Positions 1-64,000 of a stretch of 64,000 nt of DNA are shown one piece after another; position 1 is the first letter of the stretch; every line of letters starts with the position of its first letter. Location of the stretch: assembly GCA_001778235.1 (NCBI GenBank), contig MFGJ01000001.1, positions 69,302-133,301 of the forward strand, given 5' to 3'. The notes below the pieces were generated by a model. The model was not told where the DNA came from. It saw only the letters and a program-made list of their open reading frames with translations, and did no database searches. Origin of the DNA: Candidatus Falkowbacteria bacterium RIFOXYC2_FULL_36_12. Its GTDB lineage: Bacteria > Patescibacteriota > Patescibacteriia > UBA11705. Position numbers and translations under genes: made by a program.

Positions 1-378
1 TCAAAACCAAAAAATTTCAACAAGTCGTTTTTTTTCCAACTCAAAACTTGAAAAAATGCTTTTGTTTCAACAATAGCTGTAATCTGTTTGCGACCAATCC
101 AATATGAAGAAAAAACAGCCAACATTAACTTAACAAAAAACAACATACCAGCGACCATCAAAGAACCAACTGGATAATAAATCGTGAAATAAAATCCAGA
201 GAAAAACAATAAGTAGGCGATAACATTCAAAGCCAAATCAGTTTTTTCAAAAAAGATATATACTTTCTTATATTTTTCAAAATCCATGGTCCCTCCTGCT
301 TCCTCTTCAGGAACAATTTATTTTTGCATAATTTAAATATCTTGTCAATAAAAAAAGTCAGTAAAATTTTACTGACAA

Positions 379-1995
379 TTATTCATAAAGTTGATGCGCA
401 TCCATCATGTAATCGCAATAATAACAACGATATTGAGTATCTCCATCGCGAACAAATCTAGCTGGGACATGTTCGTGGAATTCTTCACGCGAAATACAGC
501 CTCCAAGTACTTTGCCGTCACGACTGATGATGTTTTTGCACTTTCCTTGACCAGTAATAATGGCTGGGACTCTAACAATATCATGCTTTTCAGTTACAAC
601 GCCCTCAACAATTTTATTGATTGAAGTTGGACGACCATTGGTGAGTCGGCCGGCAACCAAAGAAGCAACTATTTTCTTTTCCTCACCTGTTAAATATCTG
701 TCTTGAACCAAGAGCATGCCTTTGTAGGTGCCAGGATGATTGGTTCGTTCAATTACTCCGCCACGATAAACATCGCCATTTTTTTCTACCTGTAAAAGCC
801 ACATCAGCTTTTGAGGAGTATCAATCGGCAAATGATCAATAACAACACCATTTTTCCGAATTGGTTTGATGTAAAAATCTTTGTCATCTACATCACGGGC
901 GACATATTCTCTTTCCTGCCAATAGACATCTTCTTCAATTACATGACCATTATACAATTCCCCATCAAAATCATCACCAATTAATCCGGACAACATACAT
1001 AAGATAGTAATACGGGTTGGGACCCCAGTACCAGCTTGCTGATAAAACTTGGCTTGTGGTAATCTGGCAACAGCTGGCTCAATCTCTGGATCATGTCTAT
1101 AAATTGGTAGAGGATGTGTTAGAATTGCAGTCGGTTTCATATGTTTGACCAGCTTTTCAGTCACAAAATATAACTTTTTAGTTCGTTCATATTCTGCTAA
1201 TGCCAAATCACCCATTCGTTCGAGTTGAGCCCGTAGAACCATTACCACATCAGCTAGTGACATTAATTCTGGTGTCAAGCCATAATGAACTTCATAAGTA
1301 CTCCCCCTTTCTTCAATTAAACGCAGATAACTCTCGGGCATTTGCATACCTTCAGGAGCAACAAAAACGAAATGTACTCCATCGTGAGAAAAATCTTCAA
1401 CATCTGAATGAGGAACACGACCATAGCGCAAATCATTAACCATCATGATTCTTAACCCTCTTAAACTATATGGATGATCACATTCATCTGTAAGTCTGTT
1501 AAAAAATTTTAGAATAGTGTAACGGTCAACAATGGTTTGAGAGGGATGTTTATGTGTACCATCTCCACCATTAATAATGCCCATAAAATACTGGCCTTGA
1601 TCTTTTAATTTATCCATCTCATCAGCAATAAATCTTGCGGAGCCGTCTAGACGATGCCTGATAACAGCAATGCGAGCTCGATATTCTCTAAACATTCTCA
1701 TTGCATCGTAAAGCGATTCACCTTTAAAAGAATATGAATTGCCTGGAGCAGATGAAACACCGAGTGGCAAAACTCCCATAAGGTGCATGGCAGTAAGGAA
1801 TGATTGTTCAGTACGAGAGCTAGGTTCAAAAAAATTGAGTGACATCATTAGTTTCAAATTTTCAGCCAAAGAATAGGCTCCTTGATCACCGGCTTCAATT
1901 GCTTTATCAAATTCTGCTGATTTTCTCATAATATATTCTACTTCATCTCTTGTCAGCTCATCATTTGAAACAAAATGACGATCCTTGAATTTCAT
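379..1995 (-). CDS. pyrB: Aspartate carbamoyltransferase, fused catalytic (PyrB) and regulatory (PyrI) chains. The likely true start is MKFKDRHF, which follows a GGAGG Shine-Dalgarno; the ORF track begins 12 codons upstream.
   Basis: N-terminal part has the SSRTEQSF carbamoyl-phosphate motif plus HPSQ and HPLP motifs of the ATCase/OTCase fold. C-terminal ~150 aa has GVVIDHLP and Cys pairs (CKN...C, CYYC) like the PyrI zinc domain. Confidence 0.8.
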   Translation of the reverse strand: MKFKDRHFVSNDELTRDEVEYIMRKSAEFDKAIEAGDQGAYSLAENLKLMMSLNFFEPSSRTEQSFLTAMHLMGVLPLGVSSAPGNSYSFKGESLYDAMRMFREYRARIAVIRHRLDGSARFIADEMDKLKDQGQYFMGIINGGDGTHKHPSQTIVDRYTILKFFNRLTDECDHPYSLRGLRIMMVNDLRYGRVPHSDVEDFSHDGVHFVFVAPEGMQMPESYLRLIEERGSTYEVHYGLTPELMSLADVVMVLRAQLERMGDLALAEYERTKKLYFVTEKLVKHMKPTAILTHPLPIYRHDPEIEPAVARLPQAKFYQQAGTGVPTRITILCMLSGLIGDDFDGELYNGHVIEEDVYWQEREYVARDVDDKDFYIKPIRKNGVVIDHLPIDTPQKLMWLLQVEKNGDVYRGGVIERTNHPGTYKGMLLVQDRYLTGEEKKIVASLVAGRLTNGRPTSINKIVEGVVTEKHDIVRVPAIITGQGKCKNIISRDGKVLGGCISREEFHEHVPARFVRDGDTQYRCYYCDYMMDAHQLYE

Positions 1996-2399
1996 TTGTC
2001 CTCCGGCTGGTTGTGGCAATGAAAAGAACAATTAACTGTATAATATCTCAACTGATATTTAAGTCAATGTGGATTTTTTGGAAATTTAGATAAATAAACT
2101 TAGTCTTGCCAAAAGCAATGATATGTGCTAAGATTTAGCTAATCAGACTGGCACTTAATGTCGTGATTTCACGATCTTAAATGCTGGAATAATAAATAAT
2201 TTTTAGATAAGAGAGTTTTAGTTAAATGGTTGATCTGGACAAATTCTAGTTAATTTCTATCTTAGCATTTAAACATCTACCATGAAATTTATTGTAAAAA
2301 TTCAACAAAATTATTCACAAAGACTACAAAAAGTTCTAAAATAATTTTTTATTACAATTTTTTCAACTCTAAAACAACTCTTACTATATAAGTAAGAAT

Positions 2400-3914
2400 A
2401 TGTACTATCTATTAACTGTTATTGGACTGGCTATTGGACTTGCTCTGGGGTATGTAATTAGAAAAACTATTGCCCAAAGTAAAGCAAATTCGATTGAAGC
2501 CAAGACACAGTTGCAACTTGAAGAAGCAAAAAATAAAGAACGAGAAATATTGCTAAAGGCAAAAGATAAATCACTGCAAATTATTGAAGAAGCAAAAAAA
2601 GATGAGGTTTCTAGACGACGAGAACTAAATAATGTGCAGTCAAGGCTCGAAAAACGAGAAGAATTGTTTGACAAAAAATTGCTTGAACTTGAATCAAAAC
2701 AAACAAAAATTCAAGACAGAGCCAAGGAAGTTGAACAAATCAAGGAACAAATTAAAAAAATTAAACAAGACCAACTTAATAAACTGGAAAGAATTGCGGG
2801 GCTTGATAAAGAAAAAGCACTACAGGTATTGCTAGACAATGTTGAAAAAGAAAACGAAGAATCCTTGATGATAAGGATGAAAAAACTCCAGAACGAATCA
2901 GCAACAGAGCTAGAAAGAGAAGCAAAAAAAACTCTGGCAAATGTTATTCAAAGATGCTCTGTAAATCATTCATCTGAAATGACAACCACTACCATTGATC
3001 TACCAAGTGATGAAATGAAAGGTAGAATTATTGGTAGAGAAGGTAGAAATATCAGAGCGATTGAACAATTGACCGGGGTAGAAATCGTTGTAGATGATAC
3101 ACCTAATGTAATTACAATTTCAGGTTTTTCACCGATTCGAAGACATGTAGCAAAAAGAGCCCTGGAAAAATTGATTTTAGACGGCAGAATTCATCCGGCG
3201 AAAATTGAAAGCGCGATTGAAGAAGCGAAAAAAGAATTGGCACTTGAAATCCAAAAAGCTGGAGAAGAAGCTGCCTATGAAGTCGGAATTGCAGGACTTG
3301 ATCCAAAATTAATCCAGATTTTAGGCAGATTAAAATATAGAACCAGTTATGGACAAAATGTACTCCAGCACACGATTGAAGTAACTCACCTAGCAGCATT
3401 GCTGGCTGAACAATTAGGTGCTGATGTAAATGTTTGTCGAAAAGCTGGTCTACTTCACGATATTGGTAAGGCTGTTGATCATGAAATACAGGGAACTCAT
3501 ATTGAAATCGGAGTTGATATTTGTAAAAAATTTGGTATTCCAGAAGATGTTATCAAAGCAGGAATGCAACATCATGATGATAAACCAGAAACTCTAGAAG
3601 GAGTAATCATAAAAACCGCTGATGCAATTTCTGGAGCTCGACCTGGAGCAAGAAAAGATACTTATGAAAGATATTTGCAAAGATTGAACGAATTAGAATC
3701 AATAGCCAAAGGCTTTGAAGGGGTAGAGAAAACTTATGCGATCCAAGCTGGACGAGAAGTAAGAGTATTTGTTAATCCGACTGAAATCTCTGACTTGCAG
3801 GCTGAAAAATTGGCTCAAGCTATTGCTAAGAAAATTGAAGCTGAACTCAAGTACCCAGGTGAAATCAAAGTTGCGGTTATACGAGAAAATAGAATTATAG
3901 AATATGCGAGGTAA
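2400..3914 (+). CDS. rny: Ribonuclease Y (N-terminal TM helix, coiled coil, KH domain, HD domain)
   Basis: KH motif GRIIGREGRNIRAIEQLTGVEIVVDD; HD motif LLHDIGKAVDHE; N-terminal hydrophobic anchor. Confidence 0.9.
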   Translation: MYYLLTVIGLAIGLALGYVIRKTIAQSKANSIEAKTQLQLEEAKNKEREILLKAKDKSLQIIEEAKKDEVSRRRELNNVQSRLEKREELFDKKLLELESKQTKIQDRAKEVEQIKEQIKKIKQDQLNKLERIAGLDKEKALQVLLDNVEKENEESLMIRMKKLQNESATELEREAKKTLANVIQRCSVNHSSEMTTTTIDLPSDEMKGRIIGREGRNIRAIEQLTGVEIVVDDTPNVITISGFSPIRRHVAKRALEKLILDGRIHPAKIESAIEEAKKELALEIQKAGEEAAYEVGIAGLDPKLIQILGRLKYRTSYGQNVLQHTIEVTHLAALLAEQLGADVNVCRKAGLLHDIGKAVDHEIQGTHIEIGVDICKKFGIPEDVIKAGMQHHDDKPETLEGVIIKTADAISGARPGARKDTYERYLQRLNELESIAKGFEGVEKTYAIQAGREVRVFVNPTEISDLQAEKLAQAIAKKIEAELKYPGEIKVAVIRENRIIEYAR

Positions 3915-3994
3915 GTGATAACAGCGAGTACAGCGAGTACAGCAAGTAAAGCGAATACAGTAAGGGAATATAATTGAAAAAGATCAAGATTCAA

Positions 3995-4032
3995 ATAAAC
4001 AAATTAAGCTGGGGTTTTCCAGCTTTTTTTGT
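3995..4032 (+). terminator. Intrinsic terminator after rny
   Basis: Hairpin aagctggggttttccagctt followed by a T-run. Confidence 0.6.
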
Positions 4033-4091
4033 TTTGATAAATTAATACTAAACAAAAAAATAGAATACGATGATTCTATTTGTTTTTTTGA

Positions 4092-4493
4092 TTACCGGCT
4101 AAGCAGAAAGCACGCTGGAAAAGTTCGAGTTGTCTTTTGGCGAAGTTGAATATCTTGCCATTCTTTTACTGGCACAAGAACGAATACCACTTCCGTGACA
4201 TTGGCGCGACCTGGACTGGCTCCAAGACAGCATCGCTGAATAAATTTTACTGTTTCCAGATCATCACAATACAACATGAATTGTTGTTTACCCACGATTA
4301 ATGTAAACAGGGCGACAATACAATAGCCTTTGATAGCATCGGCATCAGGTAGCGCTCTTGTAATTTGTCCGTAATAATCTGTTTCTGACTTATTCACACA
4401 ATACATATGATTTAAAAGCGAATACAAAGCTCCGGGAAAAACGACAGGGACATCTTTATGGAGACGAGGATAAGTTTCGACAAAATCAATCAT
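4092..4493 (-). CDS. Hypothetical protein (Cys-containing, 133 aa)
   Basis: Clean ORF on the minus strand with a bidirectional hairpin terminator at 4057-4091. No recognisable motif. Confidence 0.45.
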   Translation of the reverse strand: MIDFVETYPRLHKDVPVVFPGALYSLLNHMYCVNKSETDYYGQITRALPDADAIKGYCIVALFTLIVGKQQFMLYCDDLETVKFIQRCCLGASPGRANVTEVVFVLVPVKEWQDIQLRQKTTRTFPACFLLSR

Positions 4494-4498
4494 GACAG

Positions 4499-4966
4499 CT
4501 AGCCTCTTTGCAAGTGCTTGGCTGCTTGACGATCAAGTTCGTGCTCATCAATCTTGAAATACATGGTGACAAAAAAGACTTTTTTATTCGGACTTTCAAG
4601 TTTAACATCAAGCCAAGGAGCAACAATGACTTGGACAGCCCAGTTCCAAGTATTTTCTAGTTTGCGAAATGCATTAATGGCAGTGTCAAAACTGGTGAAA
4701 ATACCTCTTGGATCAATATTATCAATAAATTCGAATGCAAACGAAGCGTCTGGTGAATTAGGCGAACAGGTCTTAGCATATTTCACAAAAAGAGTGCCAG
4801 CAAGAAACTGAATAAAAGTTTCTAGATTGTGGAATAAATGATTTTTTTCACGAAAACCATGTAATTCAATTGGCATTTGTGTCCAAAGCATTTGAGCGAA
4901 TTGATTTAATTCTCGTTCAGCTTGACGACGATAGCCAACAACACTGGTAGCGGTCGGCTGATCCAT
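4499..4966 (-). CDS. Hypothetical protein, paralog of 5151..5582
   Basis: Shares blocks with the 143-aa neighbour (NQFAQMLW.Q.P..L and G.FTSF...I..F..L...W...IQV.I). Confidence 0.5.
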   Translation of the reverse strand: MDQPTATSVVGYRRQAERELNQFAQMLWTQMPIELHGFREKNHLFHNLETFIQFLAGTLFVKYAKTCSPNSPDASFAFEFIDNIDPRGIFTSFDTAINAFRKLENTWNWAVQVIVAPWLDVKLESPNKKVFFVTMYFKIDEHELDRQAAKHLQRG

Positions 4967-5150
4967 GTTTTTTCCCTTTCCGCTTGGTCAAAGGTCAAGA
5001 AACAAGGATATCATTAATTGTCTTTTTTGTCAACAGTAAAGAAAAAACTGCTTTTTTTCTTGGGATGATTAAAAAAATTATGGCAAATATTTGAATTTAT
5101 CACTTTTGAAGTAAAAATTCATAAATAAAAAAGACTTAGAGGTTTCTAAG

Positions 5151-5582
5151 TCAAACTATAAGTCTAAACCTGATTCTCACACATGGTAGAGAATATCTAT
5201 CATGTTGTGATTGATGATGTGATTCAATCGTTACTTGAATACTACAGGCCCAAGCCTGTTTCAAGGCGTCAAATTTTACGATAACATCATTGAAACTGGT
5301 AAACCCTGTTTCTGGGCCAATGTTTTCCGCTTGGATAGAAAGACAAGTTTCACTACTAACCACATCGGATCCTCGGGCAATGTCTCGAAACATTGACTCA
5401 ATCCAGGCTGAAAATTTTTGTTTTGATTGCCAGTAATCACAAGCAAACTGCTGAAGTGATCTAGGAATTTGACCCCATAAGTTGTCAACCAATTGGCTAA
5501 ATTCTTGATTGAACTGTTTTTTTAGACCTTCAACAAAAATAATAAAGGCTCGAGGTGTAATCATTTCTCGGTTGTCTGACAT
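5151..5582 (-). CDS. Hypothetical protein, paralog of 4499..4966
   Basis: Same conserved blocks as the 155-aa neighbour. Confidence 0.5.
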   Translation of the reverse strand: MSDNREMITPRAFIIFVEGLKKQFNQEFSQLVDNLWGQIPRSLQQFACDYWQSKQKFSAWIESMFRDIARGSDVVSSETCLSIQAENIGPETGFTSFNDVIVKFDALKQAWACSIQVTIESHHQSQHDRYSLPCVRIRFRLIV

Positions 5583-5733
5583 CGTGCTCCTCCCCTTCTA
5601 ATTGATGACTTCAGAGCATATCACAGAATTAAAATTTGTCAATTGGAACACTGATTTGTTATTAAACTATTTGTCCTATTTTACAAAATTTGTTATGATA
5701 ATAATATGATAAATAAATCTAGAATTTTTTCAT

Positions 5734-6540
5734 ATGGCCAGTTTCAATGTGCTAGTAATCGGCGATGTTGTTGGACGACCTGGACGAAAAGCCTTAAAAG
5801 AACTTTTACCAGAACTGAAAGTAAAATATAAACCTGATTTAACAGTTATCAATGGTGAAAATCTGGCTCACGGCTATGGTGTGACTGATGCAATTTTGAA
5901 AGACCTGCAAGAAAGTGGTGTTGATTTCTTTACATCGGGTAATCATATTTTCCAGAACCAGAGAGATCTTAACCAAATATTCAAAAATAACCCAGTTATT
6001 AGACCAGCAAATTATCCGGATGATAAACCGGGTAAAGGCTATAAAATTTTTGATGTTGGTATGGTCAAAGTAATGATTGTTAATTTGCAGGGACAAGTTT
6101 TTTTTCCGCTTGACGAACAAGTCGATAACCCATTTCTGACTTTGGATAAAATATTAAAAGAAGAAAAAGCAGAAAAACCAAAAATTATAATTGTTGACTT
6201 CCACGCTGAAGCAACAAGTGAAAAAAAAGGCTTCGGAGCCTATGCTGATGGAAGAGTAAGTCTGGTTTTTGGGACACATACTCATGTGCAGACTTCGGAT
6301 AATTATATTATGCCAAAAGGCACTGGTTATATTAGTGATATTGGGATGACCGGCATAAAACATTCAAGCCTTGGGATGGATTTTGAAAATGTAATAAGTA
6401 ATTTTGTACATGAAACAACCCTACCAAAACAGATTTCCACAAATGGAAATTGCATTGTTAATGGAATTTTTGCTAAAATAGATGTAGAAAGCGGACAAGC
6501 ATTAGATATTCAGAGAATTGCAGAAGAAGTGGAGGTTTGA
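5734..6540 (+). CDS. ymdB: YmdB-like metallophosphoesterase (2',3'-cyclic-nucleotide phosphodiesterase family)
   Basis: N-terminal VLVIGDVVGRPGR...INGEN metallophosphoesterase signature. Conserved neighbourhood with rny, as in Firmicutes. Confidence 0.75.
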   Translation: MASFNVLVIGDVVGRPGRKALKELLPELKVKYKPDLTVINGENLAHGYGVTDAILKDLQESGVDFFTSGNHIFQNQRDLNQIFKNNPVIRPANYPDDKPGKGYKIFDVGMVKVMIVNLQGQVFFPLDEQVDNPFLTLDKILKEEKAEKPKIIIVDFHAEATSEKKGFGAYADGRVSLVFGTHTHVQTSDNYIMPKGTGYISDIGMTGIKHSSLGMDFENVISNFVHETTLPKQISTNGNCIVNGIFAKIDVESGQALDIQRIAEEVEV

Positions 6541-6685
6541 GTCTGGTACAAAAATAGAGAATATTGGATAAAAGATATTAAAGTATAATTTAATAAAGAT
6601 AAACATATTTGAAATAAAATTACGACTGCGATTTTTGGCAAAATATATTTTGTAAAAATTTGTGACTCGTAAAATTAATAAACCT

Positions 6686-7027
6686 ATGAATAAAGCATCT
6701 CTTGCAGCAGCGATTGCTGACCAAGTAGGGGTAACAAAAAAACAAGCGGAAGAAATGATTGACGCAATGGTCGAGATTGTAATCAAACAATTAAAAAATG
6801 GTAATGAAGTAACTATCACAGGATTTGGAAGCTTTTCAGCTTTTGTTCGAAAAGGACGAGAAGGTGTCAACCCACAAAATCCATCAGAAAAAATTACAAT
6901 CAATCCGACAAAAGTTGCAAGATTCAAGCCAGGTAGCAATTTGAAATCGGCAATGAAAGATTCAAAAGTCGAAACTGTATCAGCAATCGGAGGACAAGCA
7001 GATAGTGGTGAAGGTGCACAAGTTTAA
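6686..7027 (+). CDS. hup: HU-family DNA-binding protein with a C-terminal extension. The ORF could start earlier, at GTG 6662.
   Basis: MNKASLAAAIA...TITGFGSF...RKGRNPQT-like beta-arm (GREGVNPQNPSEKITI). Confidence 0.8.
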   Translation: MNKASLAAAIADQVGVTKKQAEEMIDAMVEIVIKQLKNGNEVTITGFGSFSAFVRKGREGVNPQNPSEKITINPTKVARFKPGSNLKSAMKDSKVETVSAIGGQADSGEGAQV

Positions 7028-7115
7028 AACATTGTTCAATAAAAAAATCTCCAGCGATGGAGATTTTTTGACAAATCAAGCAAATATTCGTATAATTTTA
7101 ATATAATTTTCACTA

Positions 7116-7640
7116 ATGAAAAAAAGAAAAATACAAATTGAGCCAGAACTGTGGCAACAACATTTAAGTGAATTAAATGCAGAAGATTCTGCTGATAATT
7201 TTTTTATCAAACAAATAAAATATCCGAGTAAAAGCAAATTTCTTGAGCCAGAGCACGACTATTTTGTTTCGCCTTTTTTATCAGATGAGATTGAAGCAGA
7301 GAATGAAGGACAACTGGCACTTGATGTTTATGAAAAAGATGAACAAATAGTGATTGTTGCGACAATGGCTGGAGCAAATTTGGATGATTTGGAGGTATTG
7401 CTTGAAGGAGATGTATTGACAATAAAAGGTGAACGAAAGAATGAAGAAACCAAGTCTGAATGCGACTATTTTTATAAAGAATGTTATTGGGGAAAATTTT
7501 CCAGATCAATTATATTACCGACAGAAGTCAATGCTGATGATATTGATGCAAAATACAAGAACGGAATTTTGATTATCAAATTAAAAAAAATAATAAAAAA
7601 TATTAGCGTTAAAATAAAAGTTGATGAAATTGAAGAATAA
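7116..7640 (+). CDS. Small heat-shock protein, Hsp20/alpha-crystallin family
   Basis: Alpha-crystallin domain pattern (LALDVYEKDEQIVIVATMAG...DVLTIKGERK...GKFSRSIILP...YKNGILIIKL). Confidence 0.75.
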   Translation: MKKRKIQIEPELWQQHLSELNAEDSADNFFIKQIKYPSKSKFLEPEHDYFVSPFLSDEIEAENEGQLALDVYEKDEQIVIVATMAGANLDDLEVLLEGDVLTIKGERKNEETKSECDYFYKECYWGKFSRSIILPTEVNADDIDAKYKNGILIIKLKKIIKNISVKIKVDEIEE

Positions 7641-7644
7641 TTAT

Positions 7645-9498
7645 ATGAAAAAAATAAGTATAAATACTTTACCAAAAAATTTAAAGTACTCTCTGATAAT
7701 ATTAGGGGTATTTTTGGTAATACTGTTTATTGTCAATCTGGGTCTGATTGGGTTGGCCCATCTATACAGTGGGAAAATTATGTCAGGAGTAAAAGTAGAT
7801 GACTTAAATCTATCAGGGATGACACCAGAACAAGCTGAACAAATCATCGGAAATAAAATAAGCAAGATCTATGATAGTGGTTTAAAATTCAAATACAATG
7901 AGGTTGAAAAGGACATACCAATAATTGGTGAGAATAATTTAGTTATAATAAATGTCCAAAAAATTATAGCTGAAGCCTATAATACAGGGCGGAATGGGAA
8001 TATTTTCATAAAAAATTTAGACAGACTTCAATTAGTTTTATTTGGTAAAACTGTGCAGGTAAACTATGAGCTAAGTAAAAATAAACTCCAAGAAAATTTA
8101 ATTTATGAATTTGCCGGCTTTGCATCTCCAGCAAAAAATTCCGAACCAATTATTCAAATCACTAATGAAAAAAATAAAAAATATACACTTGATTTTTCAG
8201 AGGAAAGCGCTGGGACAACTTTTAATTTCAATAAATCTTTCCAAGAGGTTGAACAACAGATTTCACAGCTTGAAAATAACCCAATACAATTAGTTCTGAT
8301 TTCCGAGGAACCAACTGTAACAAAAGCAATGGCAGAAAAACAAGAAGATGAAATTAGAGGATTAATTGATAAATTTGAATCATTGACTTTTGACTTCGAA
8401 GATAATAAATATGAAGTCTTGTGGAAAAATTTTATTTATTGGATCATTCTAACAAAACAGGACGATGAGGCTCTAACAACACTAAATCCCGAGATTATAT
8501 CTGGTCAACTTGAGGCTTTTGGTCAGCAGATAGAAAAAGAACCAAGGAATGCTAAATTCCAAATGAAAGATGGCCGAGTAACTGAATTTGAAGCTAGTGA
8601 AACTGGAGTGAAAATATTGAAGGATGAAAGTATTGAAAAAATAAAGGCAGAAATTTTTAAAAATGGAAATTTTGAGATAGAAATAGTGACTGAAAAAACT
8701 GAACCAGCCATTTCAATGGACACAATTAATGATTACGGGATAAAAGAATTAGTTGGTGTTGGGAAATCAAACTTCAGCGGGAGTCCTGCGAACAGAAGAC
8801 ATAATATTGGAGTCGGAGCGGCAGCTTTGAATGGAGTATTAATTGCTCCAGGTGAAGAGTTTTCTCTGGTCAAAGCTCTAGGAAATATTGATGGCTCAAA
8901 TGGCTACTTGCCGGAATTGGTAATTAAGGGCAACAAAACTATTCCTGAATATGGTGGTGGACTATGCCAGGTTGGGACAACAATTTTTAGAGCAGCACTT
9001 GATACAGGGGTAAACATTACTGAAAGAAAAAATCATTCTTACCGAGTATCCTATTATGAACCTGCGGGGACAGATGCAACTATTTACTCACCAAAACCTG
9101 ATTTCCGATTCGTGAATGACACAGCAAAACATATATTAATTCAGACTAAAATTGAAGGCAATGAATTGATTTTTGAAATTTATGGGACTGATGATGGCAG
9201 AACTGTGGAGCAAACATATCCTCAAATTTTCAATATTACCTCACCTGGGCCAACAAAATATATTGACTCTGAAGATTTGGCACCAGGACAAACTAAGTGT
9301 ATTGAAAGTGCTCATGCTGGAGCTGATGCTGTTTTTTATAGAACCATAACTTATGCTACTGGTGAAGAAAAAACCGAGACATACAGAAGTCATTATGTAC
9401 CGTGGCAACAGGTGTGTTTAAGGGGTGTTGATCCAGTGGCAAAAGAAGCTGAAGCTAAAGAAAAAATTGCTGAACAAACACCACCTACAATTGAATAA
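7645..9498 (+). CDS. VanW-like (YoaR-like) protein with N-terminal TM anchor
   Basis: C-terminal GGGLCQVGTTIFRAALDTGVNITERKNHSYRVSYYEPAGTDATI matches the VanW domain. N-terminal hydrophobic helix. Confidence 0.7.
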   Translation: MKKISINTLPKNLKYSLIILGVFLVILFIVNLGLIGLAHLYSGKIMSGVKVDDLNLSGMTPEQAEQIIGNKISKIYDSGLKFKYNEVEKDIPIIGENNLVIINVQKIIAEAYNTGRNGNIFIKNLDRLQLVLFGKTVQVNYELSKNKLQENLIYEFAGFASPAKNSEPIIQITNEKNKKYTLDFSEESAGTTFNFNKSFQEVEQQISQLENNPIQLVLISEEPTVTKAMAEKQEDEIRGLIDKFESLTFDFEDNKYEVLWKNFIYWIILTKQDDEALTTLNPEIISGQLEAFGQQIEKEPRNAKFQMKDGRVTEFEASETGVKILKDESIEKIKAEIFKNGNFEIEIVTEKTEPAISMDTINDYGIKELVGVGKSNFSGSPANRRHNIGVGAAALNGVLIAPGEEFSLVKALGNIDGSNGYLPELVIKGNKTIPEYGGGLCQVGTTIFRAALDTGVNITERKNHSYRVSYYEPAGTDATIYSPKPDFRFVNDTAKHILIQTKIEGNELIFEIYGTDDGRTVEQTYPQIFNITSPGPTKYIDSEDLAPGQTKCIESAHAGADAVFYRTITYATGEEKTETYRSHYVPWQQVCLRGVDPVAKEAEAKEKIAEQTPPTIE

Positions 9499-9510
9499 TA
9501 AAATAAAAGA

Positions 9511-9538
9511 AAAAAGTGTGAAAACACTTTTTTTTAAA
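9511..9538 (+). terminator. Intrinsic terminator after the vanW-like gene
   Basis: aaaagtgtgaaaacactttttttt. Confidence 0.6.
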
Positions 9539-10016
9539 CACAAAACCTGCTATAAAAGGCAGACAAGAAATTTTCATTTAGGATATACCGAGCCGGAGCC
9601 TGGCATTACCTAAAACAAAAATCCCATGCTTGTCGTGTCTGCCTATCAAAACAGGTTTTATAACTAATTCTTGCGAATTAACAGTTAATAATATCATTAA
9701 ATTTTGACATTGTCAATAGAGTTTTTTTCTCTAAAACTAGACAATTTATTTTAGCTTGATTGTCTACTTGTATTATATCATTTAAATCATAACCAGCCAA
9801 ATAACAATATTTAATTTTCTATTCACACTTTATACACAACAAGACATTACTTATATGATTTTATAAGTATTTTTTATAAAGATAGTATTTTTTCTGAATT
9901 TTTAGCCTTTAGAGAAATATTTGAATTTAGACGGAAATAATACTTGATTAAATAAATGTTTATTTTTCTAATATAAAAACCAGCGAAAAGCTGGTTTTTG
10001 AAATTCTTTGAGTAGA

Positions 10017-10598
10017 TTATTTATTTTCAATAATTTTATCAATCAAGCCGTATTTCTTGGCATCGTCGGCAGTCATAAAATTGTCTCTATCAGAATCTTT
10101 TTCAATTTTTGCTAAAGTTTGTCCCGTATGCTTGGATAAAATTTTATTTAATCTAACTTTGGTATCTAAAATATGCTCGGCGGCAATCTTTATATCTGAT
10201 GCTTGCCCCTGCGCACCACCCATGACTTGATGAATCATTACTTCTGAATTCGGCAAAGAAAATCGTTTACCCTTTGTACCAGCTGCAAGCAATACCGAGC
10301 CCATACTAGCGGCAAGACCAATACAAATGGTTGAAACATCAGGTTTGATATACTGCATTGTATCATAGATTGCTAATCCAGCTGAAACTGAACCACCTGG
10401 GGTATTTAGATATAATTTAATATCTTTTTTTGGATCTTCGCTTTCTAAAAATAAAAGCTGGGCAATAATAGTATTGGCGACTGCATCAGTAATCTGGGTA
10501 CCAAGAAAAACAATTCTATCTTTTAATAAACGAGAATAAATATCATAGGCGCGCTCGCCATTGTGGGTTTTTTCTATAACTGTTGGTATTAAATTCAT
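10017..10598 (-). CDS. clpP: ATP-dependent Clp protease proteolytic subunit
   Basis: Ser-His-Asp catalytic triad context ([11 protein letters not shown]...MIHQ) and overall ClpP pattern. Confidence 0.9.
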
Positions 10599-10806
10599 AG
10601 TAGTGAATTATGTTAAATGATTATAGTTGTTAATTGATATATGGAAATAATTAAATAGTGAAATATTGGGGGAATAAGATGGAAAACAGAATAAATCAGG
10701 ATAATTATGAAAATTTACTACTTTTATTAAAATAAAATATAACATTTCATTTTAACCCTGTCAATGAAAAATAAAAAACTGTGACGAGGCACAGGATTTT
10801 TTCTTT

Positions 10807-11580
10807 TTACTTTTTTTTCACAACAAGTCTAAGGCGCGGGTAAACTAATTGGTGATGTTTGTCTTGTTGTTTGAGATTAATTTCCACTCGGGATTCTACC
10901 ATAATATAACCTGGCATGAAACTTGAGCTGGAAATCGTAGTTGACACATTGGACAATATATTAGCGACAATTACAGAGACATCGTTTGAAGTATAAACTT
11001 CAAATTTAAGCCTACGCTTCAATTCAAGAACTTCAGAATCGTCTCCAAACAACGGATCACTTTGTTTCAAAGCGGAAAAATTAATCGTGAGAAATTTACT
11101 CATCAAATATGATCTAACATCAATCGGAATAAAGCTAAGACTATTGCGGACAATGTAATCTTTACCTGCGAACTGGCACTCAATATTACGAAAAAATTGT
11201 AAAGCATCAAAGGCAGAATCAATTGAATATAATTTTGTCATCGGATCGAACTGATCAAGAACTAACAATCGATTGCCTGAAGACAACTCATAAACAGCAA
11301 ATAGATATTGTGTTTGCCCATTGTCAACATATTTAATACGAACAATATTGAAATTTTTCAAGAAAACTCTAAAAAAAAGAAAATATGTGAAAGCAACAAA
11401 TAAACATAAAATTGAATAAACAAATACTATGACGATATTAACTTTTGTCGCCAGAATCATAATAAGCAAAATCAGGGCGAGACCGACAACTTCCATGATT
11501 CTCGGTATTAGCAGATTAAACAAATATTTCATCTTAGCGAGATTCTCATATTTTTCAATGAACTTGGCAGTCTGGTCCAT
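10807..11580 (-). CDS. Hypothetical membrane protein
   Basis: Two or three N-terminal hydrophobic helices; no known motif. Confidence 0.45.
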   Translation of the reverse strand: MDQTAKFIEKYENLAKMKYLFNLLIPRIMEVVGLALILLIMILATKVNIVIVFVYSILCLFVAFTYFLFFRVFLKNFNIVRIKYVDNGQTQYLFAVYELSSGNRLLVLDQFDPMTKLYSIDSAFDALQFFRNIECQFAGKDYIVRNSLSFIPIDVRSYLMSKFLTINFSALKQSDPLFGDDSEVLELKRRLKFEVYTSNDVSVIVANILSNVSTTISSSSFMPGYIMVESRVEINLKQQDKHHQLVYPRLRLVVKKK

Positions 11581-11730
11581 GGCGCCTCCTGTTTCAGGGT
11601 AAAAATAACCTTATAACAATCATTTAAGTATGTCAAACTAAATTTGAGCGCTCCAAGCATTTGTCATCTTTTTCTGACATTGTTTTGTGGCTAATTTTAG
11701 CAGAAAAGAACAAGGCTCCGTCAGCACCTA

Positions 11731-11759
11731 TTGACATTTATTCAAATTTATGATATAAT
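11731..11759 (+). promoter_or_regulatory. Consensus sigma70-type promoter (TTGACA-17-TATAAT)
   Basis: ttgaca at 11731-11736, an exactly 17-nt spacer, tataat at 11754-11759. Confidence 0.6.
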
Positions 11760-11766
11760 GCTTAGT

Positions 11767-12395
11767 TAAATGATCAATACAACTTAGCATAGTCAGTAGC
11801 ATGATGTAGAGGAGAGAGCTCTATTTACTCGCTTTATCGACTCGTCGATTACGCAAGTTTATAGTTATAAACACTGCCTTACCAAGGTATTAAGTTATAT
11901 CCAAGACCTTAATTAAGGCAAAAAACTTCTTCTATGTCATTGTACTGATTATATACATTCTCCAAATATTAACACTATTGTGATGTGGAGGAGAGAGATT
12001 CGTTAGCTAAATTTGGTTTCAACACCGTATTTGGCAATGAATTAAATACTTCCATAGTTTTGCGAGGCTTTAAAATTTCTTTTATTGGCCAGATACAAAA
12101 CTATATTATTTTCCTCTACCTCACAATATTGTTAAGTTCATCAAAATATACGGTAGTAGAGATGTGGGGGGGAGATACGGGGATATTATTTATTTTAATT
12201 GATCCCACGAGACTCCTTCTCATCTGTGCTACTGTTATTTTTTCTTGAAATGGGCAGGCAAGCTTCTCTCTCCTCTATTTTCTAGTTCTTTTACTAGAGA
12301 ATAACTTGTCTGCTCATTTGAGGGAGAAATCCCTTTTACAAAAGGAGCATTCCCGTGTGGAATCGCTTCTTTTGCTTTTAAAGGGATTTTTTATT
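11767..12395 (+). ncRNA. Candidate large structured non-coding RNA of ~630 nt. Its class is unknown; it is not tmRNA and does not look like RNase P RNA by eye.
   Basis: No credible ORF across ~940 bp. A consensus promoter lies upstream and a hairpin plus T-run terminator sits at ~12340-12395. A long-range complement pairs gaggagagag (~11808) with ctctctcctc (~12266), and gatgtggaggagagag-like motifs recur. Confidence 0.4.
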
Positions 12396-12524
12396 TAGAC
12401 AATAAAGACATTTGCTGTGATTAATCTTGCCAATTTCTTCATTTATGTTCAATTTTATGATAAAATATTAGTACATTAAATAATAACCTAACTCATAGAT
12501 TAAGCCTATTGAGTATTTATTAAT

Positions 12525-14861
12525 ATGGCGAAACGAGGAAGACCCAGAAAAAATAAAGTCCAAGTCGAAGAAGAATATTATTCACTTAGCCCTGAAACAA
12601 AAAAAGCAATTTTTATCGTTGTTTTATTTGCCCTTGCAGTTATTAGCAGTTTAAGCTTTTTAGACCTTGCGGGTTCAGCCGGACAGCTTATAAGCATGGC
12701 ACTAGCTATTGCTTTTGGACTGACAAAATATTTATTCCCGATTATTTTAATTTGTTTGGCGTATGTTCTAACCCAACCGAGCAAATATGCACCTACATGG
12801 ATTAATTATCTTGGTATACTAATCTTTATACTAAGTTTTAATGGATTAATTCATTTAATTGTTACTAGAAATATTTTGGATACAGCAACTGATTATGCTT
12901 TTGCCGGACTGGGTGGAGGACTATCAGGGTTGGCCTTGAGCTACCCATTAAATCAAGGATTAGGCTTCTGGGCGAGCGTTGTACTGCTACTGGCCTTTAC
13001 CATTATTTCAATTTTATTAATATTTAATACAACCCTTGAAACACTATTAGACCGAACAAAACTTTCTAATATCGGGAGCTTTGTGTCAAATCCGCTAAAA
13101 CGAAATTCCGGAGATGATGATGATTTTGATGAAGAAGATGATGACGACGATGAAGAAGAAAGTGAAACAAATGAAACTGAAGAGATTGAGCTTGAAGAAG
13201 ATGAAAACGAAGGTCTTGAAACGATTGGACAACCAATTAAAACAAGTGGAATATTTAAAAAAACACCAACTGCAGTTGAAAATAAATTTGCTGAAAGTAA
13301 ATTTAGGAATCTGCAATATGATTTGCCACTGGGCTTACTTAATGGTAAATCAACAAAGCCAAAAAGTGGTGATGTAAATCTGGCAATGGAAAGAATTGAA
13401 AGTACTTTGCATAATTTTGGTATAGATATAGAAATGGGAGAGGTTAATGTCGGACCAACAGTTACCCAGTATTCATTTAAACCAGCTGAAGGAATTAAAC
13501 TATCTAGGATAACAACCTTAAACAATGATCTTGCGCTCGCTCTTGCAGCTCACCCAATCAGAATTGAAGCTCCAATCCCTGGAAAATCCCTTGTCGGAAT
13601 AGAAGTTCCAAATCACCAGCCCGCGCTGGTACCACTTCGACCAATTATTGACAATAAAGATTTCCAAGAACAAAAATCAAAACTTTCACTAGGTCTAGGC
13701 AAAGATGTAAGCGGAAAAAATTGGCATTGTGATTTAGGGAAAATGCCACATTTACTAGTTGCAGGAGCCACTGGTTCAGGTAAAAGTGTTTGCTTGAATA
13801 CTATAATTTTAAGTTTGGTATATCAAAATAGTCCTGAAACATTGAGATTAATATTAGTTGACCCAAAAAGAGTTGAGTTTACTGTATATAATGGGATTCC
13901 ACATTTATTAACACCGGTGATCACTGATGTCACAAAAACAATCAATGCTTTGCGCTGGGCAATACATGAAATGGATCAAAGATTTGATATTTTGTCCAAA
14001 GCAGGAAAAAGAAACATTGAAAGTTATAATGAACATAGTCAAGTGAAAATGCCCTACATTGTCATTGTGATTGATGAACTGGCTGATCTAATGACTGCGG
14101 CATCAGCAGAAGTTGAAGGAAGTATAATCAGACTAACTCAAATGGCACGAGCTATTGGTATTCATTTGGTAGTAGCGACCCAAAGACCATCGGTTGATAT
14201 TATTACTGGCTTGATTAAAGCTAATATACCAGGACGAATTGCTTTTTCTGTTGCCTCATCAATGGATTCAAGAACTATTCTTGATTCAATTGGTGCTGAA
14301 AAATTAATTGGAAAAGGCGATATGTTATTCCAAACGGCTGAACTATCAAAACCAAGACGATTACAAGGGGCATTTGTAAGTGACAGAGAAATAAAAAATG
14401 TGGTAAACTTCCTAAAGCAACTGGCTGGAGAACCTGAATATGATGAATCAATCGTAGAAAAACAAAGTAATAAATCAAGTTTTGATTTTGGTGGTGATGA
14501 AGCTGATGATGAATTGTTTGATGAAGCAAAGAGCGTTGTACTTCAAGCCGGGAAAGCCTCTGCCTCACTGCTTCAAAGACGATTGAGAATCGGATATGCC
14601 AGAGCTGCCAGACTGATTGATATTTTGGAAGAAAAAGGCATTGTCGGCGCAGCTGATGGAGCTAGGCCAAGACAAATCCTAATGTCAGAAGAAGATTTTG
14701 ATCAACCAACTCCATCTGTTTTTCGTGGAAGAGACCAAAAACAAGATGATAAAATCAATATCGCAGATGATGAGACTGATTTAGATGAAGAAAAAGATGA
14801 TGATGAAGATAATGAGATAAATCAACTTGACTATACAGATGACGAGGACAAAAACCAATAA
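12525..14861 (+). CDS. ftsK: DNA translocase FtsK/SpoIIIE
   Basis: N-terminal TM helices, acidic linker, Walker A GATGSGKSVCLN, C-terminal gamma winged-helix (LLQRRLRIGYARAARLIDILEEKGIVG). Confidence 0.9.
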   Translation: MAKRGRPRKNKVQVEEEYYSLSPETKKAIFIVVLFALAVISSLSFLDLAGSAGQLISMALAIAFGLTKYLFPIILICLAYVLTQPSKYAPTWINYLGILIFILSFNGLIHLIVTRNILDTATDYAFAGLGGGLSGLALSYPLNQGLGFWASVVLLLAFTIISILLIFNTTLETLLDRTKLSNIGSFVSNPLKRNSGDDDDFDEEDDDDDEEESETNETEEIELEEDENEGLETIGQPIKTSGIFKKTPTAVENKFAESKFRNLQYDLPLGLLNGKSTKPKSGDVNLAMERIESTLHNFGIDIEMGEVNVGPTVTQYSFKPAEGIKLSRITTLNNDLALALAAHPIRIEAPIPGKSLVGIEVPNHQPALVPLRPIIDNKDFQEQKSKLSLGLGKDVSGKNWHCDLGKMPHLLVAGATGSGKSVCLNTIILSLVYQNSPETLRLILVDPKRVEFTVYNGIPHLLTPVITDVTKTINALRWAIHEMDQRFDILSKAGKRNIESYNEHSQVKMPYIVIVIDELADLMTAASAEVEGSIIRLTQMARAIGIHLVVATQRPSVDIITGLIKANIPGRIAFSVASSMDSRTILDSIGAEKLIGKGDMLFQTAELSKPRRLQGAFVSDREIKNVVNFLKQLAGEPEYDESIVEKQSNKSSFDFGGDEADDELFDEAKSVVLQAGKASASLLQRRLRIGYARAARLIDILEEKGIVGAADGARPRQILMSEEDFDQPTPSVFRGRDQKQDDKINIADDETDLDEEKDDDEDNEINQLDYTDDEDKNQ

Positions 14862-14872
14862 TTGTTTGAACT

Positions 14873-15556
14873 ATGGCAAATTTTGAAAGTAAAAGCTTGA
14901 AATCAATTGAAACTCTAGGCGAAATATTAAAAAAGCATAGATCAGAACTTAATTTGTCCATGAACCAAATCGCGAGACAGTTTCAGATCAATACTAGATA
15001 TTTGCAAGCTCTGGAAAATGATGCATACGATCAAATGCCGGCTGATATTTATACTCACAATTTTCTAAAAAAATATGCGTCTCTACTCGGACTGAATGCA
15101 TCATCATTGATTTCTCTGCATGAAAGAGAAAAAAATCTATATTTGAAAACCAAAAAAAAGGATAAATCAAAGATTAATAACTTAAGCCTAGGTTCAAAAT
15201 TTCTAAACAAAATTTTGGAGCCAAAAAAGATAAAGGCTTTTTTTATTTTGTTACTATTTGTTATAATACTTACCTATATTGGCTTTAGTATCAGTAAAAT
15301 ATTTTCACCGCCAGAACTGATTATAAAGGAACCAAGTGAAAATAGTATAATTACCCAGAATACAACCCTTGAAATCAAAGGGGTAACAGAGGAAGAAGTT
15401 GAATTAACAATAAACTCAAGACAAGTACTTTATGACCGCGATGGAATTTTCTCGGTACAGCTTGATTTGCAAAAAGGATTAAATGTGATTAAAATAACAG
15501 CAAAGAAAAAACACAGCCAATCCAATACTATTTATAAACAGATTATTGTAGAATAG
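14873..15556 (+). CDS. rodZ: RodZ-like HTH (XRE-type) membrane protein
   Basis: N-terminal HTH (LSMNQIARQFQINTRYLQALE), a central TM helix, C-terminal domain. Confidence 0.55.
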   Translation: MANFESKSLKSIETLGEILKKHRSELNLSMNQIARQFQINTRYLQALENDAYDQMPADIYTHNFLKKYASLLGLNASSLISLHEREKNLYLKTKKKDKSKINNLSLGSKFLNKILEPKKIKAFFILLLFVIILTYIGFSISKIFSPPELIIKEPSENSIITQNTTLEIKGVTEEEVELTINSRQVLYDRDGIFSVQLDLQKGLNVIKITAKKKHSQSNTIYKQIIVE

Positions 15557-15672
15557 TAATAACATTGCTTGTCGTTGTTAAATAAATAAATCCATGCTTG
15601 AAATAATTATGAAAGTGTCATTAATGATAAAATTTAAGTGAATTATAGCTTAAGTTTACATTTTCTGAACTA

Positions 15673-16722
15673 ATGAAAAATAAATTTATGGTAAAGACAA
15701 AAAATGGTGTGGAGGAAAATGAAAAAAACAAAGCAGCAAATGAAGCAATTTTGCAAATAAGAGAAAAATTCGGTGAAGGTTCAATCATGAGACTGGGGGA
15801 AGCAAAGGCGATGGAAGTTGATTCTATTCCAACGGGTTGTTTATCTCTTGATATTGCTCTCGGCGTTGGTGGTGTGCCACGAGGTCGTATAATTGAAATC
15901 TATGGACCAGAATCATCAGGAAAAACTACTTTGGCACAACACATTGCATCTGAAACTCAAAAAAGAGGCGGGATTGCGGCCTTTGTTGACGCTGAACATG
16001 CACTTGATCCAGAATATGCACAAAAGATTGGAATAAATATAAATGAGTTATTAATTTCTCAACCTGATACAGGTGAACAAGCTCTGGAAATCGTTGAAAC
16101 CTTAGTAAGATCAAATGCAGTGGATACAATAATTATTGATTCAGTTGCTGCGCTGGTACCAAAAGCTGAAATTGAGGGGGAAATGGGAGATCAACACATG
16201 GGACTCCAAGCAAGATTAATGAGTCAGGCCCTAAGAAAACTGGCTGGCATTGTTGGTAAAACACAAACCACTGTAGTTTTTCTAAATCAAATAAGACATA
16301 AAATCGGAGTTTTTTTCGGCAACCCAGAAACTACAACAGGTGGTAATGCTTTAAAATTTTATTCTTCTGTCCGAATAGAAGTTAGGAGATCGGCACAAAT
16401 AAAAAAAGGAGAAGAAATTATTGGGAACCAAGTCAAATGTAAAATTGTAAAAAACAAGGTGGCGGCGCCATTTCAAACAACAACTTTTGACATTATGTAT
16501 AATGAAGGAATTTCCATCCCTGGTGATGTACTTGATGTGGGGTTAAAGTATAAAATCTTATCAAAATCAGGCAACTCATATACATATGGCGAAGAAAAAC
16601 TTGGGGTTGGCAGAGAAACGGCTAAAGATTATTTGAGACAAAATCCAAAATTAATTGAAAAAATAAAAAAAGAAGTTTGGAAAGCAATAGAAGTTGGACC
16701 GATCGCGGAAGAGCAGATCTAA
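15673..16722 (+). CDS. recA: Recombinase RecA
   Basis: Walker [18 protein letters not shown]1/L2 loop regions, and the overall pattern. Confidence 0.95.
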
Positions 16723-16782
16723 AAGCTAACCAGGTAAGGATATTTAGACGAAAAAACACTGGTGTAATAACCGGTGTTTTGT

Positions 16783-17274
16783 TTAGGGAAACAAACTTAA
16801 TGCTTCGAAAATTACTGCCATGAATTTATCCTGATCTTTTGGTAGCAATGATTGGTCAAAATCAACAAGCGAAACCCAAACTGGTTGTCTTTCACAAAAC
16901 TCCCGAGTTTTCGAAGTATCTGGAAGCTCTCGAGTTGAGACAGAAGCAAGAAAATAGATTGATGTCAGATGATAGGCTTGGCCATCAAAATCAATAATAA
17001 AGTTTTCTGTTGGAGACAGACTTCGAATTAATTTGACGTCTAGACCACATTCTTCAAATACTTCTCGCTTCACTGCCTGCTCAAATGTCTCCCATGGCTC
17101 TTTGCCTCCACCTGGAAAAAAATGTAAACCATTGGACAATGGTGTCAGAAGAATTTCATTTTGATCAATGATTACGGCATAAACCCCGACTCTTTCTCTG
17201 ATATTATTTCGATGAACAAATTTTTCTTGCTCGGTTGATAAACAATGGCATTTGATCAGTTCGGAGGTTGGCAT
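16783..17274 (-). CDS. NUDIX hydrolase. The likely start is MPTSE, after a GAGGAG Shine-Dalgarno.
   Basis: Nudix box GGGKEPWETFEQAVKREVFEECG. Confidence 0.75.
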   Translation of the reverse strand: MPTSELIKCHCLSTEQEKFVHRNNIRERVGVYAVIIDQNEILLTPLSNGLHFFPGGGKEPWETFEQAVKREVFEECGLDVKLIRSLSPTENFIIDFDGQAYHLTSIYFLASVSTRELPDTSKTREFCERQPVWVSLVDFDQSLLPKDQDKFMAVIFEALSLFP

Positions 17275-17376
17275 TGTGGTCTCCTCGGTTGCAGGTGAAA
17301 AATAATTGTAATAATTTATCAACATAAAGTCAAGTTCTATGTTTAAAAATAAAAAATACTCGTATTTTACGAATAT

Positions 17377-17643
17377 TTAATCGTTTTCATACTTCTCAAC
17401 AGTTACAATGACTGAAACTGGGACTGGACCAAACAAAGTATTATTATTCCAAACATATCCTGTGATAACTGTCAGTGAACCAATGAAATAGTTCCTGCCA
17501 ATATGGTACAAAGCATCGGAGATCACAGGACTACGATCCAATGGAGCTTTATCATCCAGAACAACCATTACAACTAAATCATCGACAATCCAGTCAAAAC
17601 GATACAGGAGGTTCTGCTTTGCTGATTTTTCATTGGTAGTCAT
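17377..17643 (-). CDS. Hypothetical protein (88 aa)
   Basis: ORF in tandem with 17662..18102 on the minus strand. Confidence 0.35.
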   Translation of the reverse strand: MTTNEKSAKQNLLYRFDWIVDDLVVMVVLDDKAPLDRSPVISDALYHIGRNYFIGSLTVITGYVWNNNTLFGPVPVSVIVTVEKYEND

Positions 17644-17661
17644 GGTTTGTCTCCCTTCCGA

Positions 17662-18102
17662 CTAGACATAATCGGACATACCCCAGAGTTTGAATTCTGC
17701 TTCATCCCACATGCCATCAGGGTCAAGAAGTGTTTTCAAAGAGTTTTTGGTAGTTTCAAAAAAGGAAAGATCACAACTCTCAACATGCTTACCGACAAGC
17801 GGTGGGAATTCAGTTTTCGCAATCAAGCCAATAAAGACATAATTATTGACGCCTCTACCTTCTTTGAAATGAGTTTTGACCCAGGTAATATAATGAGGCA
17901 GACCAATAACACGATTGCTCTCAAAGTTAATATAGGAAACGGTTGGTTTATCTGGCCCATTGGTCCACATAGGTTTGGCACAATCAGGACAAAATCTGAA
18001 CGGTTGCAATGGATGATGACAACCTCTAATCTCGGTTGCTCGAAAGATGTTTTCCACGGGGATTCTAATACCAATAATTGCATAGGATCTCTGACTGGAC
18101 AT
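17662..18102 (-). CDS. Hypothetical protein with a putative zinc ribbon (CPDC...)
   Basis: Cys pairs CHHP...CPDCAKP. Preferred over the overlapping plus-strand ORF 17647..18258. Confidence 0.4.
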   Translation of the reverse strand: MSSQRSYAIIGIRIPVENIFRATEIRGCHHPLQPFRFCPDCAKPMWTNGPDKPTVSYINFESNRVIGLPHYITWVKTHFKEGRGVNNYVFIGLIAKTEFPPLVGKHVESCDLSFFETTKNSLKTLLDPDGMWDEAEFKLWGMSDYV

Positions 18103-18237
18103 GTCCGTCTCCTTGTCGGTGGCTTACTGACTCTATGTCATAACAAATATTTCATAAAATGTCAATACTTTAATTTTACGAAAATCAGTAAAGTTTATGA
18201 TATCAAAAAACCGCTATTGATAGCAGTTTTTCTTTAT

Positions 18238-18795
18238 TTAAGCTCGTTCTACATATAGTCCAGTTTCTGTATTGACGATAATTTCTTCACCTTCTTTGAT
18301 AAATAGCGGAGCAGAAATTTTGTGTCCTGTTTCCAGAGTTACCAGCTTGCTACCTCCTTGGGCGGTATCACCCTTTATTCCAGGAGGCGCTTCAGTGATT
18401 TTTATTTTAATTTTTGTGGGAATCTGGATGGATACTGGGTTACCTTCGAAAATCAAAACATCAACTGATGTGCCTTCAACTAAATAGTTGATTGAATGCC
18501 CGATATTTTCTTTGTCCAAACTGAATTGTTCGTAGGTATTTGAATCCATGAAATAAACTTCGGTACCTGCAAGATATAAATATGTGGCTTTACTTCTCTC
18601 GAGGTCAGCTGATTCCCATTTGTCAGCACCTTTCATGGTTTTTTCCAAAACAGCGCCGTTCAATAGATTGCGGATTTTGACGCGAAGAATCGCACCACCA
18701 CGGCCCATCTGAACATGCTGGGTCCAGATAACAACATAGGGTTCACCATCAACCTTGGCAACGGTGCCAAGCTTTACCTGACTAATGTCCAACAT
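18238..18795 (-). CDS. efp: Elongation factor P
   Basis: Typical EF-P KOW and OB pattern (VVIWTQHVQMGRGGAILRVKIRNLLNG). Confidence 0.9.
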   Translation of the reverse strand: MLDISQVKLGTVAKVDGEPYVVIWTQHVQMGRGGAILRVKIRNLLNGAVLEKTMKGADKWESADLERSKATYLYLAGTEVYFMDSNTYEQFSLDKENIGHSINYLVEGTSVDVLIFEGNPVSIQIPTKIKIKITEAPPGIKGDTAQGGSKLVTLETGHKISAPLFIKEGEEIIVNTETGLYVERA

Positions 18796-18807
18796 AAAAA
18801 ATATAAT

Positions 18808-19035
18808 TTATTTTGCAATATACGGTAGAAGTGCCATAAATCTAGCGCGTTTGATAGCGTTGGCGCTTTTTCTTTGGTGCTTTGAACATAATCCGCTACG
18901 GCGTCTCTGGGCGATTTTGCCATAAGATGAGACAAACTTCTGCAAAAGAGTTGCTTGTTTGTAATCAACTTCATTTAAACCATTGACGCAATAATAACAA
19001 GCTTTTTCGACTATTGGTTGTTTTTTATTATACAT
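18808..19035 (-). CDS. rpsR: 30S ribosomal protein S18
   Basis: KFVSSYGKIAQRRRSGLCSKHQRKSANAIKRARFMALLPY matches the S18 core. Confidence 0.9.
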   Translation of the reverse strand: MYNKKQPIVEKACYYCVNGLNEVDYKQATLLQKFVSSYGKIAQRRRSGLCSKHQRKSANAIKRARFMALLPYIAK

Positions 19036-19111
19036 AACTATTTTTAATCTAAATATTTTAATTGGCTTATTTCATCAAGCCAATGTCTGACATTAAAGAT
19101 TTATAATTGAA

Positions 19112-19576
19112 TTAAAATGGAATGTTTTCAATTTTGATATCATCACCGTTATCATCATCGGAATGTTTGTTATCATCTTCTGGAATGACTGTCCCGGCTG
19201 GTGCTGTGTCAATTTGAGTATTTGAAGCAGGAGTAAAGTTTGAAGAACCAGCTCGATCAAGCATAATCATATTTTCAGCGACTATCTCGGTTCGATAACG
19301 CTTGACTCCATCTTGTCCCGCCCAATCACGAGTCTGCAAACGACCTTCAAGATAAACTTTGCTACCTTTTTTCAAATATTGAGCACAGATTTCTCCTAGT
19401 TTCCGCCAAGCAACTACATTATGATATTCTACTCTTTCTTGTTTTTGTCCACTGGCATCATTCCAAACAAGATTGGTGGCGACAGAAAATGTTGTGACGG
19501 TTGTTCCCTGTGGTGTTTTTTTTGATTCTGGATCTCGTGTAAGATTTCCAATAATCATTGCTCTGTTTAAATTCAT
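19112..19576 (-). CDS. ssb: Single-stranded DNA-binding protein
   Basis: OB-fold pattern and a C-terminal acidic tail ending IPF. Confidence 0.9.
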   Translation of the reverse strand: MNLNRAMIIGNLTRDPESKKTPQGTTVTTFSVATNLVWNDASGQKQERVEYHNVVAWRKLGEICAQYLKKGSKVYLEGRLQTRDWAGQDGVKRYRTEIVAENMIMLDRAGSSNFTPASNTQIDTAPAGTVIPEDDNKHSDDDNGDDIKIENIPF

Positions 19577-19655
19577 AGGGATATTTTGATTCAGTTTTTG
19601 TAAAAAACCTTTGATAAGAAATTTTTACAAATGATGAAATTAATTGTTATTTTTG

Positions 19656-20324
19656 TTATAGAATGTCATCAGTCAATATCTCATCCAACTTTTTATCAAG
19701 ATCATCAAGACTGATTTTACCTTTTTCCTTTTTCTCTTTTATGATCAAGGGTTCTTCAGACTTGGTCTTTTCAATCGGTTTGGCTTCTTGTTGTTTTTTT
19801 GGCTCAACTTTTTCATCTGCCGGTTCAACGGCCAAATCTTCTACAACTGATTTTTCAACCTCTGGTTTTAATTCAACAGACTGCGGTAAGACTTCGGCAA
19901 CTACTGGCTGATCAACTTTTTCAACAACTGGCTGTTCTTTTACAGCGGTTTTGTCCAAAGCAGCCAATTCTTCTTCTTTGCCTTTTAATATTTTGTCTTG
20001 AATTTTTTGTTCCCTTTCTAATTCTTCGGTTGTTTTGACTTTTTTCTTTACAACTAAAAAGCGTAAAACTTCATTAATTAGAGTCAACTGTTTGTCTAGT
20101 TCTTTTAGATTTTCTGTTGGCATGTCAAACTCAACAACAACATATGTTCCTTGAGTCACCTTCTTTATTGGATATGCCAAACGCTGTTTGCCAAAAATTT
20201 GATTTAAGGTAATTTCACCTTTTTTATCAATAATCTGACTAGTGACTGATTCCATTACTGAATTCAGTTCGTCTCCTGTGTGTTTAATTGAAACAACATA
20301 CAGAAGCTCATAGTGATCTGTCAT
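19656..20324 (-). CDS. rpsF: 30S ribosomal protein S6 with a long charged C-terminal extension
   Basis: N-terminal ~100 aa S6 pattern (YELLYVV...) in the conserved S6-SSB-S18 arrangement. A ~120-aa K/E-rich tail follows. Confidence 0.8.
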   Translation of the reverse strand: MTDHYELLYVVSIKHTGDELNSVMESVTSQIIDKKGEITLNQIFGKQRLAYPIKKVTQGTYVVVEFDMPTENLKELDKQLTLINEVLRFLVVKKKVKTTEELEREQKIQDKILKGKEEELAALDKTAVKEQPVVEKVDQPVVAEVLPQSVELKPEVEKSVVEDLAVEPADEKVEPKKQQEAKPIEKTKSEEPLIIKEKKEKGKISLDDLDKKLDEILTDDIL

Positions 20325-20501
20325 AATTTACTTAATTTTAGCTATTTTGTGATTAACTGGAGGTTAATCAATGGCCATGAGCAAAATAGAAATAAAATCA
20401 ATATTTAATTAACTGTGGTAACATTATCACAAAAGAATAAATTTGACAAGAGCTAAATAGTAATTGACTAGTATAAATAACTGTGCTATAATCAGATTAC
20501 A

Positions 20502-20530
20502 GTATAGAAAATATACTGTTTTATTTTTTA
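20502..20530 (+). promoter_or_regulatory. Putative promoter upstream of nusA (TTGACT-17-TATAAT)
   Basis: ttgactagtataaataactgtgctataat. Confidence 0.45.
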
Positions 20531-20587
20531 AATTTTTATAATTTAGGTATTTAAAGGTATAATACCTGCGTAATAATTATCAATAAT

Positions 20588-21952
20588 ATGAATGAATTAA
20601 AAACCATTATCAAACAAATCAGTGCTGAAAAAGGGATCACAGAAGAAGCGGTCTACGATACAATCAATTCTGCTTTGGCAGCAGCTTTTAGAAAAGATTT
20701 CGGTGAACCAAATCAAAATATCGTAGCTGATTATAATCTGGAAACTGGAGAATTAAAAGTTTTTGATGAAAAAATAGTGGTTGAAAATCTGACTGAAAAA
20801 GAAATTGCGGATATTGAAAAATTAAAACAGTTAAGGGAAGCAAGAAAAGAAGAAATGGAAAAAATTGGTAAACAGGTTGAAAAAACTGAAGAAGAAATTG
20901 AACTGGAAGAAACTATAAGAAAATTTAATCCAAAATCTGAAGTTGAATTAAAAGAGGCGAAAGAAATAAAAAAATCATACAAAATTGATGATATTGTACG
21001 CACACCACTTGAAATCCCTGGAGAGTTTGGACGAATGGCGGCGCAAACTGCAAAACAGGTTATCATACAAAAGCTACGAGAAGCAGAGAGAGACATTATT
21101 TATGCTCAATACAAAAAACGCGAAGGAGAAATTTTATCTGGAATTGTTCAAAAGAGAGATGGACGAAATTTTGTTATTGACCTTGGAAACGCCAATGCTC
21201 TATTACCATTTGAAGAACAAATTAAAAACGAAAGATACCATCTTGGAGATAGAATAAAAATTGTTCTATTGTCTGCTGGTGAGGATATCAAGGCCCCAAA
21301 TTTAATTGTGTCTCGAGCGACTCCATTATTTGTAGAAAAGCTGTTTGAGACTGAAATCCCTGAAATTGCCAATCATACAATCGCGATCAAAGGGATTGCC
21401 AGAGAGGCTGGCTCCCGAGCCAAAGTGGCGGTTCATACTGATGATGAAAGCATTGATCCAATTGGGTCATGCATTGGGCAAAAAGGCTCTAGAATTCAAA
21501 CTATAATCGCTGAATTAAATGGAGAAAAAATTGATATTATTGAATTCAATACTAACCCAGTGAAATACATTGCCAATGCTCTCATGCCAGCTAGAATTAC
21601 TTCGGTTGAGGTGGATGAAACTACACAAACCGCAGTTGTAATTGTTCCAAGTGATCAACTTTCTTTGACTATTGGACGAGATGGCCAAAATGTCAGATTG
21701 GCAGTAAAATTGACTGGCCTAAAAATAAACATCAGGGAACAAGAAACTGGAAATGCTATCTTGGATAAGAACAAAATGAACGAAAAACCAGCTGAAGAAA
21801 AAGTGATTGAAAAACAATCAGAAGCAGAGCTCGCAACAAAAGAAACTGAAGAAAAAACTGTTGAAGTTAAAGCTGTTGAAGTTAAAAAAGAAAAGAAAAA
21901 GAAAACTGCAACTAAAAAAGCTTCCAAGAAAAAAAAGACTGATGAGAAATAA
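20588..21952 (+). CDS. nusA: Transcription termination/antitermination factor NusA with a Lys-rich tail
   Basis: N-terminal domain, S1 domain, two KH domains (IGSCIGQKGSRIQTI; IGRDGQNVRLAVKLTG), then a KKEKKKKTATKKASKKKK tail. Confidence 0.9.
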   Translation: MNELKTIIKQISAEKGITEEAVYDTINSALAAAFRKDFGEPNQNIVADYNLETGELKVFDEKIVVENLTEKEIADIEKLKQLREARKEEMEKIGKQVEKTEEEIELEETIRKFNPKSEVELKEAKEIKKSYKIDDIVRTPLEIPGEFGRMAAQTAKQVIIQKLREAERDIIYAQYKKREGEILSGIVQKRDGRNFVIDLGNANALLPFEEQIKNERYHLGDRIKIVLLSAGEDIKAPNLIVSRATPLFVEKLFETEIPEIANHTIAIKGIAREAGSRAKVAVHTDDESIDPIGSCIGQKGSRIQTIIAELNGEKIDIIEFNTNPVKYIANALMPARITSVEVDETTQTAVVIVPSDQLSLTIGRDGQNVRLAVKLTGLKINIREQETGNAILDKNKMNEKPAEEKVIEKQSEAELATKETEEKTVEVKAVEVKKEKKKKTATKKASKKKKTDEK

Positions 21953-22020
21953 TCAGAATTTGCCTCAATTGATTGAAAATAAATAAATAAGTATTTTACT
22001 TAATAAAAATACAAAGACCT

Positions 22021-22791
22021 ATGATTGCGTTTTACAATACGATTGTTTATGAACCAATATTAAATCTGTTAATTTATCTCTATAATATTATCCCAGGACA
22101 TGACTTAGGCGTAGCAATAATTCTATTAACAATCATTGTCAAGGCATTGTTGATGCCACTTTCATGGAAAGCCTTAAAATCCCAAAAATCCTTGCAAGAT
22201 ATCCAGCCAAAAATGGATGCACTACGAAAACAGTACAAAGATAAAAAGGAAGTCCTGGCCAAAGAAATGATGAAGCTCTATAAAGATAATAAAGTGAATC
22301 CACTTTCAAGCTGTCTACCAACCTTGCTCCAACTACCCTTCTTACTAGCAATTTATTCTGTTTTCAGACGAGATGTACTGTCAAGTGATAGCATCCAAGG
22401 AATTTATTCTTTTATACAAGTACCTGAACATCTTAATACTGTGGCATTTGGGTTTCTTGATTTGCTGGTACCAAGTCTGATTTTGGCGATAATTGCCGGT
22501 ATTGGACAATATATCCAAGCCAAGATGCTAATGACCAAAAGTGCCCCAGGCATGGTGAAATCCGGTGCAAAAGATGAAAATATTATGGCGGAAATGAATA
22601 AATCAATGGTTTATTTCATGCCCTTGATCACGATATTTATTGGTTCACGGCTACCGAGCAGTTTCACTCTGTATTGGTTAATAACAACTATTTTGACCAT
22701 TATTCAACAAAAAGTAGTGTTCTCAAAAATGAAAGCTGAATTAAATAAAAACAATATACTTGATGTTAAGTCTGAAAATAAGCAACCATAA
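22021..22791 (+). CDS. yidC: Membrane protein insertase YidC (short form)
   Basis: Conserved YidC/Oxa1 helices (PLSWKALKSQKSLQDIQPKM...LYKDNKVNPLSSCLPTLLQLP). Confidence 0.85.
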   Translation: MIAFYNTIVYEPILNLLIYLYNIIPGHDLGVAIILLTIIVKALLMPLSWKALKSQKSLQDIQPKMDALRKQYKDKKEVLAKEMMKLYKDNKVNPLSSCLPTLLQLPFLLAIYSVFRRDVLSSDSIQGIYSFIQVPEHLNTVAFGFLDLLVPSLILAIIAGIGQYIQAKMLMTKSAPGMVKSGAKDENIMAEMNKSMVYFMPLITIFIGSRLPSSFTLYWLITTILTIIQQKVVFSKMKAELNKNNILDVKSENKQP

Positions 22792-22792
22792 G

Positions 22793-23092
22793 ATGAAAAT
22801 AAAGTACACAAAAATTAAAGGTCTGCCGGTTGTTTGCCAAAAGAGCAAGACAAGGGTTGGTAAACTTTATAATCTCGAAGTTGATACTGACAGCCTAAAA
22901 ATAATTAGCCTGATAGTCGGACAAAGCTGGTTTGGTCCGAGAGTTTATGTCTCGATCGATCAAGTAATCGCAATAAAAGAAGACCAGATTGAAATCAATG
23001 ATGCTTTTATCAAAGAGGCAGAGATTAATTCTGCGGAGTCAATCAAGCAATTGAACAACTCTATTCCAGTGATTGAAAAAAGTATTGAATGA
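22793..23092 (+). CDS. PRC-barrel domain protein (YlmC/YmxH-like)
   Basis: IKGLPVVCQKSKTRVGKLYNLEVDTDSLKIISLIV resembles the PRC-barrel signature. Confidence 0.5.
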   Translation: MKIKYTKIKGLPVVCQKSKTRVGKLYNLEVDTDSLKIISLIVGQSWFGPRVYVSIDQVIAIKEDQIEINDAFIKEAEINSAESIKQLNNSIPVIEKSIE

Positions 23093-24053
23093 AAATATGT
23101 TATTAACAGAAATAGACAGAGCAACACTTCGAACAATTGTCTATTTTGATATTTTTGACTTTCCGCTAACTGCAAATGAGGTCTATAAATATCTGATTGC
23201 AAGAAATGTAACTTCAGACAAAGCAGTAATTCATAGTTTGCAAAATCTAGAATCCTTTCTGGGACACAGAGAAGGATTTTATTTTTTAAAAAACAGAGAA
23301 GATACTATTGAGTTGCGAAAAGATAATTATTTGTTGTCAGATGAAAAATATAAACTGGCGATAAATAATATAAAACTCTTAAAAAAATGTGCTTTTGTTA
23401 AAGCTATTTTTATTACTAATAAGTTAAGCTATTCAAACCCAAGGGAAAATGGTGATATTGACATTGCGATTGTTTGTCAGGCTGGGCGAATCTGGAGCTG
23501 TAGATTTTTTACAACCTTGATGATGAAATTATTAGGACGAAGACCAACAAAAATAAAACAAAAAAATAAAATTTGCTTGAGTTTTTTCCTTGATGAAAAA
23601 AATCTAAATTTAGAAAAGTTTGCAGGTGAAAACGATCTGCACTTGGCTTTCTGGGTGAGACAGTTTGTGCCTATTTTTGATCCAGAAAAAATAAACGCAA
23701 AAATCCAGCAAGAAAATATTTGGATAAATAAATTACTCCCAAATTGCCAGGAATATGTAGTGAATCAACGAAGAAGAGTCTCAAGGAGATCGTGGATGCA
23801 AGCAGTTTGGCTGATTATTTCACCAAAGCGATTGGAAAATGTATTTAGGAAAATTCAACTAAATAAGCTATCAATTGATTTGAAAAATAAATTGGGACAA
23901 AATAACAATGATGTGGTAATGAATGATGCAATTCTAAAACTGCATAGCACTGATAGAAGAAAATATTTTAACCAATTGTGGGAAAAAAGATGTAAAGAAA
24001 TCATTCCCCAATTTTCAATTACTGAACTATTTAAAACATTAATAAATAAATAA
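23073..24053 (+). CDS. Hypothetical protein, possibly nucleotidyltransferase-fold
   Basis: ENGDIDIAIV resembles an NTase motif; otherwise unknown. Confidence 0.35.
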   Translation: MKKVLNENMLLTEIDRATLRTIVYFDIFDFPLTANEVYKYLIARNVTSDKAVIHSLQNLESFLGHREGFYFLKNREDTIELRKDNYLLSDEKYKLAINNIKLLKKCAFVKAIFITNKLSYSNPRENGDIDIAIVCQAGRIWSCRFFTTLMMKLLGRRPTKIKQKNKICLSFFLDEKNLNLEKFAGENDLHLAFWVRQFVPIFDPEKINAKIQQENIWINKLLPNCQEYVVNQRRRVSRRSWMQAVWLIISPKRLENVFRKIQLNKLSIDLKNKLGQNNNDVVMNDAILKLHSTDRRKYFNQLWEKRCKEIIPQFSITELFKTLINK

Positions 24054-24063
24054 AAAAAGTGGA

Positions 24064-24294
24064 TCATTGTCCACTGGTTTTGTTAATTTGTTCGATATTA
24101 GTATCCGAAACTGATTGTTCGGGATTGTCGACTGATTGTGCGATCCCATAACAGAATAGCAAAAAAAATATTAGACTGATAATATATGCAATTATTTTCT
24201 TACGCAATTCTGTTTTGCGAGAATAAAACCCCGCTGCAACAAATGTGACCACCAGACAAGCAAAAGCTACAATCCAAACGACTACCCACCACAT
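24064..24294 (-). CDS. Small membrane protein
   Basis: Two hydrophobic helices. Confidence 0.35.
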   Translation of the reverse strand: MWWVVVWIVAFACLVVTFVAAGFYSRKTELRKKIIAYIISLIFFLLFCYGIAQSVDNPEQSVSDTNIEQINKTSGQ

Positions 24295-24314
24295 TGGTTC
24301 CTCCTGGGTGCTAG

Positions 24315-24914
24315 CTAGGGGTTACGAGACCAACCGAGATCACCAGAATATGGCTCATGAAAACAAGTATTATCATTAAAAACATGAAATATCTCAACAA
24401 TTGACTTGCCCCGACTTTTTTCTGCGGTATAATCAAATCTATCATCATAATATTCCAGTATAAACTCATAGCCTCGGGATGAATCGTCAGAATACTGACT
24501 GCTCCAATCTTCACGAGTGATAACAACAGAATTACCCTTACCGAAAGAATACCTCGGAAAAACATAGACGGATGATGATAGATTGGTGTGTAAAGCAAAT
24601 CGTTCGTCAACATCGGTTGATAATTTGATCGAGTCATTACCAGCATCAATTTTTATATTTCTCCATTCCATTGAACAGAAATTGCCCTTGATGTTGCTAC
24701 TTTGATATTTAATATTAATGAATGAGATGCTGACTAAAATTGCTGACAGAAAGGCAAGTAGAAAAAAAATTACTGACCACTTTGCATGTTTTCGATACTT
24801 GGTTAGAATAAATGATTTGTATTGTATAACGGCAATAATTAAACAAAACAAGGTAAAAAACAAAAAAACAAAGAGCAATTGTATCATCTGCGCCTCCTGG
24901 GTGTGAAGGAACAT
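24315..24914 (-). CDS. Hypothetical membrane-anchored protein
   Basis: N-terminal TM helices; no known motif. Confidence 0.4.
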   Translation of the reverse strand: MFLHTQEAQMIQLLFVFLFFTLFCLIIAVIQYKSFILTKYRKHAKWSVIFFLLAFLSAILVSISFINIKYQSSNIKGNFCSMEWRNIKIDAGNDSIKLSTDVDERFALHTNLSSSVYVFPRYSFGKGNSVVITREDWSSQYSDDSSRGYEFILEYYDDRFDYTAEKSRGKSIVEIFHVFNDNTCFHEPYSGDLGWSRNP

Positions 24915-24988
24915 AATGTTATAATATAATATAAATAGAGTAAAGTGTCAATCATGAGAGAAAATTTTAGATAATAGAAAAATAATCG

Positions 24989-26308
24989 TTGATTATGAAA
25001 AATTTGAAATATACAATCGAGTATCTTATTTACCTATTAATTTTTTTATTGCCTTGGCAGACAAGATGGATCTATAAACCAGCGGAAATCAATGGTGGGT
25101 ATTATGAATATGGGACTTTATCGCTATATGGCACAGAGATTTTACTGGGATTAATAGTACTGCTAACAATAATTTTTGTTTATACAAAAATTAGTTTGAA
25201 AAACAATAATTTTTCAGGGAAAAGACTGCTATTAGCTCTACTCGTCGTAATGGTTGCGATTTTATCAATTTTGTTAGCTCAAAATCAGGAGTTAGCTATA
25301 AATAAAATTTCACAGTTTGCACTCGGTGGAGCTCTAATCGCAGTATTTCTGGTTATAAAACCGCGACTTCTAAATATTGCTTATGTTTTTGTCGCCTCAA
25401 CTGTAGTTCAAAGCATTTTAGCAATTCAACAGTTTGTAACTCAACAAGTCGGGGCAAACAAATGGCTAGGAATGGCGAGTCAAAAACCAGAAATTCTAGG
25501 GACACCAATAATTGAGAGTAATGGCGAAAGGATATTGAGATCATTTGGTTCACTGCCCCATCCAAATATTTTGGGAGGGATGTTAATCATTGGCTTGCTG
25601 TTCATTATCTATATTTATAGTAAAGAAAAAAACTTGCTCGCAAAATATTTATTGGTAATTGGTTTTATGTTAAATAGCATTGCCTTGTTTTTCTGTTTTT
25701 CACGGTCAGCAATGCTGGCATTGTTAATGAGTCTAGCATTTTTTTATTTTCTGGTCATAAAAATGAAATTTGAGAGATTAAAATCTGTTGGAAATAAATT
25801 TCTACTGATTTTTCTAATGGTTTTTATGATTTTTTCAGCGTTTAATTTTGATTTAACGCAAACACGAATAACTGGGTTTGCCAGGCTGGAACAAAAATCG
25901 ACAGAAGAAAGATTGAGCGGATATAATGATGCATTGCAAATTTTCAAGAATAATTGGCTAGCTGGAGTTGGTCCAGGCAACTATACTGAATCACTGAAGA
26001 GCCTGACTCCAGATCAACCAAGCTGGTACTATCAACCGACTCATAATTCAATAATTTTGTTAACTGTTGAATTTGGGATTGGAGGAGGATTGTTGTTTTG
26101 TTTATCAATATATTGGCTGATTAAAAATACTTTTTTTGATAAGAAGAAAAAAATAAATGAAGAAAATCTAATTTTTGTAATTAGCTGGTTTGGCCTATTG
26201 GTAATCAGTTTATTTGATCATTATTTATATTCATTTTGGGTGGGAAATTTATTATTTTTTTCCAGCTGTGCAATAGTATTGCAAACATTATTGACAAAGA
26301 ATAATTAA
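24989..26308 (+). CDS. O-antigen ligase / Wzy-like polytopic membrane protein
   Basis: ~10 TM helices with a large periplasmic loop, the typical Wzy_C arrangement. Confidence 0.5.
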   Translation: MIMKNLKYTIEYLIYLLIFLLPWQTRWIYKPAEINGGYYEYGTLSLYGTEILLGLIVLLTIIFVYTKISLKNNNFSGKRLLLALLVVMVAILSILLAQNQELAINKISQFALGGALIAVFLVIKPRLLNIAYVFVASTVVQSILAIQQFVTQQVGANKWLGMASQKPEILGTPIIESNGERILRSFGSLPHPNILGGMLIIGLLFIIYIYSKEKNLLAKYLLVIGFMLNSIALFFCFSRSAMLALLMSLAFFYFLVIKMKFERLKSVGNKFLLIFLMVFMIFSAFNFDLTQTRITGFARLEQKSTEERLSGYNDALQIFKNNWLAGVGPGNYTESLKSLTPDQPSWYYQPTHNSIILLTVEFGIGGGLLFCLSIYWLIKNTFFDKKKKINEENLIFVISWFGLLVISLFDHYLYSFWVGNLLFFSSCAIVLQTLLTKNN

Positions 26309-26350
26309 TGACATAGCATTAAGAATTCCTTAGCGGGCAAGGAGAACCAG

Positions 26351-26611
26351 ATGAAAAACTTGCTTGATTTTTACAGTTTGCTTTTTGCTTTGCTGGTAAA
26401 GTTTGGGATTCAAAATCTTTTTTTGTCAATGGATAAAAAATATCGGACTACTTTGGCTAAATATTTTAGCTTGGTTTACCTGGCGCACAGGAATGGACTG
26501 TCAGATGATAATAATGAAAGCCAACTCAACTTACTGCGAACACGAATGAAAGAAGAAGGCTTTCCACGCCTATTGTTGGATCTGATTGAATCAACAGCAA
26601 AAAATATTTAG
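26351..26611 (+). CDS. Hypothetical protein (86 aa)
   Basis: ORF only. Confidence 0.3.
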   Translation: MKNLLDFYSLLFALLVKFGIQNLFLSMDKKYRTTLAKYFSLVYLAHRNGLSDDNNESQLNLLRTRMKEEGFPRLLLDLIESTAKNI

Positions 26612-26679
26612 GGGTTATAGAAGTCATTAATCTGACTTCTTTTTTAATAAAAAACACTGAAAATTTATCAGCGTTTAGA

Positions 26680-27318
26680 TTATTCTGCTTTTAGACAAAT
26701 ATGTTCGGGTGGAAGTTCTCGTTCAGTGAGATGACCCTTGGCGACAAGCAGTTTACCAAGCATTCTAAGTCTCCGAAGATAGGTTTTCCATTCTGAAACA
26801 ACTTCAAGCTCACCCTTCTGGCAAATAACATGAATATTAACCGCAGTATCACCAATGTCAACAGAATCTCCAGCATTTGAGTTGAATGCAGTCAAAAATC
26901 CGTACACATTTTCGACCGAATCTGAAATTGTGAATACTCCGCTAAACCCCTCATATCTCTCATCCAAAACAATTGCGCAATAATTAAGTGTAATACTAAC
27001 ATCAAAATGAGCATTTTCCTTATTTTCCTTACCGTGATGATATTCACGAAGACACTTGGCATCATCCATATCTATTTCATGGCTGACGAGACGACATAAA
27101 ATATCGTCTGGATCAGTCTCGGAAACAATAAATGGACCATTAGAAGGAACATCTTCTTTAAAGCTTTCAGGACAAGTACTATCTACCCAGAGTAGAGTAT
27201 CTGGCTTTAACATGGCGAATAAATTTTTACAGTTTGCTTCATGATCTGCACAGTCTTCCATAGTTGGGAATAGTGCGTCACATTCCTCACAGGCAAAACC
27301 ATCAACTCGCTTTGGCAT
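26680..27318 (-). CDS. Hypothetical acidic Cys-rich protein, possibly a zinc finger. The likely start is MPKRV, after an AAGGAAAGGGG Shine-Dalgarno.
   Basis: CEECDALF...CADHEANC cluster; no family assignment. Confidence 0.45.
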   Translation of the reverse strand: MPKRVDGFACEECDALFPTMEDCADHEANCKNLFAMLKPDTLLWVDSTCPESFKEDVPSNGPFIVSETDPDDILCRLVSHEIDMDDAKCLREYHHGKENKENAHFDVSITLNYCAIVLDERYEGFSGVFTISDSVENVYGFLTAFNSNAGDSVDIGDTAVNIHVICQKGELEVVSEWKTYLRRLRMLGKLLVAKGHLTERELPPEHICLKAE

Positions 27319-27466
27319 CAGACTCCCCTTTCCTTGGTGGAGGTCAGTGATAATATTTTTTAGCACAAGAAAAATATTTTGTCAATGCTAGGAACTGTTG
27401 ACAGAAGAAAGCCAATTTGCTAAAAATAGTTAAGGATTGAAATAATAATAAAATAAGTAAAAATTT

Positions 27467-27754
27467 ATGCTGAAACCATTAAATGATAATGTGGTGGTAA
27501 AACCACTAACCAGTGAAGAAACCACTGCATCAGGTATTATTATCCCAGACACAGCTTCAAAAGAAAAACCTGAACAAGGTGAAATAATTGCTGTCGGACC
27601 GGGAAAAATATCTGAATCTGGGGTGAGAGTGCAAATGAGTGTTCAAGTGGGACAAAAAATCGTATTTACAAAATATTCACCAAATGAGATCAAAATTGGT
27701 ACTGAAAATTATTTGGTTTTAAAAGAAGAAGATATTTTGGCAATTGTAGAATAA
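27467..27754 (+). CDS. groES: Co-chaperonin GroES
   Basis: MLKPLNDNVVVK...GIIIPDTA...GEIIAVG pattern. Confidence 0.95.
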   Translation: MLKPLNDNVVVKPLTSEETTASGIIIPDTASKEKPEQGEIIAVGPGKISESGVRVQMSVQVGQKIVFTKYSPNEIKIGTENYLVLKEEDILAIVE

Positions 27755-27779
27755 ATATTTATTAATCATACCCTGATAG

Positions 27780-29429
<1,650 letters not shown>

Positions 29430-29467
29430 ATAAAATTTTTAGAATAATCTGTAATTTAGATTTTTAT

Positions 29468-29497
29468 AAAAGCGGGAATATACCCGCTTTTGTATTA
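29468..29497 (+). terminator. Intrinsic terminator after groEL
   Basis: aaagcgggaatatacccgcttttgtatt. Confidence 0.6.
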
Positions 29498-29499
29498 GC

Positions 29500-29640
29500 A
29501 AAAAAACACTCCAGCGAATAGCTGGTGTGTGCGTTTAGAGGAGAGGTTGTTGAAAGTAGTGGCTAGCAATGAAATTTAAATGTAAGTTGTTGATTTGTTA
29601 AAACAAGTTTTTTTTAGAATAAGTGATTGATTACGCTTCG
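29500..29640 (+). repeat. Repeat module A, copy 1. It ends in a hairpin plus T-run. A second copy lies at 63760..63903.
   Basis: cgaatagctggtgtgtgcgtttagagg...gtagtggctagcaatg...gtaagttgttgat...tttttttagaataagtgattgatt is ~80% identical to 63764-63903. Confidence 0.7.
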
Positions 29641-29815
29641 CGTCTTACTTTTTGGTGGCAAAAAGTAAGCAAAAACCACTGGGTGAACAAATGCGAATTG
29701 TTTTTGTCAAGTTCGTGGTTTTGATGACGCGCTTGTTCACCCAGACCCGATGCTTGGCATGTTTGTGGGGTTGAATGTATAAAGTAAGTTATCATTTTGC
29801 TATAGCAGGTTTTTT
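29620..29815 (+). ncRNA. Repeat unit 1 of a tandem structured-RNA-like family. It has a 5' module, a variable stem, a 3' module and a terminator.
   Basis: 5' aagtgattgattacgcttcgcg + perfect hairpin cttactttttggtggcaaaaagtaag + caaaaaccactggg; variable stem gggtgaacaa/ttgttcaccc; 3' cccagacccgatgcttggcatgtttgtggggttgaa; terminator tgctatagca + T-run. Confidence 0.45.
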
Positions 29816-29820
29816 GAAAA

Positions 29821-30020
29821 AAGTGATTGATTGCGCTTTGCGCCTTACTTTTTGATGGCAAAAAGTAAGCAAAAACCACTGGGGGCTTTAATTGCTACTT
29901 ATGAAAATTATTTTGTGTTTTAAACACGGCAAGAAAGCCCCCAGACCCGATGCTTACCGTGTTCGTGGGGTTGAATAATAAAGTATGTGATTGGTATTGC
30001 TAAAGCAAGTTTTTTTGACA
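29821..30020 (+). ncRNA. Repeat unit 2 of the same family. Its variable stem (gggggcttt/aaagccccc) is compensatory to unit 1.
   Basis: Same 5' and 3' modules as unit 1; only the middle differs, with stem pairing preserved; terminator ttgctaaagcaa + T-run. Confidence 0.45.
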
Positions 30021-30107
30021 CCCTGCCTGAAAGCCTTAGTCTGTCTCGACTTCACGATGAAGACGGGCAAGATGCGTTAAATGTTATTGTTGTTTATATA
30101 TTTAAAT

Positions 30108-30318
30108 TTGTCACTCTGAACTTGTTTCAGAGTATAAAGGGATAGCTTGATTATACCTTGATTATACCCTGAAATCCATCTTCGTTAAAACTTCGATGGA
30201 CAAGTAAATTCAGAGCCTGCCCTGAATTAATTTCAGGGGTGACAAGTGAGAGTGTTGGTAGCGCGCATTACGCCCCCAGATTTGCCTTCATCAAGATTAC
30301 GGCAGGCAAGACCCGAGG
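30108..30318 (+). repeat. Composite of the hairpin ccctgaa-N-ttcaggg (inverted and direct copies) plus a ~100-nt conserved element, the long-form 3' module. It is homologous to 58703..58825.
   Basis: ggtgacaagtgagagtgttggtagcgcgcattacgcccccagatttgccttcatcaagattacggcaggcaagacccgaggctggtcatgttcgtggggttt matches 58724-58825 with few substitutions. Confidence 0.65.
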
Positions 30319-30433
30319 CTGGTCATGTTCGTGGGGTTTAATATTACTGAAGTTTTATTTTATTTTTGACAATCTTGCGTATATTGTGTAAGCTGAAAAA
30401 TGATTTTGTCCTTTTCACCAGACCGGAGGGAAA

Positions 30434-30961
30434 ATGATTCACCTGAAAGTAAATAAGTTTGGTATTGCCCCACTTGACACTTCAAGTGAAAATAATAAGC
30501 GAAATATAGTTGTTCCCTTGCTTGAAATAATGCAAAAAATCAGTGGTGCAACTGACAATTGGTTTAGTCCATCAATAATGAGAGAAGTAAAAATGTATTC
30601 GGCGGAAGATAGAAATATGCCTTCATCATATTTAAAATTATTTGTGGTGTCTGATTTTCTAAATTGCTATGATGACTGGAAACTATTGCTGTGTTTTATT
30701 CTTGATGTTGTTAGTGGAAAACTTTTCCTAATTCAGGTACATTTATATTTAGTACACACATTAACTGAACTTCAGCCAAGGCAAATACCTGATCTGCAAA
30801 AAGGAACTGATATTTTTGGTGTTGTTAATTTCGAGAGATCACTTGATGGGAAAATTGCATTGCAACAAACCTCAATAATTTCAGCTGTAGACCCAGATAA
30901 AAAGCGTGCGTTTCTAAGATTTTACGGGGAATTGGAGAATTATTTGCATAAACCATATTAA
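30434..30961 (+). CDS. Hypothetical protein (175 aa)
   Basis: ORF only; no motif. Confidence 0.35.
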   Translation: MIHLKVNKFGIAPLDTSSENNKRNIVVPLLEIMQKISGATDNWFSPSIMREVKMYSAEDRNMPSSYLKLFVVSDFLNCYDDWKLLLCFILDVVSGKLFLIQVHLYLVHTLTELQPRQIPDLQKGTDIFGVVNFERSLDGKIALQQTSIISAVDPDKKRAFLRFYGELENYLHKPY

Positions 30962-31016
30962 AAACCGCGATATCATCGTGGCTTTTTTATTTTCGTTCAA
31001 TTTTTTATACTTTTAC

Positions 31017-32102
31017 TCAAACACTGAAACGGAAAACACAGACATCACCATCTTTGACTTCATATAGTTTGCCTTCGAGGTGAATCAGACCTTTTTCTTT
31101 GGCAGCAACTTCGCTCCCAGCTTCAATTAATTTTTGCCAATTGACAACTTCTGCAGCAATAAAACCTTTTTCAAAATCAGTATGAATTTTACCAGCAGCC
31201 TGGGGAGTAAGGGTACCAGCTGTGATTGTCCAAGCACGAGTTTCTTTTGGTCCTGAAGTAAAATAAGTAATTAAATTCAGTTTTTTGTATGATTCAAGGA
31301 TTACGCGATCAAGTCCGGTCATGGTAATGCCTGACTGGTTCAAATATTCAGAAACTTCTTCAGGTGCAAGCTCTGCTAACTCTGATTCTAGCTTGGCACA
31401 GATTGGGATGACGATTTCATTTTGCAAAATATCAATCTGCGGAAGGGTATTTATGTCTGACTCATCAACATTCAAAATGAAAATCATGGGTTTGGCAGTC
31501 AACAAGTTGAGAGATTTGATGGCCTTGTGTTGCTCAAGCTCTAGTGAAATTTTATTTATTAAAATTCCATTTTCTAAATTCTGTTTCAAAAAAGTTAAAA
31601 GCTCAATTTGCTTATTTATAATTTTCATTTCTGATGCTGATGAACCTTTTAATTTGTCAGTGGTTTTTTTTAGTGAATTTTCAACTGTCTGCAAATCAGC
31701 AAAAATCAATTCAAAATTTATGGTTTCTATGTCTGAAGCTGGATCAACTTTGCCTTCAACATGGATAATATCACCAGCGTGAAAATCTCTAACGACTTGA
31801 GCTATTGCATCACATTCACGAATTGTAGCTAAAAATTTATTACCCAAACCTTCACCTTTGTGCGCGCCACGAACCAGACCAGCAATGTCAATAAATTCAA
31901 TCGTGGTTGGAATGATTTTTTCAGATTTTGATAATTTTGCCAACTGCTCGAGACGATCATCAGGGACTTCAACAATTCCTTTGTTGGGCTCAATGGTACA
32001 AAAAGGATAATTAGCAATATCTATTTGCTTCTTGGTTAAAGCATTAAAAGTAGTAGATTTACCGACATTTGGTAGGCCAACGATTCCGATTGAGAATGAC
32101 AT
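31017..32102 (-). CDS. ychF: Ribosome-binding ATPase YchF (Obg-family GTPase)
   Basis: G1 motif [12 protein letters not shown], a YchF-specific coiled-coil insertion, and a C-terminal TGS domain. Confidence 0.9.
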
Positions 32103-32200
32103 AAATAAATTAGGACTTAAATCTTGATAAGGTTTATAAAATTATAAAAGAGACCTGAACTAAAGTCAAGCCTCTTTTTTTAAATAAACTGAATTTTAAT

Positions 32201-33085
32201 TTACTGTGCGTCACCTGGAACAATATCTTCAACCTTGATAATCAAATCAAAAGTAGAAATAATGCTCTCAAAATCCTTGCGATAAGTCATGTAGTCTGGC
32301 AGGGTTTTATCAAGAAGATTGAATGTTGCTCTCAAAATTCGATTTTCAGTCAAGATCAGAATGGTCGGGATCTCATTGTCCTTGTCATCAAGATCAATAA
32401 AATAGAGCATTTTGCCATAAGTGAAATCTTTCTGATCAAGTAAATTCAATTCCTTGAAAATACTATATTTTTCATCAAGACTCAAACCAGCAAAATCAAT
32501 GTAATCATCTTTTATGGTAATGGCCTGAACAAAATTTGGAGTTTCCTTTGGTTGGAGGACTATTTCATACTGCAAGCGACTGGCAACTTTGGTGGCATCA
32601 GGCTCTGAAGTTGCTTCCGCAGTAGTAGCAGGCTGATCAGCGTTCAACTGCTTAGCCCTGACCACTTCCCAATTCTCTGGGAATTGCAACCGCATTCTTG
32701 CTTGATCATTGTTGTAAACCAACCAAGTTGAGACATCCAAATCTCGAGGTAATTTGCGATTGTTATCAAAAAAGTTTATCAAGAGCTCTTGATTGTCTTT
32801 TTCCAAGGTTTTAGCCTTGTCAACCAATTCGGTAATCTGATTCTTTAGATTTTCGACCTGTGTTTCCAAGGCAACTGTTTTGTCTGAACCACCTTTTTGC
32901 AATTCAGATAGTTTGTCTTTGGTATAACCAAAAACAATCCCAATTAAGCCTAATATCACAATGGCAACAACTGCCAAAGTAAAAAGAGAAACATTGTCGT
33001 TTCCCCCCCTAGACTTTGTTTTTGTCGATGTTGTAGACTTGACTTCCTCCTTCTCATCAAGCTCTTGCTTCTTTCTTGGTGACAT
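32201..33085 (-). CDS. Hypothetical membrane-anchored coiled-coil protein
   Basis: Single TM helix after a basic N-terminus, then a coiled-coil segment. Confidence 0.4.
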   Translation of the reverse strand: MSPRKKQELDEKEEVKSTTSTKTKSRGGNDNVSLFTLAVVAIVILGLIGIVFGYTKDKLSELQKGGSDKTVALETQVENLKNQITELVDKAKTLEKDNQELLINFFDNNRKLPRDLDVSTWLVYNNDQARMRLQFPENWEVVRAKQLNADQPATTAEATSEPDATKVASRLQYEIVLQPKETPNFVQAITIKDDYIDFAGLSLDEKYSIFKELNLLDQKDFTYGKMLYFIDLDDKDNEIPTILILTENRILRATFNLLDKTLPDYMTYRKDFESIISTFDLIIKVEDIVPGDAQ

Positions 33086-33246
33086 AATTTTTTTGCATTT
33101 ACTATCTTATGAACTATATTTTACCTTATCCAATAAATATCGCAAATTAGTTATATACAGGCAAATTTTCAACTTTTATTTGGCTTTAGCGTGAAAATAG
33201 GATAAAATTGATAATATCAGGATGATCTATCAACTAAAATAAATAT

Positions 33247-35001
33247 ATGAGTTCTATTGAAGAATTATTAAAAGATCCAGCAAAATTAAAATCAGGTCAA
33301 GTCAGTGATTCAACTACCAATGATGGGGGAAAAACAAGTATAAAGATAGAAGAAGTTTCAACAAAACAAAAGCTGGAGAAAAAAATGAAAGAAATTTCAA
33401 TCAAAGAAACTGAAAGCAGTGCAAAATCAATTGCGACATCTTCTGGAGTGCCATACATTGATCTGATTGGATTTCCGATCAGCCAAGAGACGATCGCTAT
33501 TATTCCAAAAGATAAATCAATATCCATGAGGGTTATTTGTTTCCTTTATATTGGAGAGGAAATGAGAATTGGGACTACTGAACCAGAGAATGAGGAAATA
33601 AAAGAATACGCATATCAACTTGGAGAAAATAACCGAGCAAAGGTGGAAATTTATAAAATTTCAGAGAATAGCCTGAAGGAAGCACAAAAAGTCTATGATA
33701 AGATTCCTGTTCGGGCAAAAAAGATTGAGGGAGTAAGTGTGTCAGAAGAAGATTTAAATAAATATACAGATATTGGCCGTGATTTCAAAAAATTAAACGA
33801 AACTGTAAAGAAAACTAATATTTCTGACATGGTTTCATTGGTTATTGCGGCGGCGCTCGAATCAGGTTCATCTGATATTCATATTGAAGCAGAAGAAAAA
33901 GATGTAAAAATCCGTTTACGAGTTGACGGGATACTGCATGATGCAGCGGAAATTGAAAAAGATAAATGGTCAAAAATTATTTCCCGTATTAAATTACTTG
34001 CAGGACTAAAAATTAATATTTCGGATAAACCACAGGATGGCAGATTTAGCATTGCAACCAAGGAAGATAAAATTGATGTCAGAACTTCAACCCTGCCAAC
34101 TGCTTATGGTGAAAGCGTGGTGATGAGAATTTTGAATTCCTCTGCCGCGGGAGTTGACTTTGATAAGCTGGGATTGATAGGATTGGCAGCCAAACGGCTT
34201 GAAGAACAGATGGCTAGACCAAATGGGATGATTATAACCACTGGTCCGACCGGTTCTGGTAAGACAACCACTTTGTACTCAATTTTATTTCAATTAAACA
34301 AAGAAGGAACTAAAATAATTACCCTTGAAGATCCAATTGAATATAAACTAAAAGGGATTAATCAAAGTCAAATTGATCATAGCAAACACTATTCATTCGC
34401 TGATGGCTTGAGATCAATTTTGAGACAAGACCCAGATATTGTGATGGTAGGTGAAATGAGGGATAAGGAAACTGCTGATGTTGCGGTAAACGCTGCCTTG
34501 ACCGGTCATTTGGTTCTATCTACTATTCATACAAATAATGCGGCTGGCGCTATCCCAAGGTTTTTAGCCATGGGAGTGAAAGGATTTTTGTTGGCTCCTG
34601 CAATAAACGCGGTTATGGGACAAAGATTGGTTAGAAGAATCTGCCAAGATTGTAAGATAGAATATGAAGCAAAACCTGAAGAATTAGAAAACGCAAAAAA
34701 AATCCTAGAATCCATTCCCGAAGGTCATCCTGATCGGCCTGATTTATCAAATTTGCAGTTCTATACTGGTAAAGGCTGTGAAAAGTGTAATGAGATGAAA
34801 TATAAAGGTAGAGTCGGTATTTATGAAATCATGGTAATGAATAAAGAAATCGAACAGGTAATTTTATCAGAAAAACTGTCTGTCACCCAAATGGAAGAGC
34901 TGGCAATAAAAAATCAAATGCTGACCATGGCACAGGATGGATTGATCAAGGCGATGAAGGGAATGACTACGCTTGAAGAGGTGTTTAGGGTGAGTGAGTA
35001 A
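33247..35001 (+). CDS. pilB: Type IV pilus / type II secretion assembly ATPase (GspE/PilB family)
   Basis: Walker A TGPTGSGKTTTLYS, Asp box, His box, and tetracysteine motif CQDC...CEKC. Confidence 0.85.
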   Translation: MSSIEELLKDPAKLKSGQVSDSTTNDGGKTSIKIEEVSTKQKLEKKMKEISIKETESSAKSIATSSGVPYIDLIGFPISQETIAIIPKDKSISMRVICFLYIGEEMRIGTTEPENEEIKEYAYQLGENNRAKVEIYKISENSLKEAQKVYDKIPVRAKKIEGVSVSEEDLNKYTDIGRDFKKLNETVKKTNISDMVSLVIAAALESGSSDIHIEAEEKDVKIRLRVDGILHDAAEIEKDKWSKIISRIKLLAGLKINISDKPQDGRFSIATKEDKIDVRTSTLPTAYGESVVMRILNSSAAGVDFDKLGLIGLAAKRLEEQMARPNGMIITTGPTGSGKTTTLYSILFQLNKEGTKIITLEDPIEYKLKGINQSQIDHSKHYSFADGLRSILRQDPDIVMVGEMRDKETADVAVNAALTGHLVLSTIHTNNAAGAIPRFLAMGVKGFLLAPAINAVMGQRLVRRICQDCKIEYEAKPEELENAKKILESIPEGHPDRPDLSNLQFYTGKGCEKCNEMKYKGRVGIYEIMVMNKEIEQVILSEKLSVTQMEELAIKNQMLTMAQDGLIKAMKGMTTLEEVFRVSE

Positions 35002-35154
35002 ATTAAAGTAGAAGGTAATTGTAAGTTTAATTTTTGTTTGAGTTGACTTTTTTACTCCACAGATTAGAATCATAACACTATCATAAAACCTAAATACTCA
35101 TATTTCATACTCCTTTTATTCACTTATTATAGCGGATATTAAATACCTAGAATA

Positions 35155-35222
35155 CAAACTTCGCATAAGGCGTAGCCCATTTTGCGAAATTTACTTTTTC
35201 TTTTCGCTACGGCGGACGCATT
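35155..35222 (+). repeat. GC-rich direct repeat, upstream copy, flanking the P-loop kinase gene
   Basis: aacttcgcataaggcgtagcccattttgcgaaatt pairs with the downstream copy aacttcgcattaggcgcagccattatacgcaattc at 35985-36022. Confidence 0.55.
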
Positions 35223-35305
35223 TCTGTAATGAATAAATTGAATTATTTATTTTAAAGAGGGGGAATAAGGAAGAAAACTTTATTAATTTATTATCAAACA
35301 AAAAC

Positions 35306-35881
35306 ATGGCCAAAAGTATATTTATATTCATTTCTGGTTTTGGTGCTACTGGGAAATCTACACTTGGGAAAATTATTTCTGAAAAATTCAATATTCCAAA
35401 CATCGGCAATGATGAAATTAAAGAAATTATTTGGTCTCAAATAGGCTGGGAACATGATAAATCCGAATGGGATAAAGTGGGCAAAATGGCATTTGAATTT
35501 ACCTATTATTTTGTTAATGCCTCCCTGTCCAAAGGGAAAAGCATTATTGCAGAAGCTAATTTCCAGCCAGATAAAAACAATGAGAGATTGAATGAACTGA
35601 AACAGAAATATGGTTGTAAATTGTTACAGATTCATTGTAAAGCCGACAGAGAGGTTATTGTTAATAGGTATAAGGAAAGGTTGGCATCTGAAGATTTTCA
35701 TACTGGGCGTAAGCATGCCATAAAAAATATTTTTGGAGAAGAAAAATTTCTATCGAAAATTGGTATTGGTAGTAGAGTTCTAGATATTGAAGGTGAGACG
35801 CTTGAGATTGATACATCAAATCCAAACACAGTCAACTATGAAGAAATATTTAAATTTATAGAAAAAAATATTAAGGAATAA
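35306..35881 (+). CDS. P-loop kinase-like protein (zeta-toxin / chloramphenicol-phosphotransferase-like NTPase fold)
   Basis: Walker A ISGFGATGKSTLGK close to the N-terminus; ~190 aa, typical of small-molecule or nucleotide kinases. Confidence 0.55.
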   Translation: MAKSIFIFISGFGATGKSTLGKIISEKFNIPNIGNDEIKEIIWSQIGWEHDKSEWDKVGKMAFEFTYYFVNASLSKGKSIIAEANFQPDKNNERLNELKQKYGCKLLQIHCKADREVIVNRYKERLASEDFHTGRKHAIKNIFGEEKFLSKIGIGSRVLDIEGETLEIDTSNPNTVNYEEIFKFIEKNIKE

Positions 35882-35984
35882 GAAAAGAATAAGGAGTCTT
35901 TGTTTTTTGGAACTTCCCGCCTCAGGCGGACAAGCGCACAACAGCGCCTATACGAAATTGCCTGTCGGATAGCTCCGCTACCCG

Positions 35985-36022
35985 TCCGCAACTTCGCATT
36001 AGGCGCAGCCATTATACGCAAT
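35985..36022 (+). repeat. GC-rich direct repeat, downstream copy
   Basis: See the upstream copy; ggcggacg/cgtccgc complementarity adjoins both. Confidence 0.55.
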
Positions 36023-36175
36023 TCAAAAAATATTTTTCTTTTAATTTACGGATCTTTTGATAGGCTTTAATAAGGAATAAATTTGATTTTTTTTTTGATT
36101 AGAGGGGAAATAAAGTGTTTTCTCCGCTATCGCACCGAAAACTATTTATAATAACAGATACTTAACTAAGTTTAT

Positions 36176-37096
36176 ATGAACAATTTACTAGAAATACAAT
36201 CTTTAAACAAAACGCAGCTTACCGCCTTAATCAACAGATCAATAGATTTTAGTAAAAACAAAAAACAGCAATTATTAAAGAATAAACGCTTAGCTCTATT
36301 GTTTTCAGAGGTCTCTTTGAGAACCAAAATGTCGTTTAAAATTGGAATGCAATTATTAGGCGGTATTGCCACAACTGTCTCAATTCCGCACTTAACAAAA
36401 GAATTTGACGGAACAAATAGAGAGGATTTCTTAGATATTTTAAAATCACTGGAAGGTTGGGTAGATGCTTTTGTAATAAGAGATTACACAGGAAAATTAT
36501 TAGAAATGTCATTAAAACATACTAATTTACCTATAATCGATGGCTTTTGCGGTCTTAATCACCCCACACAAACTATTGCAGATCTGGCTATTATTCAAAA
36601 AGAATTTAAAAAAATCAAAAATCTTAAAATATGCTGTGTCTGTCCTCCATTTGGTAGCGGTGTTATGGAATCCTTTGCATACGGTGGGATTATAATGGGG
36701 GCGGATATATATTTCTTGACTCCAGAAAGCAAATATAGTTCTAAAAACAAAAGTTTCAATAAAAAGATTAAAGCATTGGGGAAAAAATGGGGCGGAAAGT
36801 TGACCATAACAACTGATATAAAAGTAGCATTATCAGATGCAAAAATCTTATATGTTGACGAGTGGTGGAAAAATACTAAAAACTTTTTGGATATTAAACT
36901 TGGTAAACTCAAAGTTGACAATGCTTTTTTGCAAAATGCTCTCCCAAATATTAAAATAATGCATTATTTACCAGCTCACCATGATAGAGAAATAACCAAA
37001 GAAATTTTACATTCAAAAAAATCAATAGCTTTTGAGCAAGCCGAGTTCAGATTATATTCTGCAATGGCTAGCTTGGAATATATTTTTAATAGGTAA
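36176..37096 (+). CDS. Divergent transcarbamylase of the ATCase/OTCase fold; substrate unknown
   Basis: SLRTKMSF in place of the STRTR carbamoyl-phosphate motif at the expected position; HPTQ motif; HYLPAHHDREIT in place of HCLPAxRGxE. Confidence 0.6.
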   Translation: MNNLLEIQSLNKTQLTALINRSIDFSKNKKQQLLKNKRLALLFSEVSLRTKMSFKIGMQLLGGIATTVSIPHLTKEFDGTNREDFLDILKSLEGWVDAFVIRDYTGKLLEMSLKHTNLPIIDGFCGLNHPTQTIADLAIIQKEFKKIKNLKICCVCPPFGSGVMESFAYGGIIMGADIYFLTPESKYSSKNKSFNKKIKALGKKWGGKLTITTDIKVALSDAKILYVDEWWKNTKNFLDIKLGKLKVDNAFLQNALPNIKIMHYLPAHHDREITKEILHSKKSIAFEQAEFRLYSAMASLEYIFNR

Positions 37097-37101
37097 TTTT
37101 T

Positions 37102-39042
37102 ATGTCAATTATATCCAAACCATCTTCAGTACAAATTAATGATGAAATTAGATATCAAAAGAAATTAATAAATAAATTTAGATCCTTATCTAATAAATAC
37201 TCAATAAAAATTTTAGATGAAAAATTTATTGTTTATCCGAAAGTATTTGAACCCAATTTGGATTCTGAGATACTTATAAAATCCTTAAAACATTTTAAAT
37301 TTACAAATTTTTTAGAAATCGGTGGTGGGACAGGAATTGTAAGTATTTTTGCGAGTAAATATGCAAAATCTGGGTTAGTTGTTGATATAAATAAAAATGC
37401 GATAAAAAATATTCAGGATAATATAAATTTACATAATTTAAATAAAATACTAACAGTTAATCGCGGTTCTCTTTTTGACAATGTTAGTCAAAAATATGAT
37501 CTAATTATCGCCAATCTTCCATTCATGAAAATAAAATCAGAAGATGTTGTCGCATCTGCTTTTTTTGATGAAAATCTTTCCACATGGAGTACTTTCTTAT
37601 CTCAGGCTTCAGAATATCTAACAGAAAATGGTTCCATATTGACCGTTTTACCAAATTTTTGCGCATTTGATGATATTCTTGAAATGGCTAAAAAAAATCA
37701 TTTTGAATATAAAATCATTGATTCATTAAGGGAAGATTGGAGGGAATTTACGACATTTAAATTATTTAAAAAATCAAATAAAATTTTAGTTGAACAAAGC
37801 AAGAAGATTGCAATATTCCTAAGAATAAATGCACGTAAAAAAAATAAGTATACATATGATACCATTAAAAAACCCTTTTACTTTTATGTTGACGGTTATA
37901 ATGGGAAATTACCCGTGTTTATTTTTTCATCTTTTCCATGCGCTAAATATTGCCAAGGATATTGTACACCTTGTTTATATTCAAACATAACTTGCAGCAG
38001 AGCAAAAAAAGATGAAATATATAATTCATTGATAGTACAAACACAATATATAATAGATAATTTTGACAACCTCATTACTAACAAACAGACAGACGCTGAA
38101 CACAAAAATCTCCATAAAATATATCCCGAAAATAAATTAGTCACCGCAGAGCTATGTGGCGAAGGTTCTTTTTTGGCAAACCCCGAAATACCATCTGAAT
38201 TCAGAAAAAAAATTATTGATATGTTTGTTGAATACTCTCAAAAAGAAAAGCTCAACATGCAACTATTCTTTGAATCAAAAATTTCAGATTTTCTTGAGGT
38301 TTATCAAGAATTTGAAGACCAAAAAGATTTAATTAAAAAATACAATCTTACACTTCTTTTTGGTTTTGAGGCAGTGAATGATTTCACAAGGCAGGTTCTT
38401 TATAACAAGGGCTTACAATTAAGGGACTTTGAAAAAGGAATTAAAAAAGCTCAAGAATTAGGCTTTCGCACAGGCGTTTTTGTCTTTTGCGGTGTACATT
38501 CAATGACGCAAAAAGAAATCATTGAAGACACGAAACAAACCATTGAATATTGCCGAAAGAATAATATTGCCTTTTATTTAATGTTACCAAACTTACAGCC
38601 ATTCACCCTTAATCACTTATTATTTATCAACAATAGATACAATCTGTTAGACCCAAGAACAGTTTTGGAAATAATCAAAATACTTATTGCTGACTCCGAT
38701 GGTACTGACAGTTCTTATTATTTGAACGGACATAACTGGAGCATCGGCGGCTTGACAACACACCCCCAACCAGAAATGTTTCTATTTCAAAACAAAAAAA
38801 ATATTGCTTGTGAGAAATGTTCAAATAGAATCAAAAGGATGATTTATGATCTTGCCAAAAGCTATGATACAGAAAAATTCATGGCAGAAGCAAAAAAACT
38901 GGATACTTGTAAATGCAAAAAAGACTATATTGCATTTACTGAATATGAAGAGCGAAATAAAGAAACCCTGCGGAAGCGAGTAGAAGATAATTTAACTTTT
39001 GCAATGGTAGAAAAAGAAAATTACATTAATACTTTACTATGA
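37102..39042 (+). CDS. Fusion protein: N-terminal class-I SAM methyltransferase-like domain (NLPF motif, HemK/Trm5-like) plus C-terminal radical-SAM domain with extra Cys pairs
   Basis: Motif I LEIGGGTGIV; motif IV DLIIANLPF; radical-SAM CX3CX2C within FPCAKYCQGYCTPC; GGE-like LCGEGSFLANPE; C-terminal CEKC...CKCKKD. Confidence 0.6.
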   Translation: MSIISKPSSVQINDEIRYQKKLINKFRSLSNKYSIKILDEKFIVYPKVFEPNLDSEILIKSLKHFKFTNFLEIGGGTGIVSIFASKYAKSGLVVDINKNAIKNIQDNINLHNLNKILTVNRGSLFDNVSQKYDLIIANLPFMKIKSEDVVASAFFDENLSTWSTFLSQASEYLTENGSILTVLPNFCAFDDILEMAKKNHFEYKIIDSLREDWREFTTFKLFKKSNKILVEQSKKIAIFLRINARKKNKYTYDTIKKPFYFYVDGYNGKLPVFIFSSFPCAKYCQGYCTPCLYSNITCSRAKKDEIYNSLIVQTQYIIDNFDNLITNKQTDAEHKNLHKIYPENKLVTAELCGEGSFLANPEIPSEFRKKIIDMFVEYSQKEKLNMQLFFESKISDFLEVYQEFEDQKDLIKKYNLTLLFGFEAVNDFTRQVLYNKGLQLRDFEKGIKKAQELGFRTGVFVFCGVHSMTQKEIIEDTKQTIEYCRKNNIAFYLMLPNLQPFTLNHLLFINNRYNLLDPRTVLEIIKILIADSDGTDSSYYLNGHNWSIGGLTTHPQPEMFLFQNKKNIACEKCSNRIKRMIYDLAKSYDTEKFMAEAKKLDTCKCKKDYIAFTEYEERNKETLRKRVEDNLTFAMVEKENYINTLL

Positions 39043-39365
39043 TAAAAAACAATATTTGGGGATATCAATTAATCTTAGATTTTCGAAATTGTAATAAAAC
39101 TATTTTTAAAGACGAAGAAAAAATGAAAATGAAACCCTATGGACAACCATTGATTAAAGAGTTTGGCAAAGACAAACTCAAAGGATATTCAGTTTTACAA
39201 TTTATTGAAACATCATCAATTACGATTCATTTTGACAATTTTGGAAATAGAGTTTTTATTGATATTTTTAGCTGTAAAAAATTCAGTAAGCAAAGTGCTG
39301 AAAATTTTTGTAAAAAATTCTTTAACACTAACGATGTAAAGTCATATTTACTGGAAAGATATTAG
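39039..39365 (+). CDS. Pyruvoyl-dependent decarboxylase-like small protein (SpeH/AdoMetDC class 1b-like)
   Basis: IETSSITIHFDNFGNRVFIDIFSC resembles the AdoMetDC self-cleavage/pyruvoyl region (ESHISIHTWPE...VDVFTCG). Overlaps the upstream gene by 4 nt. Confidence 0.45.
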   Translation: MIKNNIWGYQLILDFRNCNKTIFKDEEKMKMKPYGQPLIKEFGKDKLKGYSVLQFIETSSITIHFDNFGNRVFIDIFSCKKFSKQSAENFCKKFFNTNDVKSYLLERY

Positions 39366-39519
39366 TCTTTTTGCTATAACTATAAAGGCAGTAATCGTCT
39401 ACAATAGAAAAATGGTCGATCCCATCGCTTCAACATTAGACCCTGAAGAGACCGGCAAACAAATTTATTAATATTGAATAAAAAACCTATCAAAATACAG
39501 TTAATTGAAAAATATTTTT

Positions 39520-39680
39520 GAACTCACTCCGCTACGCTTCGTGCCACGCTGCGCTTTCCTCCCTTCGGTCGTCAGGGCGTATAATAAGGATTATGAGGAA
39601 AATGGCTCGGCTCGCCATTTTCCCAAATTTGATCCACTTCGTTCCGCAAACTTCTCATAATCCTAACGTTGTGCAAAACA
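39520..39680 (+). repeat. GC-rich structured palindromic element
   Basis: Inverted repeat aaggattatgag/ctcataatcct enclosing the perfect hairpin aaaatggc-tcggctc-gccatttt. Confidence 0.5.
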
Positions 39681-39732
39681 ATAAAAAATGATATAATTAG
39701 AGGATAAAAATTTTTAATTAATTAAGTACAAT

Positions 39733-40044
39733 ATGGAAAGATTAACCAATGAAAAAAATGATGCCATACGTGCTGAGGCGCGACAAAAAGCATTAGAGGA
39801 AGCACGAGAACACGGTTTACAAGTTGGGACAACCGTTGGCTTTTATGACCTTAGAGATAGGATGAGCTATGAATTATTAGAAATTATAGGAGATACTGCA
39901 ATCATTGGATATGAAAATGAACGAGATGGTAAAGTCCGCATAGAAGCTCCCTTACAAGACCTAGTAGATGTAAACCGTGTTCTCAATATTGCTTCCGAAA
40001 TAATGGCCACTAGAAGTAGTATTAGGCCAGAGCAGTGGAATTAA
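39733..40044 (+). CDS. Hypothetical protein (103 aa)
   Basis: ORF with a plausible coiled-coil N-terminus. Confidence 0.35.
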   Translation: MERLTNEKNDAIRAEARQKALEEAREHGLQVGTTVGFYDLRDRMSYELLEIIGDTAIIGYENERDGKVRIEAPLQDLVDVNRVLNIASEIMATRSSIRPEQWN

Positions 40045-40094
40045 AAATTTTTATATTTGAAAGCATTTTTTATTACAGAGTACAACACTGCATA

Positions 40095-40215
40095 GCCGGT
40101 TCGGGCTTTTTACAAAAGCCCTCACCCAAATTGTGCAGGTGTAAGCCTTCGGCTATTATACGACTGCACAACTTCGGCTATGCAGGAATGTTGTGCAAAA
40201 CCGCTCGCACACGCT
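40095..40215 (+). repeat. GC-rich palindromic element
   Basis: ctgcatagccg...cggctatgcag inverted repeat; shares the aacttcgg motif with the repeats flanking the kinase gene. Confidence 0.45.
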
Positions 40216-40363
40216 CCGCGGAACATCAGTTGAGCGCAAATATTAGTGAGTATGATGAATCAAGAAGTTTTCAGGCAAATAAGCTTGACAATGTTGCTCT
40301 AATGCTGTAAGCTGGGATGTTTGATAGAAATAGAAAACACAGCCAAAGGATAGAGGGGTAAAG

Positions 40364-40534
40364 ATGACAGGAACCAAAGTAAGAGATATTCTTAAACTTA
40401 TTGCCAAAAAAAATGCTGCAGATGATTATAAGAGACAACTTTCCGATAGAAAAACTGAAATCGTTAAATTGGGACAATTACCAGCGCAACTGGCTAGACT
40501 AAAATCTTTAAGAGATCAAAAATCGAGTGATTAG
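40364..40534 (+). CDS. Small hypothetical protein (56 aa; MTGTKVRDILKLIAKKNAADDYKRQL...)
   Basis: Short ORF preceded by AGGGGTAAAG; not in the ORF track (<60 aa). Confidence 0.25.
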   Translation: MTGTKVRDILKLIAKKNAADDYKRQLSDRKTEIVKLGQLPAQLARLKSLRDQKSSD

Positions 40535-41379
40535 CTTTCACCCGATTTTTTTAATCTATTGATAACTTTTTGATAGTGCATTAGAAGTATTGGAACGCTT
40601 TCTTTCGGAATATCATCTTGCCACTTTACAATATACTCAACATATTTTTCCAATTGCAAAATAAATTCATTACGAATCATGCTAGCGTATCGACGCAACC
40701 GCTTTTTATCTCCCTCGGTACTGGTTTTTCCTCGTTCTTTTTTCATTAATTCTTCAATCTGAATGGTTGTCTGTGGTGGTAATCCTAAAATAACTTTTGG
40801 CATACGAAATTTACCACAAATATCCGGGTCAGCTTCCAATTGGAAGTATTTAACTCTTTGCAAATAACCTTTTAATATTTCATCGGTAATTTTTTCCTCT
40901 TTGGCCATAATTGTCATCACTTCATCGGTTGAAGCAACATCTACGGCTAAAAATTCGTAACCATGCTTGGCATTATCATCTTCAAGTGCAAGAACAAAAT
41001 CTACTCCATTGGTAAAATCATCATGGAGAGAAGCCGGAGTAATGCAAAACTCACCAGGGAAATCACCATAATTGGCTAATAATTCCATTGAAATGTATTC
41101 AGCTATCTCACTGGTTTCGTGGTAATTCTCTTTTACCCCTGAACCGCGTCGACGAACTGAATCATAAAAAACATCTCCTACTTGATGTCTCTGCGACATT
41201 TTTCTTACTCTTTCAATATCTTTAGCAACTTTTTCTGGTTGGTAAACCCTTTGACCATCTTCATCAATTAGACCCTGGAGGTCTTTAATTCGTGGTCTAG
41301 CTGCATTCCATTCAGAGATTAACTTTTCTGTAAATGTTTCTGGCTGAAACTCCTGAAATCTTTTTTCTGCGAATGCCAT
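40531..41379 (-). CDS. Hypothetical protein (282 aa)
   Basis: ORF only. Confidence 0.4.
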   Translation of the reverse strand: MAFAEKRFQEFQPETFTEKLISEWNAARPRIKDLQGLIDEDGQRVYQPEKVAKDIERVRKMSQRHQVGDVFYDSVRRRGSGVKENYHETSEIAEYISMELLANYGDFPGEFCITPASLHDDFTNGVDFVLALEDDNAKHGYEFLAVDVASTDEVMTIMAKEEKITDEILKGYLQRVKYFQLEADPDICGKFRMPKVILGLPPQTTIQIEELMKKERGKTSTEGDKKRLRRYASMIRNEFILQLEKYVEYIVKWQDDIPKESVPILLMHYQKVINRLKKSGES

Positions 41380-41390
41380 ATTTTTTATTT

Positions 41391-41855
41391 TTATTCAATT
41401 ATTATTTGTCTTTCTTGATCAGAAAGTTTGTTGCCTCCGGAGGCGGATGCCTTTACTTTGCGGATTTTTATTTTTGTAAAATTTATTTTAGATTTTTTGA
41501 ATTTTTTTTCAACTTTACTGCCCCATTCAATGAAAACAGCTGTTTGTGGATCATTTAAATATTCTTGTAAACCAATCTGAAACAGGTCTTCAGCCTCGAC
41601 TCGGTAGGCGTCTACATGTATCAATCTTTTGACTGAAGAATTTCTTTTTTTAACTGAATATATTTTCATTATAACAAATGTTGGGCTAGTTAGCCTATTT
41701 TTTATACCCAGTCCGGTGGCGATTCCTCGAATAAAAACGCTTTTTCCAGAACCGAGAGTTCCGTCTAATAAAAAAACTTCTCCGCCTTTTAGACTTGAGG
41801 AAAAGGTTGAAGCGAAATCAAGAGTTTTTTGTTCACAGTTAGAAAGATATGTCAT
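41391..41855 (-). CDS. tsaE: tRNA threonylcarbamoyladenosine biosynthesis protein TsaE (likely start MTYLSN)
   Basis: Walker A-like LDGTLGSGKSVFIRGI and the TsaE/YjeE pattern (LTSPTFVIMKIY). Confidence 0.7.
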   Translation of the reverse strand: MTYLSNCEQKTLDFASTFSSSLKGGEVFLLDGTLGSGKSVFIRGIATGLGIKNRLTSPTFVIMKIYSVKKRNSSVKRLIHVDAYRVEAEDLFQIGLQEYLNDPQTAVFIEWGSKVEKKFKKSKINFTKIKIRKVKASASGGNKLSDQERQIIIE

Positions 41856-41869
41856 AAAATTTAGTTGGG

Positions 41870-41995
41870 TTTCAACAAATTGCAAATCCGCTACAAATCT
41901 ACAAATAGTTGGTTTCAACAAATTGCAAATCCGCTACAAATCTACAAATAGTTGGTTTCAACAAATTGCAAATTCACTACAAATCTACAAATAGT
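41870..41995 (+). repeat. Three tandem copies of a ~41-bp repeat
   Basis: ccgctacaaatctacaaatagttggtttcaacaaattgcaaat x3, nearly identical. Confidence 0.8.
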
Positions 41996-42368
41996 TGGGT
42001 AGTATTCTTTTAAAGGTGACACCGTCATTATTAAATAGTGCCAAGATTCCAAGCTTGAGCCCCGATTGGGATAAGTAACCTTTAACTTGGTCAAAATCCT
42101 TCCTTGATAAACGATCTTTACATTTTAATTCAAGAATAATTTTGTCTTCAACAAGAAAATCAAAGTAATATTGACCTACTACTTCATCTTTAAATTTAAG
42201 CTTCGCACAAAGCTCCTTCGCATGTTTTAAACCAATATCACGAAATTCTTTTGAAACAGCACTCTGGTAATGTTTTTCTTTGTGCCCTGGCCCTAATTCA
42301 TTATAAACCTCAAATAAAACACCCACAATCTTATAACTCAATTCTTTATAAATCACTTTCTCGATCAT
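41985..42368 (-). CDS. GxxExxY-family protein (PD-(D/E)xK-like)
   Basis: GVLFEVY motif and the overall pattern of the GxxExxY family (KEFRDIGL...LELKCK). Confidence 0.6.
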   Translation of the reverse strand: MIEKVIYKELSYKIVGVLFEVYNELGPGHKEKHYQSAVSKEFRDIGLKHAKELCAKLKFKDEVVGQYYFDFLVEDKIILELKCKDRLSRKDFDQVKGYLSQSGLKLGILALFNNDGVTFKRILPNYL

Positions 42369-42415
42369 ATTTGTAGATTTGTGGCTGATTTGTTATATGC
42401 GGAATCTAGTTTTTT

Positions 42416-43468
42416 TTATACTAATTCCCAGTTGGGATCGGGTCGAAACTTTGTGGGGTCAATAAAATCATTATTTTTGAAATGGAAATAGGCCGGAAGT
42501 GTGATCATCACGGCATTGTCACCGGTAAATTGAATTTCTGGAATTTTAATTTCTACATTTGGTAATTGATGCTGACTCAAATTTTGGATTTTTGTTCGTA
42601 AAGCTTTGTTGGCGGAAACTCCACCACCAATTAATATTGATTTTACTTTCAGTTTTTCAGCAGCATTTAAAGTTTTCAAGGCTAAAACATCTGTAACAGC
42701 TTCTTGAAATTCGTGACACATTTCGATAATATCTTTGTCTTTTAGTTTTCCCATTTTTTCTAATTTGTACAAAACAGAAGTTTTGATACCTGAAAAACTC
42801 ATTTCAAAACCTGGTTTGTCAATCATTGGTCGTGGAAGTTCGATATTTTTTTCACCAAAAAATTTATCTGCAAATTTTGAAACAATCGGTCCACCAGGAT
42901 AACCGAGACCGAGCATTTTTGCAACCTTATCAAAAGCTTCACCAACTGCATCGTCTCGTGTTCCGCCGATCCATTTGTATTTGCCGTGATCAGACATGAG
43001 AATTAAATCAGTATGTCCACCTGAAACAACAAGTGCCAAGGCTGGAAAAAGTTTTTTTATATCTAATAATTTTTCATCAAGTAAACTGGAGTAAACATGA
43101 CCCTCGATGTGATTTACTCTGATTAAAGGTTTGTTCCATGCACTGGCTAGAGTTTTGGCGGTTTCAACGCCTGTCAGAAGAGCGGGCATAAGGCCTGGCC
43201 CGCCTGTAACGGCGATTGCGTCGATGTCAGATTTTTTAAGTTTTGCTTGTTTTAATGCATGATCGATTACGGGTAAAATTTGCTCAAGGTGCATACGAGC
43301 GGCGACTTCGGGAACAACTCCGCCAAATTTGGCGTGGATTTTCACTTGGCTTGATATGATGTTGCTCAAAATTTCAACTTTATCGGTGAATTCTAAAACA
43401 GCTGCGGCTGTCTCATCGCAACTTGATTCGATTCCTAGAATTTTTATTGGTTTTGTTGAGTTTTTCAT
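42416..43468 (-). CDS. tsaD: tRNA N6-adenosine threonylcarbamoyltransferase TsaD
   Basis: ILGIESSCDETAAAV N-terminus; Kae1/TsaD pattern. Confidence 0.9.
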   Translation of the reverse strand: MKNSTKPIKILGIESSCDETAAAVLEFTDKVEILSNIISSQVKIHAKFGGVVPEVAARMHLEQILPVIDHALKQAKLKKSDIDAIAVTGGPGLMPALLTGVETAKTLASAWNKPLIRVNHIEGHVYSSLLDEKLLDIKKLFPALALVVSGGHTDLILMSDHGKYKWIGGTRDDAVGEAFDKVAKMLGLGYPGGPIVSKFADKFFGEKNIELPRPMIDKPGFEMSFSGIKTSVLYKLEKMGKLKDKDIIEMCHEFQEAVTDVLALKTLNAAEKLKVKSILIGGGVSANKALRTKIQNLSQHQLPNVEIKIPEIQFTGDNAVMITLPAYFHFKNNDFIDPTKFRPDPNWELV

Positions 43469-43557
43469 GTGGTTATTATAGCTTATAATTTTAGGGAAAG
43501 AAATACTGATACAATTTTGCTAGACATAAAAATATCATCCTACGATGATATTTTTAT

Positions 43558-43631
43558 GGTACTCCCAAGGGGAATTGAACCCCTGTTTTCAGGATGAAAA
43601 CCTGATGTCCTAACCACTAGACGATGGGAGC
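43558..43631 (-). tRNA. tRNA-Glu (anticodon TTC)
   Basis: Cloverleaf on the minus strand: acceptor GCTCCCA, D-arm GTCTAGTGGTTAGGAC, anticodon loop TTTTCAT, T-arm AGGGGTTCAATTCCCCT, CCA encoded. Confidence 0.8.
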
Positions 43632-43719
43632 AGAATTGGTTAACACTATAAAATTAAGTTACTTATTATTTATTTAATACTCCAGGATGTCTGCCAGAGG
43701 CAGATCCGCCTTTGGCGGG

Positions 43720-43783
43720 AAAACCTGATGTCCTAACCACTACCTACCTATCGGCAGGCAGGGACGATGGGAGATAAAATATT
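43720..43783 (-). pseudogene. Partial duplicate of the 5' half of tRNA-Glu with a 21-nt insertion, diverging at the anticodon loop
   Basis: gaaaacctgatgtcctaaccacta[cctacctatcggcaggcaggg]acgatgggag matches the 5' half of 43558..43631; the 3' half is replaced by the palindrome gatctgcctctggcagacatc. Confidence 0.55.
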
Positions 43784-43997
43784 TGAATAAATATGCGAGA
43801 ATTATATCAAACTTTTCCTTATTAGTCAAGAATTACAATGGTATTGGATAAAAAAGCAATACAATCTTTATTAAACTAAGTCAATATTTAGAATTTTTCA
43901 GAAAAACTTGAAATATTTTTCATTTTAGGTTATTATTGGGCTAGAATACAGTATTTTTGAAATGCTGATTTTTAATTAATTATAAATGAAATAAATT

Positions 43998-44240
43998 ATG
44001 TCAGTACCAAAACGAAGAAAGACTTCATCAAAGACTAAAAAAGGCAGATCTCATCAAGCTTTGAAAAATCCAAATTACACAAAATGTCCAAAGTGCGGAG
44101 CCTCTGCTAGACCACACTATGCTTGCATAGAATGTGGTAGCTATAATTCCAGAGAAGTGCTAAAAACTCGAGCAACCAAGAAAGCTGGACAAAAAGCAAA
44201 GAAGGAAGCCCAGGCAAAAAAGGCACAAAAAACTAGTTAA
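43998..44240 (+). CDS. rpmF: 50S ribosomal protein L32 with a Lys/Ala-rich tail
   Basis: MSVPKRRKTSSKTKKGRSHQAL...CPKCG...CIECG zinc ribbon. Confidence 0.85.
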   Translation: MSVPKRRKTSSKTKKGRSHQALKNPNYTKCPKCGASARPHYACIECGSYNSREVLKTRATKKAGQKAKKEAQAKKAQKTS

Positions 44241-44318
44241 TTAAATTTTAATTAAATAGAATATGTTGGGATTACACACATATAATTGTAAATCTTAACA
44301 TTCTATATTTCCCAAACT

Positions 44319-46325
44319 ATGTCTGCAATTATGTATTTTGCTCTAGCCTGCGCTGGAGTAGCCATTATCTATGGTTTGATTCTGATCAAACAAGTTCTCA
44401 AATTAAAAGCTGGCAATGATACAATGATCTCATTGGCCAAAGCGATTCAAGAAGGGGCCAAGGCTTATTTAAACCGACAGTATAAAACAATAGCTATTAT
44501 TGGAGTAGTAATTGCCATCATTCTATACTTTGTAATTGATGGAATTACAGCGGTGGGATTTATAATTGGTGCGGTTTTGTCTGGACTAGCTGGTTATATT
44601 GGCATGAATATTTCTGTTCGAGCTAATGTAAGAACAACTGAAGCAGCAAAACAAGGACTGAAAAAAGCTTTAAATGTAGCGGTAAAGGGTGGGTCAGTTA
44701 CAGGTATGCTAGTTGTCGGTCTAGGCTTGCTAGGAGTAGCCGGATTTTATGCCTTTACCAATGATGTCCATGCCTTAATTGGATTAGGATTTGGAGGAAG
44801 TTTGATTTCAATTTTTGCCAGACTCGGTGGAGGAATTTTTACCAAAGCTGCTGATGTTGGGGCTGATCTAGTTGGAAAAGTTGAAGCTGATATCCCAGAA
44901 GATGATCCACGAAATCCTGCTGTAATTGCTGATAATGTTGGTGACAATGTTGGTGACTGCGCAGGAATGGCAGCTGATTTATTTGAAACCTATGCCGTGA
45001 CTGCTGTCGCAACCATGTTACTTGGTTCACTTATTTTTCAAAATTTTAATAACGGAATACTGTTCCCTCTACTACTTGGCGGAATTTCAATTCTAGCCTC
45101 AATCATTGGAACATTTTTCATGAAGCTCGGGCCAAAGAAAAATATTATGGGGGCGCTGTACCGAGGATTGTTGGTTGCAGGGTTGATTTCAGCGGTTGCA
45201 TTTTACTTTGCAACAAACTGGGCAATGGCAAACAATGGCCTTTTTACAACAATCAATATTTTTCTGGCATCATTGATTGGACTACTAGTTACTGGGGCGT
45301 TGGTCGTAATTACTGAATATTATACTTCAACAAAATATAAACCGGTAAAATCCATTGCCGAAGCTTCTACAACTGGACATGGTACAAATATAATTCAAGG
45401 ATTAGCTATTTCAATGAAATCAACTGCTTTACCTATTATTGTGATTGTAGCTGGGATTCTTGGCTCATATTATTTTGCAGAATTGTATGGAGTGGCAATC
45501 GCAGCCATGGCCATGCTATCTATGGCAGGGATTATTGTTACCATTGATGCCTATGGACCGATTACGGATAATGCTGGCGGAATTGCAGAAATGGCAAAGC
45601 TACCGGCTGAAGTAAGAAATGTCACAGATCCACTTGATGCTGTGGGAAATACAACAAAAGCTGTTACAAAAGGTTATGCAATCGGTTCAGCTGGACTGGC
45701 AGCGATTGTACTTTTTGCTGATTATACTCATGCATTAACTGCTGGCGGAGCTAATATACAATTTCTTCTAAGTGATCCAAAAGTTTTAGTTGGTTTATTT
45801 ATTGGTGGACTACTACCTTATTATTTTGGGGCTTTATCAATGCAAGCTGTTGGCAAAACTGCTGGCAAGGTGGTAGAAGAAGTACGAAGACAATTTAGAG
45901 AAATTAAAGGGATTATGACTGGCGAAGAAAAACCTGATTATTCAAAAGCAGTAGACATTGTGACTAAAGATGCAATTAAACAAATGATTGTTCCAGCGCT
46001 GATTCCTGTTGTTCTGCCAATATTAGTAGGGTTGCTACTTGGACCTGAAGCGCTCGGCGGATTGCTAGTAGGATGCATTGTTACAGGATTGTTTGTGGCG
46101 ATTTCTATGACAACCGGTGGTGGTGCTTGGGATAATGCAAAAAAATACATTGAAAATGGAAACTTTGGAGGTAAAGGATCAGAGGCTCACAAAGCAGCTA
46201 TTACCGGTGACACGGTTGGAGATCCTTATAAAGATACTGCTGGACCAGCAATTAATCCAATGATTAAAATTATCAATATCGTTGCTTTACTGATTGTCGG
46301 ATTAATAATTAAATTCTGGATATAA
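44319..46325 (+). CDS. hppA: Membrane-bound proton/sodium-translocating pyrophosphatase
   Basis: [18 protein letters not shown] and [18 protein letters not shown] motifs of V-type H+-PPases; ~16 TM helices. Confidence 0.9.
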
Positions 46326-46378
46326 TAAATTAAATAGAAAAGAGCTGCTTATTTGGCAGTTCTTTTTGGTTTCAAATT

Positions 46379-46732
46379 TTAATTTGTGAAACTTGATAAA
46401 GCTTGGATTTCTGACTCACTAGTTTTCAGTAATTTCAAATCCATTTGACCTAGTAACCTCAAATAATGGTTAAATTTATCTATTTCATAATGAACAGTCA
46501 AACCAATTGATTTACGATACCTAGCCAGATGAAGCCAATTCTTGGCGGATGCAATTCGGGATATTTTCAGCAGTCTCATAAGTTCCTGGCTAGAAACACC
46601 AATTTCCACTGATTTACCGGGATTTGTTGTCAAAAATTGGTAAATTTCTCTAACAAGTATTTCCACATCTTCGTTTTGATACCTTTGTTTGACCAATTCA
46701 TACAATATTTTCATTTTTCTTTGTAATGTCAT
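46379..46732 (-). CDS. Small putative regulator (possible HTH). The likely start is MTLQRK, after an AGAGAGGA Shine-Dalgarno.
   Basis: C-terminal region LMRLLKISRIASAKNWLHLARY resembles an HTH; divergently oriented to the downstream operon. Confidence 0.35.
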   Translation of the reverse strand: MTLQRKMKILYELVKQRYQNEDVEILVREIYQFLTTNPGKSVEIGVSSQELMRLLKISRIASAKNWLHLARYRKSIGLTVHYEIDKFNHYLRLLGQMDLKLLKTSESEIQALSSFTN

Positions 46733-46872
46733 GTTTTCCTCTCTTTCGGGTGAAACTTGACATTTTTCGCTAAAATTGGTAAGTTGTAGCATTAATCGGA
46801 CTTTGAAAAATGAATACTGTTATTTTAGCTTTTTTCCAAATGCAAAGCAAACGAAGGCAGAGGAGGAAGCTG

Positions 46873-47979
46873 ATGGCCAAAAATAAAAAAGACTTGAGTT
46901 TAAATCAAGCATACCGAGATTATTTGGTTGAAATTGGATGCATGGACAATGATGGTAACTTTGATGAAGGCAAGCTTAGTAGCTTTGCAGTTTCTCTGCA
47001 TTCTGATAAATGGGGATTGAAACAAATTGCTATGGATGTAAAAGGACTTGGTGTCCGAATTCAATCCAAACTTTATTTGTTAACGAAGGACAAGCGATTT
47101 GCACCGCGATCCCTTGATGAACTAAGAAAACTAACCGAGCTGGCACCTGAATTTGGTGAGGATCCAAATCAATTCAATGATTTGAAAAATCAGATTGATA
47201 GAAATATAAATGAATTCTTACCTGAATTTGCTGATAATAGAGTTTATGTAAAGATTCTAAAAAAATATAGAGTTGGTCACGCTGGTGGATTTATAGAAAA
47301 ATCAGCATTGGCAAGATATTTGAGTGTTTCAAGAAGTACCTTACTTTATTATGAAACCTATAAACATCCTGTAAACCCAGAAAATAAAATGAAGCTTTAT
47401 CTGGCTTTCAAGGAAATTGAGCTGGCACCAAGCAATCCACGAGAACAAGGCTTACTAGAACATTGGGCTGAAATAATTAAAACCCTACCATTTGTTGAAA
47501 CAGAGAAAACTGATGAGGACAAAACAATAGAATCGCAGCCTATTTCCATGGATAGAGCTGAACAAATTGAGGAAATCAAAAAGCAATTACTTGGTGATCA
47601 TGAATGGCTAGAAAAACTCAAAGATGCTTTGATGCTTGAGGAAATGACAGAAAAACTATCTGAAGTCAAAGTTCATGATGTGCCAGAAACTGAATTTGTT
47701 GATGAAGAATTTCTAGTTGCTCTAGAAGGTTCTTTGCGGGATGCGACTAACAGACTACAAACAATTTCTAGTCTAGATAAAATCAAAAATCAAAATGCAT
47801 TAAACGAAATGACCAAGGTATTTGCAGCTTTTGAAGATATTGTGATTGATTTGGTAGCAAAAGTTCAAAAAATTTCTCAAGGGACAATTGGAGCGAGAAG
47901 CGCTGAATTGCTACAAGATAGCCTTCGGCTTCGCGGGCAATTCAGCGGTCAACCGCAAAGACCAAAAGGGGGAAATTAG
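46873..47979 (+). CDS. Hypothetical protein with an internal HTH-like segment; partner of the GHKL ATPase
   Basis: Start MAKNKK after GAGGAGGAAG; HTH-like KSALARYLSVSRSTLLYYE; acidic and coiled-coil C-terminal half. Confidence 0.5.
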   Translation: MAKNKKDLSLNQAYRDYLVEIGCMDNDGNFDEGKLSSFAVSLHSDKWGLKQIAMDVKGLGVRIQSKLYLLTKDKRFAPRSLDELRKLTELAPEFGEDPNQFNDLKNQIDRNINEFLPEFADNRVYVKILKKYRVGHAGGFIEKSALARYLSVSRSTLLYYETYKHPVNPENKMKLYLAFKEIELAPSNPREQGLLEHWAEIIKTLPFVETEKTDEDKTIESQPISMDRAEQIEEIKKQLLGDHEWLEKLKDALMLEEMTEKLSEVKVHDVPETEFVDEEFLVALEGSLRDATNRLQTISSLDKIKNQNALNEMTKVFAAFEDIVIDLVAKVQKISQGTIGARSAELLQDSLRLRGQFSGQPQRPKGGN

Positions 47980-47981
47980 AG

Positions 47982-49967
47982 ATGGCAAAGCCACAGAAAT
48001 CAAACTGTCTTAGAGTAAAAGCTGGGGTTTCTGATATTGTTTTTCGAAGAAGAGTTGCTCAAAATAGCGAATTATCTGCAATCAGAGAAATTCTGGATAA
48101 TGCTATGGATGCTGGCACTGCTGAAGTAATCTGCTTTCTCGATAATCCTGAAAAACCAACAAGATTTACTGTGGTTGATACAGGAACTGGTATGGCACCT
48201 GATGCTTTTGAAGCATTTTTCAATTATGGTATGTCTTCGTGGAAAAGAACTAAAACAAAAGGTAGAAACGGTGAAGGTGCAATTTTTATTTTGCATCATG
48301 TGAAAAGTGTACGATATATTACCAAGACTGCTGATATTGACTTTGCTAGAACTTTTAGACTTGACCTTGATAGCTGGCTGAATCTGGTGACTACCAATGC
48401 TGAAGTAGAAATCCAAGAAATCCCCCTCGGAACTCATCAATACGAGCCAGAAGGGGCTGAATCATTTACGATTGTTGAGATGGAGCTTTACAAAGCAAAG
48501 GCTAACGCATTTACACTAAGTAACCTGATTGAAAATCTAGCTGAATATCTGGCACCTCAATATGTTGATCGTGTTTTCATCAATGGTGAAAAAATCCAAC
48601 CGATTGAAGGATTGATTCGAGTAAATCACACAAAAGAAGATCGAGTGCTGGGAGAAATTGTTGCAACAATCTACAGACCAAAGATGCGTAGAACAAAGTC
48701 AACACGATTCAAATTGTCGATTGGAGCATTTGGTCCGATTGTTGATTTTCATAATTTTGTAAGCCGTTTCCCAAAAGACTTACAACAAGATATTCCTTCA
48801 TTGTATTCTGATCCTGATGTTTGTGGCAACATTGATGTAGCGAGATTTAATGACTGGAGAGACGGCGCATCTAATGAATTTTTGTCTGATTTGTTTAATG
48901 AGAGAGCTCTACTTGAACAGTTTGTGCGATATCTGAAAAGTTTGGCAAAAGTAATCAGTAAGGAGTTTGGTTATTCTGATAGTTCAATGGCTGACCGAGA
49001 GGTGAAAAACCTAGAGGTATTGCGAGCTCAATCTATTGCTGCTTTTGGTGAAATTCCAAATCCACAAACAGAAACTACTGGCAGAAGAATGCCCCATACT
49101 TTCAATGTGTCTCCATATTCAAGCTTTATGGTACCGGGTGAAGGCCAGATTTTTGAAGTAGCTAAGTGTAGGAGAAATGATGTTTTTCACTGGGATACCA
49201 GTCATCTACCAAAGCATTCAATCAAACCACTTGACCCTAAAAATCAAAGCGTTGAAATTACAATTCTACAAGATGCAAAATATGAACTGAAAGAACAGTA
49301 CAGAATCATTGTGACTAGAAATGATCAAGAAGCAGAAATTAAAATTGCATATGTTGAGATCCAGCCTGTAAAAAGAATGAGGCTTCAGCCAAGATTCAGT
49401 AATGATCACTTGCCCAATGATCTTCTGGTAATCCAAGTAAAGGATATGCCCGGAGCAACCTTGAAACTTGAATGGTCAGTTGAACCAGCTGACGCTGGAA
49501 CCTTTATGAGATCGAAAAATATTATGACTCAAACATTTGTTTTTAACCGACCTGGCATGTGTACGGTAACAGCAAAAGATCCAAACAATCAGGCTATTGT
49601 GGCGCAAGGGAAATATCATTGTCGAGATTCAGTAAAAGTTGGTGAATATGAATCCGGAGTGATTGTACCCCAAATCAGACTGGTAAACACAATTATGACA
49701 ATTAGAACCTATAGAGATGACCAACTACCGAAGCAAGCTTATCTACTTGGCAATGAATCAGATGGTAACCATGTTGTCTGCAGAATTAATACTGCACATC
49801 CAGCGTACAAAGATGCATCAAGGACTGACAGTGCTTGGAGAACCTATGTTTTGACTCTGCTGGTACAACAGGATGTTTTTAGGAGATTTAGTTCAGGTAG
49901 TGATCAAAGACTCCGGTCAATCAATGATGTTGCAGATGAAATTGGCGAAATTCTTTCAAAATTTTAA
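47982..49967 (+). CDS. GHKL (Bergerat-fold) ATPase-domain protein; MutL/MORC/Hsp90-like N-terminus with a ~400-aa uncharacterised C-terminal region
   Basis: N box IREILDNAMDAGTAEV, G1 box VVDTGTGMAPD, G2-like KGRNGEGAIF. Translationally coupled to the upstream gene (3-nt gap). Confidence 0.65.
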   Translation: MAKPQKSNCLRVKAGVSDIVFRRRVAQNSELSAIREILDNAMDAGTAEVICFLDNPEKPTRFTVVDTGTGMAPDAFEAFFNYGMSSWKRTKTKGRNGEGAIFILHHVKSVRYITKTADIDFARTFRLDLDSWLNLVTTNAEVEIQEIPLGTHQYEPEGAESFTIVEMELYKAKANAFTLSNLIENLAEYLAPQYVDRVFINGEKIQPIEGLIRVNHTKEDRVLGEIVATIYRPKMRRTKSTRFKLSIGAFGPIVDFHNFVSRFPKDLQQDIPSLYSDPDVCGNIDVARFNDWRDGASNEFLSDLFNERALLEQFVRYLKSLAKVISKEFGYSDSSMADREVKNLEVLRAQSIAAFGEIPNPQTETTGRRMPHTFNVSPYSSFMVPGEGQIFEVAKCRRNDVFHWDTSHLPKHSIKPLDPKNQSVEITILQDAKYELKEQYRIIVTRNDQEAEIKIAYVEIQPVKRMRLQPRFSNDHLPNDLLVIQVKDMPGATLKLEWSVEPADAGTFMRSKNIMTQTFVFNRPGMCTVTAKDPNNQAIVAQGKYHCRDSVKVGEYESGVIVPQIRLVNTIMTIRTYRDDQLPKQAYLLGNESDGNHVVCRINTAHPAYKDASRTDSAWRTYVLTLLVQQDVFRRFSSGSDQRLRSINDVADEIGEILSKF

Positions 49968-50013
49968 ATAAAAAAATCGTGAATATTATTCACGGTTATT
50001 TTTTTTCAAATCA

Positions 50014-51663
50014 TTACTCGTCTTTGTCTATTTCTTGACTTTTAGCCATAAATTCTTCACGACGAATTCTATTGGCTTCGAGAATTGATTCCATTGCTTC
50101 GGTATAAAATGCTTGGTTATTTGGAATGGATTTTTTCACTTCATCTGCAATAGTACGATTTTGGAATTCTTGCCACAAATCACTACCTGTTAGAAGATAG
50201 GCGTATAGCCGACCTTCATCAGTAAGAAAGACTTTTTCTTCAATAAATTTCTTTCTAGTGACTTTGTTGGTTTTTTCATTTCTACTAATCCTAATCAGTC
50301 TTCTATCTGCAAGAATTGAAACAACTGAAGGATGTTCCTTGCTTGAACGGAAAATCCTCGTCTTATTATCAAAGCTTAGATAACCAGCTCCAACTAAATC
50401 TTTACTGACAGATTGTGGTCTCCGACCAAAATCTCCTCGACGCCTATCAACTCGATGGCCTGGTTTAGTTTTTTCTTGAATAAATCCCCAGAGAGCACAA
50501 ACAAATATTTCGGCCAAATCTGCATCAACAATTTTACGATCAGGCTTTTTAGCTACATCTTGTTTGGAATTAATAGTGGTGGGATAAGATTTGACATCTA
50601 CGCTTCTTTGACAAAATTCAGCAAAGCTTGCTTTGGCAGAGTCATAAGTCGCAATAAATTTTTCTAGCTCATCCAGTTGAAAGTTTTTAGGGTTTAATTC
50701 AATAGTATGGTTGCTAAGATCAACAGGATTGTATGCACGAATTTCATGCAGACCTAGAACCATGCCCCAAAATCGGCCTTCTTCGCCAACCAGCTCAAAG
50801 GTTGACATGTATCGCATCAGATTTTCTTTCAAGTATTCGATTTTTTTTCTGATGTCTTCAGCTTCAATAACTCGATAAACATCAACTAATTCATTAAATC
50901 TTTCAACCTTTTGCGTGAGAAGCTTTACTTTTGTTCTGATTCTTTCAAACTTAATTTTTGTTGGTTGAATCTCTCTGAAATCTTGTTCAATAATCGGCTT
51001 CATCTCTGGCAAGGTTTCTCTGGTAATCTTTTCAATTTTTTGTCCAACATCAATCAAAATTCCCCAAGCATCATAGATTTCCTGCTCAAAATCAGTTTCC
51101 CTACATTCAGCTTCAGTGCGATCAATTTCATTTTCAATTTCATCCTGTTGTTCAGCCAAATCACTATCAATGGTCTGATAAGCTTCAACTAATTTACAAA
51201 ATTCTACATAAATTGTTGTGAGCTTGCCACAAAGTTTACGCATAAAACTTGCTTCATCAGCAATCAAACCAGTTGAAGATTGAATTTGAAGACATTTTTC
51301 AGCTTTTTCCTGCAAAGCTTGGTTCAAGCCAACAATTTCTTCAGATCCATTAATTAGGTCTTTTTCAAGCGCCTTTAGCCTGTCAACAAGACGAGAAAAT
51401 TGAGCATGAAGCTCTCTTTCATCACCCTGCAAAATCAAATTGATTGAGGCAATAAGATGTTCGATGATTGATTTTGTTTCAAGTCTATTTTCCAAAATAT
51501 TGGAATGTATAAATGTTTCTTCGAGAAACTCTACCAATCGATCCAATTTTTCCATCAAATGTGAAATTTGCCCGCCATATTGATCAGATTTTTGCGGAAG
51601 TTTTCTGTTCATACCACCTCGAGATTTCACAACTGAAGTCTTTTTATCAAGATGCTTTACCAT
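50014..51663 (-). CDS. Hypothetical coiled-coil protein (549 aa)
   Basis: Start MVKHLDKK after GGGGAGGAG; long heptad-like, E/K/L-rich segments; no catalytic motif seen. Confidence 0.45.
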   Translation of the reverse strand: MVKHLDKKTSVVKSRGGMNRKLPQKSDQYGGQISHLMEKLDRLVEFLEETFIHSNILENRLETKSIIEHLIASINLILQGDERELHAQFSRLVDRLKALEKDLINGSEEIVGLNQALQEKAEKCLQIQSSTGLIADEASFMRKLCGKLTTIYVEFCKLVEAYQTIDSDLAEQQDEIENEIDRTEAECRETDFEQEIYDAWGILIDVGQKIEKITRETLPEMKPIIEQDFREIQPTKIKFERIRTKVKLLTQKVERFNELVDVYRVIEAEDIRKKIEYLKENLMRYMSTFELVGEEGRFWGMVLGLHEIRAYNPVDLSNHTIELNPKNFQLDELEKFIATYDSAKASFAEFCQRSVDVKSYPTTINSKQDVAKKPDRKIVDADLAEIFVCALWGFIQEKTKPGHRVDRRRGDFGRRPQSVSKDLVGAGYLSFDNKTRIFRSSKEHPSVVSILADRRLIRISRNEKTNKVTRKKFIEEKVFLTDEGRLYAYLLTGSDLWQEFQNRTIADEVKKSIPNNQAFYTEAMESILEANRIRREEFMAKSQEIDKDE

Positions 51664-51829
51664 GGTTTGCTCCTCCCCTGGTTTTCAATGAACTGATTTA
51701 CCAGTAAAATTACTATATTTTTGTATTTTTGTCAAGTGTTTCTACTTTTATGCTTGATTTTGTTAAAACAGGATGCTATAATCAAAAAACTATAAAGATT
51801 ATAATTTAACTAATTTTACTAATTTTATT

Positions 51830-53212
51830 ATGAAAATTACAAAAAATTTACTGGAAAAAAGCCAAGTTGAATTAACAATTGAAATTTCACAAGAGGATTT
51901 AAAGCCATATTTAGAAAAAGCAGCAATTGAATTAACAGAGAAAAAACCTCTGCAGGGCTTCAGACCGGGCAAGGCTCCATACGAAATTGTGAGAAAACAG
52001 CTCGGAGAAATGGTTATTTTACAACAAGCTTCCAATGCGATTATTGGCGAGACTTTTTATCAAGCGATTGAAAAAGAAAAACTTGAAACAGTTGACCAGC
52101 CAAACATAAGCATTGTAAAAATGGCACCGGAAAATCCATTTATTTACAAAGCAACGGTTTCGCTACTACCTGAAATTAAATTAGTTGATTTTACTACTAT
52201 AAAAATAAAAAAATCAGCGGAAATCAAAATTACTGATGATGATGTAAACAAAGTCATTAAGGATTTACAAAATATGCGGGCGACTGAAGTTAATGTTGAT
52301 CGAGAAGTAAAAAAAGATGATAAAGTTGAAGTAAATTTTGAAACATTTATTGATGGTGTGGCGCTGGCTGGAGGTAAAGCAGAAAAATATCCGCTAGTAA
52401 TTGGTGCAGGACAGATGATACCAGGATTTGAAGAAAAGGTGATTGGAATGAAAAAAGATGAAGAAAAACAATTTGAAATAAGTTTCCCAAAAGATTATCA
52501 TCAAACAAAAATTGCTGGGAAAAAAGCAAAATTCAAAATCAAATTATTGCAAGTCTTTGAGCGACAACTACCAGAATTGAATGATGATTTTGCTAAAAAC
52601 CTTGGGGTAAAAACTGTTATTGATTTGCAAAATCAAATTAAGCATAATCTGGAACACGAAAATCAACACAAACAAGAACATGGGCAAGACATGGATATTG
52701 TAAATGCGATAATTGATAAATCTGAATTCGGACAATTACCAGAAGTTTTGATAACAGATGAAGCAAGAAAAATGATGGAAGAATTGAAGGACAATGTGGC
52801 TCATCAGGGTCTAGGATTTGAAGATTATTTAAATCATTTGAAGAAAAAAGAAAGCGATTTACTGCTAGATTTTACACCTGACGCAATCAAGAGAGTAAAA
52901 ACTGCTTTGGCGATCAGACAAATGGCAAAAGACAAAAATATTTCTGCAACTAAAGATGAAATTCAGCAAGAAAAGGAAATAACTTTAGCTTCATACAAAA
53001 TGAACCCTGCCTATGCACAACACATGGCACAGCTGGAACAAAATATGAAATCTGAATCTGCCGAGAGATATTTTGGTAATGTTATTACCAATAGAAAAGT
53101 TATGGACATGCTACGAGAAACCATGATTGAGGGCTATGCAAAACATAGTTGTGAACATGAGGAAGGACATGACCATGGTCATTCTGACGATGGTAAAGAT
53201 GGGGGTAAATAA
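51830..53212 (+). CDS. tig: Trigger factor with a His-rich C-terminal tail
   Basis: N-terminal ribosome-binding pattern (GFRPGKAPYEIV), FKBP-like middle, HEEGHDHGHSDDG tail. Confidence 0.85.
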   Translation: MKITKNLLEKSQVELTIEISQEDLKPYLEKAAIELTEKKPLQGFRPGKAPYEIVRKQLGEMVILQQASNAIIGETFYQAIEKEKLETVDQPNISIVKMAPENPFIYKATVSLLPEIKLVDFTTIKIKKSAEIKITDDDVNKVIKDLQNMRATEVNVDREVKKDDKVEVNFETFIDGVALAGGKAEKYPLVIGAGQMIPGFEEKVIGMKKDEEKQFEISFPKDYHQTKIAGKKAKFKIKLLQVFERQLPELNDDFAKNLGVKTVIDLQNQIKHNLEHENQHKQEHGQDMDIVNAIIDKSEFGQLPEVLITDEARKMMEELKDNVAHQGLGFEDYLNHLKKKESDLLLDFTPDAIKRVKTALAIRQMAKDKNISATKDEIQQEKEITLASYKMNPAYAQHMAQLEQNMKSESAERYFGNVITNRKVMDMLRETMIEGYAKHSCEHEEGHDHGHSDDGKDGGK

Positions 53213-53228
53213 ATATAGAATGATGAAA

Positions 53229-53256
53229 ATTGGCGCTTTGGCGCCTTTTTTGATAG
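53229..53256 (+). terminator. Intrinsic terminator (ggcgctttggcgcc hairpin + T-run), copy 1
   Basis: aaattggcgctttggcgccttttttgat. Confidence 0.65.
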
Positions 53257-53289
53257 AATAAATAAGTATTATTATTAACTTAGAATCGT

Positions 53290-53901
53290 ATGTCTGAAGG
53301 ATTTTTAACACCAGAGGAGAAAAAATTATTGAGTCAAGAGGTGGATGACTCTGGATCTCGGGTAATATTCTCTGATAGAGAAAACCCAAAACAAACAAAA
53401 AGGGATGCTGAAAGAACAATAGCAGAAAATGAGGGGATAATTTACGAGAATTTATTTGCTATGATTAAAATGGAAGGGCATATTTGTGTGCCACGAGAAT
53501 TTGTAAACAAATATGTGGGGCTTCAAGAGGAGTTAGCAAAATGGGAGGGAACATCCCCTAAAAAATTTCCAGCGATGGTTGAAGGAAAGTCTCTTTATTA
53601 TCTAGATGCAAATCATAGCTTGATCGAAGTTGAGATCGATCAGAACAAAATTGACCCGGTTGTTGTTAAAAAATTAATTAATGAGCAAATTCGAGAGAGA
53701 GGTATTATTACTAAACAAATTTCAATCCGTGGATATGTTTCGGAGGAAATATCCAAGAACGATCTTCCATTAGTACTAATGAACAATGCAGAAAGATTAG
53801 AAAATATGTTCTATGTAATTACAGGTGATTATAAACGCATGAAAACAGATGAAGCTAATGCAGCGCAAGCTGAAGTTGATACTAAAAGTTTAACATTCTA
53901 A
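53290..53901 (+). CDS. Hypothetical protein (203 aa)
   Basis: ORF bracketed by two copies of the same terminator hairpin. Confidence 0.4.
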   Translation: MSEGFLTPEEKKLLSQEVDDSGSRVIFSDRENPKQTKRDAERTIAENEGIIYENLFAMIKMEGHICVPREFVNKYVGLQEELAKWEGTSPKKFPAMVEGKSLYYLDANHSLIEVEIDQNKIDPVVVKKLINEQIRERGIITKQISIRGYVSEEISKNDLPLVLMNNAERLENMFYVITGDYKRMKTDEANAAQAEVDTKSLTF

Positions 53902-53908
53902 TAAACGA

Positions 53909-53937
53909 AAACTGGCGCTTTGGCGCCTTTTTTTGAT
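53909..53937 (+). terminator. Intrinsic terminator (same hairpin), copy 2
   Basis: aaactggcgctttggcgcctttttttgat. Confidence 0.65.
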
Positions 53938-54006
53938 ATACTTGAGATGTTCATAATTGAATGTTGTTGACTTTGTAACAAGTGCAGAGTGACAATTGTA
54001 ATTATA

Positions 54007-54839
54007 TGAAACTTGGTGCACATGTATCAATTGCTGGCGGAATATTTAAGGCTCCGCTCAACGCAAAAAAACTGGGGTGTGAAACCTTTCAGATATTTTC
54101 GAGATCACCAAGAGGTGGAATGCCACCTGAAATAACTGATAATATTGTTGAACAATTTAAAAATAATATGGAGCAGGCTGATATTAAAAACTTTTATATC
54201 CACGCACCATATTTTATTAATCTGGCATCAGATAAACCAAGAATTGCCAAGGGATCAATTGAAATATTAAGATCAGAGCTTGAACGAGGTAATAAACTGG
54301 GAGCGGTCGGTGTAATGTTTCACATGGGTAGTGCCAAGGATTTTGGTTCAACCAAGTCACTTAAAATGGCGATTGATGCAATCAATGAAATATTAGAAAA
54401 TTATGATGGTAAAACATTGTTATTAATTGAAAATTCAGCTGGTGCAGGAGAAATTTTGGGTGATAAATTTGATGAAATTGGATTTATAATAAAGAAAATA
54501 AAAAATAAAGCTAAAATTGGTGTATGTCTGGATACCTGTCATATGTTTGCCTCTGGTTATGATATGAGAGATAAAAAAAGTTTGGGAAAAACATTAATGG
54601 AGTTTGAAAAACATATTGGAATAAAATTTTTGCAGGTTATTCATCTCAATGATTCAAAAACCGAGCTTGGTTCAAATAAAGATAGACATGAAGTAATTGG
54701 AAATGGCTTGATTGGACAAGAAGGTTTCAAACAAATTCTGCATAATATAAAACTGAAATCAGTTGATGGGATTATTGAAACTCCAGATTTGAAAAATAAC
54801 AGTTCCACAAGCTTAAATGTTTTGAAAAAACTAAGATAA
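54007..54839 (+). CDS. nfo: Endonuclease IV (AP endonuclease, TIM-barrel)
   Basis: MKLGAHVSIAGG N-terminus; metal-binding His/Asp/Glu pattern (HAPYFINLAS...CLDTCHMFASGYD...HLND). Confidence 0.8.
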
Positions 54840-54906
54840 TATTTATAAACAGGATGAATTGTGATATAATCATATTATTATTATAATTTTCTAGCTAGAT
54901 TTAATT

Positions 54907-55605
54907 ATGTTTAATAAAAATCCCCTAAACCCGACTCAACCAATGGATAGGAAGATAAGTCTGAAAAAAATGTCAGATATAACTTGGAGAATTTTCAGAA
55001 TTATGTCGGAATTTGTTGAGGGGTTTCAATTTTTATCTGATTTTAATAAAGAAGTTACTATCTTTGGTTCAGCAAGACTCAAACCACAATCAAAATGGTA
55101 CACAGAAGCTGAAAAACTGGGTGAACTACTGGTAAAAAAGAAATTTTCTGTAATTACCGGTGGTGGACCTGGTATTATGGAAGCGGCAAACAAAGGTGCT
55201 TTCAAGGTTGACCCAAATAAATCAATTGGAATAAATATTCAACTACCGGCTGAACAAAGAACCAATTCTTATGTTGGCCAGGCTAAAGCTTTTTATTATT
55301 TTTTTACTAGAAAAGTAATGCTGGCGGCATCAGCACAGGCTTATATTTTTTTTCCTGGTGGGTTTGGAACAATTGATGAATTTATGGAAATATTGACATT
55401 GATTCAAACTAGAAAAATGCAAAAAACACCAATAATTTTGGTGGGAATAAAATTTTGGACTCCGCTTATTAAATGGTTTGAAAAATCATTTCGAGACCAA
55501 TACAAAACTATTCACTCTGAAGACTTAAAATTGTTTAATCTGGTTGATTCAGCTGAAGAGGTCATGAAAATTGTCAAAAAATCAAAGGAAAGAACAATAT
55601 TCTGA
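54907..55605 (+). CDS. LOG-family protein (cytokinin riboside 5'-monophosphate phosphoribohydrolase-like)
   Basis: GGGPGIMEAANKGA and PGGFGTIDEF signature motifs. Confidence 0.8.
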   Translation: MFNKNPLNPTQPMDRKISLKKMSDITWRIFRIMSEFVEGFQFLSDFNKEVTIFGSARLKPQSKWYTEAEKLGELLVKKKFSVITGGGPGIMEAANKGAFKVDPNKSIGINIQLPAEQRTNSYVGQAKAFYYFFTRKVMLAASAQAYIFFPGGFGTIDEFMEILTLIQTRKMQKTPIILVGIKFWTPLIKWFEKSFRDQYKTIHSEDLKLFNLVDSAEEVMKIVKKSKERTIF

Positions 55606-55717
55606 TTTTAAAATAATATTCACTTTATAAAGTCCGCTTGGCAAAAGCGGATTTTGATATTGTAAATTGGATTTTTAGTTGCTAAGATTGATTGAGATGG
55701 TAATATAATATTAATTT

Positions 55718-56239
55718 ATGTCTACAATAGCAATTTGCTCTGATTCACATGATAATATCCCAAATATTGATAAATTTTTGAATTACTGCAAAAGACACAA
55801 TATAAAACTCATGATTCATTGTGGAGATATTACTACCCTAGAAACAAAAAAGTATTTTCAAGAAAATTTCCGAGGTAAAATTTATTTTGTAGAGGGAAAT
55901 GCTGATATTACAAGTATTGAACAAGAAAAATCTATTGAAACCAAAAGAACTAATAGATTTCAAGTAATAAAAAGAGCTCCAGTCCCCTTCTTGGAATTAA
56001 TTGTTGACCAGATACAAATTGCTGTTTGTCACAAGAAAGATAAAGCAATACGATTAGCAAAAAAAGGTTTTTATCATTTTGTTTTTTTTGGGCATACACA
56101 TAAACCATGGCAGGAAAAAATTGATAAGTCATTTATTATAAATCCCGGAACGCTAGCTGGCATGTTTACCCCACCGAGCTTTGCAACATACAACACAACG
56201 ACAAAACAACTAGAATTAATTCAAGTACATAATCTATGA
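55718..56239 (+). CDS. YfcE/MJ0936-like metallophosphoesterase
   Basis: IAICSDSHDN...HCGDI...GNAD...GHTH motif order. Confidence 0.65.
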   Translation: MSTIAICSDSHDNIPNIDKFLNYCKRHNIKLMIHCGDITTLETKKYFQENFRGKIYFVEGNADITSIEQEKSIETKRTNRFQVIKRAPVPFLELIVDQIQIAVCHKKDKAIRLAKKGFYHFVFFGHTHKPWQEKIDKSFIINPGTLAGMFTPPSFATYNTTTKQLELIQVHNL

Positions 56240-56838
56240 TGATTGAAATAAACAAAGAAAATCCTGAATACCCAAAAATCAAACTGGCGGTAGAAACTTT
56301 GCGAAATGAAGGTGTTATTGTTTATCCGACTGATACAATTTATGGTTTAGGTTGTGATATTTCCAGTAAAAAAGCGATTGATAAAATTTATAGAATTAAA
56401 AATAAAAAAGCTACTGGCTTTAGTTTTATAATTCCTGATTTGAGCCAAATATCAAAATACGCCTATGTTTCAGATTATGCCTATAAATTGATGAAAAGGC
56501 TTTTGCCTGGTCCATATACTTTTATACTCAAAGCTACAAAAATTGTACCAAAGCAATTAATTCCAAATAAAAAAACTGTAGCAATAAGAATTCCTGACAA
56601 TATAATCACTGCAGAAATTGTAAAGTTGCTTGGTAACCCAATTGTTTCTACCAGTGTAAATATTACAGGCGGAATTCATTTTACTGATCCGATTGATATT
56701 GAAAAAAAATTTGGTAATGATATTGATTTAATAATTGACATTGGTCCCCTACCAAACGATGCTTCAACGGTTATTGATCTGACAAATGATGAACCAATTA
56801 TTATTCGTGAAGGCAAAGGCGATATTTCTGTAATTTAA
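56236..56838 (+). CDS. tsaC: L-threonylcarbamoyladenylate synthase TsaC/YrdC
   Basis: VIVYPTDTIYGLGCD motif and the YrdC pattern. Confidence 0.85.
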   Translation: MMIEINKENPEYPKIKLAVETLRNEGVIVYPTDTIYGLGCDISSKKAIDKIYRIKNKKATGFSFIIPDLSQISKYAYVSDYAYKLMKRLLPGPYTFILKATKIVPKQLIPNKKTVAIRIPDNIITAEIVKLLGNPIVSTSVNITGGIHFTDPIDIEKKFGNDIDLIIDIGPLPNDASTVIDLTNDEPIIIREGKGDISVI

Positions 56839-56898
56839 ATTCATTTAATTTATTTCTTTAATAAAAATTGCTACAATAATGAAGTAGTAATTTTTTAT

Positions 56899-57123
56899 AT
56901 GAAAATAAATGTTAAAGTAATCACCAAGTCAAAACTAAATAAGGTGGAAAAAATATCGGATAATGATTATAAAGTCTGGCTAAATGTGATGCCGATTGAA
57001 GGCAAAGCAAACAAATTATTGATAAAATTGTTATCTAAATTTCTAAAAGTTCCAATGAATAAAATCAGCATATTTGCTGGTTCGCGGAATAAAAATAAAA
57101 TAATCACTATTGACAAAACCTAA
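56899..57123 (+). CDS. DUF167/YggU-family small protein
   Basis: VMPIEGKANKLLIKLLSKFLKV...ISIFAGSRNKNKII pattern of the UPF0235 family. Confidence 0.55.
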   Translation: MKINVKVITKSKLNKVEKISDNDYKVWLNVMPIEGKANKLLIKLLSKFLKVPMNKISIFAGSRNKNKIITIDKT

Positions 57124-57172
57124 ACTTTTGTATATAATATGATGTTCTCCGCAGACGGGAAGGACTGGAATC

Positions 57173-57517
57173 ATGGATGAAAATCAGCCTATTTTGGCAC
57201 AATCTATTTTTGTTATTCTATGTGTTCTTGTATACATCTTTTTAGTCTGTGCTAAGGAAGGTGTTTTGGACTATACCTGGCTTGACTCCACTGATTACCC
57301 TGAATATGGAGAATGGGCATATGAACCAATACTTGGAAGTGGGAATTGTGTAGATTACCATGGTAAAAAAAGTCATTACGAGAAACTTAATATTGCAATA
57401 GACGAATACTCATCTAGATTTACTCAATTTATTTGTGATGGAACAAAGCCAAACAACAGTTATGAAGCATTTTATGTAGGAACTACATTGCTAAATCTGC
57501 TTGTGTCAACAAAATAA
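57173..57517 (+). CDS. Hypothetical membrane-anchored protein (114 aa)
   Basis: N-terminal TM helix; Cys-containing C-terminal part. Confidence 0.35.
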   Translation: MDENQPILAQSIFVILCVLVYIFLVCAKEGVLDYTWLDSTDYPEYGEWAYEPILGSGNCVDYHGKKSHYEKLNIAIDEYSSRFTQFICDGTKPNNSYEAFYVGTTLLNLLVSTK

Positions 57518-57600
57518 GTTCAAGATCGTCAAAATGACGGTTTTTTCTTTTATTTAATTTTAGGGACAAACAATACTTTTGTGTCGTAAAACTATACTTC

Positions 57601-57620
57601 AATGTTTCACGTGAAACATT
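57601..57620. promoter_or_regulatory. 20-bp perfect palindrome aatgtttcacgtgaaacatt (copy 1); putative operator or recombination site
   Basis: Perfect dyad centred on CACGTG; an identical copy lies at 58450-58469. Confidence 0.5.
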
Positions 57621-57793
57621 TTATAATGTTATTATTTTTTAGAATATTTATATAACTTGAGTAAGCATTTATAAATATTCATATAGTGATCAATTGATGA
57701 TGAGATAACACATCTAATACCTAAAATATCCACTACACTATTTTAATCATACATACTAATATTGAGTATTTTGTGATTGAATTGTTAAATGAT

Positions 57794-58135
57794 TGATTTT
57801 AAAGTAAATTTAAACAAAATTTAGCTATTTGTATAGACTATTGTAGACAAACAGAAAATAAGTTAAATCCTGTTTTTAAAGTAAATTTAAACAAAAATAC
57901 GCGTTTGTATAGACCATTGTAGACATCTATGTGATATTTTCCGAGTAAATACCTATAATTTGCTAATAATCAACATTTTTATAGTAAATTTAAACAAAAA
58001 TTAGCGTTTGTATAGACTATTGTAGACATTTATAAAATTTTCTGTTAAAAATCTGAAATAACCCTACTTTTTTGATTTTAAAGTAAATTTAAACAAAAAA
58101 TAGCCCTAGATGTATAGACCATTGTGTACAAACAT
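57794..58135 (+). repeat. Array of four degenerate ~50-bp direct repeats (iteron-like)
   Basis: Core agtaaatttaaacaaaa...tttgtatagac[ct]attgtagaca at ~57797, 57875, 57977, 58075; spacers of ~28-50 bp differ. Confidence 0.7.
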
Positions 58136-58229
58136 GCTAAATTTTGGTAGTTATCAATAGTTTATCCACAGAATTTTGGTATTTTGGCTGTAATATTGGT
58201 GGAAAAACTATATACTTATTTTTATACCC

Positions 58230-58305
58230 TGGTGACCCCACCAGGACTTGAACCTGGATCAAAGGCTTAGGACGCCCCTATTCTATCCAATTGAACTATG
58301 GGATC
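58230..58305 (-). tRNA. tRNA-Arg (anticodon CCT)
   Basis: Cloverleaf: acceptor GATCCCA/TGGGGTC, anticodon loop GTCCTAA, T-arm CCAGGTTCAAGTCCTGG, CCA encoded. Confidence 0.75.
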
Positions 58306-58449
58306 GTAGTTGGTTGTAAGCCCTGAAGTAGATGCTATGCATCACTTCAAGGCAAGCGAGTATGGTTAAACCTGTATTAATGACTGTATTTTACTGTATT
58401 CAATAAATTTATTCAAGGTAATGTTTAATTAGTTTGTGATATTAAATGG

Positions 58450-58469
58450 AATGTTTCACGTGAAACATT
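58450..58469. promoter_or_regulatory. 20-bp perfect palindrome aatgtttcacgtgaaacatt (copy 2)
   Basis: Identical to 57601-57620. Confidence 0.5.
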
Positions 58470-58618
58470 TTTTATTTATAATAATATTTTTTTATTATTT
58501 TTACTAGAATTAAACATATTAAAGTGTCGTAAAATATTAATTATTTAATTATCAAAGAGTAAAAGTTTTGAAGAGTGATAATTAATATTCAAAACGCATG
58601 AAACAAGATTTCCTTTGG

Positions 58619-58919
58619 CCATGCACTATAAACAAGTTTAAGTGCATGGCGAGTAAGCTCGCTGTGGGAAAAGTTTCGAGTGAGGAATAAAAATTAATTA
58701 TTTATACCCTGAAACAAGTTCAGGGTGACAGGTGAGTGTGTTGGTGGCGCGCATTACCGCCCCAGACCTGCCTTCATCAAGATTACAGCAGGCAATCCCC
58801 GAGGTTAGTTATGTTCGTGGTTTTATCACGAGAGAAATTGTTTATACCCTGAAACAAGTTCAGGGTGACAAATTGGGAGATACTGAAACCATGCACTATA
58901 AGCAAGTTTAAGTGCATAG
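58619..58919 (+). repeat. Nested direct repeats. The outer hairpin ccatgcactataaacaagtttaagtgcatgg occurs twice. The inner tataccctgaaacaagttcagggtgaca occurs twice. The core is a ~100-nt conserved element.
   Basis: Outer copies at 58619-58649 and 58889-58919; inner copies at 58703-58730 and 58843-58870; core 58724-58825 is homologous to 30238-30318. Confidence 0.7.
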
Positions 58920-58966
58920 AGTGTAAGCTAAGGACAGGCTTCTCATCCTGTCTGTTTAAAATAAAA

Positions 58967-59043
58967 TGGCGTCCGAGACAGGATTCGAACCTGTGACCTA
59001 CAGCTTAGAAGGCTGTTGCTCTATCCAGCTGAGCTACTCGGAC
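58967..59043 (-). tRNA. tRNA-Arg (anticodon TCT)
   Basis: Cloverleaf: acceptor GTCCGAG/CTCGGAC, D-arm GCTCAGCTGGATAGAGC, anticodon loop CTTCTAA, T-arm ACAGGTTCGAATCCTGT, CCA encoded. Confidence 0.8.
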
Positions 59044-59159
59044 ACAATTATGAGGAAATTATAGCAAGAAACCTTCAGTAAGTCAATGATATAGTTGACA
59101 ATTGTTGTTTTTCAGACTATAATATATAGTTGTGAGTCCACAAAGGGGGAGAGATACTG

Positions 59160-59561
59160 ATGATGTACGGGAGCAACGAGATAAGACCTTTTCAGTATTT
59201 CAAATTTTTTATTTTTTTTGTTGCTGGGGTTGTTCTTTTTTACGCTATAACTACTGGCATTTCATTGATTGCTCTTGCACCTGAAATCGAGCAGGTGAGT
59301 AAATTGAAAAAAACATTTGGATTTGAATGTACTTTTCAGATCAGGTGTGCAGAAAAATTGCGGGGTGAAAAAAATATCTACGAAAAAGAGCTTGATTTCA
59401 ACACTTGTTTTCAGCACCTTGAAAGCAATGCATTGCAGGAAATCCTTGAGAACCATAACAGGGTAGTTGACCTCCTGCCGTGGTGGGCATTTAAGTCACA
59501 TCTGCATGAAAAATGTATGATCCCGACCTATCCCAATCAATGGGCTGAAGCTGAATTGTAA
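59160..59561 (+). CDS. Hypothetical membrane-anchored protein (133 aa)
   Basis: ORF with an N-terminal TM helix and Cys residues. Confidence 0.35.
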   Translation: MMYGSNEIRPFQYFKFFIFFVAGVVLFYAITTGISLIALAPEIEQVSKLKKTFGFECTFQIRCAEKLRGEKNIYEKELDFNTCFQHLESNALQEILENHNRVVDLLPWWAFKSHLHEKCMIPTYPNQWAEAEL

Positions 59562-59654
59562 ACAAAAACAGTGATCGTATTCACTGCTTTTTTTATTTTA
59601 TATATATTTTGAGAAATAGGGGAGCATGAAATTATCAAGGCTTACTCGTGCTTG

Positions 59655-60629
59655 TTATTTATTTTTTTTTGATAATGGTTTGCGTTTATTGTGAAAAGCT
59701 TTGTGAACATCTCTAAGTTGTTGATTGGTAATGTGAGTATATATCTGTGTAGTTGTAATGGATGAATGGCCAAGAATTGATTGGACTGAACGAATATCAG
59801 CACCATTCATTAGTAAATCAGTAGCAAAGCTATGACGCATAGTGTGCGGTGTTACACTTTGGTTTATACCTACAAGCTGGGCGTATTTTTTTACTATTCG
59901 TTCTAAACTTCTCGGAGTTAAGCCAATAAAATCTTTTTCTTCTGCAGTTGAATTATTACGAGCTTCAGCGGCTTTATCATGACCAATAAACAAAAACAAG
60001 TTTTTATCTTTGCGAAGCTTTCGATATTCCTGTATCCAATAACGAGCTTGGTTGGATAGAAAGGCGACTCGAATTTTGCCACCCTTACCGCGGATAGAAA
60101 ATTCTGTTTTTTTTATATTTAAATCTTTTTTTAAGCTCGCAAGCTCTGATACACGCATCCCGGTTGAAAAGAATAATTCAAGAATGGCTTTATCACGAAA
60201 TTGAATTATTTTGGGATTTTTTGACTTCAGCGGAGCATCAAGCAAATTGTACAAATCACTGCCTTCAAGAAAACCAACATGGCGCATCTGCAGACGAGCT
60301 AGTTCAACCTTTTCCGGAGCCAATGAACTAATATCTCGCTTGGCTAAATATTTCAAGAATGAACGGATAGCAATCAAATGATAATTTTGAGTGTTTTTTT
60401 GTAATGATTCTTTTGTTTTTGGATCTTTGAACCGATTGAGCCAAAGGCGAAAAAGTCTAACCGCATCGAGACTGATTTTTTCTGGAGTAGTTATATTTGA
60501 GCTCTTGAGCCAACCAGAAAAACGACGCAGATAGAAGTCATAATTGCGAATAGTGCGCTCGGTGCGTCCTTTGGCGACTTCTAAATCCTGAAGAAAGTCT
60601 GTGATTAATTTATCCAGTTTTGAAGACAT
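59655..60629 (-). CDS. xerC: Tyrosine recombinase, XerC/XerD-like
   Basis: C-terminal catalytic pattern HTMRHSFATDLLMNGADIRSVQSILGHSSITTTQIYTHI with a plausible nucleophile Tyr; N-terminal SAM-like core-binding domain. Confidence 0.8.
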   Translation of the reverse strand: MSSKLDKLITDFLQDLEVAKGRTERTIRNYDFYLRRFSGWLKSSNITTPEKISLDAVRLFRLWLNRFKDPKTKESLQKNTQNYHLIAIRSFLKYLAKRDISSLAPEKVELARLQMRHVGFLEGSDLYNLLDAPLKSKNPKIIQFRDKAILELFFSTGMRVSELASLKKDLNIKKTEFSIRGKGGKIRVAFLSNQARYWIQEYRKLRKDKNLFLFIGHDKAAEARNNSTAEEKDFIGLTPRSLERIVKKYAQLVGINQSVTPHTMRHSFATDLLMNGADIRSVQSILGHSSITTTQIYTHITNQQLRDVHKAFHNKRKPLSKKNK

Positions 60630-60991
60630 TGTGTTTTTATTTTATTGATTTAATAATTTATTTACTTAATGAACGAATGTACTTTAATTTTACGACACTT
60701 TTGAATTTGGGACAAGAGGTGAGGGGTGAGAATTGTTAGATTTTAGTTGACAGATTATAGTTATGATTGGTTGATTATTTTATTTATTTATGAAATAATG
60801 CTTGCTATTGCCAAAATTTAATAGATGTGTTAGAATAATTAAAGCTTAATAAATTAACTACTCTGTGGAGCTAGCCCTGAAATCTCATAGAAGATGAAGC
60901 GGTTCTGTGGAGAAATTACAAAACTACAAAAAGTTACGAAATATTACAAAATATTTTATAACGAGCTGTAAGGTTGTAATGAAGTAAAATT

Positions 60992-61369
60992 ATGTTGGAT
61001 CAAAAGAAAAAGCAACGAATCATTGCTAAGTTCAAAACACATGAAAATGATACTGGTTCACCTGAAGTGCAAATTGCTATTTTAACAGAAGAAATCAAGG
61101 AATTAACAAAGCATCTTCAGATGCACAAACAAGACCATTCATCACGAAGAGGTTTGCTAAAAAAACTGGGTGAAAGAAAAAGATTACTACGATACCTTGA
61201 GGCAGAAAACCAAGAAAGCTATGAAAACCTTATCAAAGAACTAAAACTGAAAATTTCTAAAAAGTACCAAGAGAGAAAAGAAGAAATTGCTAGACTTTTG
61301 GCTGAAGACGAAGAAGCTGAAAGAGCTGAAGAAGAAAGCGTTGAAGAACCTGTAGTTGAAGAAGAATAA
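60992..61369 (+). CDS. rpsO: 30S ribosomal protein S15 with an acidic C-terminal extension
   Basis: GSPEVQIAILTEEIKELTKHLQMHKQDHSSRRGLLKKLGERKRLLRYL; conserved rpsO-pnp order. Confidence 0.85.
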   Translation: MLDQKKKQRIIAKFKTHENDTGSPEVQIAILTEEIKELTKHLQMHKQDHSSRRGLLKKLGERKRLLRYLEAENQESYENLIKELKLKISKKYQERKEEIARLLAEDEEAERAEEESVEEPVVEEE

Positions 61370-61382
61370 ATTTTTTACATAA

Positions 61383-61410
61383 AAAGCCTCCTCTTCGGAG
61401 GCTTTTTGGA
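61383..61410 (+). terminator. Intrinsic terminator after rpsO (attenuator before pnp)
   Basis: aaaaagcctcctcttcggaggcttttt. Confidence 0.65.
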
Positions 61411-61563
61411 AAAATACTTTTAGATTATAATATAAGTATAATTAATAAATTAACAATTAATAAAAATGCTTGGGCATTAGACACATTGGCTATTAGCTTG
61501 AATCAATAATTCAACTTTAATAATAGTCGTTAGTTTGATGGTCAAGCATTTGACCAAATTCAT

Positions 61564-63717
61564 ATGAATAAAAAACATGAATTCAAACTTGAATGGGCAG
61601 GCAAGGAGTTGAAAATCTCAACTGGAGTCCTAGCTCATCAAACAAATGGTAGTTGTCTAGTTCAGTATGGAGATACTGTTATATTAGCAACGGCGGTAAT
61701 AAATAAAGAAAAAAATGAGGGAATGGATTTTTTCCCACTGATGGTAGAATTTGAGGAAAAAATGTATGCGGCTGGAAGAATCAAGGGTTCTAGATTTATC
61801 AAAAGAGAAACTAGACCAACTGATGAAGCGATTTTGACTGCCCGACTGATTGACCGAGGATTGCGACCACTTTTTGATGAAAGAATTCGTCAAAATGTAC
61901 AAATCGTTGTGACTGTATTGCAACATGATGGAGAAAACGATCCAGATATTCCATCAATCATCGGTGCTTCTTGTGCCCTAGAATTATCTGACATCCCTTG
62001 GGACGGACCGATTGCTGGAATCAGAATCGGTAAAATTGAAAAAGAGTGGGTTCTAAATCCAAGCTATGAAGCACGGGACAAATGTGAATTTGAACTGACT
62101 GCTTGTTATTTTGGCGATAAAGTTATCAATATTGAAGCTAGCGCCAATGAAACTGATGAAAAAACAATGTATGAAGCATTTAAGTTTGGGTCAAAACATA
62201 TAAAAAGTGTTTTGCAACTACAAGAACAAATCAGAAAAGAACTTGGAAAAGAAAAATTCAAAATTGATTTTACTGAAGAAATTGATAGCGACGAAGTGCT
62301 TGATAAAAATCAAAAAGCTAGCTTGAAACAATTTGAAGATTTGAAAGCTGAAGCAATTGCATATGCTGACAAACATATTGATAAATATTTATTCGATGTG
62401 CCTGTAGGAACAAAAACTGAAAGAAAAGAAAAGGTAAGTGCTGTAAAAGAAGAAATGATTGAAATGCTGAAGAAAAAAAATGTTGGTAAAGAAAAAATAA
62501 AGAAAATATTAGAATTTTTTGACACTTTCATTGAAGAAAGGGTCAGCGAAGCTATTATCAAGAAATCAAAACGAATTGATGGACGAAAACTGGACCAAAT
62601 CAGAACATTGAACTCTGAAGTAGGCCTGATGAATAGACTTCATGGATCAGCATTGTTTGAAAGAGGTGAAACTCAAGTGCTTTCAATCGTAACATTGGGT
62701 GCGCCCGGTGATGAGCAAATGCTTGACGGCATGGAATTAACTGGGAAAAAAAGATTTATGCATCATTATAATTTTCCGCCATATTCTGTGGGTGAAGCAA
62801 GACCGATGCGAGGTGCTGGACGAAGAGAAGTTGGACATGGTGCACTAGCAGAGAAAGCGATCATGCCCGTATTACCAAAAAAAGAAGATTTTCCTTATAC
62901 AATCAGAGTTGTATCTGAAGTAATGGGTTCAAATGGTTCAAGTTCAATGGCTTCAACCTGCGGATGTTCACTAAGTCTGATGGACGCAGGCGTGCCGATC
63001 ACAACTCCGGTTGCGGGTGTGGCAATTGGACTGGCTTCAAATGAAAAAGGTGAATATAAAGTTATCACTGATATTCAAGATCTCGAAGATGGACAAGGTG
63101 GAATGGACTTCAAAGTTACTGGAACAAAAAACGGTATTACAGCTATTCAAATGGATACCAAAACCAGAGGTTTGAGCCTTGAGATTATTGAAGAAGCGTT
63201 GGAAAAAGGAAGAAAAGGACGAATGGAAATTTTAGAAGTAATGAGCAAGGCAATAGATAAACCAAGAGCTGAAATGTCAAAATATGCACCAAGAATAATT
63301 ACAATTAAAATTAATCCAGATAAAATCAGAGATGTTATTGGTCCTGGAGGAAAAATGATTAATGAAATCATTGATAAAACCGGTGTTTCAATTGACATTG
63401 AAGATGATGGAACAGTGTTTATTACTTCTGTTTCAGAAAATGGTAGCAAGGAAGCGGTTGAATGGATTGAAAGGTTGACCGAAGAAGCAAAAATCGGAAA
63501 AGTTTATGAGGGAACAGTCGTAAGACTAATGGACTTCGGAGCTTTTGTAGAAATTTTTCCAGGAACTGATGGGATGGTTCATGTTTCTGAAATTTCAAAA
63601 ACAGAGAGAGTTAATGATATAAAAAAATATTTGAAAGTTGGTCAAAAGGTTAAAGTTAAAGTAATGAAAATTGATGATCAAGGCAGAATAAACCTTTCAA
63701 TCAAGCAAGCTGAATAA
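61564..63717 (+). CDS. pnp: Polyribonucleotide nucleotidyltransferase (PNPase)
   Basis: Two RNase PH domains, KH (IGPGGKMINEII) and S1 (GKVYEGTVVRLMDFGAFVEI) domains. Confidence 0.95.
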   Translation: MNKKHEFKLEWAGKELKISTGVLAHQTNGSCLVQYGDTVILATAVINKEKNEGMDFFPLMVEFEEKMYAAGRIKGSRFIKRETRPTDEAILTARLIDRGLRPLFDERIRQNVQIVVTVLQHDGENDPDIPSIIGASCALELSDIPWDGPIAGIRIGKIEKEWVLNPSYEARDKCEFELTACYFGDKVINIEASANETDEKTMYEAFKFGSKHIKSVLQLQEQIRKELGKEKFKIDFTEEIDSDEVLDKNQKASLKQFEDLKAEAIAYADKHIDKYLFDVPVGTKTERKEKVSAVKEEMIEMLKKKNVGKEKIKKILEFFDTFIEERVSEAIIKKSKRIDGRKLDQIRTLNSEVGLMNRLHGSALFERGETQVLSIVTLGAPGDEQMLDGMELTGKKRFMHHYNFPPYSVGEARPMRGAGRREVGHGALAEKAIMPVLPKKEDFPYTIRVVSEVMGSNGSSSMASTCGCSLSLMDAGVPITTPVAGVAIGLASNEKGEYKVITDIQDLEDGQGGMDFKVTGTKNGITAIQMDTKTRGLSLEIIEEALEKGRKGRMEILEVMSKAIDKPRAEMSKYAPRIITIKINPDKIRDVIGPGGKMINEIIDKTGVSIDIEDDGTVFITSVSENGSKEAVEWIERLTEEAKIGKVYEGTVVRLMDFGAFVEIFPGTDGMVHVSEISKTERVNDIKKYLKVGQKVKVKVMKIDDQGRINLSIKQAE

Positions 63718-63730
63718 ACATAGCAAAAAT

Positions 63731-63754
63731 ACCGCTTCACAGCGGTTTTTTGTT
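63731..63754 (+). terminator. Intrinsic terminator after pnp
   Basis: accgcttcacagcggtttttt. Confidence 0.65.
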
Positions 63755-63759
63755 AACCT

Positions 63760-63945
63760 TAAAACCCACCGACGAATAGCCGGTATGTGCGTTTAAAAGA
63801 AAAACAATTGAATGTAGTGGCTAGCAGTGTAATTTAAGTGTAAGTTGTTGATGTTGCTATGGCAAATTTTTTTGAGAATAAGTGATTGATTTCGCTTTGC
63901 GTGGTCCACCGAAACCACGCACTATAAACAAGTTTAAGTGCATGG
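63760..63945 (+). repeat. Repeat module A, copy 2, followed by a cgtgg...ccacg hairpin and a copy of the cactataaacaagtttaagtgcatgg hairpin
   Basis: ~80% identical to 29500-29640; terminal hairpin shared with 58619-58649 and 58889-58919. Confidence 0.7.
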
Positions 63946-64000
63946 CAAGCAAGTTCGGTGCATGTTTTTGTAACCAGTTCTATTGAGATATAGTGATATT

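What the first reader, a model, noticed from the sequence alone, without database searches (positions are those of the whole stretch)
63760..64000. Second copy of repeat module A immediately after the pnp terminator, ending in shared hairpins
Region 63764-63903 is ~80% identical to 29500-29640, including gtagtggctagca, gtaagttgttgat and the terminator-like end followed by aagtgattgatt-cgct-tgcg. Both copies sit directly after the intrinsic terminator of a highly expressed gene (groEL, pnp). This copy continues into a cgtgg-tccaccgaaa-ccacg hairpin and then cactataaacaagtttaagtgcatgg. The latter is the same hairpin that forms the outer direct repeats at the tRNA-Arg locus. The family therefore has modular, shuffled architecture typical of mobile or recombining small elements. 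The window ends before the element does.
Basis: seen in the sequence. Interest (0 to 1): 0.5.

Follow-up and report, generated by a model that had tools for sequence, protein, structure and literature searches.

The report
Modular hairpin repeat array after pnp
The sequence after the pnp terminator is a real second copy of "module A", and it opens a roughly 525-bp array of hairpin-rich, non-coding repeat modules belonging to a lineage-restricted intergenic repeat family in an uncultivated Candidatus Falkowbacteria bacterium; the family is new but of a familiar general kind.

Summary
Window 63743-63902 is 78.75% identical to 29485-29643 (E 3e-35). Both copies start in the T-run of an intrinsic terminator (groEL, pnp).

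An identical metagenome contig extends the window. The element runs to about 64265, and mscS starts at 64379.

The host is Candidatus Falkowbacteria (candidate phyla radiation, CPR). In about 84 kb of contiguous sequence the family occupies three intergenic arrays: after groEL, between two tRNA-Arg genes, and after pnp. Two further module A copies and more arrays lie between housekeeping genes on other metagenome contigs.

Nothing matches Rfam, phages, plasmids or any real protein. Two relatives with 75-76% PNPase identity lack the modules at the syntenic loci.

Arrays are mosaics of at least eight modules:
- All arrays lie on the G-rich strand.
- Whole hairpins are gained or lost between otherwise near-identical units.
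- Variable stems are perfectly Watson-Crick paired (173 of 184 positions, one G-T, compensatory changes at 15 of 23 positions).

Best reading: non-autonomous, hairpin-based repeat DNA resembling BIME, BOX or MITE elements, which accumulates next to terminator-like hairpin-plus-T-run sites. A rival reading is an array of small RNA genes, and the data here cannot exclude it. No mobilising enzyme was found.

The parts
61564..63717 (+). pnp (polynucleotide phosphorylase) gene, the upstream neighbour of the array
   Evidence: 717-aa ORF. It carries RNase_PH, KH and S1 domains and is named PNPase of Candidatus Falkowbacteria RIFOXYD2_FULL_35.
63731..63752 (+). pnp intrinsic terminator (ACCGCTTCACAGCGGT plus T6), terminator-like on both strands
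   Evidence: L001 12168-12183, which equals window 63731-63746.
63743..63902 (+). Module A, copy 2: the terminator-proximal first module of the array
   Evidence: 78.75% identical to 29485-29643, E 3e-35. Aligned with three other copies.
63769..63783 (+). Module A hairpin CCGACgaataGCCGG, a terminator-type hairpin followed by a U-rich tail when read on the minus strand
   Evidence: 7 pairs, one compensatory. Copy 1 differs at one base from the clpP terminator hairpin at 9980-9994, and on the minus strand it is followed by T7.
63814..63852 (+). Conserved blocks GTAGTG-(short palindrome)-AGTG and TGTAAGTTGTTG of module A
   Evidence: Invariant columns in the alignment of the module A copies.
63854..63873 (+). 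Small hairpin TTGCtatgGCAA plus T7 (weak terminator-like site, the 'junction' element)
   Evidence: The stem changes in a compensatory way between copies: TTGTT/AACAA, TTGC/GCAA, TGCTA/TAGCA.
63874..63901 (+). Junction block GAGAATAAGTGATTGATTtCGCTTTGCG, the most conserved sequence of the family
   Evidence: Family D9. Seen in 9 units, and 8 of the 9 directly follow a T-run.
63898..63921 (+). Hairpin TGCGTGGT-ccaccgaa-ACCACGCA, overlapping the 5' arm of the next hairpin
   Evidence: P array positions 199-222.
63915..63960 (+). Hairpin module hpB (cCAcGCACT-ataaacaagttta-AGTGCATGG) plus its tail
   Evidence: Family D8: 89% identical to 58619-58664, with 58889-58934 the third member of the family. 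blastn gives 63908-63943 vs 58882-58917 at 92%.
63961..64000 (+). Continuation of the array. It runs on to about 64265 outside the window and includes an H2 hairpin, a CCGCC/GGCGG hairpin, a 12-bp S stem with a 44-nt loop, and two E modules
   Evidence: L001 12400-12702.
29485..29643 (+). Module A, copy 1, directly after the groEL terminator
29485..30360 (+). groEL-downstream array: module A, two ~200-nt units, an inverted hpC hairpin pair without a gene, then the H1 and E modules
58601..58940 (+). Array between tRNA-Arg(cct) and tRNA-Arg(tct), with nested direct repeats in the order hpB, hpC, core (H1+E), hpC, hpB
   Evidence: Families D4, D8 and D13.

Best explanation
Module A copy 2 is the first, terminator-proximal module of a ~525-bp composite array (63741 to about 64265). 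The array belongs to a lineage-restricted family of non-coding, hairpin-rich, modular intergenic repeats in Candidatus Falkowbacteria.

Shown:
- The arrays fill the gap between the intrinsic terminator of one housekeeping gene and the promoter region of the next.
- Every array lies on the G-rich strand.
- The arrays are mosaics of at least eight modules: the module A 5' part, the junction block, hairpins H2, S, H1, hpB, hpC and hpD, and the E tail.
- Whole modules are gained, lost, nested and duplicated as blocks.
- The variable stems keep perfect Watson-Crick complementarity with essentially no wobble pairs.

Inferred mechanism:
- The units are non-autonomous repeat DNA that spreads or is reshuffled at the DNA level through single-stranded hairpins, by insertion or by recombination and gene conversion.
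- Insertion prefers the position just 3' of a hairpin-plus-T-run site.
- Each unit ends in its own small hairpin plus T7-8. That recreates the target, so units pile up head-to-tail behind a gene's terminator.
- Read-through or local transcription of the arrays is likely but secondary.

The enzyme responsible is unknown. A small GIY-YIG nuclease flanked by inverted hpC hairpins on a related contig is the only candidate seen.
For: - Real and multicopy: (E 3e-35); identical in at least 6 assemblies.
- Restricted to three intergenic arrays in about 84 kb.
- More arrays and two more module A copies lie between housekeeping genes on other contigs.
- Absent from 22 kb of syntenic sequence in each of the two relatives with 75-76% PNPase identity.
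- No Rfam, phage, plasmid or viral-contig match.
- All 4 module A copies start at the T-run that ends the upstream gene. Eight of 9 junction blocks follow a T-run.
- All modules but one inverted hpC hairpin are co-oriented. All arrays lie on the G-rich strand of their flanks in every locus, including L108, where the neighbouring genes are on the other strand.
- Block-wise indels occur between near-identical units: a 40-nt GC palindrome inside the H2 loop and a 31-nt H1 hairpin, L106 vs L108.
- hpD is nested in the hpC loop, with a further nesting inside hpD.
- Nested direct duplications of 35 and 41-46 nt occur at the tRNA locus (families D8 and D13).
- H2 and S stems: 173 of 184 positions Watson-Crick, 1 G-T, compensatory double changes at 15 of 23 positions, against a mean of 118 when partners are permuted.
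- S loops are always 42-46 nt.
- Inverted hpC hairpins flank an 86-aa GIY-YIG gene in L103/L107. The same inverted pair without the gene is at window 30105-30240.
Against: - There is no direct evidence of movement. All assemblies of this organism are identical across the arrays.
- There are no terminal inverted repeats or short target-site duplications at array ends.
- No transposase, HUH/Y1 enzyme or reverse transcriptase appears in about 94 kb of annotated context.
- The GIY-YIG association rests on one locus. A 64%-identical homologue elsewhere is an ordinary operon gene flanked by an amidase gene and a DsbA-family gene.
- The regular unit layout (a conserved 5' block, structured body, then hairpin plus T-run) is also what a tandem array of small RNA genes would look like.
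- Both strands fold equally far below shuffled controls (z about -5.1 and -5.2), so folding statistics do not favour either strand or either reading.
- Only a fraction of the genome could be examined.
Confidence: 0.5

Rival explanations
1. The arrays are tandem small-RNA genes. On the plus strand, each ~170-200-nt unit would be a structured RNA that starts at AAGUGAUUGAUU and ends at the small hairpin plus U7-8. Alternatively, module A would be a ~70-110-nt small RNA gene on the minus strand, lying tail-to-tail with groEL or pnp. It would have a promoter in the junction, about 50 nt of unstructured body, then the CCAGC/GCUGG hairpin with a U-rich tail, or the neighbour's bidirectional terminator.
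For: - Regular unit layout with a hairpin plus T7-8 at each unit end.
- Stems covary.
- The plus strand is G+T-rich and folds more stably than the minus strand in 7 of 8 arrays.
- Minus-strand sigma-70-like sites occur in some junctions: TTAACA-17-TAAATT, TTGCCA-17-TACACT, TTAGCA-17-TATTAT.
- The module A hairpin differs at one base from the clpP terminator hairpin, and in copy 1 it is followed by T7 on the minus strand.
- The pnp terminator is bidirectional.
- Tandem small RNA arrays with one promoter and terminator per repeat are known, for example NsiR1 in Anabaena (my own knowledge).
Against: - No acceptable plus-strand promoter lies upstream of the unit start. The -35-like and -10-like boxes are 14 or 22-23 nt apart (read from the sequence).
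- Minus-strand promoter matches are inconsistent between copies and no more frequent than in shuffled sequence.
- Module A alone does not fold better than shuffled controls (z from -1.6 to +0.3).
- The variable stems contain essentially no G-U pairs (1 in 184), which is unusual for RNA-level selection.
- Units differ by whole-hairpin insertions and deletions.
- No Rfam family matches.
Confidence: 0.25
2. The arrays are host cis-acting 3' elements. They would be read-through extensions of highly expressed mRNAs (groEL, pnp, tRNA) whose hairpins protect the upstream mRNA from 3' exonucleases or act as backup terminators or insulators. Their spread would be incidental.
For: - The arrays sit directly behind terminators of highly expressed genes and upstream of the next promoter.
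- They contain many stable hairpins plus repeated T-runs.
- REP/BIME elements in E. coli have this effect (my own knowledge).
Against: - Other arrays sit next to unremarkable genes: a sigma-factor-like gene, murI-like racemase, prepilin peptidase.
- One array lies antisense to both of its neighbours (L108).
- The relatives manage without the arrays at the same loci.
- This reading does not explain the modular indels or the invariant 14-nt H1 loop.
Confidence: 0.12
3. The modules are remnants of, or still encode, a small protein, for example a type I toxin or the 3' end of a mobile gene. Part of the array (H1+E) reads as PQTCLHQDYGRQ(D/A)P(R/M)L.(M/V)FVG(L/F)N.
For: This frame is open in 10 copies, and the Leu position uses CTT, CTG, TTG and TTA.
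Against: - There is no consistent start codon, and the 31-nt H1 deletion breaks the frame.
- By my own count on the sequences, variable sites are spread evenly over codon positions (6, 6 and 7).
- A six-frame peptide search of 5.8 billion proteins found nothing at E <= 1.
- HMMER against 1.84 billion representatives found only a 52-aa ORF called inside the L105 array itself.
Confidence: 0.03
4. The units are guide-RNA-like stem-loop arrays of the TIGR-Tas kind, which are known from CPR bacteria. The 42-46-nt loops clamped by perfect stems would carry spacers.
For: - Perfect variable stems enclose loops of constant size but divergent sequence.
- TIGR stem-loop arrays occur in CPR bacteria (PMC12045711).
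Against: - No box C (RUGAUGA) or box D (CUGA) motifs are conserved at the loop ends (read from the loops listed).
- No gene recurs next to the arrays, and no Nop-like domain was detected in the neighbours.
- Units are 170-200 nt, not 36-nt guides.
- The loops have no matches in phages or plasmids.
Confidence: 0.03

Closest known systems
BIMEs / REP elements of enterobacteria (bacterial interspersed mosaic elements)
   Same: Both are extragenic and sit at the 3' ends of genes. Both are mosaics of palindromic units plus conserved linker motifs, are multicopy, and are non-coding. Both have a strand relationship with replication. (The properties of BIMEs are from my own knowledge.)
   Different: There is no sequence similarity to any described element that could be searched. 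Units here are 170-200 nt with four or five helices, not 35-40-nt palindromes. All modules are co-oriented rather than alternating. No RAYT (TnpA_REP) gene was seen in about 94 kb. The stems here are perfect, whereas REP stems are imperfect.
BOX elements of Streptococcus pneumoniae (boxA-(boxB)n-boxC)
   Same: Both have a directional A-(unit)n-end modular build with a variable number of internal units. Both are intergenic, form stable hairpins, and have no known dedicated transposase. (From my own knowledge.)
   Different: The host is an unrelated lineage. The modules here are longer and far more diverse. They start at terminators and each carries its own hairpin plus T-run. Sequence relatedness to BOX was not tested.
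MITEs and other small palindromic mobile elements (Correia, RUP, Nezha, RPE)
   Same: Both are small, non-autonomous, hairpin-forming repeats restricted to a lineage. They insert into one another, and gene-less derivatives of a gene-carrying unit exist (the hpC pair with and without the GIY-YIG gene).
   Different: The arrays here have no terminal inverted repeats and no short target-site duplications. Their tandem, co-oriented growth is not typical of MITEs.
Hairpin- or terminator-targeting elements (IS200/IS605 and REP-targeting IS; group IIC introns that insert after intrinsic terminators)
   Same: These share the proposed preference for a hairpin-plus-T-run site and a strand bias with replication. 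(Behaviour of these families is from my own knowledge.)
   Different: No Y1 transposase, TnpB or reverse transcriptase was found. No group II intron domains or Rfam hits were found. The units are too small for an intron.
TIGR-Tas stem-loop arrays (PMC12045711)
   Same: Both occur in CPR bacteria and are arrays of hairpins with variable palindromic stems and loops of roughly constant size.
   Different: The arrays here have no box C/D motifs, no associated Tas gene, and much larger multi-helix units.

Membership tests
Any Rfam RNA family (including group II introns, HEARO, CRISPR repeats) | A covariance-model match at or near the gathering score | tested here: not met
   At gathering threshold the window yields only three tRNAs. 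Permissive scans of both arrays give only chance-level hits (at most 25 bits, all below gathering).
REP/BIME | A short (about 20-40 nt) imperfect palindrome with a conserved GTAG head, with copies in alternating orientation within a BIME | tested here: not met
   All modules but one inverted hpC hairpin are co-oriented. The stems are perfect and 8-12 bp long, with loops of up to 46 nt. A GTAG occurs in module A (GTAGTG) but not at the other hairpins.
REP/BIME | A cognate RAYT (TnpA_REP, Y1 HUH) gene in the genome | not testable with these tools
   None among the Pfam-annotated genes of about 94 kb. The rest of the genome could not be fetched, and the genome-contig scan did not return the host.
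MITE | Terminal inverted repeats and a short target-site duplication flanking each copy | tested here: not met
   The array ends (T-run/GAGAATAAGTGATTG... and ...GTGGGGTTGAAT) are not inverted copies of each other. Only the hpC pair around the GIY-YIG gene looks like terminal inverted repeats.
MITE / mobile element in general | Presence/absence polymorphism at orthologous sites | tested here: inconclusive
   The modules are absent from syntenic loci of the relatives with 75-76% PNPase identity, and tRNA spacers differ in length (397, 541 and 661 nt). However, all strains of the host itself are identical across the arrays.
Tandem small-RNA gene array | One promoter and one terminator per unit | tested here: inconclusive
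   A hairpin plus T7-8 occurs at each unit end on the plus strand. No plus-strand promoter with acceptable spacing was found. Minus-strand promoter-like sites are inconsistent and at chance frequency.
Structured RNA (generic) | Covariation with G-U intermediates on one strand, and better folding than shuffled sequence on that strand only | tested here: inconclusive
   Compensatory changes occur at 15 of 23 stem positions, but only 1 G-T in 184 positions. z-scores are equal on both strands (-5.11 and -5.18).
TIGR-Tas array | Box C/D-like motifs flanking dual spacers, and an adjacent Tas (Nop-domain) gene | tested here: not met
   The loops listed lack conserved RUGAUGA/CUGA motifs. The neighbouring genes differ at every locus and none carries a Nop-like domain. 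Criteria taken from PMC12045711.
Protein-coding gene or type I toxin | A conserved ORF with a start codon, homologues, and substitutions biased to third codon positions | tested here: not met
   By my own count on the sequences, variable sites fall 6, 6 and 7 over the three codon positions.
Phage or plasmid sequence | Similarity to known phage, plasmid or viral-contig DNA | tested here: not met
   No match in phages or plasmids. Three IMG/VR pattern scans were negative apart from one chance hit inside a phage coding sequence.

The most novel reading that the evidence does not exclude
The family could be the non-autonomous progeny of a previously undescribed hairpin-targeting mobile element whose autonomous form is a small (86-aa) GIY-YIG nuclease gene bracketed by inverted hpC hairpins. 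The related contig L103/L107 carries that form, and window 30105-30240 carries the gene-less form. In this reading the nuclease would cut at or beside extruded hairpins. Repair would then duplicate or insert hairpin modules. That would account for the perfect variable palindromes, the nested hairpin-in-loop insertions, the 35-46-nt flanking duplications and the leading-strand orientation.
Probability: 0.1. Interest if true: 0.75.

Novelty: new member of a known kind. Interest (0 to 1): 0.4.

Why it matters
CPR (Patescibacteria) bacteria have very small, streamlined genomes, yet about 2.4% of the 74 kb examined here is taken up by large modular hairpin arrays. These arrays match nothing in Rfam, phage, plasmid or protein collections.

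If the elements are mobile, they define a new repeat family with an unusual target (terminator-like hairpin plus T-run) and an unusual signature (perfect but variable stems), and the enzyme that moves them is unknown. If they are expressed, they would add a set of structured RNAs to a lineage whose regulation is almost unknown.

There is also a practical consequence. Several metagenome contigs of this organism end at or near the arrays, so the repeats probably contribute to breaks in its assemblies.

Tried and rejected
- **Genome-contig scan with AAGTGATTGATTNCGCTT.** It returned only single chance hits in unrelated genomes.
- **Metagenome scan with a 22-nt junction pattern.** It gave 7 loci, of which 5 are real and 2 (L104, L109) are chance.
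- **Viral-contig scans, phage and plasmid BLAST.** Nothing was found.
- **Rfam, strict and permissive.** Nothing was found.
- **Coding hypothesis for the H1+E module.** Rejected on the evidence.
- **GIY-YIG homologues.** This is a broad family of roughly 95-aa proteins. The homologue I inspected is an ordinary operon gene, so the hairpin-flanked arrangement is not a general property of the family.
- **Search for strain polymorphism via identical PNPase, S15 and GroEL proteins.** All assemblies are clonal across the arrays. The only differences are an unrelated restriction-modification island near 36 kb and an unrelated left end of contig L004.
- **Promoter scans.** These were inconclusive.
- **Tyrosine recombinase at 59655-60629.** It is syntenic in relatives that lack the repeats, so it is not specific to the family.
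- **TIGR-Tas, DGR, integron attC and group IIC intron readings.** I considered these and set them aside because their defining motifs or genes are absent.
- **MAFFT alignment of trimmed stems.** It shifted the register, so pair counts were made directly instead.

Full report
**1.

blastn aligns window 63743-63902 with 29485-29643 at 78.75% identity over 160 nt, E 3e-35. The repeat finder reports the same pair as families D3 and D9.

Both copies begin inside the T-run of an intrinsic terminator:
- groEL is 27792-29429 (Cpn60), with a 9-bp stem at 29468-29491.
- pnp is 61564-63717, with a terminator at 63731-63746 that was called on both strands.

The hairpin TGCGTGGT-ccaccgaa-ACCACGCA is at 63898-63921. 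The following hairpin plus tail (63915-63960) is 89% identical to 58619-58664, and 58889-58934 is a third copy. Those two are the outer direct repeats between the two tRNA-Arg genes (family D8).

**2. Extending the window**

The PNPase protein is encoded on 18 public contigs. Contig L001 is identical to the window over 12,437 bp, and window coordinate equals L001 coordinate plus 51,563.

The pnp-mscS spacer is 662 bp, with mscS starting at window-equivalent 64379. Repeat modules occupy 63741 to about 64265.

The host is named Candidatus Falkowbacteria bacterium RIFOXYD2_FULL_35 on the identical protein. It is a member of the candidate phyla radiation (CPR).

**3. Extent of the family**

In the window, plus 10 kb on each side (about 84 kb), the modules occur only in three intergenic arrays:
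- 29485-30360, after groEL
- 58601-58940, between the two tRNA-Arg genes
- 63741-64265, after pnp

There is also one short hairpin match near 53970.

A metagenome scan with the 22-nt junction motif returned five real loci: L103, L105, L106, L107 and L108 (L103 and L107 are the same place). They carry the same modules at 77-100% identity but share no genes with the window. Where I checked the neighbouring genes (L103, L106), they are ordinary: a sigma-factor-like gene, a racemase, prepilin peptidase, GAPDH, and an RseP-like protease.

These loci add two further module A copies, in L103/L107 and in L105. All four independent copies begin at the T-run that ends the upstream gene.

**4. Anatomy**

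Module A is composite.
- Its 5' part has a hairpin (CCAGC-gaata-GCTGG, with one compensatory change among copies). It also has the conserved blocks GTAGTG-(short palindrome)-AGTG and TGTAAGTTGTTG.
- Its 3' part is a junction: a small 4-5-bp hairpin whose arms change in a compensatory way, a T7-8 run, and the block GAGAATAAGTGATTGATTnCGCTTyGCG.

The same junction precedes each ~170-200-nt unit (families D9 and D10). A unit then contains, in order:
- H2, a 9-11-bp perfect stem with a tetraloop.
- A linker, CAAAAG.GC.
- S, an 8-12-bp perfect stem (11-12 bp in all but one unit). Its base CTGGGG/CCCCAG is conserved and its top varies. It always encloses 42-46 nt.
- Optionally H1, CCTGCC-ttcatcaagattac-GGCAGG, with a nearly invariant loop.
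- An E tail, ..CCCGA..TTCGTGGGGTTGAAT.
- ATAAAGTAAGTgat, which leads into the next junction.

Other modules are hairpins hpB, hpC (TATACCCTGAA-acaag-TTCAGGGTGACA) and hpD. All modules in all arrays are co-oriented, apart from one inverted hpC.

**5. Evidence bearing on mechanism**

(a) Stems. Across eight units, H2 and S arms are Watson-Crick paired at 173 of 184 positions. There is one G-T, and all non-pairs sit at the outermost positions. Fifteen of 23 positions show compensatory double changes. Permuting partners gives a mean of 118 and a maximum of 162. Perfect but variable palindromes without wobble pairs point to constraint or templating at the DNA-hairpin level more than to ordinary RNA-level selection.

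(b) Block indels. Two near-identical units at different loci (L106 and L108) differ by a 40-nt GC-rich palindrome inside the H2 loop and by the presence of H1. hpD sits inside the hpC loop, and one hpD carries a further nested insertion.

(c) Nested duplications. The tRNA array reads hpB, hpC, core, hpC, hpB, all in direct orientation, with duplications of 35 and 41-46 nt (families D8 and D13).

(d) Strand. The window has positive GC skew throughout. In every locus the arrays lie on the G-rich strand of their flanks, including L108, where both neighbouring genes are on the other strand.

(e) Lineage restriction. The two nearest relatives (PNPase 76% and 75% identical) keep the gene order but have none of the modules in 22 kb each. 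Their tRNA-Arg spacers are 397 and 541 nt against 661 nt here. They share only an older palindrome, TTTCACGTGAAAC.

(f) A possible autonomous form. On L103/L107 an 86-aa GIY-YIG protein (Pfam E 1e-18) is bracketed by inverted hpC hairpins. Window 30105-30240 holds the same inverted pair with about 22 nt in place of the gene. This is a single locus. A 64%-identical homologue elsewhere is a plain operon gene.

**6. Strand and transcription**

Module A alone does not fold better than shuffled sequence. The full pnp array folds about 5 standard deviations below shuffles on both strands.

On the plus strand:
- Each unit ends in a weak hairpin plus a T-run.
- No promoter with acceptable spacing precedes the unit start.

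On the minus strand:
- Some junctions carry sigma-70-like sites.
- The module A hairpin behaves like a terminator. Copy 1 is followed by T7, and it differs at one base from the clpP terminator hairpin at 9980-9994.

A tail-to-tail small RNA gene therefore cannot be excluded. The promoter matches are no more frequent than in shuffled sequence, so I rank this reading second.

**7. Readings tested and set aside**

- The H1+E region reads as an open peptide with varied Leu codons. However, it has no start codon, the frame breaks in H1-less copies, and variable sites are spread evenly over codon positions. No protein in 5.8 billion sequences or 1.84 billion representatives matches, other than an ORF called inside the L105 array itself.
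- Rfam, phage, plasmid and viral-contig searches are negative.
- TIGR-Tas stem-loop arrays of CPR bacteria (PMC12045711) share the hairpin-array look. They require box C/D motifs and a Tas gene, and neither is present.

**8. Conclusion**

The finding is real.

The best-supported account is a new, lineage-restricted family of mosaic, hairpin-based intergenic repeats. It is comparable in kind to BIME/REP, BOX and MITE families but belongs to none of them. The repeats accumulate head-to-tail on the leading strand behind terminator-like sites.

The proposed target-recreation mechanism and any role for a GIY-YIG nuclease are inferences. Section 5 gives what was shown.

Noticed in passing
window 57793-58145 and about 58164; L001 15100-15165 (window-equivalent about 66663-66728): There are four spaced copies (76-103 nt apart) of TTTTAAAGTAAATTTAAACAAAA...TGTATAGACnATTGTAGACA (4 hits against 0 expected by chance), followed by a TTATCCACA DnaA-box-like site. 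An inverted copy of the motif with two TTATCCAC boxes lies downstream of the window. GC skew does not switch anywhere in the window, so this is not obviously the replication origin.
   Followed up: partly
window 41868-41996; L106 4789-4804: There are three tandem copies (two identical, the third 95% identical) of a 43-nt unit, GGTTTCAACAAATTGCAAATCCGCTACAAATCTACAAATAGTT. Its core, CTACAAATCTACAAAT, also occurs next to a repeat array on metagenome contig L106.
   Followed up: partly
window 57601-57620 and 58450-58469; L110 about 5248; L111 about 7213: A perfect 20-nt palindrome, AATGTTTCACGTGAAACATT, occurs twice, flanking tRNA-Arg(cct). Its core, TTTCACGTGAAAC, and a nearby GTGTCGTAAAAC are conserved in the tRNA spacers of two relatives. 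This is probably an old regulatory or terminator site, unrelated to the repeat family.
   Followed up: partly
L103 5987-6244 (minus strand) = L107 9065-9322; window 30105-30240: An 86-aa GIY-YIG nuclease gene is bracketed by inverted hpC hairpins and followed by a tandem array of hpC units with nested hairpin insertions. The window has the same inverted hairpin pair without the gene.
   Followed up: partly
window 9975-9999: The bidirectional terminator of clpP, AAAAACCAGCGAAAAGCTGGTTTTT, differs at one base from the module A hairpin CCAGCGAATAGCTGG. This suggests the module A hairpin is, or derives from, a terminator.
   Followed up: partly
L110 5438-5470 and 5400-5530: The relative with 76% PNPase identity has a hairpin, GGCCCACC-ttcactaaggtttt-GGTGGGC, resembling the CCGCC-tacactaaagtttc-GGCGG hairpin of the pnp array (window-equivalent about 64046-64070). 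It also has a 13-nt direct repeat of the tRNA-Arg(tct) end (TGGTGTCCGAGGC). One module may therefore be older than the rest, or this may be an integration scar.
   Followed up: no
window about 35997-36140 onwards (L130 18353 onwards): A strain from another sample is identical up to about 36.0 kb. From there it carries a restriction-modification pair (N6_N4_Mtase plus RE_CfrBI) in place of the window's OTCase-like and methyltransferase genes.
   Followed up: partly
L004 1-820 (left of window 60633): One assembly joins unrelated sequence immediately upstream of the rpsO region, where the window has the tyrosine recombinase gene. This could be a chimeric assembly or a structural variant.
   Followed up: no
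window 58997 and 59655 regions (starts of contigs L117, L120, L121, L122): Several short metagenome contigs of this organism end at or near the tRNA-Arg repeat array, as expected if the repeats break assemblies.
   Followed up: no
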